Below, piece by piece: positions 1-64,000 of a DNA stretch of 64,000 bases. The notes beneath the pieces are model-generated. The model was given only the letters and a program-made list of their open reading frames with translations, ran no database searches and was not told the DNA's origin. The DNA lies in NCBI GenBank assembly GCA_964234715.1, contig OZ174276.1; one strand, given 5' to 3'. Within the stretch, counting starts at the first letter, position 1. Every line of letters begins with the position of its first letter. The DNA comes from Podarcis melisellensis. Lineage: Eukaryota. The position numbers and the translations under genes were made by a program.

Positions 1-1230
1 CATGTTAGAATCACAAGAATTACATTCCATGTAATCACTTTGATCAAAAGTCAACAAATACAGTCCATCTTTCTCTTTGGCAGAAAGATACAACTCTCCA
101 TCTTTGTAGATCTCGCAGTTCTGATCATCATAGGACAGTTTTAGTCCCTTCTTGGCAATCTGCGAAACACTGAGCAGATTAAACTTCAAATCTGGAACCA
201 AATAAACATTGTTTATAGTCAAGTTCAGACTTTTAAGATACACAGTCCCAATTCCGGTCGCTTCCAGCTTTTGACCGTTGGCTAGTTGCACCACGAAGCT
301 TTGCTTCTTAAACGTAGAAAATAGTCCTCTGTGTCGACACATATGCTGCGTGCATCCGGTGTCTAGGATAAAGAAATTTCCCACCTCTGGTGTGGCTTTT
401 AGCGACATCAAAGCTTTTGCAGTCTTTGCCTTTGGCTTGGTGTGACCTTTGTCTGACGCCTCAGACTTTGTGGAGCTTCCCTTGGCTCCTCTGTGCTGAC
501 GTGGCTTCTTACAGTACCGCTGAAGATGCCCAGTTTGGTCACAATTGTAACATCGGACAACGTTTAAAGCTTTGGCGTTTCCTCCAGTAGCAACAGCAGT
601 GGGGGTGTTAGAACTCCGTTCTTGTCTCCCCCTGTCCTTCACTTCCAGGGCGGAAAGTCTGTCATGTTCATTCAGAACCACGGCAAAGACCCTCTCCGAA
701 GTCAAATCCGCTGCTGGGAGAGACCCCAGCTGACTGGCAACTGTTTTGTAAGTCCGATTCAGGCTGTTGATCACCATGAAGCAAAACACTTCCTCCTGCA
801 AACGGAAATTGCGTTCCACCATCTGTTGACGCAGAAATTTCATTTCCGTCAGGTGCGCTTGAACATCTCCATCAGGCGCAAGCCTCAGGTTGGTCAGCTT
901 CTCAAAATACAGCAACGCTGAAGAACCTGCATCTCTCTGATGTGTCCTTCTCAGCGTATCCCAAACATCTTTCGCGTGGTCTAAATCTTGTATGTGGATC
1001 AACTGCGAATCTGACACGCACAGAATTATAGCCGTTCTGGCCTTCACATCCTGTGACTCCCAAGCACGCGTTGGTGCTGCTGGAATGGGGTTTTCAATCA
1101 CCCCAAACAGTCTCTGATTCTGCAGCAGGGCCTTCATCTTGATAGACCAAGATGCATAATTGTCACTGGTCAGGAGGTCTGGAGTAGGCAGGCCTCCCCC
1201 CTTCTTGGCATCCATTTTGAGTCCTTGCAT
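1..1230 (-). CDS. Ty1/copia gag-pol polyprotein, 5' part (Gag, CCHC zinc knuckle, aspartic protease); open frame continues off the left edge
   Basis: Manual translation from ATG 1230 (or in-frame ATG 1215) to position 1 shows no stop. It reads MDAKKGGGLPTPDLLTSDNYASWSIKMKALL (copia Gag N-terminus), AKDVWDTL, CYNCDQTGHLQRYC (CX2CX4HX4C) and FILDTGCTQHMC...LANGQKLEATGIGTV...NVYLVPDLKFNLLSVSQI (copia protease). Probably absent from the ORF track because it has no stop inside the window. Confidence 0.93.
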   Translation of the reverse strand, partial: MQGLKMDAKKGGGLPTPDLLTSDNYASWSIKMKALLQNQRLFGVIENPIPAAPTRAWESQDVKARTAIILCVSDSQLIHIQDLDHAKDVWDTLRRTHQRDAGSSALLYFEKLTNLRLAPDGDVQAHLTEMKFLRQQMVERNFRLQEEVFCFMVINSLNRTYKTVASQLGSLPAADLTSERVFAVVLNEHDRLSALEVKDRGRQERSSNTPTAVATGGNAKALNVVRCYNCDQTGHLQRYCKKPRQHRGAKGSSTKSEASDKGHTKPKAKTAKALMSLKATPEVGNFFILDTGCTQHMCRHRGLFSTFKKQSFVVQLANGQKLEATGIGTVYLKSLNLTINNVYLVPDLKFNLLSVSQIAKKGLKLSYDDQNCEIYKDGELYLSAKEKDGLYLLTFDQSDYMECNSCDSNM

Positions 1231-1688
1231 TGACTCTCAAACACAAGCCTCTAAAATCCAATAGCTGGCTTGTTTACACTCTGTGCCACCTGGCAGCTCT
1301 CAACGCTGGCTGCGTTGGAATTTTCCAAGAGCTCTTCAGACTGTGTAGTCAAAACATTCCATTTTAACTTTCACTTCTCCTCTCTGAGGCATGGCCTTCG
1401 TTGCTAAGCAACAGCATTCCTTTTCCTTGAACAGGAAAGCACAGGAATGTTTGGAATGCGGTTTCTCTTTTGACTGGAGCTGTGTTCTCAAACGCTGCTC
1501 CCCGTGAAGCAGAGAATAACTCAATCTGCTTTCACTCTTCTAAGCCCGAAAAACTCATACCTGGGCTCCGTTGCTTGGCTGTCAGATTCTTCTGGTCAGC
1601 TTCTGGCTGCAGAGAATCAGCCTTCTCACCTCAGGCTTCCATGGAGGCCACTTCTTGATGCAGAGGTCGATGAAAACAGCAACCGGCG

Positions 1689-1698
1689 TCTGCTACCA
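1689..1698 (-). promoter_or_regulatory. Primer-binding site complementary to the tRNA-iMet 3' end
   Basis: Minus strand TGGTAGCAGA is the complement of vertebrate tRNA-iMet ...TCTGCTACCA. Confidence 0.85.
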
Positions 1699-1699
1699 C

Positions 1700-2177
1700 T
1701 GTTGGAATTCTTGCCCGACCTGAGGTATGTGCCTATCTGTTCAGGCACCGGCTGAATTCCTTAGACCTCCCTCCGGCGACTCCCGGCAGGATAAAACATA
1801 CGCGAGGTCCGTTCCGGCGATTTTCCTCAGGCTGTGAGGAAAACACACCAACTGCTCCTCTCTCCCCTTTGGTGTCCCCAGGGAGGGGAAAGAAGCAGAC
1901 AGAAATCTATTTACATCTTTTATTCCTGTCTTTTACTTCAGTACAGAGAAAACATGTCTGCACTCATCAGCAGTTAGAATAAACTCCTCCCATGTACGTC
2001 CTGTACAGGTCATATGACAAACCCACTGAGCTAACATCCGGTGCTCAGTACAGAATGGACTGCCCCTTTGTTCCCATGGCAACAGTCACAAACTTCCTGT
2101 TTGGCTTTCCAGCCACAAGCAGCAGACTTGGCTGCTATAGCCTTTGCTTGCTGCCGCATTGGTGCTTTAGAATAACA
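1700..2177 (-). repeat. 5' LTR of the copia element (478 bp)
   Basis: TGTT...AACA termini; minus-strand AATAAA at 1919-1924; followed after a 1-nt gap by the PBS. Confidence 0.85.
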
Positions 2178-3691
2178 GGGGTGGGGGGAAAGACTCTGTG
2201 TATGCCTTCAGGGGGTGGCTGTTTCCACCTGCCCCTTGCCCCACCTTCATAAGGGAGCTGCTGCTGGAGGAACTGTGAGGGGGCTTCCTGACCTCTTGCG
2301 TCTAAAAGTTGGGTGGAGGTTGCCACCAGCTTTGGCTCTGCTTTGGAATGTGGCTCTTCTAAACTGGCCATGGGTAAGCTTGATGCTCGCTTCCATTTTC
2401 TTGTATATATTAACTGAACTGTTCCTTATTCCACTGCCTCCCTTTCATGGTACTGATATTATGATAGTTATTCGTGTACTATGGTTATTGTATTTGGCTG
2501 TTCATTTTTTCTGTGAGCCCATGCGCGCACAAATGCTATTTGCAGACCATGCGGCATATAAATAATCTGACTTCTATGATCAAGAGATGCGCTGAATCTG
2601 CCAAGGGCTGGCTGAGTGCATTGGTTTCAGGTGCCTCTTTGCCTCCTGTGTTGTTCCCAGTCCCCCCTCCCCACCCACCCCTCTTTGGCCGCGGAAAGGA
2701 AAAGGGACAGAGATAGCACTAAGCCCTAGGCACCTGCTCTGGCATTTTGAAATGTTAAGATTTGCTTGTGAATGCCATGTTACACACCGTCTCTGGTATG
2801 TTATTGAAAGATGTCCTTTAAGACCCACTGAAGTAGGCAGGCATTGCCTTGTAATTACAGGGTTTATTCTAGCATGCTGGAGTAGAGAAAGACACTGCTC
2901 TGTTATTGTATGGCTGCTTCAGGGATAGCAGCTGCTATATTACTCTAGGTCTCTTCAGGGAAATGGATGTTGCCCTCTTTCAATAGGGCTTGCTCCAAAG
3001 TGCTGGAGTAGGCAGGGCTCCATTATTGTTTGTGCTGCAGGTGAAGGGGCGGGTGGGGGTGATAATCTGTAATTATACGCGCGATCAGGGAGGGGTAGTG
3101 CCTGGCAATGCCTTCTCTTTGCAGTCTGCTCTGGCGACAGCTACTAGAGGGGATGGAGGAGTGGAGGGCTTAAATGCTCAGCTATCATACAATAGCTTTT
3201 CGGATGGGCAGCACTATGACCAGCATTGCTACTTCTAAGTGGGCAAATGTATGTGTTTGTGTGGAGTGGACAGAAGGAACAGGGTGTAGGAGGAAAAGGA
3301 TGGGGAAATAGAGCTGGAGTGATAGTTGGAATGGAGAGAGTGGTCAGCCTTGAAGTGGGGCAATGAGAAGTCTGGACAGGAAGTGACTGGAAGCCGCTGC
3401 GGCTGCCATAGCACCTTCCCAACCAGACTGCCAGTTTGTAACTCATCCATACTAGATGGGCCAATGGTCTGACTCAGAATAAGGCCACTTCCCATATTTG
3501 TATGCTGCTGTGCCTTCCTGCTCCCTGCCTGCTTGACCTGCATCTTTGCACATAGGCTGATATTGCAAAACACCATCCAAGTCTCTGGAGCTCTTTCCTC
3601 CAGCAGAAACAAAAAACACCTGCCACCCTGCAGCCTCTTACAGAAATGCAGGACTTGCCCTGGCATAGGAACATAGAACACTGCACGGGGA

Positions 3692-3790
3692 AGGGCCATA
3701 GCTCAGTGGCAGTGCATCTGCTTGGCATGCAGAAAGTCCCATGTCCAATCCCTGGCATCTCCAGGTGGGGCTGGGAATGTCTCCCTCCTC
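3692..3790 (+). mobile_element. tRNA-Ala-derived SINE, 5' part (degenerate)
   Basis: gggccatagctcagtggcag...tgcttggcatgcagaaagtccc...ccctggcatctcca resembles tRNA-Ala(TGC). Relatives at ~4550-4680 (-), ~59340-59490 (-) and ~59930-60085 (+). Confidence 0.7.
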
Positions 3791-3799
3791 CTCCATCTG

Positions 3800-4430
3800 A
3801 CTGGGATGCCCCAGCCATTCTGGGCAGCTTCCAACATATATAAAAACACAATAAATCTTCAACCATTAAAAACTCTGCTGAACAGGCATGCCTTCAGATG
3901 TCTTCTAAAAGATAGTTGTTTATCTCCTTGACATCTGATGGGAAGGCATTCCACAGAGTGGGTGCTACTACCAAGAAGGCCCTCTGTCTGGTCCCCTGTA
4001 ACTTCACTTCTCGCCGTGAAGGAACTGCCACAAGGCCCTTGGAGCTTGACCTCAGTGTGCAGGTTTGAGAGCCAGTGTGGTGTAGTGGTTAAGAGCGGTA
4101 GTCTTGTAATCTGGGGAACCGGGTTCGAGTCTCCGCTCCTCCACATGCAGCTGCTGGGTGACCTTGGGCTAGTCACACTTCTTTGAAGTCTCTCAGCCCC
4201 ACTTACCTCACAGAGTGTTTGTTGTGGGGGAGGAAGGGAAAGGAGAATGTTAGCCGCTTTGAGACTCCTGAAGGGGAGTGAAAGGCGGGATATCAAATCC
4301 AAACTCTTCTTCTTCTTCTTCTTCTTCAGGTTAGATGGTGGAGGTGGAGACGCTCCTTCAGGTATACAGGACTGAAGCTGTTTAGGGTCTTAAAGGTCAG
4401 CACCGACACCTGGAATTGTGCTAAAAAGGG
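3800..4430 (-). mobile_element. L2-clade LINE 3' fragment, split by a SINE
   Basis: Shares ggagacgctccttcaggtatac...ttaaaggtcagcacc and gaaggccctct..ctggt.ccctgtaacttc motifs with the RT-bearing L2 copy at 51.5-52.9 kb. Confidence 0.8.
4067..4327 (+). mobile_element. Squam3-like CORE-SINE (MIR/Ther1-derived)
   Basis: tRNA-like head gagagccagtgtggtgtagtggttaagagc, CORE gtgaccttgggc.agtcac and (CTT)n tail. Near-identical copies at 18657 and 31216. Confidence 0.85.
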
Positions 4431-5999
4431 TAGCTTAAAGCACTACCTTGGAGAGCTCCTACTGTCCAGGCCCAGCAATACTCAGCTGGATGTCCTCAGA
4501 ATAAGACAGTTTCCGAGGTTCCAGTAGTGCTGCTTTGCACAAGCCCATATAGCCCAATATTGTTAACAGCAGCACCGCCAGTATTTTGAGCAGCAGCCCT
4601 TCCCCAGTCCTTCCTGGAGATGCCAGGGAATTGAACCCAAGACCTCTTGCACGCAAAGCACTAGCTCTGCTCCTGAGTTTGGATCCTTCCTCATCATCCC
4701 ATGAGGAGCCACGAGCTGCCGCCCCAGCCAAACTGATGGGCAGAGCCAGCGGAAGCAAGGAAGGGGCTGAAGGCTGCTCTGCAAACATTGTACTTTGTTG
4801 GGTACTTAATAGCTCTGGATGGATGATGCTGGCTGCCTGGCAAGCAGGCTGCCTCCCTCCCCCCTCCACCCCATCTGGGACAGAACAGGTGGCAAGGCAC
4901 ACACAGAGCAGGGGAGGGGAGGGGAACGGGGCTGCAGCGCTGACGACTGTGCAGTGGTACCCATTCATCAGCCAAGCTATTTATAGGCAATATAACTCCA
5001 CATGTGCTACCTGGCCCAGCACGGCAGCTGCAACAGAGAAGCAGCCATGAGAACAGGGAGAGCGGGGAGCTGAGCAAAGCTCTCAGCCACCTCTCTCTCC
5101 CCCCCCCTTCTCCTGTGGCTTTCCACTATGCAGAACAATGAGTTGAAACCTCTTATTACCCTCCTGCCTCTTGTTTCCTGCATTTGCTTCTAAGGAAATA
5201 AGGAGACTGGGCTTATCTGTGTGCTCCACTGAAAGCCTTCAGCTGAAGGGATTCCTTTTGGTGGCATTATCGGCATCGCCAGAGCTACCGCACAGTTGCA
5301 TGTTGAGGTGGAGTCTCAGAGGGCTCTCTGGCCCTTGCCAGTAGGTTCCATGTAGGCGAGAAGGACAGAGCATGGCTTTACATGCTCCCCGTTCAATCCC
5401 CAGCAACTTGAGGGGTTGCCTGCTGCTAGTCAGAGCAGACAATGCTCAGCCGGGTGGAGCAATGGTTGACTCGGTATATGGCAGCTTCCCCTGTTCCTGG
5501 CTGTAGGATTTATGAGCTTTCCCTTCTGCCCAGGTTTCTCTCAAATCCTTTAGTAATGCCAGGTACATGTAGGGAGGGAGCAATATTGCTGATTCGGTTT
5601 AATGTGCTGAGTTTTTAAATTGCTCATTGCCTAGCCAGGCAGAACTGTGCATGTTGCAACACAAGGCTCCCACCCGAAACGGCATCCCTGTGCCAAGTTC
5701 TTGGCCCTCTTCCTGAAATATTTGGCCACATGCACCCATGCAGTGATGTCATCATGCTGTGCATTCTCACACTTCACTGGCTGACTTATTGATCTTTAAA
5801 GTTGTTTCCCCCCCCAACCCCCTTTAAAAAGGAATTCCTTCCCTGAACCCAGCTGCAAAGAATAAACCCCAGACAGGACAGTTTTAATGTGGCACTGGAA
5901 AGGTTTTTCATTTTCACCATAGAGGGAAATGACAGTTCTGGGGGTATCCTAAGTACACCATATGCAAAACTTGGTAGTTGATTTCCTTCTGCTAAATAT

Positions 6000-7570
6000 A
6001 TTTATTTGTGAACTTATAAGCTGCACTTTCATAAAAGATAATAACAGCAGCAAGGCAGAGTACAACATATAAACACAAAATCAACAGCTCTATCCATAAA
6101 AATGTCATTAAAAACATCAATAGATACAAAAGAAAATTCATGTTGCAAAGGCCTGTCCAAATAAGAATCTGAACGATGGGAGGGATGGTTCCTGCTGAAG
6201 TTCTACTGGCAGGGAGTTCCATAGGGCAGGGCCTGCCAACCAGACCTCAGGGGCATTGGGAACCACCAGAAGTGCCCCATCAGAGCATCTCAGTGATCAA
6301 GGTGGAGCATAAAGAATTTTGAGCCTGAGTAGTTTAGGGCTTTGTACCTTGAACCTAGGGATGCAGGTGGCGCTGTGGGTTAAACCACAGAGCCTAGGAC
6401 TTGCTGATCAGAAGGTCGGCGGTTTGAATCCCCACAACAAGGTTAGCTCCCGTTGCTCAGTCCCTGCTCCTGCCAACCTAGCAGTTCGAAAGCACATCAA
6501 AGTGCAAGTAGATAAATAGGTACCACTCTGGCGGGAAGGTAAACGGCGTTTCCGTATGCTGTTCTGGTTTGCCAGAAGCAGCTTAGTCACGCTGGCCACA
6601 TGACCCGGAAGCTGTACGCCGGCTCCCTCGGCCAATAAAGCGAGATGAGCGCCACAACCCCAGAGTCATCCGCGACTGGACCTAATGGTCAGGGGTCCCT
6701 TTACCTTTTTACATTGAACCTGACCTGGTAGCAAACTGGCAACCAATGCAGCTCTTTCAGCAATGAGGTAACATGTTGCCAGTAATCTGCTCCTATGAGT
6801 GGTCTGGCTGCTGCAACATGAAGCTTGAAGAGCAGCCCCACATAAAAAATGTTGCAAGAAACAAGCCCTGAGGAAATAGATGACACCTTGCTCCAAAACT
6901 CCTAATGACCTCTCCCAAGGGCTTCATATAGATGTTGAATACCACTGGGGACAAAATGGTGCCTTGAGACAGTCTCTGGACACAACCCTGCAGGTAGGAC
7001 TGGAGCCATGCAGCATGGGGCCATCAACACCCATCCTGCAGAGTCAACCCAGAAGGTATCAAAAGTCAGTGACAGAACAAGCAGGGTTGCACCCTCCATC
7101 CTTCTATCTATAAAGGTCATCCATCAGGGGCAACCAAGGCTAATTCAGTCCCGAACCCAGACTGGAATGGATCCAGATAGACAGTCTCATCCAGGAATGT
7201 CTGTGCTTGTTCCACCACAACCCTCTCAATCACCTTCCCCAGAAACTGGACAGTGTTTCAACTGGCCAATAGCTGCACCAATTCATTGGGTCCAGGGCTA
7301 GTTTTCTCCTGTAGTGGTTGCACAACTGTCTCCTTTAAAGTGGCAAGTCCTCCCACCCCACTAATGCAAGACATATTTACTGCTCCCTGGACCCACCTGA
7401 TCAACCCCCCTCCCGGCTCAATTTCACCTGCCATAATGGGCAGGGATCAAGAGGGCATTTAGTTGGACATGTCCCTGCGAGCACCCAGTCCATATCCTCA
7501 GGCCCCGTAAACAGAAATGGTTCCCACAGCCACAAAGGCATAGCACTGGAGTGTGGCCAGAACAGTAGCA
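6000..7570 (-). mobile_element. Old degenerate L2-clade LINE remnant, interrupted by the Sauria SINE
   Basis: Minus frames give L2-like peptides (HVTSLLKELHWLPVCYQVRF; ATLLVLSLTFDT). Confidence 0.65.
6358..6712 (+). mobile_element. Sauria SINE (Squam1)
   Basis: ggtggcgctgtgggttaaacc...caacctagcagttcgaaagc...gtccctttaccttt with Bov-B-type tail; TSD ttgaacct at 6349-6356 and 6714-6721. Confidence 0.9.
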
Positions 7571-9414
7571 TCTAAATTGCTGTGGAGTCGAGTGACTCAA
7601 TCCTCAAATTAACCACAAGTCTTTTTTTAAAAAAGCAACAACGACACACTATAAAATGGGGATCTGGGAACCAGGATGAGTGTGTACCTGTGGCTCTGCT
7701 GCAGGCGCTTCCTCTGCTCCCCCCCCATCCCACCCACAATGCAAATACAACATCTCCCCCCAACTCCACAAACACACATTTTCTCAGTTCCCTCCAGGAT
7801 AGCACTCTGTTCGGTCACTGCAGATGATGCCGCTGGAGCTGTCAATAAAAGAGGCACATCCCTGCAAACGGCACAATTGTCTGCGACGTTAATTAACTTC
7901 GGAGCCAGTCCTTCGTCTCCAGAGATACAGGTGAAGAGCTGGGATTTAGGTCACCCGTGAGATGAGTTTGGTGGCCTCTGCTGCTTTTTCGTTTTCAAAT
8001 GTGGCTGTTAGAGGGTTTTCCCCTAGAATTTAACATCACAAGGCATCCTGATGCAGGATCATAGTCAGTGGTAGGCTCTTTGCTGGCACCAGAATAAGCA
8101 CAGAAAAGGTGTGTGCGTACACAAACACACACACACACATTGGGTTCAAGAAGCAAGGGGAGCCCTAGATGTGGCAAGAGGAACATCAGAACTAGGACAG
8201 CCATGGCCCATAGGTGCTGAGCCACTAGTGGAAGGTGTCAGCAGTGCAGCCCTGCAAGGGGAGAGAGCCTGAGGGTAAGGGGGGGGAGTGTTGGCACTGA
8301 GCTCAAGATGAAGCAGCTTAGCTCTAGGTGCTCTCACACTAGAAGAGATAAAAAATTACAAGCAGGGCTGCCATTTGCATTTGAAAAAGACACCATTGGT
8401 ACTGGGCACAGAAGTTAGGACCCAAAGAAGCTCAGCTTTTTATTTTTTTTAAAAAAGCCAGTTTCTGGTACTGAAGGCTGTGAAATTAGTCTGGAAAGCC
8501 TAATGACATTTCAGAAGGGGGAGAGGTACATTTCCAGAAACCAGAGAACAGGACCTCAGTCTCTCTACAGCCCCTTGTCCTTCCCCCGTGATGTGCAGAA
8601 GCAGAATCAATGTTACAAAATGCCTGCAGATTGGCTTAACTTGCGTCATTTATTGAAGTCCCAGAACTCACATTTTTCCCCCTGCACCTTTTTTTTAAAG
8701 TTCAAAATATGCAAAGCCCAGGAGTGAGGGAATCAGAAAGGAGAAGAAAAATGACCCAACGGGGTGAATATTGAGCATAGCACCAGAATCTGCCTGTTGG
8801 TCACTGGCTGAAATGAGCACCTGGGGGAAGGCACGTCTGGGGCAGCTGAAGAGAAGAGGGCAGGAAAGGGCTGGGGGTGGTCACTGGGGGTGCAAGCGTG
8901 TGATCCTAGCAGGGGTGCTGGAAGAGGCACAGCAAGCCGGGATTGATGTGCTGAAGCAGAGCCGTTTCTGTATGTTTGGAGATGGCAAGACTGGAATAGT
9001 AAAAAGTGCTGCATTGAGAAGTGCATTGGCAAAGCTGCTTCAGGGAGGGGCTGGAGTGTGACAAGGTGTAGCAGCAGGTCATGGCGCAGATGGAGCCGTG
9101 TGTGGGCTGCAGCTGCCAGGGTCCTGCCCTCAGGAATGTTCAGCCTCCTGCCCTCCTGGCCACTTTTGCTTGGAGGTGGGGGCCTTCTCAAAAGCGGCAT
9201 CTTTCTCCATCTCTTCCCCACTCCTAGCCTTTTTCTTTTGCATACCACCCTGTTATCAATAGGGTTGCCCTCAGAAGGCGCCAGGCAGCGAGTGCCACTT
9301 TGTGTTTGTCAAAAAATAAAGCTTCTGCACAGCGCAGAGGAAAGCAGTTAAGGCTTCTGCAGAGCCAGGAGGGGGATAGTTGAGGTAGCTACTTCTGATG
9401 AAGGAGGCACCAAA

Positions 9415-9520
9415 TGCTCTAGGTGTTGTTGGACTACAACTCCCATTAGTGCCAGGCAGCATGGCCAGTTGCTGAGGATGATGGGAGTCGTAGTCCCGTG
9501 ACACCTGTGGGAGGGTCCCT
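9415..9520. mobile_element. Short palindromic hAT-type MITE
   Basis: Inverted arms ggactacaactcccat...gatgggagtcgtagtcc. Relatives at ~24965-25075, ~60580-60700 and ~61405-61540. Confidence 0.65.
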
Positions 9521-10184
9521 TGTCCCTGCTGTAGAGGATACTGCCCTCCATCGATCTCAAAACTGACTGAGCCAGTGTCTCCTGAATCCTTCCTCTAAGC
9601 ATGCTGCCCATGCACTCACCAAGTTATTTAGGCCTCTTTAAAGGGTGCCTTTAAAGGGAGAGCCATCACAAGGCAGTTTACATAAAATGCGTGGTACAAT
9701 ATAAATAATCACAAAATGCTATATTGCATTACAGTAAAGCAACCACTTCAAACAGCAGTAAAAACCAACAACAAGCTTGCAAAATACTGCTGTAGATCAG
9801 CTAAAAATGCTTAAAAACCATTTCAAAGCAGCAGCGTTCTGAAACATTTAAGAGAAAGCAACTTGAAGGAAACAGGTTTTTAAAACTTTTTTTAAAGTCT
9901 GTATTGATAAGGCCATATGTGCATTGATTGAGAGGGAGGGCTCCACAAATGCTGGGCCACCACTGAAAAGCACCTGTCTCTAGAGCTTGCCAAGCTTATT
10001 GGGCAGGCTTACAAGCAGGACCTCTGAACTTGATCTTCAAGCACAGGTAGGTTCATACATGTGAAGGTGACCCTTTAAGTAAATTGGCCTTACAGCACTT
10101 TGAGCCAGTCAGGAAATGCATTGGCAATCACAAACCAGCCAGCCTCATTCCTTTCTCTTGTATGAGAAACTCACAGTAAGGGAA

Positions 10185-10550
10185 CCGCCAGAAGGTTCTC
10201 AGAGCTAGACCTGTGTCTGGGCTGAATGATGGGGATGGAGACGCTCCTTCAGGTATACTGGGCTGAGGCCATTTAGGGCTTTAAAGGTCAGCACCAATAC
10301 TTTGAATTGTGCTTGGAAACGTACTGGGAGCCAGCAAAAATCTCTTAGGATCAGTGTTATATGGTCCTGGCAGCCACTCCCAGTCACCAGCCACATTCTG
10401 GATTAATTGTAGTCACCTTCAAAGGTAGGCCCACAGAGAGTGCAGATAGCCAGAGCATGTACCACTCTGGCGAGATGGTGTGTGGGCAGGCAGAGTCTCA
10501 GCCAGAGTACCAAATGGAGATGGTAGGCAGCTGCCCTAAACTTCCTGACA
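10185..10550 (-). mobile_element. L2-clade LINE 3' fragment
   Basis: ORF 10205-10396 (DHITLILRDFCWLPVRFQAQFKVLVLTFKALNGL) is a typical L2 ORF2 C-terminus. Confidence 0.85.
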
Positions 10551-12163
10551 GTACAAGCTATTCAACATCAGAGCAGACCTGCTTTGGAAGATGGATTCTC
10601 TTTTGCTAGGTTTTCAAGCAGCGGGGCTGGGCGGCCACCTATCATCAGGGATGCTATAATAGTGGATCTCCCGCATCAGCCGGCAGAGTGAGACTGGACT
10701 TTGTAGTCTCTCTCAAGAGCAAGATTAGAGAGAATGTGGGAAGGGGAAAGCCAGCAGGACTGAAATGTGCCAGGTGAGCGCTACATATCAAGAAAGCCAA
10801 AGTGAATAGATCCAAGTGGGGAGAGATGGAGGGCAGCAGACCCAACAAGTTCTCCTAGTAGGCAATGAGCCACTTATTGTGCCTGGGAGCTGTCTGTCAT
10901 GGCAACAGCAGTTTCCCTGCTAAGCCCACCCCCTCTTTCGTACGAACAGCCCACCACTTCAAAATCGAGATCATCACCCTTGATGGGCACTTGCCTTGCC
11001 TCACTGTTAGGGGAGTGAAGCAAGCTGCACTCTGCCCCGGGATGTGTACTTTTCCTGATGTTCATTTGAACTCAGAGCCTCTGGGTCCTCCTCAGATTTC
11101 CTGAGTGATTCAAGCCAGCTTTGTTAATCACTTTGCATTCAAGTTTAAGTGGGGTAGTATGCCATGTTCCCATGGCAACCTCCCCAAGCCATATGAGAGA
11201 TGAGGAGCTGAGTGGTTTTGCAGAGTGTGTGAGAGAGAATTATGCCAAGCCTGCAACAAGGAAGTCTAGGGAGTGTAGGGAGGGCCAGGACAGAAGCATA
11301 ACACTCTGTACAAAGGTTGGGAACAGAATGTGCAGGAACTTCAGTTTCTTCTGTTCACATCTGGCTTCTACACGGAGAGGGAGGGAGGAAAGAGCCTGCA
11401 ATCTGAAACAGGAGTGGAGTACTGGGCAAAGTAGGTAACAGAGGAGAACATGCGGGTCCCATATCAGGACCATGGACAGTGCATTGCATGACCCAGAGAG
11501 AAGAGTCTTGGGTGACCACTCCTGACTGAGTAAGAATGTCTTCCATGAACATGGTTTTAAGTGAGTGACTGTGGAAGCTAATTCTGGACCCTCATGTCCT
11601 TCCACAGTGGGGACATAGGTTTCCAGGCAGGAGTTGATCACGGTGAGGGTTTGTCAAACATGCCTTCCTTAGCTTGTTTCTCCTCTCCACTGAATGATTT
11701 CAGCCACTTTACAGGGCAGTGTTTGCAGGCAGATGAAAAATTCAAAGCAATTTGCCATGCAGAGGTGGTAGGTTTGAAGGATGCCCTCCCTGAAATACTT
11801 AAGCAGAGCAATGATACTGAAGTTGGAATGAGCTCGGGGAGTCAAGCCTGTGGTCAAAGACCCTTCCTGGCTCACTTCATTTTCACCCATGGGGGAAAAA
11901 GAGGCAAGATTGCTTTCTCCTGTTGATGAGAGTACAGTGTACAGTTCCATGGAGAAACACAATGGCTTGTGAGTGACCAGAAAGCGTTAGCAAGAGTTAT
12001 GGGTTGAACCCCCAAAATTCCTTCTTTCTATTGACAGGGTTTGTTATCCAAGGCTAACAACCCTGGGAGAGTAAATCTAAGATAGCAAGCTCTATATCTT
12101 TGTAGAGTAAACAAGCCCCTCCCAAGTCAATTCTTTCTCTTTGCAAGCCCTCATGAAAGCAAT

Positions 12164-12235
12164 TGTGTGTGTGTGTGTTTGTGTGTGTGCGCACATGCGC
12201 GCGCGCACACACACACAGAGGGAGAGAGAGAGAGA
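12164..12235. repeat. Compound (TG)n-(CG)n-(CA)n-(GA)n microsatellite
   Basis: Read directly from the sequence. Confidence 0.9.
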
Positions 12236-13870
12236 ACAATTCCACAGGGATCATAGACAGTACCCCTGGCATGGGTATATTATCAGGCTGAATTACTGGG
12301 ATCTCTTTGTGTGTATGTGCATATTTATTTCTAACCTTCCCACATCTACATGCTAGACAACTCACACACAATATTTCAGACATATATTGTTTTTGTTTTA
12401 ATTATAATGTAGAAACATTTACCTCCTGTTAGAACCCTGTTCAGTTCCTAAACGCCTTCCTAAAAAGACATCCATGTTGTGCTCTTGCTGTGGCCAATCT
12501 AACCTCAAACAATGGGGGTAACTCAAAGCAGGGTGCCCAAACTAGAACTTCATTGGTGGTGAGTGGATAAATAGGGAGAGAAATTAACTCTGGGCTATGC
12601 AGAATTTTGACACCAAAACCATAGCATGCAGATTTGGGCCTGGAAACTAACCAGCAGCCAGTGCAGTTTCCACAAAACTAGTTGCATATGCTCCCTATTC
12701 TCAAGAGGATGGGTCTCTGCTCACTTTTCCATGCCAGCTTCAGCCTGCCTGGCATTCAAAAGCCAAGTGGCAGCCCTCCTGCCATCGCATCCCACCTGTG
12801 TGGAACTCTCAAATTGCTGCATCATCCATACACGATATCCCCGTCTTCCTTTTCCACTTTTCTTCCTTGTATGCAGGCCCCAAGTCTCCAATCCTTGGCT
12901 CAGCATTAGGTATGGCAAATCGCCATTTCCCTTAAGAAGGTAGGAGATTTATCCAAAGGACATTTCCCAGCTTGCGACCGTGAATCCATCAGCTGCCTTC
13001 GCTGGCCCACTCAATCTTTCATAACTCCCAGTTAAGGACGTGGCATGACAGGTGGATAAAGGATGAAATAAGAGGATGATAAGTGGGATTTACAGGGATC
13101 TCTCTGTGTGTGGCTAGGGCAAAGTTGTTTTTATGCATTGAGGAAATGTACTGCACCCACAACATACTTTTCCATGGGCAGAATCACAGCAGGTGGGTTG
13201 ACCTGGATTAAATATGGAACTGGGGCCTTCCTCATTTAGCCCTCTCCACAGGTTCTACCCACCTGTCCCAAATCTCAGTGGGGAGGCTCTAACCCCTCTT
13301 TTCCAGCCCTATAAGGAACATGGCCAAATACCCCATGTCTAGGGGCCACCAGCCCATTGGAATGCTGAGTCTGAAACCATTTCCTTTGACACAAACCCAA
13401 GTGAGGTGTTTGTTTGTTTGTTTGTTTGTTTTTAGCAGGAAGAACAGTGCAGGCCTAGAGTTGGACACCTCATGCACTGCACAGGTGTCTTACCTCTGCC
13501 CTGCAGAAGGGGCAAAACCTTGGGCAGTGTGGAAACCAGGGAGTCTGACTGTTCCACCCAACTGCCTTTCCTGGCTCCCACTCAGATCATGACAACAGAG
13601 GCTCTTACTTGAGAGAAAGGAAGAGATATTTACCGAAGCTTGGGAGAGACACTTATCTACAATCCTGGAGAGCCACTCTCAGTCACTGTAGACAATACTG
13701 AGCTGCTATGATGATGATGATGATGATTTCTTAATTAAAATTTCTATACCACCCTTCACCCAAGGATCACAGGGTGGTTTACAATGTAAAAACACAAAAA
13801 TACATGCATACCGTAGTAACAAACAAAAAATCTGAATTGATGGCTGCCAGTCAATTTCATTGAATTCAAG

Positions 13871-13890
13871 GAGAGAGGGAGAGAGGGAGA

Positions 13891-13950
<60 letters not shown>
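13871..13950 (+). repeat. (GA)n microsatellite
   Basis: Read directly from the sequence. Confidence 0.95.
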
Positions 13951-13954
<4 letters not shown>

Positions 13955-16900
13955 TCTCCCTGTCCAGTAAAGTCAAGACCCCACCTTTGTGGTCCCATTC
14001 TTTTTATCCACTCTTCAAATCCAGCTGCACGATGTGGTGTAGCCTTTGACTGCCTCCAATGTTTCTCTTCCTTCCCTCAGGATCAGACACAATCCTTCCC
14101 CCCTTCCCTTTCAGTGTGAAATCTTGTACAATCACTGATAGCATCTCCTGGCTTCCTCATACATGGGACATTGTGGCAGACAATGCCTCTGTGTTTCAAT
14201 CTCCTCTCAGTCACGCTGATTGCACAGCCTCTTCTCTCTGGGTATGCTCTGTGTCTGCGCTCGTCTGGCTTCTGTCAATGGATTGCATTCCGAGTCTGTT
14301 AATCATTTATCCTGTGTTTCCAGAATGTCTGTCTAAAGGACGTTCAGGTATGTGGCACACTCACAGCGTTCCCCAACTCTTCTGTGAATTGTGTGTGAAT
14401 AATATTTCCTACTGTATTCCCTTCTTAGCAAAACAGCTTGGGTTTCACATTTCACAAGAGTACACTTCCAGAACCTGGATCAATTTCCTCTGTAAGATCC
14501 AGTGCTTGGCATTCTTAATTAAATCTCCATTTTATTAGACAACTGGCCCTCTCCTTTATTAACAGCTTGGCTCTATGCAGTTTTATTTAGAAGGAAGTCC
14601 TACTGAGGTCAGCAGGGCTGACTCCTCAGCAAGTCTGCATGGTGCAGCCTAAAGCAAGTGCAATGATATAGCAAGACCTTTATAGATGAAGGGAGGGGTC
14701 TGGGTGTGGATAGTGCCAATGACCACAGTGGAGGAAAAAAACAACAAGCCTGAAAGTGAATAGGCTTGTCCAGGGATGGAGTTGCTCCACCAAATATGCA
14801 CAGCACAGGTTGGGTGGTGGTGTGAGGCCTTGGTGCTCTACAGACCTGCAAAATAAGTGTGTATTGTATTGGACTTCTTGTTCCCTTGGCCAGCTCATAT
14901 CTTGGTCCCATGCAGGTAAGAACAAATAGTATGGAATAATACACTAAAAACCAAACAACACCAATCAGGAGACAGCTGTGATTTACCCATTGCTATTCTG
15001 AACCACTTCAAACTGCAGGTGCAAGTCTGCTGTTTCTCCTATCCTGAATGTGGTGGCTCAAAGATTACTTGATCTTGCTGCACCCTTCACCAACAAGTAA
15101 TGACTGTTTTGGTGAGCTACAAGGGCTCCCTCCCTCCCAAGCAACATCAGTGCTGCCTGTACCTTTAAGACAGCATCCATTGCTCCTGCCAAATCCAATG
15201 GGGTTGGCCACATTGGGGTGTCACCAAGAGACATCACCCACAATCAAACACCAGGCAATAGGGTGCTTTCTCACATGCCTGCCAGCTGGGCAAGTACAGT
15301 CTCAGCTGGTGATTATGGGCTTGATGAAGGGGTTTAAGCAGCCCTGAGTTAATCAGGAAGGGAGAGAGCTGAGTCTAACATAGCCAACAACTAGTGACTG
15401 AACTCCCTCCAGGAGAGAAAGCCGCCCTTCAAGACTAGCCCTCACCTCATAGACTTCCCCAGGGAAGACTGAAGGCAGGCACCCTCCCTATCCAGAGGGA
15501 TCTGGTCTATTCCCTCCAGTGCTCCCATGGCCACACCTGGACTGCCAGGGAACAACGAGAGGCAGTGCTGGATCTCTCCCTGAGGAAACCCTGGGATCAG
15601 TGTTGCCCTGCCTCTGGCTGATGTGGAAAGGGACACCCAGGCGCCATCACTCACAGCTAGGGGAAAACCAGCCTCACCTCCCCAAATCCCAAAGAGGAGT
15701 ATGAGATGCAGACTTTAAATACCTCCAGCTGGTGGGCCTTAGACCCAGGTGCCAACTGGGAAGGAAACTGTGTGATGAAAGCAGGACTAGAATTGACTCA
15801 AAAGCACTGGTGGGCCTACATTTTGGGCCCTGAAACTTGAACTCTTATGGGGGTCCCTTTGCAATGAGGTCTGGGTAACCGCTGTTATCTTCTTCAATGG
15901 GGTTGTTCCATGACAGAACCCCACACCTTTACAACATCTGTGCTACTGACTCTCAAACTTTGGGATTGTTGAAATATATACAGCAAAAAATGAATCAATT
16001 TGAGCCGTGTGACTCAAATTGGGCCTACTAGACCCAACATTTTTAAATAATGTGGACTTAAGTCGCTTCTGGGGCCCCTCCAGGATTAGGGGCCAAGAAG
16101 TTTTAGCTTCATTAGTTTCATAGTAGATCTGCCCCTGCTGAAATGGAGCTATCATCTGAAATTACCTGGCTGTTATGGACCTTTGACTCATCCAGGCTTC
16201 TGTTCCAAGCACAGAGAATGATTTTATGCACCTCTGGGGCTTATGTACAAGGAACACAGGAAGCTGCCTTGTACGTTGGTCTATTTTGCTCAGTATTGTC
16301 TACCTCAACAAGCAGTGGCTCTTCAGTGTAATCTAACCCTAACAAAAGAGACTTTCTTTGAGCAAGCCTGGTCTCTTGGTATGGATCTGAAGAAGTGGGC
16401 AATGGAACTGAAGGGTCAAGGCGCGTATCCAAAAACTGCACAGCTGTCTGGAGAAATCTTAAGCTGAAATCCTCAACCCACGTACCAGCAGGGAAGTCCC
16501 ATTAAACGCCATGGGGCTTAGCCCTGAGTAAACATGACTCTGATGGTTCTGTCTGGCTCCTAACGATCGCTTCCCCTGTGCACACTCCATCCCCAACTCC
16601 TTGTGGAACGAAAGCAGCTGCTGCTGCAGAGTGGCATAATTAAATGCTGCCATTAATCCCGGCTCCGGGCTGGAGATTGCTGCTGTTCTTTTCTGCTAAG
16701 ACAAGGTGGGGGAGCTCAAACATGTGGGGTGCAGGACAACCATTGCTTTTGTTTGCAGAGCAAAACAAGTGCCTGCTTTCCCTTGGCTTGTAAGGCTCTC
16801 GCTGCAGACAAGTGTGTTTAATGGCACTCCATACTGCGGCAAGAGTGTCCAGCCTCTGTTGTTTTCCCCAGCAGAAAGCGCCATGGGGGGCACTCATCCA

Positions 16901-18656
16901 CACCACAGCAGAGTGTGTCTGCTTCAAAGGATGAGTTTGGCCCCGACGGGAGCCAAGTGTGGCTTGCTAGCCCAGTATTTCCGTGGTCCCTGCACAGGCT
17001 TTCCTGTATTGAGATACCCAGTTCTGGTGACAACTGGAGTGTCTTTTAAAACCTCCAATTTACAGAGCTACCTGACCTTCTAGAGGCAGCTGCCTCGATT
17101 GTAGCAGAGAGCTGAAACCAATATGCTCCCTACAAAGAATGAATATCACAGGTTTGGTTGCAAAGGGTAGAGTTTTCTGTGGAGGCTAGCACTACACATG
17201 CAGGGGATGACGTAGGAAGGATGCTGTTGGAATGCTAAGTACCGCTTCAGATTGCAGGGGGCAGAATGCCAATCTGAATGCTCCCCAATTTGAAAACAGC
17301 CTTTGCTGCAAGTAGGAAACTAGCATGTAAAGGAGGAAGTTTCTAGTCAAGGCTCAAGCCTGTTGTGCTGGTTTCTGTTTCAAGGGAAGACTGGAAAAAT
17401 GAGGCCACTCACCTTCCGTCTAAGATGATCCAGTTCATTCTTTTTCTTCTGCAGAAGCATCTCACATCTGAATTTGGATAAATGCCTCTTTGGGTTCTCT
17501 CCATTTCCTGCTGCATGGTTCTTGCATCCACATAAGCCCCACTGCATGCATAAGCCAGGCCTCGGCGGACCGCAATTTGAAGAACAACTTTAAAACAACA
17601 AAAAGAATTTGTCAGCTTTTACAGAAAACAAAAGTATGGGGGGAAACTCACAATTTTCAGGTTTCTCTGGCCTTCAGGACATATCGCTTCTTAGTCCTAC
17701 TCTCCACACACCCTGGAAGCACTCTTGCCTGTCTGGAATACAGGTATGTCCTTATTATAATAATAATTTATTATTTGTACCCTGCCCATCTGACTGGATT
17801 GTCCTAGCCACTCTGGGCAGCTTGAATTGAATTACGCTAAGGGCACAGTCCCTCCCCAGAGCGGCTGCATCCCACAGTTTTGGCCAACAGCAATGGCTTA
17901 CTCGTGGCAAACAAGCTCTATGACTCACCTGCCATGAGCAGAAGTTGTGATGTTGCACTGCACAGATCAGATGCTCTTGCTGAGGTTTGCTGTCATGCTG
18001 CCACAACCGCAAGCTGCTTGTTGCAAGTGGGAAGCCACTTTGAGGAAAGGAGGCGGAAAGGTGGCTGTGCGAGCAAGTCCACAGGGTATTTGTTGGCCTT
18101 GTATGTTTTCCCTATTGCTTTTGGCACAAAGTGTTGCCTGATCTGAGCAGGGAGCCCATTTTTCTGTCACCCAGACTCAGGTAAAGAGAACAAGGGGGAG
18201 CTAAGCCAGCTGCCTCTGAAGCCCATAATAAGATGTCTGCAAAACCAAAGAGGCGTTTCCAAGCACACACTTGTTTGAAGTTAGAGTGGACCCTTCTCCC
18301 ACAAGCAGGACACAAGTGCAATGGCATTCCCTCGCTCGTGATCACCAGTGTGTTCCTCAAGCGTCTTCTGTCACTGAGCTATAGTTCTTCCCGTTCAAAT
18401 GGTTGCCAAATACTGCTTCCAGAATGCAATATGCCCATTCCTTGCTTAGACTTAGGTCACCAAGGCTGCAGTCCTAAACACACCTCGTCAAGCTAAGTCA
18501 CATGCACTTCTGAGAAAATATGGGGATAAAAACTGGTAGCAAGACAGGAGGATCATAAACCTAACCATTCTTAAGACTACTCAAGCATGGTACTCTTGGT
18601 TTTAATCATATGGTCTGACTTGGCATGAGGCAGTTTTTTATGTTCCATTATAAAAG

Positions 18657-18918
18657 GAGAGCCAGTGTGGTGTAGTGGTTAAGAGCGGTAGTCTTGTAAT
18701 CTGGGGAACCGGGTTTGCGTCTCCGCTCCTCCACATGCAGCTGCTGGGTTGGGTGACCTTGGGCCAGTCACACTTCTTTGAAGTCTCTCAGCCCCACTCA
18801 CCTCACAGAGTGTTTGTTGTGGGGGAGGAAGGGAAAGGAGAATGTTAGCCGCTTTGAGACTCCTTCAAGGGAGTGAAAGGCGGGATATTAAATCCAAACT
18901 CTTCTTCTTCTCTTCTTC
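18657..18918 (+). mobile_element. Squam3-like CORE-SINE
   Basis: Near-identical to 4067-4327. Confidence 0.85.
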
Positions 18919-18950
18919 ATGGTCAGCCATGACAGTGCCAGGCAGTAAGT

Positions 18951-19188
18951 NNNNNNNNNNNNNNNNNNNNNNNNNNNNNNNNNNNNNNNNNNNNNNNNNN
19001 NNNNNNNNNNNNNNNNNNNNNNNNNNNNNNNNNNNNNNNNNNNNNNNNNNNNNNNNNNNNNNNNNNNNNNNNNNNNNNNNNNNNNNNNNNNNNNNNNNNN
19101 NNNNNNNNNNNNNNNNNNNNNNNNNNNNNNNNNNNNNNNNNNNNNNNNNNNNNNNNNNNNNNNNNNNNNNNNNNNNNNNNNNNNNNNN
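18951..19188. other. Assembly gap (238 N)
   Basis: Run of N. Confidence 1.
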
Positions 19189-19390
19189 TTTCCTCCAGGG
19201 AGCTCAAGGTGGTGAACTTGGTTCTCCCCCTCCTCATTTAATTCCCACAACAACCTTGTGAGGTTGGTTAGGCAGAGAGGCAGTGACTAGCCCAAGGCCA
19301 CCCAGTGAGCTTCATGGCCAGGTGGGGATTTGAACCCTGGTCTCCCAGGCCCTAGCCCTCCACTCCAAGCACTATGCCATCCTGGCTCTC
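19189..19390 (-). mobile_element. Older MIR/Ther1-like CORE-SINE
   Basis: cacaacaaccttgtgagg...gcccaaggccacccagtgagc...gatttgaaccctggtctcc matches the MIR-type reverse complement. Confidence 0.75.
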
Positions 19391-22300
19391 AGTATAAGGA
19401 ACAGAAAGACAGGGGAAATGTATTGGTTACACAGTCGCTTTGTAAATCAAATCTGCATAACCCTTGGAGATTCCCTTACCATCGATCAGCATTCAGATTC
19501 CTCACAATAGCACATGTCCTCCCTGGTGCTAATCAAACACCTTTGCAGGTTACTTTCTCCAACCCGTAGCACATTCACAGAGAGGAGCCTTATGGATTTC
19601 CTCTCTCTTGCTTTGTCACTTGCAGTCGCATTGTTCTTCCCAAGCTGGGGACTCAGCATTGATTCTTCTTTGTATTTTTAGGCTGAGTAGTTAATGCTCT
19701 GTTGGTCCCACAAAAGGAGATGGAAGAACAGCCCAAAATCATTCTTTTTAAATGGGCATACTCTCTGTTATATTCAGATGATTGTTAACAAAGCCCTGAC
19801 ATTTTTCAAAATGAAAAGCATTCTTGGGAAGCCACAATTTTGAGTGGAAGAGCAGCAGCAGGGAGGGGTGCTTAACCATTTCCCGTTAGCCATTTTTCCT
19901 TCCAAATTGCCCCACTAAACAGCTTTTCTTCCTATGGCAGAAAAAAAGCAGCTTGGGGAGGGAGACGAGCGGAAAAACAGGTGGTGGGGAAAGGGTTAAG
20001 TGCCCCTTTCCCCTATTGCTACTAACCTTAAAATTAAAGCCTTCTGGTGTTGCTTTTCATTAAAACAAAAAACAGGGCTTTTTTATTTGCATTTGCATGT
20101 AGTTTCTCTCTAAATTCCCTAATCCAAATGTATTTTATTGTATCTGCACAGTCAAATACCAGTCAGCTTGGTGCGTAGGAGGACTTGGGAGAATTCCTAG
20201 ACTTATGAGTAACTTTTGCTAAATTTAACTGTATAATCTTTGCTTGGCCACCATGGACTTTCAAAGGAAACTGGTTGAGCAGTTTGGGAAGCTTTCCATA
20301 AAAAGAAAAACACTTATCCCCCCCCCCATATGTGATTAAGAATCAACTCCTATCATTACAGCAATGTCCACAGCCTCATTTCCTGTTTAATGATGTCACA
20401 GGTGTCTCTCTTCTTGCATTTTATAGTTTGACTATGGGCAATTACACACAAACAGCTGCCCTGTAGTGCACGTGCTAAACTCTGTTGTGTAAGACTGTAC
20501 AATTTAGCAGCTGCCTTGTGGTGGGGAGCCTTTCTTCTGGTACCGTCCACCTCCCAGAAAGACCCACAGTTGCCACCGCCCCACCCCCAATCCATCTGTA
20601 TGCATACCTTTGTGGATCACTTGGGAAGAATGGCTTGCAACGCAGTGATTCAAAGTGGCCACACACGCAGCGTCTGCTCAACATGTATAGCCATCCAACT
20701 GAACAACCAGGCCACACTTGGCAGAGCAGCAGGCCGTAATCTCCACTGAGAGCTCTGCACTGGGTCCTGCTACATCTCCATCCCTTTCCACCCCACAACA
20801 TTGCACACACCATACACTGGGAAATGCACTGGCACGGCTCTGACACAACCCGCCTGGCTGCTCCTTCGGCTTCTGTGGTGTGAAAACACAAATGAGTAAT
20901 TGGCATCACTCTGGAAACAGCCATTGCCCTCTGACGCTTCCCTAATGACAGTCCTGAGTGGCACTCCAGCGTGTGCCAAAGAGGGCTTTTTGTGTCCACA
21001 TTCCTGCTTGCAAGGAAGCTAAGTGGAACTCTCCACCATGCCAACAATTCATAATCCCACTGGGATTTCTCTTGACATTTGGTCATCCATCCTTGTCATC
21101 GCTCATGTGCTCAAACTCCTTGGCGTTCAGTACCCTGCTCCCATCTTCCTCTTTGGGAGTATCTAGGATACGGTAATGCTCTTGGGCATCCCTACCCCAA
21201 AAGAAGACCCTCTTGCATCTCTCATGAATTTATCCCATCCCATCCCTTCCAAGCAGAGTTTTGTCTCTGGACATTCCCTCACTGCACCAGCATTCAGTCT
21301 CATGTGTCGGTGGAATTCCCCTTTCTGGGGGGTGAGGAACACTCTGTTAGTGACTTATAAGACAGTCCTCCGTTCCAGAGCATAGCCCAGCCCAGCCCAG
21401 TTCCAGGACACAGTTCCTACAGCCAGAAGCTGGTCCTGTATCTCTACGTAAGGTCCTCTGACCAATAATATCACCACATAATAATCAGTCATCCTGGGGA
21501 CCCTGCACCAACAATGAGCAACAACATGGCAGAAATCTTGCTAAATTAAACCTGCTCCCTGCTCCAGTGGGATGATGTGGCTGCTCTGAAATAGTCATCT
21601 ATCTATCTCTCTCCACCAAGCAGGAGCAGAATGCCCCACGGGAATGACACAGATAGTACCTAACTGCGTCATTTCTCAATTTCATCAAACTCAGGAGAGG
21701 CAGTGGATGTGCTAGATCAGCGGCAATCGACTGAAAAGGACCAATACACTGGACAAGATGGGCTACTGTGCAGAGGGTGAGGGATTGTCAGTCTGGCCAG
21801 GCGGTTTTGATGGTGGTTGCACTCTCCCTAAATTCACAGTTCAGGGGTGCTCATTGATCCAGCACTGGCACTAGAGCCACCGGCTATTTTTATTGTAAGC
21901 TGCCCAGAGTACCTAGTTGTTGTGCAGCATATAAAGATTGTAAGTAAAATAGATATAGGCCCTGCCTTTGTAGATAACAATCTCCTCTCCCAAGAGGATA
22001 GAATCTGTTGGAGGGTCTCCTTGGACAATCTAAGAGCTTTGCAGTGTCATTTGAGAGAAGGCTGCATAGGATCAGACTATGCAGGGGTCTAAAGGACAAA
22101 AGCAGAATGTTACATTGCGCCTCAAAATGAACTGGCAGCCAGTGCAGATGTTTCAAAATAGGTGTAATATGTTCTCTCTGACTTTCCCACTTAGCCTTGC
22201 GTCCAGTTAGAGGCTGAAAGGTTTTCTTTGGGCCTATACCACAGCCCTGTTCAGATAGTCATCTGGAAGGGAGGCGAGGTAGGGTCTCAGTTGCTGGCCT

Positions 22301-24143
22301 CTCCCTTATGTGACTGTGCCTTGAAAAAGCCTCCCTGGCACAATCCTGACCCTGGCTATTCAAGGATCTGAGACTGGCCAGGCAGAATGCACATGTGTAG
22401 GATCTCTGCTGAAATGAGAAAGGAGGCACTGGATTAGTGGGCAAAGAGGAATGCCTAAACAGGGCTTGCATCTTTTCTGCTTCACAAATAAGCTGCTTAT
22501 TCTGCTGACTTGCTCTGCACTGATGTTGTCACAGTGACTTCTTGTTAGGGGCAGCGTTGCTGGTTTTCTCTGGCCAGTAGTGAGGAGTCTGATTGGCATC
22601 CCTCTCCCGTCTTCATCACCACAGCCTGCTCACTTTTTAGAGCTCTTCCTGGATGCATAGAACCAGCCTGATCAGCATCCTGCACAGCCGTCTGCCTCCC
22701 AAACCGAGTCCCCTGCTGTGTCTCTGCCTGGCTGCACTCAGTGCTGGAGCTGTGCATATTCCTGCTGGCTCCCTGGTTATGTCGCACAGCTGGCACCTGT
22801 CCTCCTTCCCCATTCCATATGCCTGTCATGGTCTGAGATGAGCCTGTGACAAGTGGCTGTGTGTGCAAATGTCTCCCTGCCCACACTCCACAAACATACA
22901 CAAACAGCCATGCCCTACCATGTGTAATCTCTGTATTCCTGTACCCATTCTGGGAGCAGCTCATGCCCAAGAGAATTCAGTTCTGAGCGGGCTCCTCTCC
23001 AGATCACGTCATCTCATCAGGCCAGAGATTTGACCCTGGTTCCTAGACCAGAACAGCTATTTTTACACATGCACACACTGTGTAAGGAGAAACCTCCCCC
23101 AAATTAATGAAAGCAACCCCACACAACAATATGAGGTGCAGAGATATTTCTACAAACATTAACCAAAGCAACAAACTGGTCCTCTCTATTTCTGTCTACA
23201 AATACTCAGTGACATGTTCACTAGCTGGACCAAGTGAGGGTTTGTCCACGCTTCTGCTTGTCCCCTGCCTAGAAAGCATGGGTCCGAGTAGTTCTGCATT
23301 TTCCCCACTGCTTTCCCATGGAATGCATACTCTTTCCTGCTGAATTGGAACAAACAGCAATCCATGGAAAACCTGACTGCTGTTTGGTCTGATTCAGCAG
23401 CAAACCGTGGATTTTCCCGGGGTTAAGTGGTGAGGCAAACAGAGATTAGACAAAACATGCATCTCTTCACCAGGACAATTATGACCCTGCCAATTCACTG
23501 ATCTGAGATTGCATGGACATAGTCTACATGTGGAAAGTATGAACATGCGCTGGTTTTTCTGCTGAACTGCTCCTCTCTATTTCTTTCCATATATACTCAA
23601 TGATAAACGTTCACTGTCTGGACCAAATGAGACAAGACACCAAAGATTGTGTATTTTTAAAAAGCATCTAGAAAATTGGGGGAAATTGGATCAGGACTCT
23701 GGTGTGGTGCTGGGATAAAGGAAGATTTAGCCCTTTCCTCCCCAATCATCATCTCAATTTAAACCAGCCTCTTAACCTGCTAGATGCCTGGAGGGGGAAT
23801 GTACAGGTACCAAATCAATAGATATGTTTCCTCCTTCTCATGGGGTAAATAGCAAGTCATGGGGGTGTAGATGAGGACTAATCCTAGATATGTTGGTGTC
23901 TGAAGTGGAGCACAGATGCTGCTGTGCCCACACAAGGGTTATCTCTTCAGACAGATATGCTGTACCATTCAGACACCAATCCCAGCCTTTATCTATGACA
24001 CAAACCTTTGTACCACCTGAAGCAGGTCATTTCATCCTGCTCCATTGTAGAACTGGCCCTGAACAATGCATTTCGAATGGGGAATATGGCTAACACCTCC
24101 TCCCCCAGCACTATTGTCCCAGTCATATGAAGTCGGGGTCAAA

Positions 24144-24285
24144 AGAATCATAGAATTGTAGAATTGGAAGGGACCATGAGGATAATTTAGTCCAACCCCC
24201 TGCAATGCAGGACTCCTTTTGCCCAACAGGGGCTCAAACCCACAACCCTGAGATTAAGAGTCTCACGCTTTACCAGCTGAGCTAG
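24144..24285 (-). mobile_element. tRNA-Lys(CTT)-headed SINE with CR1 3' tail
   Basis: Minus strand tagctcag...gagactcttaatctcagggttgtgggtttgagcccc..ttgggc, then ctgcattgcagggggttggact...cccttccaattctacaattctatgattc. Copies at 32838-32963 and 35594-35725 (+). Confidence 0.8.
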
Positions 24286-27200
24286 TTGCTATTAACTTCT
24301 TTTGAAGGAAAAAAGACAGCAATCAGGAGTCTCCTCACACCCAAAGGATTTCTTATCTGGTTACTAAGTCAGCAGTTTGTTATTCAGGTGTGTCATTTTC
24401 ACTTTATATTAATGAACAAGACAGTCAGGCATGGAGCATAGCTTCCTAAGATCACTAAGTAAATTCCGCTTCAGAAACAGCTAACCATTTTTTTGCTACT
24501 TAGGACCCATTTGTAGAATAAACAAAGAGGAGTTTCAGGTCTTGCTGGACGTAAGTGGAACAGACTCCCTCACAAGATGGTAGGGTCTCCTTCATTGGAG
24601 GTTTTTGGGCAGAGGTTGGATGCCCATCTGTCATGAATGCTTTAGTTGAGATCCTGCCTTGCAAGGAGCAGGACTAGGGAACCCACAAGGTTGTATAATT
24701 CTGTTCTCACTTGGACCGTTCTCTATCGCTGGGGTTGCTAATGTGTCACCAGTGGGTGCTCTGACACTCTTGAGGACCTATCCTCAGGAGCATGAAGCCT
24801 ATGAGCCCCTCTCCTGCTCCCCACACATACACTGCCCCCTTTGTCATGAGATTGCAAGGGTGATTACCACCAGCCCTGGCCCCAAAACTACATAGAGCTG
24901 AAGAAGGAAGTCAGAAGAGCAACACTTCCTCTTTCATCTGAATGTGCTTTTCCCAGGCTCAGATCAGCACCTGGGCTGGCGAAAAAGTGTATATTGGACT
25001 CCAACTCCCTATCAGTCCTAGCCAGCATGACTAGTGGCCAGGGAAGGTAGGAGATAGAGTCCTATGGAGGGTCACAGGTTCCCCATCCTAGATGTCATGT
25101 TTTACTTACTTCTCTTCCTGTCCTGTCTTACAGTTTCAGCCTATTATCTTTATCCTCAACATTTTTGCTTGTGTATCTTTTATTCCCTGCACTTTAAACA
25201 TGTTACGTGTCTCTGTTTCCCTTCGCTGACTTCCTCTATTGTTCCATTTTAAATTTAAACTTTTGACCTTTAAGCCTCCTCATGGTCTTGCTCCTTCTTC
25301 TTTATCTATCTTCATTGCTTTCTGCCTCTCCTCCTTCTTAGCTGCTCAGTCTATCAAATACGCATCTTACTAACCCTCCTTTAAGCGTCCCCACTTTTGT
25401 GGCTTGGGTTTTTCTTGGCCCCTTGTGCACTGAATTCTCTCACTTCAGATACTCAGCTGGCCTCTTTGCCTTGCTTTAGGATATTATTAAAACACTCGCC
25501 GTGCTCTCTCTTGCATTTCTGTGTGTTTTCTTCTTTTCTTATTGTTACGATTATTAATTGAATAGTTTTTAACTCTGTCTTGCTTCCTTTTGCTTTCATC
25601 CAGCAAAGTTCTTTCTTCCCCTCCTTACAACTCCCCTCTCCTTTGGTCTCATGTATTTTAAATTGTGAGCCTCAGGGAAGGAGCTCTGCTCAGGTACAGT
25701 TCTTAGTATATATTAGGCATTTTATAAATAATAAACAATGACGACGCTATGTGAGCACTCGATGCAAATGGCTGCAATGGTACAAAGTAGGGCTGGGGCA
25801 GAGGGGGTGACTTGTTCCAGGATCACAAAGCCCATATGCACAGACCTCTTTGCTTGAACATGGGGTATTCTTCTAGGTGTGCAATGGAAATGAGGCTGTG
25901 TGGCCTCAGAAGTATCAAGCGGCAAAGTCCCAAACCCAGTGCAGAGCTCTTTGGTGGGGTCTTCCAGGTGGAGGCTCCTAGACACAGGGCCACCAACCAA
26001 GTGCTGTTACACTGAGATAGAGGTCCCTGTTTTTCCCTGCTCCGAGGCTAGGCGTTTCCTCCGCACCCCCTTTTCCCTGCAAGGGACTTCTTTCCAAGCC
26101 TGTCAGAATTATTTTGTCTGATTGTACCTGCTGCAGAAAATCAACCTGATTACCTTCCTTGATGTAGATCTATCTGAACAGCTGGGGGCGGGGGGACTCC
26201 ATTATCACCAGCCCAGCTCTCCCAGAGTGCATGTAGCTCCTGACAGGTGAGAAGCTGTGCACTGCACAGCGCCTGCAATGGCTGGGAGCCAAAGCCCAGC
26301 AGCGCATACAGAGAGGAGAGGGAGCTGCATGTGAGAGCTGGAGCCATCAAGGCACGCAAAGGCCAAAATGCTGCTGGAGAGGAGCCGGTCTTGGGAGAGG
26401 GGAGAGCTTCTACTGGGCACACTGCATGCTGGAATGGATACCACGCAGCCTGCTTTTTGCACACCATCTCTCTTTTTCTGGCCCTATAGCCCATCAGAGG
26501 TTCCATGTGGATGGCTACATCTGAGCAAGGGTCCAACACATGCTAGGAGACCACTGGCTAACTCTTGACTATTTAGCATTGTTAAATGGTAATGAGCTAG
26601 TAGCAAAGCCCCACCATGACAGCCAGTAGTTAATTGTGCTACTTAATACCAAAGCAATGCCATTGAAAGAATCCCCAGCCTCTGAGTGAGTAGAGGAAGG
26701 CATCCTGTAGGATTGGAGGTCTTCTAGTAGGCAGGGCACTTCCAGGGGTGACAGCTGAGTGTGATGTGTTCTGTCATGCTTTTGGATGTGGGACATCAGT
26801 GTGGCTGCCCCATGGATGAACATCTGCTTACAGAGGCTTCCTCTGGAGTTCTAGCCTTCCCAGTGTGGAAATTAAATTTTAAAGAAGACTTCGTTAGCCA
26901 AGAGAATGCTTTTCATGAGCCTAATTGTGGTGCAGGGAGCAATGGGGTGCAGGTGGGGAGGGGAAAGTTGTGACTCATTTGTGGTGCCCACAACAGTTCC
27001 TCCAGGTGGCAGATGCACCCATGGGCCAAAAGGGGTTAAAGATGCCAGTTTTAGGGGTAGGAGTGTCCTGTCGTCCCCCCCCCCCCCGCCGCCTTCTTCC
27101 TACCACCAAGAGTCAGGGTTTGCCTTCTCTGGGTCATCTGAAGGGCTTTTGTAAGATAAGTTGGGATTTTTTATTATTATTTCTGGGCCAGGAGAGCTTA

Positions 27201-28232
27201 CTGCTTGAAGTGGGGCAAGGAGGTATGAGTATTTATCATAGAGCCACAGGCAGGCATTTAATCGTGTTACAAGAGCAGACAGCAGCACTTTATGGGGTAG
27301 GTGTTGCATAGCCAGTTGTCCCCCTGGGAAACAAGCTGCAGTTGGTCTTTATCCCAAGCATGACCTGGTTCTTATCCCAGCCAGAGACAAAAGCCTGGGA
27401 GGGAGGGAAGAGTGTGTGTTTGTGGTAGGCAGTGAGGGACAGGGACTGGGGTTAAGCAGGATGGAAACAGGCCAGCTTTGGACTCTGTTAAATGGAAGGA
27501 AGGGGAGAAAGAGAAGGGAGGAGGAGTGGAGCACAAAGCGGTACTAGCATCCAGCTGAAAGCACAAAGTGGGGAGGGTGGTATGGTTTGGGCTGGAACAA
27601 CCCTTTCGCTAGCCTCATTTGCACTCCTGAAATCCTTCCCTTCTGCTGCTCTGCATCTGTATGTTTCCCTCCACCTCTTCCCTGCCACCTCCTGCAAGAT
27701 CAGGTGCACTTGCTTCAGGGATGGAGTCTTTGTGTTGAACTGTAATGAGATTTCTGCTTGGCTGAGTGGAGAGACGATCCAAAGCAGACGTCTTGCACTG
27801 TCTCCCCAAGCCATGCTGCAAGCCTGCCCATTGTAACTCTCCCTCACAAGCATTGGCCCAGCTTCTGGGAGATGAAAAACCATCCTTCCTGATACTGATG
27901 TAGGCTGGGGTCAGGAGCAAGCACCATGAGGCTGGCTACCCTAAAAACCTATCAGAAACACTAATATGTTTCAGAAGTGATGCTACACCATAGTTTACCA
28001 TTACCTGCATGAAGCTGCTCCTTTCTCGCATGGCACAGGCACGAGGGGGAATCATCCATTTCCATTTTTCACTAACCACAGGTTCTTGTTGCATCCACAC
28101 TGCAAACTGCCTTAAGTTTTAACTGGTTTATTGAACAAACCAGGACCATAAACCAACATTTGAAGGTGGCTTGTTTGAACCAATCACAGTGAAAACTAAC
28201 TAGCTTGTCCTGGTTCACACCAAACACCACAA

Positions 28233-29164
28233 TGGGTGGGATTCATCTAAATTACTCTGATGGTGTTTCCTGCTTGGCAGGGGGTTGGACTCGATGGCCC
28301 TTGTGGTCTCTTCCAACTCTATGATTCTATATTGTCAGAGCGCATGCTGGTCAGTAAATCACACAAAGTTCAAAGTTGGAGTTAACTCTTTATTAGCAAA
28401 ACCATGATCTTGGCAGACTTGGTTGAGCATCACACCTAATGAACACAACAGCTCATTCCCTGTGGGTCTTACTCCATGAAATCAGTTGCCGATGCTGAAA
28501 GTCCCTGCCTTCCGACAGCTTGTGTCATCTGCTCTCCAGGGCTTTTCCCAAGCAGTCAGAGACCACGCCTTCATGCAGCCTATCATTGTTCTGCTCTTTT
28601 CAGCCCTCTTCTTGTTCTGGGAGACAGGGGGGAAGGGAGCTTCTTACAGCAGGAGGGGGAGACATCTGTGACACTAGCCTGACTCATCTCTTCCTCTTGC
28701 CTCTTGGCCTCCCTCCTTCCACTCTCTTGCTTCAGCATCTGCCTCTGATTCTGGGCTTATCTCTGCCACCGACTCTCCCAACTCACTCTCCCAAGCCCTG
28801 CTACCTCTTCAGCTTCTGAACCCTCCTCTTCCCAGTCTTCTCCCTTTTCTCCTTCTGACCATTCATCGCTGTCCCACCACCACTCCCAGGGCTCTGAACC
28901 TTCTTCCCTTGGGTGTTCCCCAGCTGGCTCCTCTCACCATTCATCCGTGTCCAACCAGTCCATGACAATTACTGTGTGCACAGACTGAAGTCTAGTCATG
29001 CAATCTTGCTTCCCCTCCCTCACCCCCTAAATCTGTTCGGGGGGGGGGTTGGGGAAACACCAAGAACAGATTTAGGAAGTGCACAAGGGGAGCAAATCTC
29101 ACTTTGTGAGTGGACTTCATTCTGTGCACCCATATCCCACTGAGCATGACCCTGAATTCCACCC
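28233..29164. mobile_element. Fold-back MITE hosting a CR1 3' fragment and LTR A
   Basis: Terminal gggtgggattca / tgaattccaccc inverted repeat; internal cctaaatctgttc / gaacagatttagg palindrome. Confidence 0.55.
28333..28967 (-). mobile_element. LTR-like element A (probably solo Gypsy-type LTR) with decayed internal ORF
   Basis: TGTCA...TGACA termini; minus-strand AATAAA at 28389-28394; homologous along its length to 35928-36528. No clean TSD seen. Confidence 0.7.
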
Positions 29165-29869
29165 AATGTGGTTAGTTGAAAATAGAAGAACTTGCCTCTG
29201 ATTTCTTCACAGGAACCAGCATTCAGAAGCATATTGCCGCTGATACTGGAGGCAATATATATCTAGCCTTTGTGACTAGCAGCCGTTGACAACCTTATCC
29301 TCTGTGAATGTGTGTAATTCCCTTTTAAACTATGAAATTCATTACCAAAAGATGTAGTGATAGATGCCATCAGTATAACTTGTGGTGGCAAATTCCATGA
29401 TTTAACTATGCATTATGCGAAAAAGCTCTTCCTTAATCAAATTTTGACAGTATGCTCTGTCAGGCCCTCATGTTGCAACACACACACAAATTCCCATTGC
29501 TCGGATGTAGCTGCAAGAATGGGGGTGAGGTGGAGGTCCTGGTGAACTCCTGCCTGAAATCAAGCATGACATGCAGACTACTATGACTACTCAGCAAACT
29601 TAATGGCAGAATCGGGATCTGAACTCTGATCTTCCTGTTCAAAGTTTAACACTATCCACGCTGGCACAGTTTGTCCTTCGCTGGAGGCTGAGCAGGGACA
29701 GCAATGGTCAGGGATATATTAAGTCAATGTGACAGACAGCAGTATATCTCACCTCCATGTAGTGGATTGGACAGATGACCTGGGATCACTTGCAGCCTCA
29801 CAATGCTTTGATTCTGCTGTGACTCAGTGCTTGTTAAACTAAAGGGCAATTTATATGGCCATGGTTATG

Positions 29870-30100
29870 GCTTAATTCAATCTGTGCAGCCACTGTTTTC
29901 TCCTAGCACGAATGGAACATGCGCATGGCAAACTGGTCATGTGCATCAGACCTCCATAAGCACAAACTGACAGCATGCCATCGATAAGCTGTGGGAGAAA
30001 ATCCACATAGCTCATTGTGAGCACGCCAGCGATTTGTGCTTGTGCCAGGCCAATGCACATGACCAGTTTGCCACAAGCACATTCATTCAGCTTATGCAGG
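29870..30100. repeat. Fold-back (hairpin) element
   Basis: Perfect 21-bp inverted repeat at 29926-29946 / 30053-30073, plus inner imperfect arms. Confidence 0.75.
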
Positions 30101-30799
30101 ATTGGGATGGCAGGGAAGGTGGTCTGCACAGTTTGCAAAACAAGCCCCCAAAGACTTGAGCAAATATGTGTAAAGATTGTTTCTCCCTGCACAGTGCTCT
30201 GCTGAATTTTGTACAGCGATAAGCAACATGGATTCCCTCTGTCACAATATAATTTTTTTTCTGACAGCCCCCAGGGAGGCCCTTCCATCTGCATGCCTGC
30301 CCAATAGGCTTAGGGTGTTCTCACAACTGATGCTAAAAATGGCTTCCAGTCTGGAATATGTCATTTGTGAATGTTATTAATGTGGAATACGGGGGGGAGA
30401 GAACCATTTTTAAAAGGAACGTACATTCTAGCCATTGTACGCTTTATATTTGTGTTACGGGTGCTTAAACTAAGTGAAGTGAACAGCATCTGTTTTTTTA
30501 AAAAAAATTAGCAAAGAGGATGGATTTTTGCAGATACCAAGGAAGAGATTGTAATCATCACTGTGTGAGAGCATGCATGCGATTTCAATTTAGGGATATG
30601 CTCAGATGTGTTTGTGTACTTGTGCGTACATTTATCATTTTCACCCTTTCACTAATTTCCCTTCAATAGAAGCTAAACCGGATTATTTATGAACTGTCAG
30701 TCCAGCTACTGCATGATTCCCCCCCCCCCCAGCTGCTTCCTTCTTCTTTTGGGGTTGGGCAGGAGACATAGGAGTGAACAGGTACATTTGCATAAATTT

Positions 30800-31800
30800 A
30801 TAGAATCATAGAATGGTACTGACCTGCCGGTAGTGGGTCTCCCCCCCTTTTTTGCCCACCTCCTGTCTGCAGGGACCTCACCTGTTCTCCAAGAATTCTC
30901 AAAAATATAGATAGAGGCTTTGAGATTACACCTGCAAGCTCCTTTAGTACCCTTGGATGCAGCTCATCAGGCCCTGGAGATCTGGATTCATTTAAAGTAG
31001 CTAGGTGTTCACATACCACCTCTTTTCCTGACTTTGGCTGCAGCTCCCTCTTTGCATTATTCTGTTATCACCAGGTTGGTCACTGCTTTCCTTTTGGGTA
31101 AAAACAGAGGCAAAGTAGGTGTTGAGCAGTTCCCTTTGTCCCCCAACAGCATTTCTCCATGCAGAGGACCGCTTGTTCTTGCTTCTGAACATAGCCAAAG
31201 TATCCTTTTAACTTTCCAGTGTGGTGTAGTGGTTAAGAGCGGTAGTCTCATAATCTGGGGAACCAGGTTCGCGTCTCCGCTCCTCCACATGCAGCTGCTG
31301 GGTGACCTTGGGCCAGTCACGCTTCTTTGAAGTCTCTCAGCCCCACTCACCTCACAGAGTGTTTGTTGTGGGGGAGGAAGGGAAAGGAGAATGTTAGCCG
31401 CTTTGAGACTCCTTCAAGGGAGTGAAAGGCGGGATATCAAATCCAAACTCTTATTCTCTCTTGCAAGCCTGAACTCATTCTGAGCTGTGGCCCACCTGAC
31501 CCTCCTGAAACTGTTGGCTACTTGTGTATACTCTTCCTTCGTGTTTTTCCCTTTCTCCCATTTCTTCTACATGCCCCTCTTACATCTGAGCTCATCTGCA
31601 AGCTCCTTAAGCAGCCACACCACTTTCTATAGATGCCGTCCACTTCTGTTTCTTGTTGGAATTGTCTGCATTTGAGCCTTCAATAGTTCACCTTTAAGAA
31701 ACTCCCATCCATCTTGGACTCCCTTCTCTTTTGAGTATTTCTGAGTATAGGATCTCATCCAGTAGTTCCTTAAGCTATTTGAAACCAGCCTCCTTAAAGT
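30800..31800 (-). mobile_element. CR1 LINE ORF2 remnant (internally deleted), split by a SINE
   Basis: Peptides KGVQDGWEFLKGELLKAQMQTIP, ELLNTYFASVFTQKE and SPGPDELHPRVLKELAGVISKPLSIF are CR1 ORF2 motifs; attctatgattctat-type tail at ~30800. Confidence 0.88.
31216..31456 (+). mobile_element. Squam3-like CORE-SINE inside CR1
   Basis: Near-identical to 4067-4327. Confidence 0.85.
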
Positions 31801-32837
31801 CCAAAGTATAAAGAGAAGATCCAACATCTTTGATTCAGGAAGGAGGCAGATCATAGGAATAGATTGCACTCTTTATAACTAAACTGGCATCCTTGGTGAA
31901 TTTTACCTCATTTCTGCATTACCTCTGTATATTCAGTAGAGGGATACAAAACTAAAATGAAGGAAGCACTCTTAATAAAAGGAGTGCAGTGCTGGCTGCA
32001 GACTTGAGTGCAAAATCTGAAGTGGTGAAACAGGGCCTAGAGAAAAGACACAAAAAAATGCTGGGGGTTGCACAACAAAATCTTGTCTGGACTTTGCCAC
32101 AAACAAAGACTCTGCCAATTGTACTATTGGGACAAGGAAGTCAGTAGCACCGGGGTTGACTTATGTGCTTGGACACCCACAGCCAGCCGGCTGGGTGTCA
32201 GCAAAAGCCTTCACCTGGAAATGCCTCCACATCCCAACCCACCCAAAAAGAACTGCAGGCGTTGAGTCAGTGGTTCAAGCATTCATGAACATCCTTTGAT
32301 TACTCACCAGGATGATTTGCAGCTGAAAGTGAAAACCAACTCCATAAAAAAGCAGAGCAACTGATGTGAAAATTCTATGTGGCTCATTCACATGAGCAAG
32401 TCCTCATTTGATGCTGCAGTAATGAAGAATAACCATATCTATGTGAACTGGCCCTTAGTTTGCATTTTATGGCTTCATTCATCCAATATTCACCTTCCTG
32501 CTATCTTTGCAAGGAGCCCCTAATAACAAATAAAAGGGTGTTGCTTCTAGCTGCTCTTTACACTGCTCTCTGGATTTCTCTATACACAATCTCTGACATC
32601 AGCGGACAGCCTTCCACCGCTCGCTCACATTTCGGATGCAACTGAGGCATGTAGGATTTCCTCCAAAGAGGTCAAAATAGTTTTCAAGGTCCCCACTCCA
32701 CCTCCTTCATCCTCACAACTCTGGGAGATAGTCAGAGAGTGACGGGTTCAAGGTCACCAGCAGATTTTACAGAAGTGCTGGGATCTGAACTCCCTCCAGT
32801 ACCACCCCTGTGCAAAGCCAAGGAGACTGCGCGACTG

Positions 32838-32963
32838 CCTCAGCCAGCAAAGCATGAGACGTTTAATCTCAGGGTTGTGGGGGTTGGGCAAAAAGATTCC
32901 TGCATTGCAAGAGGGTTGGGCTGGATGACCCTTGCGGGCCCTTCCAGCTCTGACATTCTATGA
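32838..32963 (+). mobile_element. tRNA-Lys/CR1-tail SINE
   Basis: agcatgagacgtttaatctcagggttgtgg...ttgggcaaaaagattcctgcattgc...attctatgat. Confidence 0.75.
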
Positions 32964-33139
32964 TGCCAACCCCAGCACCACACATACCAAGCAAAGTATA
33001 CCAATCCTCTACAGAAGTACCAGCAGTGGCGCAGTTAGGTGCTTTTAAACTCTGAACGCAACTGGGCTTTTCCAGACGTTAATGTGTTCCTTCAAGTCGC
33101 TTCAGAACGTGACTTACAACGTTTTGGGTCCCTCAGGAG

Positions 33140-33284
33140 CAGTGGCGTAGCGTGGGGGGTGCAGGGGGGCGGCCGCACCGGGCGCAACATCTGGGGGTTA
33201 GGGTTAGGGGGCGCAAATCCACGGGTTAGGGGGTGCAAATTACTTGCCTTGCCCCGGGTGCTGACAACCCACGCTACGCCACTG
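33140..33284. mobile_element. hAT MITE (145 bp)
   Basis: Perfect 17-bp TIR CAGTGGCGTAGCGTGGG; perfect 8-bp TSD CTCAGGAG at 33132-33139 and 33285-33292. Confidence 0.92.
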
Positions 33285-33305
33285 CTCAGGAGTGAGGCTG
33301 TGGAC

Positions 33306-33652
33306 CAGGGCCGGATTTAGGTTCGATGAGGCCCTAAGCTACGGAAGGTAATGGGGCCCTTTATATGTCCAGCTGTCCTTTGTCATCAAATTGTCGCTGT
33401 TTTTTGTGTTGAATATATGCCATATAGTAATTTATAGACCTAATAGGTATCTAAAGCCATTTTGCACATAACAAATAGGAGCCTACACAACACAAAACAC
33501 TGTTGCTGTATGTAGGTTTTATTTTATTTGTTTTTTATTTATATTTTGGAAATTTACATCCAGGTTTTTTTTGCTTTAAATTTTTTTGGGGGCCCCAAGA
33601 GAGTGGGGCCCTAAGCTATAGCTTGTTTAGCTTATACGTAAATCCGACACTG
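33306..33652. mobile_element. hAT MITE (347 bp)
   Basis: TIR CAGGGCCGGATTTA / TAAATCCGACACTG; 8-bp TSD CTGTGGAC / CTGCGGAC. Confidence 0.88.
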
Positions 33653-33679
33653 CTGCGGACTTGTGGCCCCAAAGTCTTG

Positions 33680-35300
33680 CGCTGACGCTCTCCCTAGTTA
33701 GCCCAAGTGAACTCTGCGAGACGGGCGGGCTTTTCCATCCCTGTAATTGCACGTGCCCGGCCCGCCAGTCCCTGCCAGCGTGCGAGCTTGTCATTGGCGG
33801 CGTCTCCTTCCCCCATCGCGGGGAGGCCGGGAGGCTGCTCGGGATAATTGGCTTTGAATCTGTTTACCTCAGCACTCGACGTCTCTCTCGCTCTCCGCTC
33901 CCACTTCGCCGCGGCGTCTCGGAAGCCACCTGGAGCTGCGCCCGCGTCCCCTTCTTCGCGCGTCGGGGGAAGAGGCAGCGAGGGACGCAGACAGGCAGGA
34001 GGGAGGAGGAGCAGCCGCCGGGCAAAGCCGCCTCGGGCAAAGCCGAGCCGAGCGCTTTAATTAGCGGGCGCTCCCCGAAGAAGAGAGGCGGCAACGCGGA
34101 AGAAGAAACGCCCGGCCGGCAAGGCGGCGTCACGCAATCGGCGGCGCCGTGTTTCCGTTTTTACGATTGTTTCTATTAGCCCGCCTTGCACCCGAACGCC
34201 CCAGGGCGGCCGACAGCAATAGAGCGAATGCAAATTAAAACCCAACCCCGCTTGCTCGATCCTCGCATATTCCTGCTTTGCAGAGGGTAGAGCTAGATGA
34301 CCCTCAGGGTCCCTTCCAACTCTACAATTTTATGATTTTAAAAGGGAAGAGTTTATCAGGGGTCTTTTCCCCAGCCGTTTCGAATAAAGCAGGCGGTGGG
34401 GGAACCCCAGCAAACCACCATGTCAGTTAAATGAACAACGCTCTTATTTGTGGGTTCTATAAATTGCCTTTTTTATTTGCGGCCTACAAGAACAGGCGTT
34501 TCGCGTGAGGCTCCCTCGCGCCCCCTGCGAGCGCCACGTGCTTCATTAGGGCCTGGAGTGTAGAAGAGGAAGAGAGCAGGGGGAGCGCATCCCGCTGCCA
34601 GCGCCGGCCCTCCGCGCGCTCCTAGGTGACCTCCTTTTGAATACCTCGTGGAAACTGGGCCAGATTATATGCTCATCAAACCATCAGTCGCCGCAGGCAG
34701 CGAGGGGAGGGGGTGGCTTTCTCGTCACCCAGTTTCCCACCAAGCACACACAGCTTGCCTTGCACCCCCCAACAGTGTCACCAAGCCTCCAAAAAGCTCT
34801 TCCCGTTCCTGGCACTTTCTTACTCCTGTGATGGCGTCGCTGGGCATCAGTGCGGCCTGTGTGATTTAGACGGTGTCTTGGCAGGAAGCGGAGAAGAAAT
34901 GGATGGAGAAATCGCGAGGGTTTGTGGCTGGAGCCCATGGATTCCTCCCCCTCCCCCCATCTCGAAACGCTGGGTCGGCGCCGCCGCCTGGATGGGAGAC
35001 GGGGTGGCCAACCTGTTGCCGCCGTCGAAGAGCTGTAAAGGGAGGCGAGAGAGGGGCAGTTTCACCCCTGGCAAGTCTTTTCCTGATGCAAGCCCTCTTC
35101 GGCCGCTTTTCTCCCAACTCGGCGTATTTCGAGACTCGGGGGGGAAACCGCGGCCGGATGGGCGAGGGAGCGCACGTACATGCACACACACACAAACACA
35201 CACTTTCTTGTGCGAGGTGTGCGAGTAGACAGTGGATTGGGGGCATCTCGGCGTGCTCGCGAGGAAAATGCTGCTGCAGCTGCTTGGCCCTGGTACAAAA
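33680..35300. promoter_or_regulatory. CpG island (enhancer- or promoter-like, no coding exon recognised)
   Basis: Dense CpG in mostly non-TE sequence; TAATTA, TTTTACGA (34159-34166) and octamer ATGCAAAT (34228-34235). Confidence 0.7.
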
Positions 35301-35593
35301 CCCACGCGCTTCAAAGCGATGTGTTGCACGGCAGACTGCTGTGACCATGTTGCTGGAAGCCAAGGAGGCGTCCTTAATGGAGCCTCGCTGTGTGGCAGGT
35401 GCAGGCAGGAACAGGATGATCGGTTGCCTATCTGGGCGTAAGGAAGGGAATGAGACTGCGGCTGAAAACCTGTAAACACACTCTTACCTGGGAGTTTGTG
35501 CCATAGAACGCCACCACACACAAGTCAGCATCACTCTCTGGATAATGCTTCACAAAACAGGAAGCTCCTTTCACCTGAAGGGAGAGAGAGAGA

Positions 35594-35725
35594 GATCAGT
35601 CAAAGGAGCATGAGACTCTTGAGCTCAGGGTCATGGGTTTGAGCCCCAAATTGGGCAAAAGATTCCTGCATTGCAGGGACTGGACTAGATGACTCTTATG
35701 GTCCCAACTCTAGAATTCTGTGACT
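35594..35725 (+). mobile_element. tRNA-Lys/CR1-tail SINE
   Basis: gagcatgagactcttgagctcagggtcatgggtttgagcccc..ttgggcaaaagattcctgcattgcagg. Confidence 0.75.
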
Positions 35726-35927
35726 CTCTGAAACCCAAAGGAAAATGAGAAGAGTTTTCACTTCTCCCTTTGCTAACTTTTCCCCACATTGGTTGGCTGA
35801 GTCAGTTTCCCTTCACAAATCAAGAGTTTGCCCTGGAATGTGCCCACCTAACCTGCCTCACACACATTGCAGGGAAGGATGAGTTACAGAAGACTAGCTT
35901 TCCAGAAGCTTGTCTTCCGTCACTGAA

Positions 35928-36528
35928 TGTTAAGTCCAGAGCCAGGAGCTGGTCAGCCAGGAGCTGGTCAGCAACTCAGTGTCCATGAAGTTAACTCTTT
36001 ATTCAAAGAAATCAAAACAGCTCAGGCCTAGTGATCATAGCAGCTCTTCCCAGTAGGTCTTGCCCCAATGAGGCAGTTGCAAGGACTGGAGGACCCTGCC
36101 TTCCTACAGCTCTCGAGTTTCCTCCTCCCCCAGGTCCTTCCCCAGCAACCTGAGGCTCCTTCATCTTGTTTCTCTTTGCTCTGCCTTCTTCATTTCCCCT
36201 GATTTCTAGGAGACCAGAAGGGAGAGGAGCTGGTTACAGCAGGAGCAGGAGACTCCCTGGCTTCTTCAGCAGCCTGCCTCTACTCTACCTCTTGCCTCCC
36301 CTTCCTCTCCAGTCTCTGCTTCTGCCTCTGCTTCTGGACCTCTCTCTGCCACAGCCTCTTCCTGCTCACTAAACCCTGTTGCCTTTTCAGCTTCTGACAC
36401 CTCCAATTCTGCTCCTACTTTGCCCTCTGACCACTCATCTTCGTCCCACCACCAATCCCTTTTCTCTGAGTATTTCCTCCCTGGGGGTTCCCTCCCACCA
36501 CTCCTCTGCATTCGGCCGGTCCATGACA
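35928..36528 (-). mobile_element. LTR-like element B, probably a 3' LTR with short internal remnant to ~36855
   Basis: Ends ccatgaca like element A; shares the ctggtcag...agttaactctttatt block; purine-rich AGGGAATG abuts it on the minus strand (PPT-like); tgtcagagccag at 36844 resembles a second LTR terminus. Confidence 0.65.
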
Positions 36529-37929
36529 CATTCCCTGATAAGCTTCCAAGGGGCCCTAGGAAGGAAGAATCCACTTTTCCTCCCCTCCCCTAGGAGCCAG
36601 AGGAGTACTGAAGCAAGATTTCCTGCAAGAGTTGGTTTTGGAGACCCAGTTATCACCGGAGGTTAATTCAGCCGTCCAGGCTGTGCTCGAAAACGGCTTC
36701 CTGTCTTTAGGAAGTCCCTGGACCTCACTTGCACAGATTGACTTGCCCATTAGTTTTCTCATAGACGGCTTCCCCCACCCTTTTACCCTTTCATGGCTCC
36801 CCAGCTCTTGGAAAGCCTGGACTGGCCACATGGGCTCCACAGCTGTCAGAGCCAGCAAGAAATTTCAGGCCTGATTGATTTAAATAAGGAAAAAATCCCT
36901 ACCATGTTGACCGAGTGACACAGCATCGATCGCAATGGAGGGAAAGTGGCCATCAATCACCAAGCTGCCTGCCTACTTTGGGCAGTGGTGGGGGGAGAGA
37001 GAGGACAGAAGGAGGCCTCCTTCTCCTCTTGAAGGGTGCTGCTAAGGGAACAAACCACAGCAGAGAAGGAAGCACACTGGTGTTACCTGAAGATAAGCAA
37101 AGCTTGGCATGACATGACAGGGGCAGTTCTGTGTGCTTCGACCCAGAACTGTCCCAATTGCTTAGGAAGAAGGAGGAGTGATATTTCCAATTAAAAACAA
37201 AACAAGAGGGGTGTGCAGGTGAGAATTGGACTGTGGAAACTTTTCTCCATATATGTTTTTCTCAGCCAAATGCCAGGTCCTGGAATGGCTGGGAGAAAAG
37301 TGCAGAGAGATGCTGGGGCAGAGAATGGAATCAGAGTCTGAGGCCACAGTCTCAGATGAACCAGGAGCTATGGGGTGAAGAGTAGGTCACAACTGAAGGC
37401 AGAGCTATAGCGGAGTGGGTGCAAACTGGGTCTTTGACCCGGGGGAAATAAAACCTAGTTTTGCCCCTGCTGAAGGTCAAATACAGGGTACAGCCAGGAA
37501 CAAACCAAAGGCCGACCACAGGATACAGGAACCTTAATCCCTTTCAGGCATTCTCTAATTGTGTGTGGAGAAAAGAGTTGGCGGACCCACTGGATCACCA
37601 CCCTGTGTCCATGCTGGATCTCCCCATGCTGAGGGATGACAGGATCATCCGCATGCTGGGGGAATGTCTGGAGGAGGAAACCTCTAAGGACTGAGAAACA
37701 CCCACCCAACCCACATGCATGAAATAAGGTCATCAGTGTATTACCTCACAGGTCACGTCAATGTGAAGAACCCAGGTCAAGAGCTGAGCCCAGCAAATGC
37801 ACAACAAAGTCTGCTAAAGTCTGTTTAATGGTGTGTGTGTATAATTTTTTGATAAATAAAAGTAAAAAATCCGAAAGTTTACATTCCTAAATATCGCTGT
37901 TGTTTTCTGTTAACCCAAGTAAAAAGATA

Positions 37930-38500
37930 AACAATGAGACCTGAATTCTGCACCAGCTGAAGTTTCCGAACTGTCTTTAGAGGCAGCCCTGCATATAACA
38001 CATTGCAGTAATCTAGATAGGCTGGTTCCGCCTTTTAAAAATAAGTAGGCGGCCAGGGACGGGCCTGAACTGTGAATACAGCAGAGTAGAGAACACCTGT
38101 AGGAGGCTGTTGTTGCTCAAACAAGGCTTTATTGGGAGAGAAAACTTCCTTTGTGTCCAGGGGTGGGTGTGTCCTATGACCAGCATGGGTGTAGCATGGG
38201 TGTGTGGGATCAGGCCAGGACCTGAGGATACAAAGCTGCGAAAGGAAGTACTATCGTTCAGTGGCTCACCACATGGAGCAGCTGCATACAGATCCAAAAG
38301 TTCTTAGCTTGAGCCCCACCCAGAACTTCCTGACAGATGTGCATGCGCACGTGCGCACACACACACACACACACACTTTTTTCTGGCATGATGGAAGTCA
38401 TGTAACATTTAATGTACCTCCACATGTAGACTGGGCCTTTCCTCAGGGCTTCCATAAATTCCTCAAGCATTGCCAACCCCCATATTGCCAGCCAGCGGGG
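37930..38500 (-). mobile_element. Degenerate L2-like LINE remnant
   Basis: Plus-strand gcagccctgcatataacacattgcagtaatcta corresponds to the RLDYCNVLYAGLPLK block seen in the 51.5-52.1 kb copy. Confidence 0.55.
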
Positions 38501-40239
38501 GCTGGTGTCCATTGGGGCTGCCTGGGCAGAAGGCAGGGAGGTCAACAAAAGGCAGAGCCATTCTAGTTTTGTCCCCACCCTCCTCCTTGCTGAGCCCCTA
38601 CAAGAGGCTTAAGTGGAGGAAGCTGACAGGCGGTGCACCACCTGAGCTGCTTATAAGGTGGGATGGGACAGCTGGCTGAAGGCAGACTGAGCTTGGTGGG
38701 GCAGTGCCCCCATTTGCCCAAATGGGCCAGCCTCCCCTGCCTGCAGCTTTTGCTTGTGGGCTGCATGGACACCAATGCATGTGTTTCCCTTTATGCTGCC
38801 TCCCTTCTGCAAGATGCGCCCTGCTATGCTGCTTTAAGCTGCCTGGAGCAGAAGGGGCTGTGGCGGGAGAAGGGGCCACTTTCATGCAAAGCTCTTTGGT
38901 GTTCTGAACACAGTCTGGATGAGGAGCTTCCAAAGATGACTGGTATCCCTGAAAGGGCAGGTCCTTCAACCCTGCAGGCTGTAACTGGGGCCTCCCATTC
39001 CCCTTAGCTACCAAAGCCCAACCCCGCACTATAGCTTCCTCGCTCTGTGTTTCTGAAAGATCAGTTGCTGCCCTACGCTTCATCGTCCTTTAAGGAAGTC
39101 CTTTGGCATCCTATCTCACATGGTGAACTGAGGGCAATTCTGGACCCTTGCCAGCAGCCGGCTTGTTTACCAGCAAGACAACAGTAAATTAGTGTCCTGA
39201 ACCAGCATTGAACACTGAGCCAACAGTGTGTGCAGAGGGCAAAACGACTGGGCCGCATGGAAGGGCTGCAGCGGCATTTGCTGCATATTTTAATAGCTGC
39301 TTTCCACCCCCAACATTAAACGTATTTAATCTGCTCTTGCAAATGGCTAATTTTGAAAATCCTCTTATCAGCATTAGCTCCTCAGCACTGGTATTTATTT
39401 ACTGTTCATTTTCATAATCTCTCCCCCCCCACTCCCCTCTACGTTTGTATGACTGAGTTCTCTACTCAAATGGCTGGCTCCATTTCGGAGAATCCTGGTG
39501 GAGGAGAGAGGTGGGAGAGGAAGATGGGCTGGCAGGGGAAGGCATCGTCATGGACTGTGATGTCATCCCAGAGACGCAGAGAAAAAGAGGACAATGGACA
39601 TAAAAGAAGAGACCGGCTTCTTTTGTGCTGGATCAAGCAAGAAATACAATGCATAATGGCAACCTTGAATGCACTTGGGTTGCTGCTCACAAATGTGCAT
39701 TATGTAAATGGAAGGGTGGAAATGCAACATGTTGTTCTTCATGAACAAGTGCCTTCATTCTAAACTCTCCTGCCCTGTGAGTTTTCTCCTATAGAAATAT
39801 AATGTAATTCAAGGACAAGCATACTGGCCTTCAGTCTATACATTTCTTCCAGCAATGGGGTTTCAGTGTATGGCTTCAATGGAAGAAAACTGGAATGCCT
39901 TCAACCAGTTCTCCACAGCAATGACATTCTTTCCTTCTGGCTTAAAAAAACCCCAATCGTTCCTTTATTTTGAATGAGCTAATCTGGACCAAAGATTGCT
40001 ACCAAGTTTGCTGTAGTACCATTTTTAAACCATCCTTTGACAACTGGGATGTTTGAAGGTACAGCACTGCTGTTTCCTCACAGGTTTCTGGGAGCACTCT
40101 CACAAAACACGCCATTCTCAGACTTTGGTTCACTTCATCAGGAGAGTCCTAAAGGCTGCTTTCATGGAATACAAGAGGCAAGTCAACCTAAATCACATAA
40201 CAACACTCTTCATTTTGCCATTCTTTAACCACTTTAACC

Positions 40240-40585
40240 AGGATGCGGGTGGCGCTGTGGTCTAAACCACAGAGCCTAGGGCTTGCCGATCAGAAGGTTG
40301 GTGGTTTGAATGCTGGCGACAGAGTGAGCTCTCGTTGCTCGGTCCCAGTTCCTGTCAACCTAGCAGTTCGAAAGCATGTCAAAGTGCAAGTAGATAAATA
40401 GGTACTGCTCTGGCAGGAAGGTAAACGGTGTTTCCATGTGCTGCTCTGGGTTGCCAGAAGCGGCTTAGTCATGCTGGCCACATGACCCAGAAGCTGTACG
40501 CCGACTCCCTCGGGCAGTAAAGTGAGATGAGCGCAGCAACCCCAGAGTTGTTTGCGACTGGACTTAATGGTCACGGGTCCCTTTT
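40240..40585 (+). mobile_element. Sauria SINE
   Basis: Same body as 6358-6712. Confidence 0.9.
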
Positions 40586-41011
40586 GTGGGATGTAAACAC
40601 AGGAGCAGTCAATGACAACATTCCTAGAGTTTACATGTTAGAACATGGGGAGGGATGTCTGTTCAGGAAGCAGGTAAACTTCCTGGAACAGACTTCCTCC
40701 GCATGTGACCAGAGGTGGGTGTGCCTCACCTGTGCAGGTAATGATAAAAGCACAGGGCAGGCAGCCATCTCTCTCTCTCTCTCTCATCTTCATCTTTCAA
40801 AGAAGCAGGATGCCCTCTTGGCTCTCAGCCAAGAGAGGAGAAAACTATCTTCCTATAAGATAGATTCTGAAGTGTATTTTACCTTTTTAAGCCTGTCTGC
40901 CTTCTGGGACCATATTGTGAACAGAACGTGAGTAAACTCTTTTATACTTTTATAAAGACTGTGTCGTGTCTTGTATTTTAAGAGGGAACAAAAGGGGAAA
41001 TTACCAGAGTA

Positions 41012-42323
41012 CCGTATTTTTCGCACCATAGGACGCACTTTTTGCCCTCCAAGAATGAAGAGGAAATGTGTGTGCGTCCTATGGTGCGAATGCAGGCTTT
41101 GCTGAAGCTGGAGAGCGAGAGGGGTCGGTGCGCACCGACCCCTCTCACTCTCCAGGCTTCAGGAAAGCCCCACCGCCAGCCCCACAAGCTCGGGGGACAG
41201 CGGGGAGGCGGAACGCCACCATCCCGCTGTCCCCCGACTTGGTTAGAAGGGTGGCGGGGGGAGAAGCCTGCTCCTCCCTGTCGCCAGCCCCGCAAACTCG
41301 GGGGACAGCGGGAGAGGCGTAGCGCGCCCGTCCCGCTGTCCCCCGACTTGGCTAGAAGGCTGGCGGGGGGGGGGGGGAAGAAGCCTGCTCCTCCCCGTCG
41401 CCAGCCCCGCAAACTCGGGAGACAGCGGGAGAGGCGCAGCGCGCCCTCCCGCTGTCTCCCGACATGGTTTAGAGGCTGGCGGAGGGCTTCCTCCTCCCTC
41501 AGCCCTGCAAGCTCCCAGAGCGATGCCAAAGCTGCGCGCAGCTTCGGCATGGCTCTGGGTCCCGTTCTGGGGGAGGGGGAAGCTCGGGCTTCCCCCGCCC
41601 CAGCCCCTCGTCTCCAGCCGGGAGACGGTTGCGGGGGGCTGCTTTAGCCCCGCGCATGCTCTCCCGGCTGGAGAGGTGACGCGCGCCTATGGAGGCTCCT
41701 GCCATAGGCGCGCGTCACCTCTCCAGCCGGGAGAGGGTCGCGGGGGGCTGCTTTAGCCCCCTGCGTGCTCTCCCGGCTGGAGAGGTGACGCGCGCCTATG
41801 GAGGCTCCTGCCATAGGCGCGCGTCACCTCTCCAGCCGGGAGAGGGTCGCGGGGGGCTGCTTTAGGAGTATCCATAGGCGCGCGTCACCTCTCCAGCCGG
41901 GAGAGCACGCACGGGGCTAAAGCAGCCCCCCCGCGACCCTCTCCCGGCTGGAGAGGTGACGCGCGCCTATGGCCGCTGCTCCCTGACCTGCTCTTTGGGG
42001 CTGGTGGTGGGCTTCCCCCGCCAGCCCCAAAGAGCAGGTCGAAAGGAACCTGAAGCCTGGAGAGCGAGAGGGGTCGGTGCGCACCGACCCCTCTCGCTCT
42101 CCAGGCTTCCAAGGTAGCCGCCTGAACGCACCTTAAACGGCACCTTGTTTTAGAGCGGGAAAACAAAAGGGGGAAAATTCTCCCACTCTCTGCGCAGCGC
42201 CTCCTGCCGCTTCGCTGAAGGGGCGCTGGGCAGAGAGCAGAAGAATTTTTTTCCCTTGTTCTCCCCCCTCTAAAACAAGGTGCGTCCTATTGTCCGGTGC
42301 GTCCTATGGTGCGAAAAATACGG
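41012..42323. mobile_element. Non-autonomous Tc1/mariner (Tc2/pogo-like) element
   Basis: Perfect 27-bp TIR CCGTATTTTTCGCACCATAGGACGCAC; TA on both flanks; subterminal repeats of gtgcgtcctat; no transposase. Confidence 0.92.
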
Positions 42324-42638
42324 TAATTATTATAGGGGTTCTAGCGCACCTGTGCAGACGTTACCGTTGCGAACTTAAAGGGGAATGTTATAAACTCTGC
42401 TGATATATTGGGAACTTGTTAGCACAAATTGGATTAGGATATAATCTCACAATATATCCTCTCCTGCACCCCTGAACATTCCCACACCTTTACTTTTAAC
42501 CACTTTAACCATTGCGTGGATAAAGATACTGATTGTCGTTGGGGGCAGTAGACAAGTATGGCACAATCCTATGCATGTTTAGGCAGAAGCAAGTCCCACT
42601 GTACTGAATTGAATTTACTCCCCTGTATGTGTCACAGA

Positions 42639-42996
42639 GGGACGCAGGTGGCGCTGTGGGTTAAAGCCTCAGCGCCTAGGACTTGCCGATCGAAAGGTCG
42701 GCGGTTCGAATCCCTGCGGCGGGGTGTGCTCCCGCTGCTCGGTCCCAGCGCCTGCCAACCTAGCAGTTCGAAAGCACCTCCAGGTGCAAGTAGATAAATA
42801 GGGACCGCTTACCAGCGGGAAGGTAAACGGCGTTTCCGTGTGCGGCTCTGGCTCGCCAGAGCAGCGATGTCACGCTGGCCACGTGACCCGGAAGTGTCTC
42901 CGGACAGCGCTGGCCCCTGGCCTCTTAAGTGAGATGGGCGCACAACCCCAGAGTCTGTCAAGACTGGCCCGTACGGGCAGGGGTACCTTTACCTTT
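42639..42996 (+). mobile_element. Sauria SINE, young CpG-rich subfamily
   Basis: (ACCTTT)2 tail; 13-bp TSD tatgtgtcacaga at 42626-42638 and 42996-43008. Confidence 0.92.
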
Positions 42997-43014
42997 ATGT
43001 GTCACAGAAGTCCT

Positions 43015-43158
43015 ATAATCAGAGTTGGAAGGGACCCCGAGGGTCATCGAGTCTAACCCCCTGCAATATATAGGAATCCTGCCCACAGCCATCCCTGGGT
43101 GGGCACGAACCACCTGCCTTCTGGTTAACAGCCAGACGCACTGACCCACTGCACCACC
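43015..43158 (-). mobile_element. tRNA-Asn(GTT)-headed SINE with CR1 3' tail
   Basis: Minus strand ggctgttaaccagaaggcaggtggttcgtgcccacccagggatg, then attgcagggggttagactcgatgaccctcggggtcccttccaactct. Confidence 0.75.
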
Positions 43159-46100
43159 TGACAAACAAGACTGCAGCCCAAAGGGGTCTTCTGAATGTTT
43201 CCTGCGTCTCTGTCCCAGCCAGTTCAGTCCATGCTGGTTGAGTCTTGGGTTCTGAGTGATTATAACAAGGTATTCACCCATATGCAACCTGCTCCAGTCC
43301 TTGTATTTCCTTCCTGGGTAAGTAACCTGGCTTGCTGAAGTTGAGCCCCTATTCAATTGTTCCTGCTCAAAGAAGGAGAAGAAAACTACGCACAGCCTCT
43401 TTGACTGGTAAGTGGCAGGTATACTTAGTAAGAGGCGAGAGTCTATCGTAGACCTGGCTCTTCTCCCCGCTGTCTTGCTGGAGCCCTGCTATTCTGTCTG
43501 TGGAATTCAAATGAATGGCAGCACCCATTATTTATTAACTCTCACCCCATGTAGCTTCCTCTCCACTCCTGCCTTGGGTTAAAAAAAAGGAGAAGGTACA
43601 CCTTGCGTTTCCTGCTTTATTCTCAGTCAGCTTGAAAGAATCAGCCAGTTCCCTGAGCAGCAGAGTGGATTCTGAAATATTAACACATAATCCGGTCAAA
43701 GGCAGATCACAAAGTGGTCAGTCAAGTCACCACCAGGCAAAGCAACAACAGCCAAGAATCTGGGGGTTGGGTGGGGAGAGAGACACTTCTAAAACATTCC
43801 TTGTCCCTTATCTTTTGCTTGCACGATCCCTATCCTAAAATATGCATTTCAGTCAATGAACAAATGCTGCTACTGCCTGCTTTGGGAGCCAGGATGACGA
43901 GAACAGGGATCAGAAGGCACAAGCCTTACCAAAGCTCCCTAGCTAAGCCATTGGTAATGAGCAATGGTGTGAGAAACACTCCGGCTAGGCAAGTGGTTTA
44001 GGAAGAGAGCACAGATGATTATTCCAGTGCAGAATATTAACTCACATTTTCTGCCCCCATCCATGCTATAATTTTTTGTATTTCAGCTGTGGGCCTAACA
44101 ATGAGGCCAGGAGCGTCTGAAGGTGGATCTGGAGTCGCATTAAAAGTAGCAGACTGGGAGTCAGATCTGACCCAAAAGGCACAATAGAAAAGGGTTTTCT
44201 CCTGCACATGCTACATACATAGTCATAGTGCAGTTGCTATTCGTTTCAGTTAGGCTTGTGCAGGAGAACTTCCATAAGAATATAAGAACCACCTGTTGGA
44301 TCAGGCCGAAAGTCAGCATCCTGTCCTCACAGAGGCCAATCTGGGAAACCCACAAGCACAACCAGGGTGCAATGGGTCTCTCCCCATGTACTGTGACTAT
44401 TGTTGATTTGTGTGTATGTGTTTTGTGGGTGGGGCTGCCATTTGGATTTCCACTTCAGGTCCTGTGTAAACTTTTGTTATTGACAAAATGCACAGACAGA
44501 CAAACAAACAGAAGCAATTCAAAAGTATTGTCTATCATTATTACACATGGGTTTTAACAACCTCACATAATAGAACGACTGTTTCTTCACCTTCCTGGTG
44601 CCTTCGGCACAAAACAGATTATTGCTTCTAAAAAAACAAAAAAAAAAGCTGTGTTCCTTCTTTGCAGCTACCATCAATTCTCTTACAAAAACAAACAGCT
44701 CTTAGATGTGTCTATAATAAAGCCACGTAGAGGCTTATTTAACAAGGTCTTTGATAAAGATTCAAATAGCAGTAAGCAGAAGGATTGGAAACAGATGGTT
44801 ACAGAGAAAGGAAAAGGGAGGAAAAGCACCATAAAATGCACTTCAGAGCCCCTGCTTATTAACAAGATTCTTTCCTGACTAATAAGGTATGTCTCATCCA
44901 AATGGTCAACTCATACAGAGCTTACTCAGCCAAGTGAACTGGAATCCAGTCCCCGCCCCCGAGTCACGCATGCTGGCAGCCACAACAAGTCAAAACATGT
45001 TGTCATCCCACCAGCAAGTGATATCAGATATCTGCAGGCCTGATCCTGCCCACGGCGTCCAACTGAATTCAATGGAATTTCCTCCCTGTGAAATGTGCAT
45101 AGAAATTCAGCCTCTGCCTTTTTATGAAACATGAGTGTTTTGTTACAGTTCAAATAATCTGCAGTGTGGCTTCACTTCCAGAGTTTGCCGCAGACTCATT
45201 TCAGCTTTATAGCTAGGGCAGATCCAGCCCTGTTTAGAACGTAACAGAAAGTAAGAATGCGAGCTAGGAAAACTCAAGGTGGAAAACCCAAGTGAATGGA
45301 AAGGGTAGATCCAAAATAAATTTATCAGGGCTTAAGGCAGGGGAAAAGTATTGCTCCATCCACAGCTTGCCTAGAGTAGAGCACCTGAGTTGAAGTGATT
45401 TGGCTGCCCTATGCTGGAGGACAAAAACTTCTTACTCTACTTTTTACTGTGTCGCACATGACCTCCTTCAATTGCAACACAATTTTAGATGACTCATCTT
45501 TTAAAGAATTTTCATATAATACCCTCATATTATCTATGTCAAAGTGTTATTGATCTTTAGTGGGGGGACGGGACCTCAGGCCCTCCAAGCCTTTATATTT
45601 GGCCCTCAAAACTTTCCAAGACCACTCTCTCTCAATGCCACATCTCTTGCCAATCCAGCTCTCTGCTCTCCTTGAGTGCTTTCGCCTGGCTGGAATGTGT
45701 CCTTGAGCTGCGATAATGACTCTTGCTTACCTGGAGGGAAGACAGACAGATGCAGGTGGCTGGGAGTGCAGAAACCTCTCGGGGATTTTTTTGCAGCTGA
45801 AATGTAGCAATGAAAACAAGGTTCTTAAATTGCTCTAACGGGCAAGTGGGTGGTGACCAGACAGAATTTGAGAGGCTAAAAGCTGTTTAGAAACTTTTAT
45901 TTTAAATACATTATAGCAGAAGACCAGTGAAGGAAGTTCAGTTTATGAAAGATATAAGCATAATAGTATTGAGGAGAAATCAACAGCACAGTATACATGA
46001 GTGACTCTTGGGGAAGAGAGAAATAAGAAACAGAAGAACATAGCTGTCAATCCAGAATGAAATTATAGATAACAGGTTCCCATGGATGCATGTTACTAGA

Positions 46101-47679
46101 TGTCAGTGGAGTTTAGGATATGGGATCCAGCAAAATCAAAAGAGAAAATGTGTCCAGGTAAAAATTAAAGAAAAATAAAATAGTGAAGTCTGAACTGCAC
46201 CGGGGGGGCGGGGTGTGTGTGAATTATCAGAGCTGTACAAAAAGTATTTGGGAAAGTTATCAGAAAACACTTAACCCAGTGTAAGATTATTACAAGCAGC
46301 AAGAATGGAATCTAAAAGCAAAATTTTCTCTCTCTGTGTGTATGTGTGTGTTCCAGAGAAAAGTTTCAACACAAAAAAGATCAGAAAAAGCTTTTTGTAT
46401 AGAAAAGAGATGAAGCCCATTGAGGAGACTTGTTCCTTCTGTTTCCCAGCTTCACATAAAACATTTTCTTGTGAGCTGATTGGTCCCTTTTAATTCCCCC
46501 GTTGTTTGCAACTAAAATTGGTTTTGTACTGGTAAATGACAGGTCACAGGACAAACATTGGCAGAAGCAGTCTTCCATTGTTTTAGGGGTTAACATGACC
46601 CCAAGCCTTTTTGAGGTTCAAGGAGATTCATGAAGGTCACCCAGCACTGCAAGTCACATGGAGTAACACATCTTGTACCTTCTTCGCACTGGTGCATTGT
46701 CTTAGCTTGACTAAGGCCTTGTGCACATTTCTGCTTTTCACACACTGCAGACAGAAAAACAGTTCCACCCTCACGACAGGCATTCAGACCTATTTTCATC
46801 ATGAACCAAAGTCTCTAGACCAAAGTTTTATTCTGTTCCATTCCATTCCATACCTTCTGGGGTAATCAGCTTCACCATGAACACAGATATACCCCCCAGC
46901 AGAGCTCATTAACATAGTGCTGTACCATTGCTGTGCCCCCCATTTTTCTTCTGGCTTCAATTTCCTGATAAGTTCCTGCTCCAATGAAAAGTGAGAGCAT
47001 ACCTTTATTTGTGAAGGATCATCATTGCTCAGTGCTAGAGTGTGTGGTCTGCTAGACCACTGGGTTCAATCCTTACCATCACAAAATGAGAAAGGGTTCA
47101 CAACTAGCAGGGCTGGGAAGGATCTCTTCTGCAGCGAATTCTGCCTGTCAGATAAAACAACACTGGGCTATGTGGACCAGTGATATGATAGTGTAAGACA
47201 GCTTCTTGTATTTACCTTTGGTTCTCATCAATACATAACTCAGTGAGAGAGGTTTTAAGATTCACAGAACTCTTCCTCAGCTTAATGTCCAGTCCAAGAA
47301 AAAGCTCTGTGGAATTCAAAAGCTTGCTCAAACTTCTAAAACTCATTCTCTCTAACAATGTTCCATTTTTCATAACCTAAGCCCTTTGCAGTACAGGACA
47401 TTTTACATACTGCTAAAGCACTAACCTCCTTTGGCTGAATAAACCCACCTCAGAAACTCCAGGAAGATCATTATTATAACAGTATTTCTTTATATCCTGC
47501 CTTTTTCCCTGTTAGGAACGCAAGATGCACTTGATAGTTTGCAGACCGCCCTCCACAACCAGGCCTAGGAATAGAATCACTGAATGGTAGAACAGGGAGG
47601 ACCCAACGGGGTCTGCAATGGACGGTGTCTGGTTCCAGCACTGCTTTGATTTGCAAATAGAAACTCTCCCCTATTGCCA

Positions 47680-48770
47680 TGCTGGCCTGGCCGGATGAGC
47701 CTGAGCGTAATTTAATTGGGAAGACGTTTCAGCAGGTAGCCATAGTCATTCCTTGCCTTTCCTTGATCAAGGAGATTCTTCCCTCGCCTCGCCTGCCCGC
47801 TCGCAAAGCGGCAGCAGGAGCCGGCGGCCCGCCTGCCCGCATAATGCGTTGTTTATTAGCCCGCGCGCCCTTCTCCGCCTGTAACTCCGTCGGGCCGCCT
47901 GCAGCAGCTCGGCTAATACAATGGCGTTTAATAACAATATTCCACTTCCTTAAACACCACAAGTGAGTGAGCGAGCAGGCAGGCAGGCCGGCCGGCAGGC
48001 GCGGGGCCGAGCTATTCATTATACATGAGCGCAGATACCTAGTTAAATATTTGATAGGGGTTTAGAAAACCCTCGGCGCTCCGCGGCCCCTTTCTGACCG
48101 CCGCCGCCCGAGGGAAGGTAACGGAGAGAAGTCAGGGGGGCTGAGGACTTTTCATGCGCGCACAAGATGCTGAAGTTTGAGCCCCGGCGAAGCCCTGAAG
48201 GCCGACATGCGCCTGGGACTTCTCCTGGCTGTCGCTGGCCGCCGAGCGGTGCGCTGCAGAGCCAACCTCCTTCCCTTGAATCCGGTGCTTTGCTGAGGAG
48301 GAAGCATTTCCAGTTAAGCGAAAGGGGCAATGACTGGGCCTTGGGACCCGGGTCCCCGTCCGCCCCACAGGCTGCGCCCCACACAGTTCTGGGGTCTCTG
48401 GGGCTGGCTACTCCTTCTTTCCGCTCTCTCTCTCTGCCTGCGTGCTGCTGTGGGAATGATAATGGCCTCCTTCTTCAGGGATGAGCGCCACACTTTGCAA
48501 ATGAGGAGTTCCACATGCATGATTAATAGAGGCTAAACTAGTCAAAGGAAAGGCCAGGAGGAAGGGGCCGCGCAAGACGCGCTAATGAAGGGGCGACCTT
48601 CCAGGTTAAGGAATCAAAGGCAAATATTGCTCTAGACTTAAATCTCGCCCGTATTCTATAGACTAAACCCAAACGGAGGCATATGTAAATACGCGGCCGC
48701 CGTTTCGAAATCAAAAGGCCCAGAGGTGTTCTGCGGGAAGTGGCGCCGGTTCAGTGGGACCGGTTCAGCG
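47680..48770. promoter_or_regulatory. Orphan CpG island with homeobox/SOX motif clusters (enhancer-like)
   Basis: CpG-dense non-TE sequence interleaved with TAATTTAATTG, TTTATTAG, TAATACAATGG, AACAAT and GATTAAT. Confidence 0.7.
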
Positions 48771-49774
48771 GAGATGTTATGTTCTGGGGGGTAAGTGGGC
48801 ATTTCACCAATATACTCAAGGCTCCCGATCAATTGGAGGGAGGGCCGTGGGGGTGCCTGGGAGTCTCCAGTATGAGGTAGGCATTCATCCTCATTTTAAA
48901 ATCCCAGCACATATTTGTGGATATATATTTTTAATCTACCCTTCCTCCAAGGAGTTCAGGCTGACAGGTGTACATTGCTCTCTACCCCCCACTTTTCATC
49001 CTGTTTGGCTGTGCGTGTCTGTGAGTGTGTAATTGTCCTCTGCTCCACCAAGTCCAGTCCAGCATCCAGACATTGCAGGACAGTCAATACTGTATTCTGT
49101 TCATCACTCTTATTGCATTTATTTATTATATCTCTCTCTCTCACCCCAAAGAGATCTACTTAGTGCTACATGGGGTTCCAGGTGGTCTCCCATCCAGATG
49201 CTAACCAGACCCACATCTGCTTAGCATAGCAAGCTGGGCCTCAGACTTATTTCCTGAGACTGTCACCTGGGAAACTGGCCACTGCTTCTTTGACTTGTGA
49301 CAAGGGAGCAGCCACTAGGAGAAGCAGCATGCTGTAGTAGTTAGAATGTTGGATTTTGACTGGGATGGGCTCAGTTCAAATCCCAGCTTGGCAGTAAAGC
49401 TTGCTAGGTGAACATGAGCCACTCATTCTCTTCAGTGGTTTCGTGTAGATGTCAGACTGGGTGTGGAACAAGATCCTGTCCCAGTTTCTCAACACAGCAG
49501 GTTGCTAGTGCTTACCAAGAAGAGAGGGGAAAGGCCTAGGGAGCTTGGCACAGTGTGGTCCGTAATGTTGGCATCACTCTGATGGTCTCAGAACCAAATG
49601 GTCTCAGAACCAATTGCTGGTTGCATCTGATCAAGTCATTCTCTGTGAAGATATGCCTGTAGACATATGCAGACCTAGGAGGTGAATTCAGCCTGGAAAT
49701 CCAGGTTCCAGTTGGAGCACAGTGGTTTCTGGAACCAACTCAGAACCTACAACATTTTGGCAAACTCTGTTTCA

Positions 49775-50130
49775 ATAATAATAATATAAAAATAATAATA
49801 AATAATTTATTTATACCCCACCTATCGGGTTGGATTTCCCCAACCACTCTTGGTGACTTCCTGCAAAATATTAAAATACAATAATTCATCAAATATTAAA
49901 AGCTTCCCTAAACAGGGCTTCCTTCAGATGTCTTCTAAAAGTCTGGTAGTTGTTTCTCTCTTTGACATCTGGTGGGAGGGCGTTCCGCAAGGTGGGTGCC
50001 ACTCCCAAGAAGGCCCTCTGCCTGGTTCCCTGTAACTTCGATTCTCACAGTGAGGAAACCACCAGAAGGCCCTTGGCACTGGACCTCAGTGGAGACACTC
50101 CTTCAGGTATACTGGGCCGAGGCCGTTTAG
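49775..50130 (-). mobile_element. L2-clade LINE 3' end
   Basis: (TAA)n tail plus the same motifs as 3800-4430. Confidence 0.8.
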
Positions 50131-50894
50131 GGAGGAGCATGGGGGGAAAGGATGGCCTTTGGTCATGCTTGCTAGGTCTTGCTTTGCAAGCCAGGTGGCT
50201 TGATAATGTCGCTAACTCCTTGTCATCTTCATGGTCTCAGAGCGTGAGCTGAGAGGGCTTGTGCAAACTGAGAAATGTCACCCAAGTACCTGATGCTACT
50301 GCACGTCCCTAGCTGGAGAGGATTGCTGATTGCATTCTAGATTCCATATTGCATCCCACTCCAGAGAATGAATCCATTCCCAACTCCAGCAAAGCTTTTT
50401 AGAGCAGAGCTACAAGTGGTGGCACTCATCTCTTATGTAGATGAATAATCATTGCAGCATATATTTTTTAAAAAACCATCAAAATTCTGGGCCAAAAAAG
50501 CTACATCCTGCAACCTGTATGTATTATGCAAATCCAGCACAATTGCAAGGATTTGCTTTTGGGCAAGATTTATTTGGCTTCTGTTCATCATAGAGAGAGT
50601 AAAAGAGCTATGTGGGGCACTGAAGATGTGCTCGCTGATGACTGAAAATCCTATTCAGATTTTGTCAGATGATTGCTGAAACGATGACGCAGGGCTTCTT
50701 TTCTACACACAGTGCCTGGCTTCGGCACTTAGTCAGTGCCTGGCTGCAATAATGGGCTGGACTTGGGTGAGCATACTGAGGCTCAATCCAGAAAACAGAT
50801 GAAGGCATTTGGGTGCAATTCTGGGTTTCGCAATGAAGCTGAGGGCGTACAAAAGAAAGCACTTCTCTTCCGGATAGACAAAAGAAAGTAGATT

Positions 50895-51155
50895 GGTGGT
50901 TGCCAACTTGGATGGCTTTAAAAGAGGATTCTTCAAATTCATGGAGGATAAGGATATTCGTAGCTACTAGCCATGATGGCTGTGCTCTGCCTTCACCCTT
51001 GGAGGCAGTATGCTGAATATCAGCTGCTGGCAATTGTAAGTGGGAAGAGGGCTGTTTTGCCTAGGTCCTGCTTGTGGGCTTCCTGGGGACACTGGGTTGG
51101 CCACTGAGAACAGAATGCTGGACTAGAAGTGCCAATGGCCTGACCCAGCAGGACA
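50895..51155 (+). mobile_element. CR1-type LINE 3' end
   Basis: gccaacttggatggctttaaaagaggatt...aaattcatggaggataagg...gaatgctggactaga. Minus relatives at ~29200-29430, ~44270-44360, ~57120-57345 and ~62575-62720. Confidence 0.7.
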
Positions 51156-51501
51156 CATGTTGTAACTGTTAGGAGGTGATTCATCTGCTCAGGCAAGTCA
51201 TGTTCTGGAGGAGGTTGCGCTCATCGTGGACAACCAAGTTTGGAGGTGCTCATTGATCCATCTTTGTCACTCAAGGCTCCTTCTATCAGCGCCTTCTATC
51301 AGCTGCTACCCTACCTGAACAGAGAGAGTGATCTATGGCCTGGTCACCTCTAGCTTCAATTACCACGAGGCATTGTTCACAAGGCTGTTTTTAAAAATGA
51401 TTGGTAAGTTTCAGTCGGTAACAATAGGTCTGACTTGGGCTGCGTGTTATAAACATATTGTGCCAGTAGTTTGCTATCTTTGCTGGCTCCCAGTCCATTT
51501 T

Positions 51502-52910
51502 CTCCTGGGCCATATCCAGAAAGTGGTGTTGGGGGATGAGTGTTCATACCCCCGGGCTCTCACTTGTGGGGTGCCTCAGGGTTCCGTTCTCTCCCCCATG
51601 CTTTTTAACGTTTATATGAAGCCGCTAGGAGAGATCATCAGGGACTTTGGGCTGGGTATTCATCAATATGCGAATGATACACAGCTGTACCTTTCCTTTA
51701 AATCAGAATCAGTGAGGGCAGTGAAGGTCCTGTGTGAGTGTCTGGAGGCGGTGGGAGGATGGATGGCGGCTAAGAGATTGAGGTTGAATCCTGACAAGAC
51801 GGAAGTACTGTTCTTGGGGGACAGGGGGAAGGCTGGTGTGGAGGACTCCCTGGTCCTGAACTGGGTAACTGTTCCCCTGAAGGACCAGGTGTGCAGCCTG
51901 GGAGTCATTTTGGACTCACAGCTGTCCATGGAGGTGCAGGTCAATTCTGTGTCCAGGGCAGCTGTCTACCAGCTCCATCTGGTACGCAGGCTGAGACCCT
52001 ACCTGCCCACGGACTGTCTCACCAGAGTGGTGTATGCTCTAGTTATCGCTCGCTTGGACTACTGCAATGCGCTCTACTTGGGGCTACCTTTGAAGGTGAC
52101 TCGGAAATTGCAATTAATCCAGCTAGACTGGTGACTGGGAGTGGCCACCGAGACCATATAACACCGGTCCTGAAAAACCTACATTGGCTCCCAGTACATT
52201 TCTGAGCACAATTCAAAGTGTTGGTGCTGACCTTTAAAGCCCTAAATGGCCTCGGCCCTGTTGGAAAAACGCTCTGGGGGTGCCTGCAAGCCCCTGGATC
52301 TCTGAGTGTCCTCTGGTACACGCAGCTCTGGAAAAGGCATCTCCCTTCTCTTCCAGTGCACTTATAGCAACATACATTATATTGATACATGTACACTAAT
52401 CTTCTGGCACAACACAGCAAGAAGAGTGAGACATTGTAGAGCTAATCTACTTATTTACACACTATGTACAGACAAAAGCATAATGGCGTCCGTTCTCTCC
52501 AGCTCCGAGAGAACAAACAAACAAACAAAAGCGAAAGTACAGTGTAATAGTACCCTCAGCGGTGGAAGAGATAAGTGTATTCCTTTCCCAGAGTCGTCCC
52601 AGACAAGCATGTGATTTACAACAATCTCATCTGCAGCATTGGAGGAGTGAAATTGCTAACATCCCCTGTATACCTGAAGGAGCCTCTCCACCCCCACCGT
52701 TCAGCCGGGACACTGAGGTCCAGTGCTGAGGGCCTTCTGGTGGTTCCCTCACTGCAAGAAGTGAGGTTACAGGGAACCAAGCAGAGGGCCTTCTTGGTAG
52801 TGGCGCCTGCCCTGTGGAACGAAGTTTTTAATGTTTAATGCTGTATCATGTTTTTAATATTCGGTTGGGAGCCGCCCAGAGATGGGTGGGGTATAAATTA
52901 TTATTATTAT
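51502..52910 (+). mobile_element. 5'-truncated L2-clade LINE with RT domain (interrupted by a solo LTR, nested in an older L2)
   Basis: ORF 51328-52134 contains GVPQGSVLSPMLFNVYM, HQYANDTQLY (YADD changed to YAND), RLRLNPDKTE and RLDYCNAL; (TTA)n tail at ~52897-52912. Confidence 0.92.
52259..52661 (-). mobile_element. Solo LTR, copia-like (403 bp)
   Basis: TGTT...AACA termini; cleanly interrupts the L2 sequence; shares tgttggaa, aatcta..tatttaca and gtacaga motifs with LTR 1700-2177. TSD imperfect. Confidence 0.72.
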
Positions 52911-53242
52911 TATTCCCAGATCAAAGTGTTGATTTTGGCCTTCAAAGCCCTTCACAGCTTGGGACCACTGATGTATCTGAAGGAACACCTCTTCTCTCGT
53001 GTAGCTCCTTGAGACTGTCATCCGACAATCCACTCTAAGTGGCCCCTCAGTTGTGGAACGCTCTCCCATCTGACACCTTATTAATGTCCTTCAAAGTGCC
53101 ATGCAAAGACCTTTTAATTTTCTTGGGCTTTGTAAATTAGGTTTATAGTTTCAGACTACTTTAAATCTCTGGATTTTTATTTTTCTTCTCCTTAGAAGCA
53201 TAGAATCATGGACTTGGAAGGGATCCTGAGGGTCATCTAGTC

Positions 53243-53556
53243 CAGTGTTTTTCAACCTTTTTTGGGCAAAGGCACACTTGTTTCATGAAAAAAATCACGA
53301 GGCACACCACCATTAGAAAATGTTAAAAAAATTAACTCTGTGCCTATATTGACTATATATAAAGTAATTCTCTTGAATAGGAATCAAATAAACACAAAGT
53401 ATTTTATAATTACTTTATTATGAAATAGTAAGTAAACAGAAATATGAAAAATTATAACATACTTTATTTTAAAATCTTTCGAATTTTTCCCACGGCACAC
53501 CAGGCAACATCTCACAGCACACTAGTGTGCCGCGGAACAGTGGTTGAAAAACACTG
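53243..53556. mobile_element. hAT (Charlie-like) MITE (314 bp) inside a CR1-type tail
   Basis: 15-bp TIR CAGTGTTTTTCAACC; perfect 8-bp TSD ATCTAGTC. Confidence 0.93.
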
Positions 53557-54049
53557 ATCTAGTCCAACCCCCTGCAGTGCAGGAATCTCAGTACATGGTT
53601 CCCCACCCAATTTGAAACCATACCGGACTCAGTTTAGCTTTGCAAATATGCTAGCAGTTTTAGTGTTCACCCTTGTTTTAATTGAATTTTGCAAATTCTC
53701 TCTTAGTGTTGCTCTAAGTTTTGAAGAATTTTAAAATAGCGATATTGTATTAGCTGTATTTTGATGTAGTTTTGTTTGTTTCAATCCCTGTAAGCCTCCC
53801 AGAGAACTTTGGTTATAGGATGGTCTATAAATCATTAGAATGAATAAGTGTTTCTTTGGCCATTGATTGCTGCTCTCAGGAAGACCTTGGATCCCTGGTG
53901 CCCTAGTTTTGCCTCATAAAGGCTGATAGGATGTGTTATAGTAGATAACGTCCCACTTGGGCCAAGAAGGCATGACTACACCACAAAGCCCAGACAAGGA
54001 AAAGATGGTTGCCAGCCAAACAAAGAGAGGCCCCGCTGAGTATCTCATC

Positions 54050-54510
54050 AGACCAAGACATCTCAGTCCATGCTCATTTCTCATGCAAGTCGTTTAACAG
54101 GCGGTTAATCCCCGTCCAATCTCCCCCACCCGACACAATCCAATTTAATTTAGAGAAAAATCACACAAAGGCTGTAACATCCAGCTTATCCCTTGAAATG
54201 CAATCGCTCTGTAGAAAAGAATTAATTTTTAATTCCATCTTAATTACTCGGAGTAATAATCCATTTACACAGACCAGCACGGTCAGCCACATGCATTCCA
54301 TCGCTCCGGAGGGCTGGAGTCATGTGACTAATGCCCTTGTCAGCTGACCAGCTGAACTAATCAATCAGAGGCGATTATTATGCCAGGTGCCCTGAGAGAG
54401 TCTGGAGCCTTTGATTAGTCCCTTCGGATTGTGCGGCTGCCTCTTCCCCATTGCTCACATTTAATTAGTAATTATTTTGGCACTAAGCAGCCCTGTGAAA
54501 CTGCCTTTGC
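54050..54510. promoter_or_regulatory. Enhancer-like non-coding block
   Basis: Many TAAT/TAATTA cores, TGATTAG and TGTCAGCTGAC in TE-free sequence. Confidence 0.5.
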
Positions 54511-54818
54511 TGTGATGACCCAAGCCTTAGCTTTGGACAAATAAACCACCTCCCTTTAATAGGAACCAGGATTGGGACAATACTATTTATCTCCTCATCT
54601 ATCACACCTCTCTACATTGCTCTTTAAACTTGACACCAGCCTTTGCCATTCTGTTTTTGGATCCTCCAACTGACCACCTCTGTGAATGTTCTCCCAGGTT
54701 TCCTCTCATTCTGCTCTCTTGCTTCTTTGACATGCCGTATTTTGGTTCCTCCAGTTCTCTGCTCACAGGCAGGCTGGTAGCTGTGAATGTGATGCAGGCT
54801 GATGATTAGGGTCTAAAC

Positions 54819-55017
54819 CAGAACTTTCTAAACTTTTCATGTTAGTGACACACTTTTTAGACCTGCAGCATTTCGTGACACAGTGATTCAGTTTTACTAG
54901 CAAACCAAACCAGCCCCCTTCCAGCCCTGGGAGGAGCATGGGGAGCATTCACGCGACACACCTACACACTGCAGCCGACACACTAACGTATCACAACACA
55001 CAGTTTGGAAAGCTCTG
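54819..55017. mobile_element. hAT MITE (199 bp)
   Basis: TIR CAGA(A/G)CTTTC(T/C)AAACT; perfect 8-bp TSD GTCTAAAC. Confidence 0.9.
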
Positions 55018-58000
55018 GTCTAAACTGAGCTGGACCTTGTTGCTATAGTTCACACCGGCAGGCCTTCGTTCTGGTAAGCAGCCCTTACCTAAATTAATTG
55101 TTGGTGGGCCAGGTTCTGACAACCATATCTGCATCCCAAACAATCAGCCGTGGTGCTTTTAAAATATAGATGGAAATGCAGAAGGTGTCAGTGCAGCAAC
55201 CACTATGGAAGATGTAGGTTTGCCCATTTTTACTTTCTGCCAAGGCTGCTGCAGGCATCTCAGCTATGATCCAATCAGTGCAGACTGGAAGTCTCTAGCC
55301 CCAATACAAGGCTTTGGTTTAGTTCTTCTGACCCTGTTCTTCAATTAGTCTTGCCCCATGCTTTCCTGATTCCATCTGGCTGTTTGCCAAGGGAGATAAA
55401 TCACATACAAAATGTGTTGGTGCCTTGATCCCACATCCCCATGCATGCTGACAATAACAGTGAAGGGTATCTTGTTAAGTGAGGAAGGGGGCTTGTTCAC
55501 TGCTCCCCTACCTGGCCTTGCCTGCTCCATTGCCCTGTTTGAAACTCTTGGGTATAGTCCTTAGAGCCAAAGATAAAAAGCAGACCCACATAGGGTAAAA
55601 GATGAGAGGCGGACACAAATCTATTCCTGTGACTGCAATTTATTTTCAAAGTTTTAAATGCTGAATTTTAAATTCCTCCGATGTGCCCTATGACATAATA
55701 GTGAAGGGTGGGTAATCAATTGAATCATCACTATCATCTGTGACTAGTATTTCCAACAACACCCCTCCCTTCGGAGCAAGCTGGGGGGGGGCTGGTTAGT
55801 TCAGGGCTGTGGTGGTGGGAGGAGATTTAACCCTTTCTCCACACAGCTTTCCAGTTTCAAAATTTCCCCTAAAGCTACTTTCCTCACTGGGGCAAACATA
55901 ACCAATAGCCGAATATGGCTTTGGATGGGGTGAATTAGATCAGGAAAGTACGCTGTACAGCATTCTCCATTTCTCCCAGGGGTGAGAAGTTCAGCGGCAG
56001 TGTTACAGGGTTTACTTTCCTTTGGATGAGAGACAGAGCCCTGGAGAGTAGTGGTGTCTTTGTAATATTTCTGTTATTTACAGGAATACAAGCTGCACAC
56101 ATTGTGGAAACAAGTAGCCTCCTACAGCACCAGAGCTACAGCTGTACCTGCACCAGTTGCTCTAAACAACAGAGTGGAACTCTGCACTCCCACCAGTCTG
56201 ATTCCAGGCCAGCTAAACCCACAACTCTCTCTCCTACCTGACTGAGGCTTTCATAGAACTCAGGAGCTTGCTCATTATATTGTGAGGTTTTGGTTGTTGT
56301 TGTTTAAAAAGAGTACTGTCCTAGTAGGTTGATTTTGGCTTTTCTAACAGACCAAGCAGCTCTGCAGCTTTGCTCTCTGCATCTCTCATATGTCTTCTTC
56401 GTTCCTTTCTATCCATGCCTGAGCACTGATTTCAGACCTCCTTGCCATGCAGATAAATTGCCCATTAAGGAAAACATGTCCAATCATTAGCTCTCATTGA
56501 GGAAACATTAACCAATCATCCCTGACTAGCAACAAGCAATCAGGTTAACAAAGGATGGACACCCAGAGGCCACAACAACACTAATCCCAGGAACTGGTCT
56601 ATGGCTGGAAGCACTTTTTCCTATTGAATTAAAACCTGCTCTGCACTTGCTATGGGTATGTGCATGCAGGAGCAGAGCTGATAAGGCCAGGAAGCTGTCA
56701 CCTTGGGTGGCACTGCAAGCATGTCCTTCCCTTCATCCCCACTCCAGGCTGCTGCACAAAACAACTACCTGGATTTCCCATGCATCCCACTGATAAGCCC
56801 TCTGAATGCTCTCTGTAAACAGACAGGCCTTTCTACCAAGGGGGAAGGAAGGTGGGAAGCAGCAAAGGGAGGCTCAGAATGAGCAATAAAATCAGAAGAC
56901 CAACCCCCAAGAATATACAGCCACCATGTGCCACTTTCTGCCTCAGGATATAGGGCTTTTGGCCCCAGACTGAAAGTTCCTAAAGTTGTTTGGGGCTGCC
57001 GAGGAGCACCCATCTCCTCTGAACTATATTTGAGCCAGGCTGCCATAGACCCTCAGAGTGCAGTAAGGCTGGCACCAGGAGTCCGAAGAAAGAAGATTAA
57101 GCATTATTGTCCTCCCCTCTTATAAGAACATCAGAAGAGCCTTGCTGGTTCAGGCAAAGGTCCATCTATTCCCCACACTCTTTTCAGTGGCCAACTAGAT
57201 GCCTCTAGGAAGTGCCCAAGCAGAACCTGAGCACAACAACGCTCCCTCTACCTGTGGTTCCCAGGTATTCAGAGGCAGAATATAGTCGTTGTGGCTAGGA
57301 GCCACCATAGTCTTATCCTCTATGAATTTGTCTAATCCTCTAGTTTGTCTAATCTGTCCTTTTTGCTTGTGTCTGTGTCTTCCAAAGGAGAGATGAGATG
57401 CGAGGGAAGCCAGCTGTGACTCATCTGGCCTGGTCAGGAGACCCCAGTCTGAGCACTCTTTTCCTTAATTCTAAGACTATGTTGTCCCACCCACCCCTGT
57501 TTTGCACCTGGCTGTGGTAGGTGTACTTAGGGCTTCTTGTTCTAAACAGATCCCACAAGCCTGAAACCTGCCTGCCTCTTGTAAGAAGCCAGAGGAGGAG
57601 AGACAGGCTTCTCTGTGCTTGGCACAATGCACAGATCAACAAGTGACAAGAGTCCTGTGCATTGACTGCCATAATGCTAATAAAGAGAATAAAATAACCA
57701 TGGCGAGAGTTCGGGTAGGATTCCCAAAGAAGCCACCAATTACAGTTTATGGCTGCAGTGGGGCTGGGGGAGTCAGCTGCAATGGAAAAGATAAAAGCCT
57801 TCTGCCTCGGTGGATCAGTCTGAGTTGAATTGGTGGACCCAGAGGGAGCTAACAGAAGTGGCCACTCAGGACTTTCCCCACATTGCATGCTGGGACGCTG
57901 GATGAAACGCTCCAGCCCTGATTGCTTCTGCGCTATGTGAGGAGGGGGTGGTGTTGATAGCTGAGTAGTAGTTAATGCTAAACGTTTGCGTAGATCAGCC

Positions 58001-60132
58001 ACTTTGCAGTTTCCATGGTCATGCGCAATATCTGATCAAAATGGATGTCTGCAATGGAGCTCTGCCATCTAGCAAGGTCCATCTGGTTCCTGGCACACTA
58101 GATGCAAAGAAGAGTCTCTCCATGGTTCCCCACTCCCCTCCCTTCTTCTGCTCACTACAGGGGAGGCAACTGCAATCTGCGAATCTTAGACAAGGATGTT
58201 GTTGTTAAGAACAGGAGCAGAGAAAGGAAACAAATTGGAGTTTAATGATGACCTTCTTCGTCATCAAAGTGCCGTCTAGGAACTGCGGGAAAACAGAAGA
58301 ATTTAAGCAGCCTTTTCACTAAAGGGTTTTTCCCCGCAACCTAACACAGGCCCATGGGTTAATTATAGCTCCCTTCTTGCCTAATTGCACCTCACTATGG
58401 GAATTCATTGTTTGTGGCCCTTTCCTACAGCTCTTGGCTGGAAAAATAGAAGCTTATCGGAGGGGGAAAGTGGCTGAAACACTATGTCTGCATTGATTCA
58501 AAGGCACATGGAGAATTGGCACCAGTTTATCCAACCTATGGCAGTGTGTGTGTCTGTGTGTGTATTGGGGGAATGGAAATCTTGTGGGCTGTTGCTGCCA
58601 GTGAAGTGAAAGTGAGGAGGAAAAGGAGAGATAAGGGGCAGAGGTGAAAAATAGGACCAAAAAAAAGCTGAGATAATGCAATGCAGAGAGACCGAAGGCT
58701 AGGGAGACAGCACTATTCATCTGTTTGTTGATTTCATAAAATTTATACGCTACTTGATTGTAAAAACCAAAGAAAAAGAAAAACCTCAAAGTAGTTTACA
58801 AAAATGGGATACAGTAGGGAAAGAGGGTATTTATTGTGCAGAGACTGTTTTTTTGTTTTGCTGAGCTCCTCCAAATAAACCACAATGTGAAGTTGACATT
58901 TGTTCTTGGCATGCCAGAGGAGGTGCAAAACCAGAGGGATCTCCACGTTTGTGGTAAAATGTGCCCTCTGAACTCAAGTTGAAGGGATTTTCACTGAAAT
59001 GTGCAATAAATTTGTGCATTCCCAAAATCTCAGGAGTTTTAATTTCTAAATGAATGTACTCTTTTGGAGGAATGGGCTTCTGTACCAGCACACAAAGTAG
59101 GTTTTAAAGGTTTGTGCATCAAAATTTTTACACTCAAAACATCCTAAACATGCTTAGTGCTAGATCAGCTATGAAGAACTGTCACTGACTTATTTGGTGA
59201 AAATTGCCTCTCACTGTGATATTCTCACGAAGAAGTAAAAAATGTTAAAAAGAAATTCTCAGACTTTTAGTTTGCATAATTTACTCATGTAAGGCATTTG
59301 GAATATTTTTGTACTAGATGAAAAATAAGCATAAAGGAAGTGTGGAAGCTGCCTTATACTGAATCAGACTATTGGTTCATCTGGCTCCATATTGTCTACC
59401 CTGGGTGGCAGTGACTCTCCAAGATTTGAGACCGGAGATTTGGACCTCAGACCTTCTGCATGCAAAGTAGATAATCTACCACTGAGCTAGAAAAACCCTC
59501 AAAGGGAAAGCTTTGGAGAAGGAGGGATTCTTCAGGAACTGCATCATGGTAATATTCTAATCTTCATAGCTCTGTGTCTGCCTGCCTATTGTTTAGCCTT
59601 CAACATTTTAACTATGACAGATTATTAGTGAGAATGCATATTTGTTTCCTTTCACTCCTGAATTTGTGTCCTGTTTTCAGTAAATAAACCTCTTTTGTCA
59701 TGCACGATTATCCACTTTGCCCCCGGGAAATTCACAAACTCTGTCCTAAATCCACATAAGCTGTAAACTCTTTGGTTTTCCCTAACTTCAGTAACAGTGT
59801 TTGAAAGAGTGGGTGGTGCAACAGAGATCCCTCTAGGTTAAGGGAGAATGAAATACTTAGACATCAGATCAATTTGGCTCCAGTTTTTACAGGGAAGGGC
59901 TGTGTTAATATTATTATTTATTAAATTCAGCAAATCAGTGGTGGAGGATTTGCTTTGCATGCATTAAGTCCCAGATTCAGTCTCCAGCATTTCTAAATAG
60001 GGCTAGGGAAGACTCCTCAGTGAATTTCTGGAGTGCCACTGCCAGACAGTGTAAATACTGACCTATATGGACCAATGGCCCTATTTATTTAGACCAGGGA
60101 TGGGGAAGCTGTGGCCCTTCAGATGTCAATTG

Positions 60133-60825
60133 TGTGGGAAAATTTAAACCTCCCATCCCATGTGTGTGGGAGAAATACAAAAGTAAGCAGGCTGTGAAGC
60201 CTTTCTAGCAGAGTAAAAACACTTATGTATTTTGCGGCTTACAAGAGCTAAGGAATTAGGCAGTTATACTTTTCCCTTTTATTTGTGGTTTGCTGACCTT
60301 CCCCTCTTCATCCCCCGTTGCACAGAATAAACCACACATTTTAGTAAGATAAACAAAAAGGTTTACTTGCATTTCAATGCAGACAGCAAATACAACAAAA
60401 TAGTGTGAAGAAAAATGCTTCTAAGTTACGGTAAAATAGAAGTTGGTAGTCACTCTTAGCTAACATGGCTAAAAGCACAAACTTTAGCCATGCCCATCTG
60501 GTCAGCTTGGAAGCATGGTGGAAAGAGAGAGTCTCCTCACAGATGGAAGGAAATATAAAGGATTGTCTTACTTGTTACATGAGTGATGGCCAAACTTGGC
60601 CCTCCAGCTGTTGTTCGACTGCAACTCCCATCATCCCTAGCTAACAGGACCAGTGGTCAGGGATGAGGGGAACTGTAGTCCTAAAACAGCTGGAGGCCCA
60701 CCCAGAGGAAGCAAAGGAAGTTACTATGCACAGAGGGTCCTCTCTAGGAAGTTTAAGAACTCTGTGTACTAGCCCTGTGCTTGTCTAGCAAAACATGCAT
60801 TTGTGATTTGGCTGCAAACCCCACA
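60133..60825. mobile_element. Solo LTR with 5-bp TSD, containing a MITE and itself inserted in a MITE
   Basis: TGTGGG...CCCACA termini; TSD AATTG at 60128-60132 and 60826-60830. Confidence 0.8.
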
Positions 60826-60910
60826 AATTGTACTCCAGGGCCCATCCTCCCTCACCACTGGCCATGCTGACTGGGGCTGATGGAAGTTAGCATTCAGAAA
60901 GGTCTGGAGG

Positions 60911-61058
60911 GCCTGGATAGCTCAGTTGGTTGAAGTGTGGTGCTGATAACACCAAGGTTGCAGGTTGAATCTCCATATGGGACAGTTGCATGTTCCTGCA
61001 TTGCAGGGGGTTGGACTAGATGATCCTCAGAGTCCCTTCCAACTCTGCAATTCTATGA
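60911..61058 (+). mobile_element. tRNA-Ile-headed SINE with CR1 3' tail
   Basis: tagctcagttggtt...gtggtgctgataacaccaaggttgcaggtt, then cctgcattgcagggggttggactagatg...cccttccaactctgcaattctatga. Confidence 0.78.
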
Positions 61059-64000
61059 AGTCCCTGTCCCCTGATTTAGATGCTTTTATTCTGCTTCTCC
61101 AGCTAAAAGCCATTAAAGCCAGGTTACAGTTTAGTTAATATTTGTTTACCGCTCCTGGCCTGGAAGTGAAAGTTCATTGAGCGACGCAGAATGAGGTGCC
61201 AATGTAAAAACTCCATACTCCTATTGTTTTAAAAGTCACCCTTGGGCTGGATCAGCTGCTGGATCAATGAGAGCTACATTTCCAATATTTGCTTAATTTC
61301 TGTTTGCGTCTGATTCTAGATGACTGCTCCAAAAGAGGGGAGAAGCTCCAACTTAGCAAGGACAGAATGAAGAGATGCACCACATCTAAGGGCCTCGTTT
61401 TAGAATGACTAGGGAACCTGTGGCCCTCCAAACATTTTTGAATTATGGCTCCTATCATCCCTGACCATTGGTCATGCTGGCTACGGCTGCTGGGAGCTGA
61501 AGTCCTGCAGCATCAGGAGGTCTGCAGACTCCCTAGCCTGGTTCTAGAAGAGGGAAAATCTTTCCCCTTCCTGTCTTGGATGCAGAAGAGGCTCCATGCT
61601 GCTCTTTCTCCATAGCCTGGCATTCTACCTGACAGTTTCATAAACCAGACTTCCTTCCATGCACTTGATGTCCAATCTCCTGGCAAGAGCAAGTGACACG
61701 GATGCCAGTGATGTGCAGGACATCTGACCTTCTCACACAACCTTGGGCAGACAGACCTCTTCTGTGGCCCTTGTGAAAGCCAAGAATGCAAGACTAGGTT
61801 GAGTGAAGAGGGCGGCCTAGTTATGCATTGAAGCCTCTGCAGACACTCCAGCCAGCATCCTCTGCGGCTCTTCAGTAAGAGGGAGAGCTGGGGAAATTGA
61901 AAGTGATCTCCCCAATCTGTATTAATTAGAGTCTATTAACTCATCAGAGCGCACACAGGCGGCTGCATGGGCCGCTTCTCCCATGAAGGGAGCTGCCACC
62001 ACCATCTATTGGCAGAGGGGGGAGCTGAGCTGGAAGGAGAGCACTCGTGGTCATGTTCAGGACAGGGCCTTGCTCTCAGCTAGAGGCAACCTGGACATAA
62101 AGCCCCTAGGTGGACTGCAGTGGGGTGGAGAGGAGCCTGACAGGTTTCATTGCCCTATTGCTGCCCACCTCCTGCCATTTGGCTGGTGGGGGAAATGAAT
62201 GATGAAAGCAATCTGTGTGTGCATAGTGTGTGTTTGAGAGAGAAACACAGCGAGGAGAAAAGGAAAGAGATGTGCAGAAGAATAGTAGGGTGGGAATGAC
62301 CTCAATAACAATGACAATAGTAGGGTGGAGGGTGCTGGTCCTCCAAATGCCACCTAGTTTTGCCCAGATGAGGGCAATACCTGAGGCATGAGAGAACATG
62401 GTAGCACTAGGACACATTTGGCCCTGGAGGAGGGGATGCAATGGAAATGTCTTGTACAAAAGAATGAGGCAGGTAGCTGAGGGCGGGGGGCGGGGCTCTA
62501 GATTGTGAGTGGCCTTGAGAAGTTTATGGTGTAAATCCACCAAGCATGTTACCAAGTAAGCACATATGTAGAGACCTGCTGGGTCTTGCCAATGGCCCAT
62601 CTAGTCCAGCATCCTAATGTCCCAGTGGCCAACAAGATGCCTGTGGGAAGCCTGTAAGCTGGGCTTGAGCAAAACAGCAACCCTCTCCCAGTTGTGATTC
62701 CCAGCTACTGCTGTTCAGAGCCCATGTCCAGTTTTATGTAGCCCTTGGATTTTTTAAATGAAGGATTTCAGGAACTGACACACAGCCAGAGTTATCCATC
62801 CTCCAATTTCCTTGGAGTCCTTCCCCATAGAGCTGAGCGCCTCACAGAAAGTACAAAACGCAAGGCCTTCCGAGCAGTTCAGGCCCTCCTTCCTCCTCCA
62901 GGCACGATGGCCCTTGAGAGCTGCTCACAAGGAGCTGGCAGAAAAGGAGAAGCCTCCCTGTAGGCCTGGTTCAGGCCCCTTACAGGTTCTGTGGTGCCTA
63001 GGGAAGAGCAGTTAGGGATTCAGTCTGCCCACAGGTAACCTCCAGGCAATAATAAGCCAGCAGGGCCACAGATGCAAGCCTGCCACCTAAAACAGAACCA
63101 ACCTGCTCAAAAATTGGGTAACAAAGCAGTCAGTCAGCTGATCTCATTTATCAGACTATTTTCTAATGGGAGAGGGGAGTCTTCAGCTCAGATCCTCCTA
63201 CAGCTTTTGTGTCATGCGCTAAGGAACAATTCTGTGCCACTCGAGAAGCTTGCGTGTGCATGTCCACAGAAACTGGGAGTGAGAACATCATAGCTGCCAT
63301 GCTGATTTAGACCAAAGGACCACCTAGGCCACTGGTGCTGCCACTAGGCCCTGGGGATAGCAAGATGGCCCTGGCAAAATTACAAGGAGGGTGTGAAGGA
63401 CACATTTAGTGCCAAGCACTGGTCACCAGGCGCACTGCATCTTAACCCTGGAGTTCTGTTTTTATTGCTCATGTCTAAAAGTCATGGCTGGGGCCCATGG
63501 ATTGGTCTAGCCCCCTTGAAACCGTGATATCAAGTTGCGATCACCCTATCTTGCAGAAATGGATTCCGCATGTTAATGGTGTGCTGCATGAAGCTTGCAC
63601 CTACTTAAACGCCAGCTCCCTTTTTCGCTACCCTCCGCCCCTTGAGCCAGTCAGGACTTCTTGGGGGGAACGTCTCCTTATCCCAAGTGTTCATGGCCAG
63701 CGAGATTGTGCTGCTTTCCAGCAGACTGAGAACAAAGGTTTGGTAATGGAGCTGTCAGCCTCCAGTGTTGTGTGTGGTAGTGAAGGAGAGCAGGCATGCG
63801 GCCCCATTAAAGGCGGTGGTAATTATGGTAACGAGGGGAGCATAAGTGTTCAATTTTCTCGATCAGACACTGTGCTGTCAGCACAAAGGCCTGCTTTGCT
63901 GCCCGTGCACTCTGTCCTCCTTTCACTCTTTCTCTCTCCCCCTCCCCGCCCACCATTTTCAATGCTTAAAATGCTGGCCCCTTGTCTCCTGGGTTGCCCG

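What the first reader, a model, noticed from the sequence alone, without database searches (positions are those of the whole stretch)
28333..36528. LTRs that appear to encode a protein: a conserved Trp/acidic ORF ending in an RRSxRL motif, starting at LTR nucleotide 5
Seen: two diverged LTR-like elements (A 28333-28967, B ~35928-36528, both minus) each begin TGTC-ATG. Corrected for frameshifts, A reads MDWLDTDEW*EEPAGEHPREEGSEPWEWWWDSDEWSEG..EEEGSEAEEVAGLG/SELGESVAEISPESEADAE..ARGRDE/SPPPAVRSSLPPLSPRTRRGLKRAEQ**AA*RRGL*LLGK. B reads MDRPNAEEWWEGTPREE/SEKRDWWWDEDEWSEG..EVSEAEKATGFSEQEEAVAERGPEAEAEAE..ARGRVE/SPAPAVTSSSPFWSPR/MKKAEQRETR*RSLRLLGK. Differences in conserved blocks are mostly synonymous: gat gaa tgg tca gaa gga vs gat gag tgg tca gag ggc; cca agg gaa vs ccc agg gag; ctg ctt ggg aaa vs ttg ctg ggg aag. 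Several TGA stops sit where Arg is expected, consistent with CGA decay. Established: U3-overlapping ORFs exist in retroviruses (MMTV sag, HIV nef); RRSARL is the nucleosome-binding core of HMGN proteins; aromatic residues in acidic tracts typify activation domains. Inference: the ancestral element encoded a ~140-aa accessory protein wholly inside its LTR, possibly a chromatin-tethered transactivator or anti-silencing factor that would also spread with solo LTRs. I do not know a description of this, but cannot exclude one. Both copies here are dead.
Basis: partly seen in the sequence, partly recalled or inferred. Interest (0 to 1): 0.85.

Follow-up and report, generated by a model that had tools for sequence, protein, structure and literature searches.

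The report
Integrase tail encoded inside retrotransposon LTR
Two dead terminal repeats of a lizard-type jumping gene carry a real, once-selected reading frame that is most likely the tail end of the element's integrase protein running into the repeat, a tail predicted to help it grip chromatin, rather than a separate gene.

Summary
A (28333-28967) and B (35928-36528) are solo LTRs of one large, old family with 5-bp target duplications. The frame from LTR nt 5 is real. In 111 copies, shared variants are depleted of amino-acid changes in that frame only (odds 0.38, p=1e-4), and 7 of 8 shared indels keep the frame. It is most likely not an accessory gene. In 8 of 8 intact Ty3/gypsy (Tf1/sushi-type) Pol frames of this genome, Pol runs through the polypurine tract 100-218 codons into the 3' LTR in the same register. 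These tails are acidic, then basic, and one ends in RRSARL. A homologous sister LTR (hhalign 90%) has no ATG and joins a chromodomain. Self-primer positions put the predicted transcription start at or after the frame's end, so a solo LTR would not transcribe it from its own promoter. The A/B parent itself was not found (0 of 243 insertions). Plant CRM elements have the same layout. My 10 paper searches found no vertebrate description, but Repbase/Dfam and Butler 2001 were not available. Chromatin tethering is untested. The scan held no look-alike by sequence.

The parts
28333..28967 (-). Solo LTR A (A-type subfamily), TGTCA...TGACA, dead
   Evidence: falls in the A-type group of the copy tree
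28520..28963 (-). Remnant of the U3 reading frame in A, starting at LTR nt 5; inferred C-terminal tail of Pol/integrase; broken by stops and frameshifts
   Evidence: family-level selection
28553..28621 (-). Pro-hinge and basic segment in A, including the RRSxRL-like position; predicted to be the only helix of the product
   Evidence: codons 96-137 carry the strongest selection signal (odds 0.33, p=0.0015)
28522..28534 (-). Position of the predicted self-primer and transcription start at the end of the frame in A (decayed here)
   Evidence: inferred; position
28389..28394 (-). AATAAA polyadenylation signal of A
35928..36528 (-). Solo LTR B (B-type subfamily), dead; 3' end approximate, with a 15-bp duplication at 35940-35972
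36113..36524 (-). Remnant of the U3 reading frame in B; broken by stops and frameshifts
36146..36160 (-). RSLRL-coding segment of the basic motif in B
36112..36124 (-). Position of the predicted self-primer and transcription start at the end of the frame in B (decayed here)
   Evidence: inferred; position
35998..36003 (-). AATAAA polyadenylation signal of B

Best explanation
A and B are dead solo LTRs whose real, once-selected reading frame is most likely the last ~137 codons of Pol (the integrase C-terminal tail) of an extinct Tf1/sushi-type Ty3/gypsy chromovirus, a tail predicted to help tether the integration complex to chromatin. Shown in intact sister elements of this genome: Pol does not stop after the chromodomain region but crosses the polypurine tract and fills most of U3 of the 3' LTR, in the register in which LTR nt 5 starts a codon. 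Inferred for A/B: the parent did the same, and its ATG is an internal Met made by the integrase attachment site TGTCA plus the next letters. Predicted from self-primer positions: transcription starts at or just after the end of the frame, so the tail would be made only from the 3' end of the full-length RNA. Recombination between LTRs then left thousands of solo copies that decay neutrally. Function is inferred and untested: a disordered acidic spacer ending in one Arg-rich helix, likely a nucleosome or target-DNA tether (about 0.5), a nuclear localisation signal (about 0.25) or something else (about 0.25).
For: (1) Selection in this frame only: (111 copies picked by DNA or pattern; shared variants N/S odds 0.38, p=1.2e-4; other five frames 0.60-2.07; rare variants equal for synonymous, nonsynonymous and stop changes; shared indels frame-keeping 7 of 8 versus 84 of 286 rare ones and 2 of 9 after the stop). 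(2) 8 of 8 Pol or Gag-Pol frames of 1300+ codons examined (L124-L128, L260, L267, L268) end 100-218 codons inside the 3' LTR in this register; Pfam finds RT, RNase H, integrase and SH3_Tf2-1 in L124, L125 and L126, and a chromodomain in L126. (3) The L260 family has its own ATG at LTR nt 5 in frame with Gag-Pol and ends in RRSARL; the same tail is inside UniRef A0A670IJD3. (4) Sister family C is homologous to A/B (hhalign 89.9%, E 1.7e-6, both ends colinear), has no ATG in 30 of 30 loci, and is in register with a chromodomain in L352, L370 and the C8 cluster L265/L340-342. (5) In 9 of 9 intact elements a 9-11 nt LTR stretch is complementary to the bases after the 5' LTR, at LTR nt 280-640 (0-4 of 500 shuffles reach it in the 7 tested); this is the Tf1/sushi self-primer, which marks the RNA 5' end (10.1101/2022.12.06.519325, passages). 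64 of 112 A/B copies carry L124's primer within 2 mismatches at the end of the frame, versus 1 elsewhere. (6) Tails of intact families have dN/dS 0.24-0.41, like A- versus B-type (pN/pS 0.37-0.39).
Against: No copy of the A/B family was found joined to gag or pol: 0 of 243 unique insertions in 259 loci, so read-through in this family is inferred. Three independent family C junction copies (L263, L233, L363) and L182, whose LTR starts with the same 13 nt as A, are out of register; each has its own indel, while the in-register spacing is the shared one. BLASTP between an A/B copy and the L260 tail is not significant (E 0.23), and the A/B profile scores most sister tails no better than shuffles (best L211, 0 of 200). 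The between-group count alone is not significant against within-group departures (Fisher p 0.07-0.11); codons 1-45 and 46-95 are not significant on their own. RRSxRL is not universal: family C and the L126, L130 and L211 tails end in other basic strings.
Confidence: 0.87

Rival explanations
1. The frame was a separate accessory protein started at the ATG at LTR nt 5 and made from a spliced or internally started RNA, like retroviral U3-overlapping genes.
For: ATG is present in 95 of 133 aligned copies and the stop column is conserved (TAG or TAA in 91 of 133); the ATG has G at -3 and +4 (sequence); no parent of A/B was found to prove read-through; ATG at nt 5 also occurs in the L260, L211/L227, L205 and L182 LTRs.
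Against: The homologous family C has no ATG; where an ATG-bearing family is intact the ATG is internal to Gag-Pol; the predicted start of transcription lies after the frame.
Confidence: 0.07
2. Both uses: the tail is part of Pol, but it is released as its own small protein, by protease cleavage or from the ATG on host read-through RNA, and acts apart from integrase.
For: The tail is disordered apart from one helix (pLDDT 55, helix 114-129); lacertid gene models run in frame from SCAN-gene exons into the LTR frame, though these are automatic predictions.
Against: Copies decay neutrally after insertion (rare variants); only 2 of 123 copies with an intact TGTCATG are still open over the frame to about its end, and these came from a protein-picked set.
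Confidence: 0.04
3. The frame is a by-product of a purine-rich U3 with few stop codons and has no protein function.
For: U3 is rich in G and A; A versus B directly shows mostly amino-acid changes.
Against: Frame-specific synonymous excess among shared variants and frame-keeping shared indels; dN/dS 0.24-0.41 in tails of intact families.
Confidence: 0.02

Closest known systems
Plant CRM-clade group A chromoviruses (CR motif / putative targeting domain); also beet Beetle7 and Bingo1-4,7
   Same: [quoted passage not shown]
   Different: Plant elements prime on tRNA-Met and the CR motif replaces the chromodomain. Here several families keep a chromodomain and add the tail, the elements show self-primers, and the tail is acidic then Arg-rich. 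Similarity to the CR motif sequence was not tested.
Vertebrate Tf1/sushi chromoviruses (sushi-ichi group)
   Same: Domain order with SH3 and chromodomain, att motif TGTYANR...CNTNACA and AATAAA near the LTR end (PMC3601003, passages and Table 3), self-priming (10.1101/2022.12.06.519325, passages).
   Different: The frog relative P0025 stops at the polypurine tract, carp relatives run on only about 30 low-information residues, and most fungal ones stop 28-76 residues after the chromodomain. The lizard families run 100-218 selected codons into U3. One unnamed Logan protein (P0036) has a similar tail.
HMGN / Dsup nucleosome-binding motif (RRSARLSA), and the Arg anchors of foamy virus Gag and MLV p12
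   Same: The L260 family tail has PRRSARL; HMGN RRSAR and Dsup PPRRSSRL bind the H2A-H2B acidic patch (PMC12487698, abstract and passages); retroviral integration complexes use such anchors (PMC11054761, passage).
   Different: Here the motif sits on an inferred integrase tail, A/B have only an RRSxRL-like version, other families lack it, and binding is untested. Six residues can arise by convergence or chance.
Retroviral U3-overlapping genes (MMTV sag, HIV nef, foamy virus bet/tas) - recalled, from no call
   Same: Coding sequence inside U3 of the LTR.
   Different: Those are separate proteins from their own mRNAs in retroviruses; here the frame is continuous with Pol in intact relatives and the start codon is not conserved.

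Membership tests
Tf1/sushi chromovirus (Ty3/gypsy) LTR | TG...CA termini of the TGTYANR / CNTNACA type and AATAAA near the 3' end | tested here: met
   motif from PMC3601003 Table 3 (the rGmr1 motif fits too)
Tf1/sushi chromovirus (Ty3/gypsy) LTR | 5-bp target site duplication | tested here: met
   exact 5-mers in 39 of 190 copies, 4-mers 2, 6-mers 0; A and B themselves have lost theirs
Tf1/sushi chromovirus (Ty3/gypsy) LTR | Attached to gag-pol with a chromodomain integrase | tested here: inconclusive
   0 of 243 A/B insertions have internal sequence; met for homologous family C and L182
Tf1/sushi chromovirus (Ty3/gypsy) LTR | Self-priming: LTR stretch complementary to the primer-binding site | tested here: inconclusive
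   met in 9 of 9 intact sister elements; for A/B only the primer-like 11-mer is seen (64 of 112 copies), no primer-binding site
Tf1/sushi chromovirus (Ty3/gypsy) LTR | Placement in the clade by RT-integrase phylogeny | not tested
   no reference tree built; nearest named proteins are vertebrate gypsy and fungal Tf2-type polyproteins
CRM group A (CR motif) | Pol frame extends into the 3' LTR | tested here: inconclusive
   met in 8 of 8 intact sister Pol frames; inferred for A/B
CRM group A (CR motif) | tRNA-Met primer-binding site | tested here: not met
   sister elements show self-primer complementarity instead
CRM group A (CR motif) | CR motif in place of a chromodomain | tested here: not met
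   chromodomain kept in L126, L182, L260 relatives and family C; no Pfam chromodomain in L124 and L125; CR motif sequence not compared
CRM group A (CR motif) | Centromeric localisation | not tested
   listed A/B hits are spread along most large contigs; centromeres not mapped
Retroviral U3 accessory gene | Own conserved start codon | tested here: not met
   absent in 30 of 30 family C loci, whose frame is homologous
Retroviral U3 accessory gene | Separate or spliced mRNA | tested here: inconclusive
   thin reads from a related species on L260 show no splice joint or start site
HMGN-type nucleosome-binding motif | RRSAR core sequence | tested here: inconclusive
   exact RRSARL in the L260 family; A/B have RRSxRL-like variants; absent in other tails
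HMGN-type nucleosome-binding motif | Binds the H2A-H2B acidic patch | not testable with these tools
   needs a binding assay; PMC12487698 reports that AlphaFold 3 misplaces even HMGN2

The most novel reading that the evidence does not exclude
Lizard chromoviruses turned nearly all of U3 into coding sequence for an integrase tail that ends in an HMGN-mimicking arginine anchor, tethering the integration complex to the nucleosome acidic patch alongside or instead of the chromodomain. This would be an animal counterpart of the plant CR motif. ATG-bearing families would also have left thousands of ready-made coding cassettes that host SCAN zinc-finger genes can read into.
Probability: 0.3. Interest if true: 0.7.

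Novelty: new variant of a known kind. Interest (0 to 1): 0.45.

Why it matters
How LTR retrotransposons choose insertion sites is settled for only a few elements. If the tail is a chromatin tether, these lizard families give a vertebrate system with intact members, a fast-evolving 100-220 residue module and a defined candidate motif, and they would show that plants (CRM) and reptiles both placed integrase-tail sequence inside the LTR. In practice it explains why solo LTRs of these families look like small genes and enter lacertid gene models, and it lets dead solo-LTR families be linked to their parents through the tail and the self-primer.

Tried and rejected
A and B as two ends of one element: rejected. 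Finding the A/B parent: DNA searches, protein search, four junction patterns, chromodomain-side searches and 120 further fetched copies gave none; L229 and the C8 cluster had purine-rich flanks but no pol. Homologue searches: nothing at near length; longer proteins gave 2 Zootoca SCAN gene models; the representatives search gave 14 short predicted proteins that are LTR pieces, 2 of the 9 looked up named as Podarcis lilfordi hypothetical proteins; no Pfam family (17), no meaningful solved-structure match, no Atlas hit. AlphaFold gave a low-confidence model, so no fold search was run. No complex prediction was run: no histone sequence was at hand and the cited cryo-EM paper reports failure for this motif. 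RNA: no RNA holder listed for A. Reads of a related species on L260 were thin (126-292 per run), deeper over the LTR than the interior, and 52-74% ran on into unlike flanks, as solo-LTR read-through would; they showed no splice joints or start sites and are not used as evidence. The sigma-70 scan does not apply to a eukaryote. Copies picked by protein similarity (L061-L090, L399-L478) were left out of the selection test because they are biased toward open frames; L090 served only as a coordinate frame, and L013 was dropped as a duplicate. Recalled resemblances of the Trp-acidic part to activation domains or kinesin/Arp2-3 ligands were not pursued, since that part is missing from most sister tails.
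Full report
Observation. Both elements are present as described on the minus strand. The window lies in a 1.57-Gb eukaryotic assembly; named protein hits to the family come only from lacertid lizards. DNA searches with A and B gave 4240 and 4520 first-look candidates and a protein search 9297; these are not copy numbers. The copies are solo LTRs of about 600 bp with exact 5-bp target duplications in 39 of 190 testable copies (4-bp 2, 6-bp 0). They differ from their group's commonest base by 15-17% on average, so the family is old. A and B belong to two subfamilies and no gag or pol lies between them.

The frame is real. In 133 aligned copies the triplet at LTR nt 5 is ATG in 95 (13 gapped) and codon 138 is a stop in 91. 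Natural copy L090 is open from that ATG to that stop, 137 codons. I tested selection on 111 copies picked by DNA or pattern, leaving out CpG-prone sites and stratifying by transition and transversion. Variants shared by 15% or more of copies are depleted of amino-acid changes in this frame (odds 0.38, p=1.2e-4). The other five frames give 0.60-2.07 and the region after the stop 0.76-1.62. Rare variants are equally frequent whether synonymous, nonsynonymous or stop-making, as expected for decay after insertion. Shared indels keep the frame in 7 of 8 cases, against 84 of 286 rare indels and 2 of 9 shared indels after the stop. The signal is strongest in codons 96-137 (p=0.0015) and not significant in codons 1-45 or 46-95 alone. 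Between A- and B-type groups pN/pS is 0.37-0.39, but that count alone is not significant against within-group departures.

What the frame is. I fetched 23 integrase-bearing elements. All 8 with a Pol or Gag-Pol frame of 1300 codons or more run through the polypurine tract and end 100-218 codons inside the 3' LTR, in the register in which LTR nt 5 begins a codon. Of the other 15, six (L129, L130, L135, L138, L141, L142) also cross in register, L136 and L139 cross out of register, and seven are broken earlier or lack a long frame across a findable junction. Over 108 loci with an integrase end (many redundant, and many from one family), 47 are in register and open, 1 in register with a stop, 25 out of register and 35 had no junction found. 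The tails are mostly acidic, then Pro-rich, then basic in the last 40 residues (+7 to +11), with dN/dS 0.24-0.41 against 0.06-0.11 for the 500 codons upstream. The L260 family has identical or nearly identical LTRs, an ATG at LTR nt 5 that is internal to a 1575-codon Gag-Pol, and PRRSARL near its end. An automatically annotated Podarcis muralis Pol (UniRef A0A670IJD3) contains the same tail.

Links to A/B. A sister family C is homologous over both ends of the frame (hhalign 89.9%, E 1.7e-6; nhmmer E 2e-5 to 5e-4 for L263 and L264, reversed controls 0.28 or worse). It has no ATG at nt 5 in any of 30 loci (27 AGG, one of them mis-anchored). Its frame is in register with a chromodomain in L352, L370 and one C8 cluster, and out of register in L263, L233 and L363, each through a different indel; the in-register spacing is shared with the intact L260. 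L182, whose LTR begins with the same 13 nt as A, follows an integrase chromodomain and polypurine tract but is also out of register. In 9 of 9 intact elements a 9-11 nt LTR stretch is complementary to the bases just after the 5' LTR (shuffles 0-4 of 500 in the 7 tested). This is the self-primer of Tf1/sushi elements, which lies at the RNA 5' end (10.1101/2022.12.06.519325, passages). It sits about 35 nt after the Pol stop in L260, L267 and L268 and in the last codons of the tail in the others. L124's primer encodes the last three residues and the stop of its Pol; 64 of 112 A/B copies carry it within two mismatches at the end of their frame, versus one elsewhere. The A/B frame is therefore predicted to lie in U3, upstream of the transcription start.

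What is missing. No A/B copy joined to gag or pol was found in 243 unique insertions, so read-through in this family is inferred. Similarity to the intact young tails is architectural and mostly not significant by BLAST or HMM.

Likely function. The product is predicted to be disordered with one helix at residues 114-129 (low confidence), the basic and most constrained part. HMGN and Dsup bind the nucleosome acidic patch through RRSAR and RRSSR (PMC12487698, abstract and passages), and foamy virus Gag and MLV p12 use Arg anchors to tether integration complexes (PMC11054761, passage). I rate a chromatin or target-DNA tether at about 0.5, a nuclear localisation signal at 0.25 and other roles at 0.25. 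The motif is not shared by all families, and nothing here tests binding.

Comparison with what is known. Pol extending into the 3' LTR is described for plant CRM group A, where the LTR encodes the CR motif, and for some beet elements (PMC3059260, PMC3605345, passages). The LTR ends fit the sushi motif (PMC3601003, passages and Table 3). PMC11011659 (passages) confirms active metaviruses in reptiles; the passages seen do not mention the tail. Ten searches (listings and abstract starts only, except the papers named) showed no description of a U3-encoded Pol tail in vertebrate chromoviruses. Butler et al. 2001, Repbase and Dfam were not available and may mention it; no supplements were read. MMTV sag, HIV nef and foamy virus bet/tas are recalled, from no call. 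The scan's own notes held no look-alike by sequence and one loosely related, unchecked note on a fungal element.

Verdict. A real, formerly selected frame, most likely the integrase tail of a chromovirus (0.87) and not a separate accessory gene (0.07). It is a new variant of a known layout, with a testable chromatin-anchor hypothesis. Interest 0.45.

Noticed in passing
L284, L300, L310 and L173 (G000 C8:86.05 and 90.0-90.3 Mb, C4:101.36 Mb): SCAN-domain genes carry an A/B-family LTR shortly after an exon (L284, L300, L310; remnant in L173); Zootoca and Podarcis gene models (P0006, P0007, P0011) read in frame from a SCAN-gene exon into the LTR frame. Probably one old insertion copied with the gene cluster; the fusions are automatic predictions.
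   Followed up: partly
L124, L125, L127: The families with the longest tails (207-218 residues) show no Pfam chromodomain in the two tested, unlike L126; the tail may replace it, as in CRM.
   Followed up: no
L229:1515-2356: A B-type LTR is nested inside an A-type LTR, near the basic motif.
   Followed up: no
L182:4089-4700: A chromovirus 3' LTR is interrupted by another LTR that is followed by a tRNA-like primer-binding site, probably an endogenous retrovirus (type recalled).
   Followed up: no
G000 contig C19: Very rich in young integrase-bearing elements but absent from the 230 listed A/B hits; it may be a repeat-rich sex chromosome.
   Followed up: no
window 41095-42325: GC-rich palindromic tandem arrays with 109- and 117-bp units.
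   Followed up: no
window 33600-35300: CpG-rich stretch about 0.6 kb from LTR B, with an exon-like segment near 35510-35600; the host gene was not identified.
   Followed up: no
P0036 and P0052: An unnamed Logan polyprotein has an acidic-then-basic tail after the chromodomain, and an unnamed ENA polyprotein ends with RRSARL shortly after it, so the layout or motif may occur outside lacertids.
   Followed up: no
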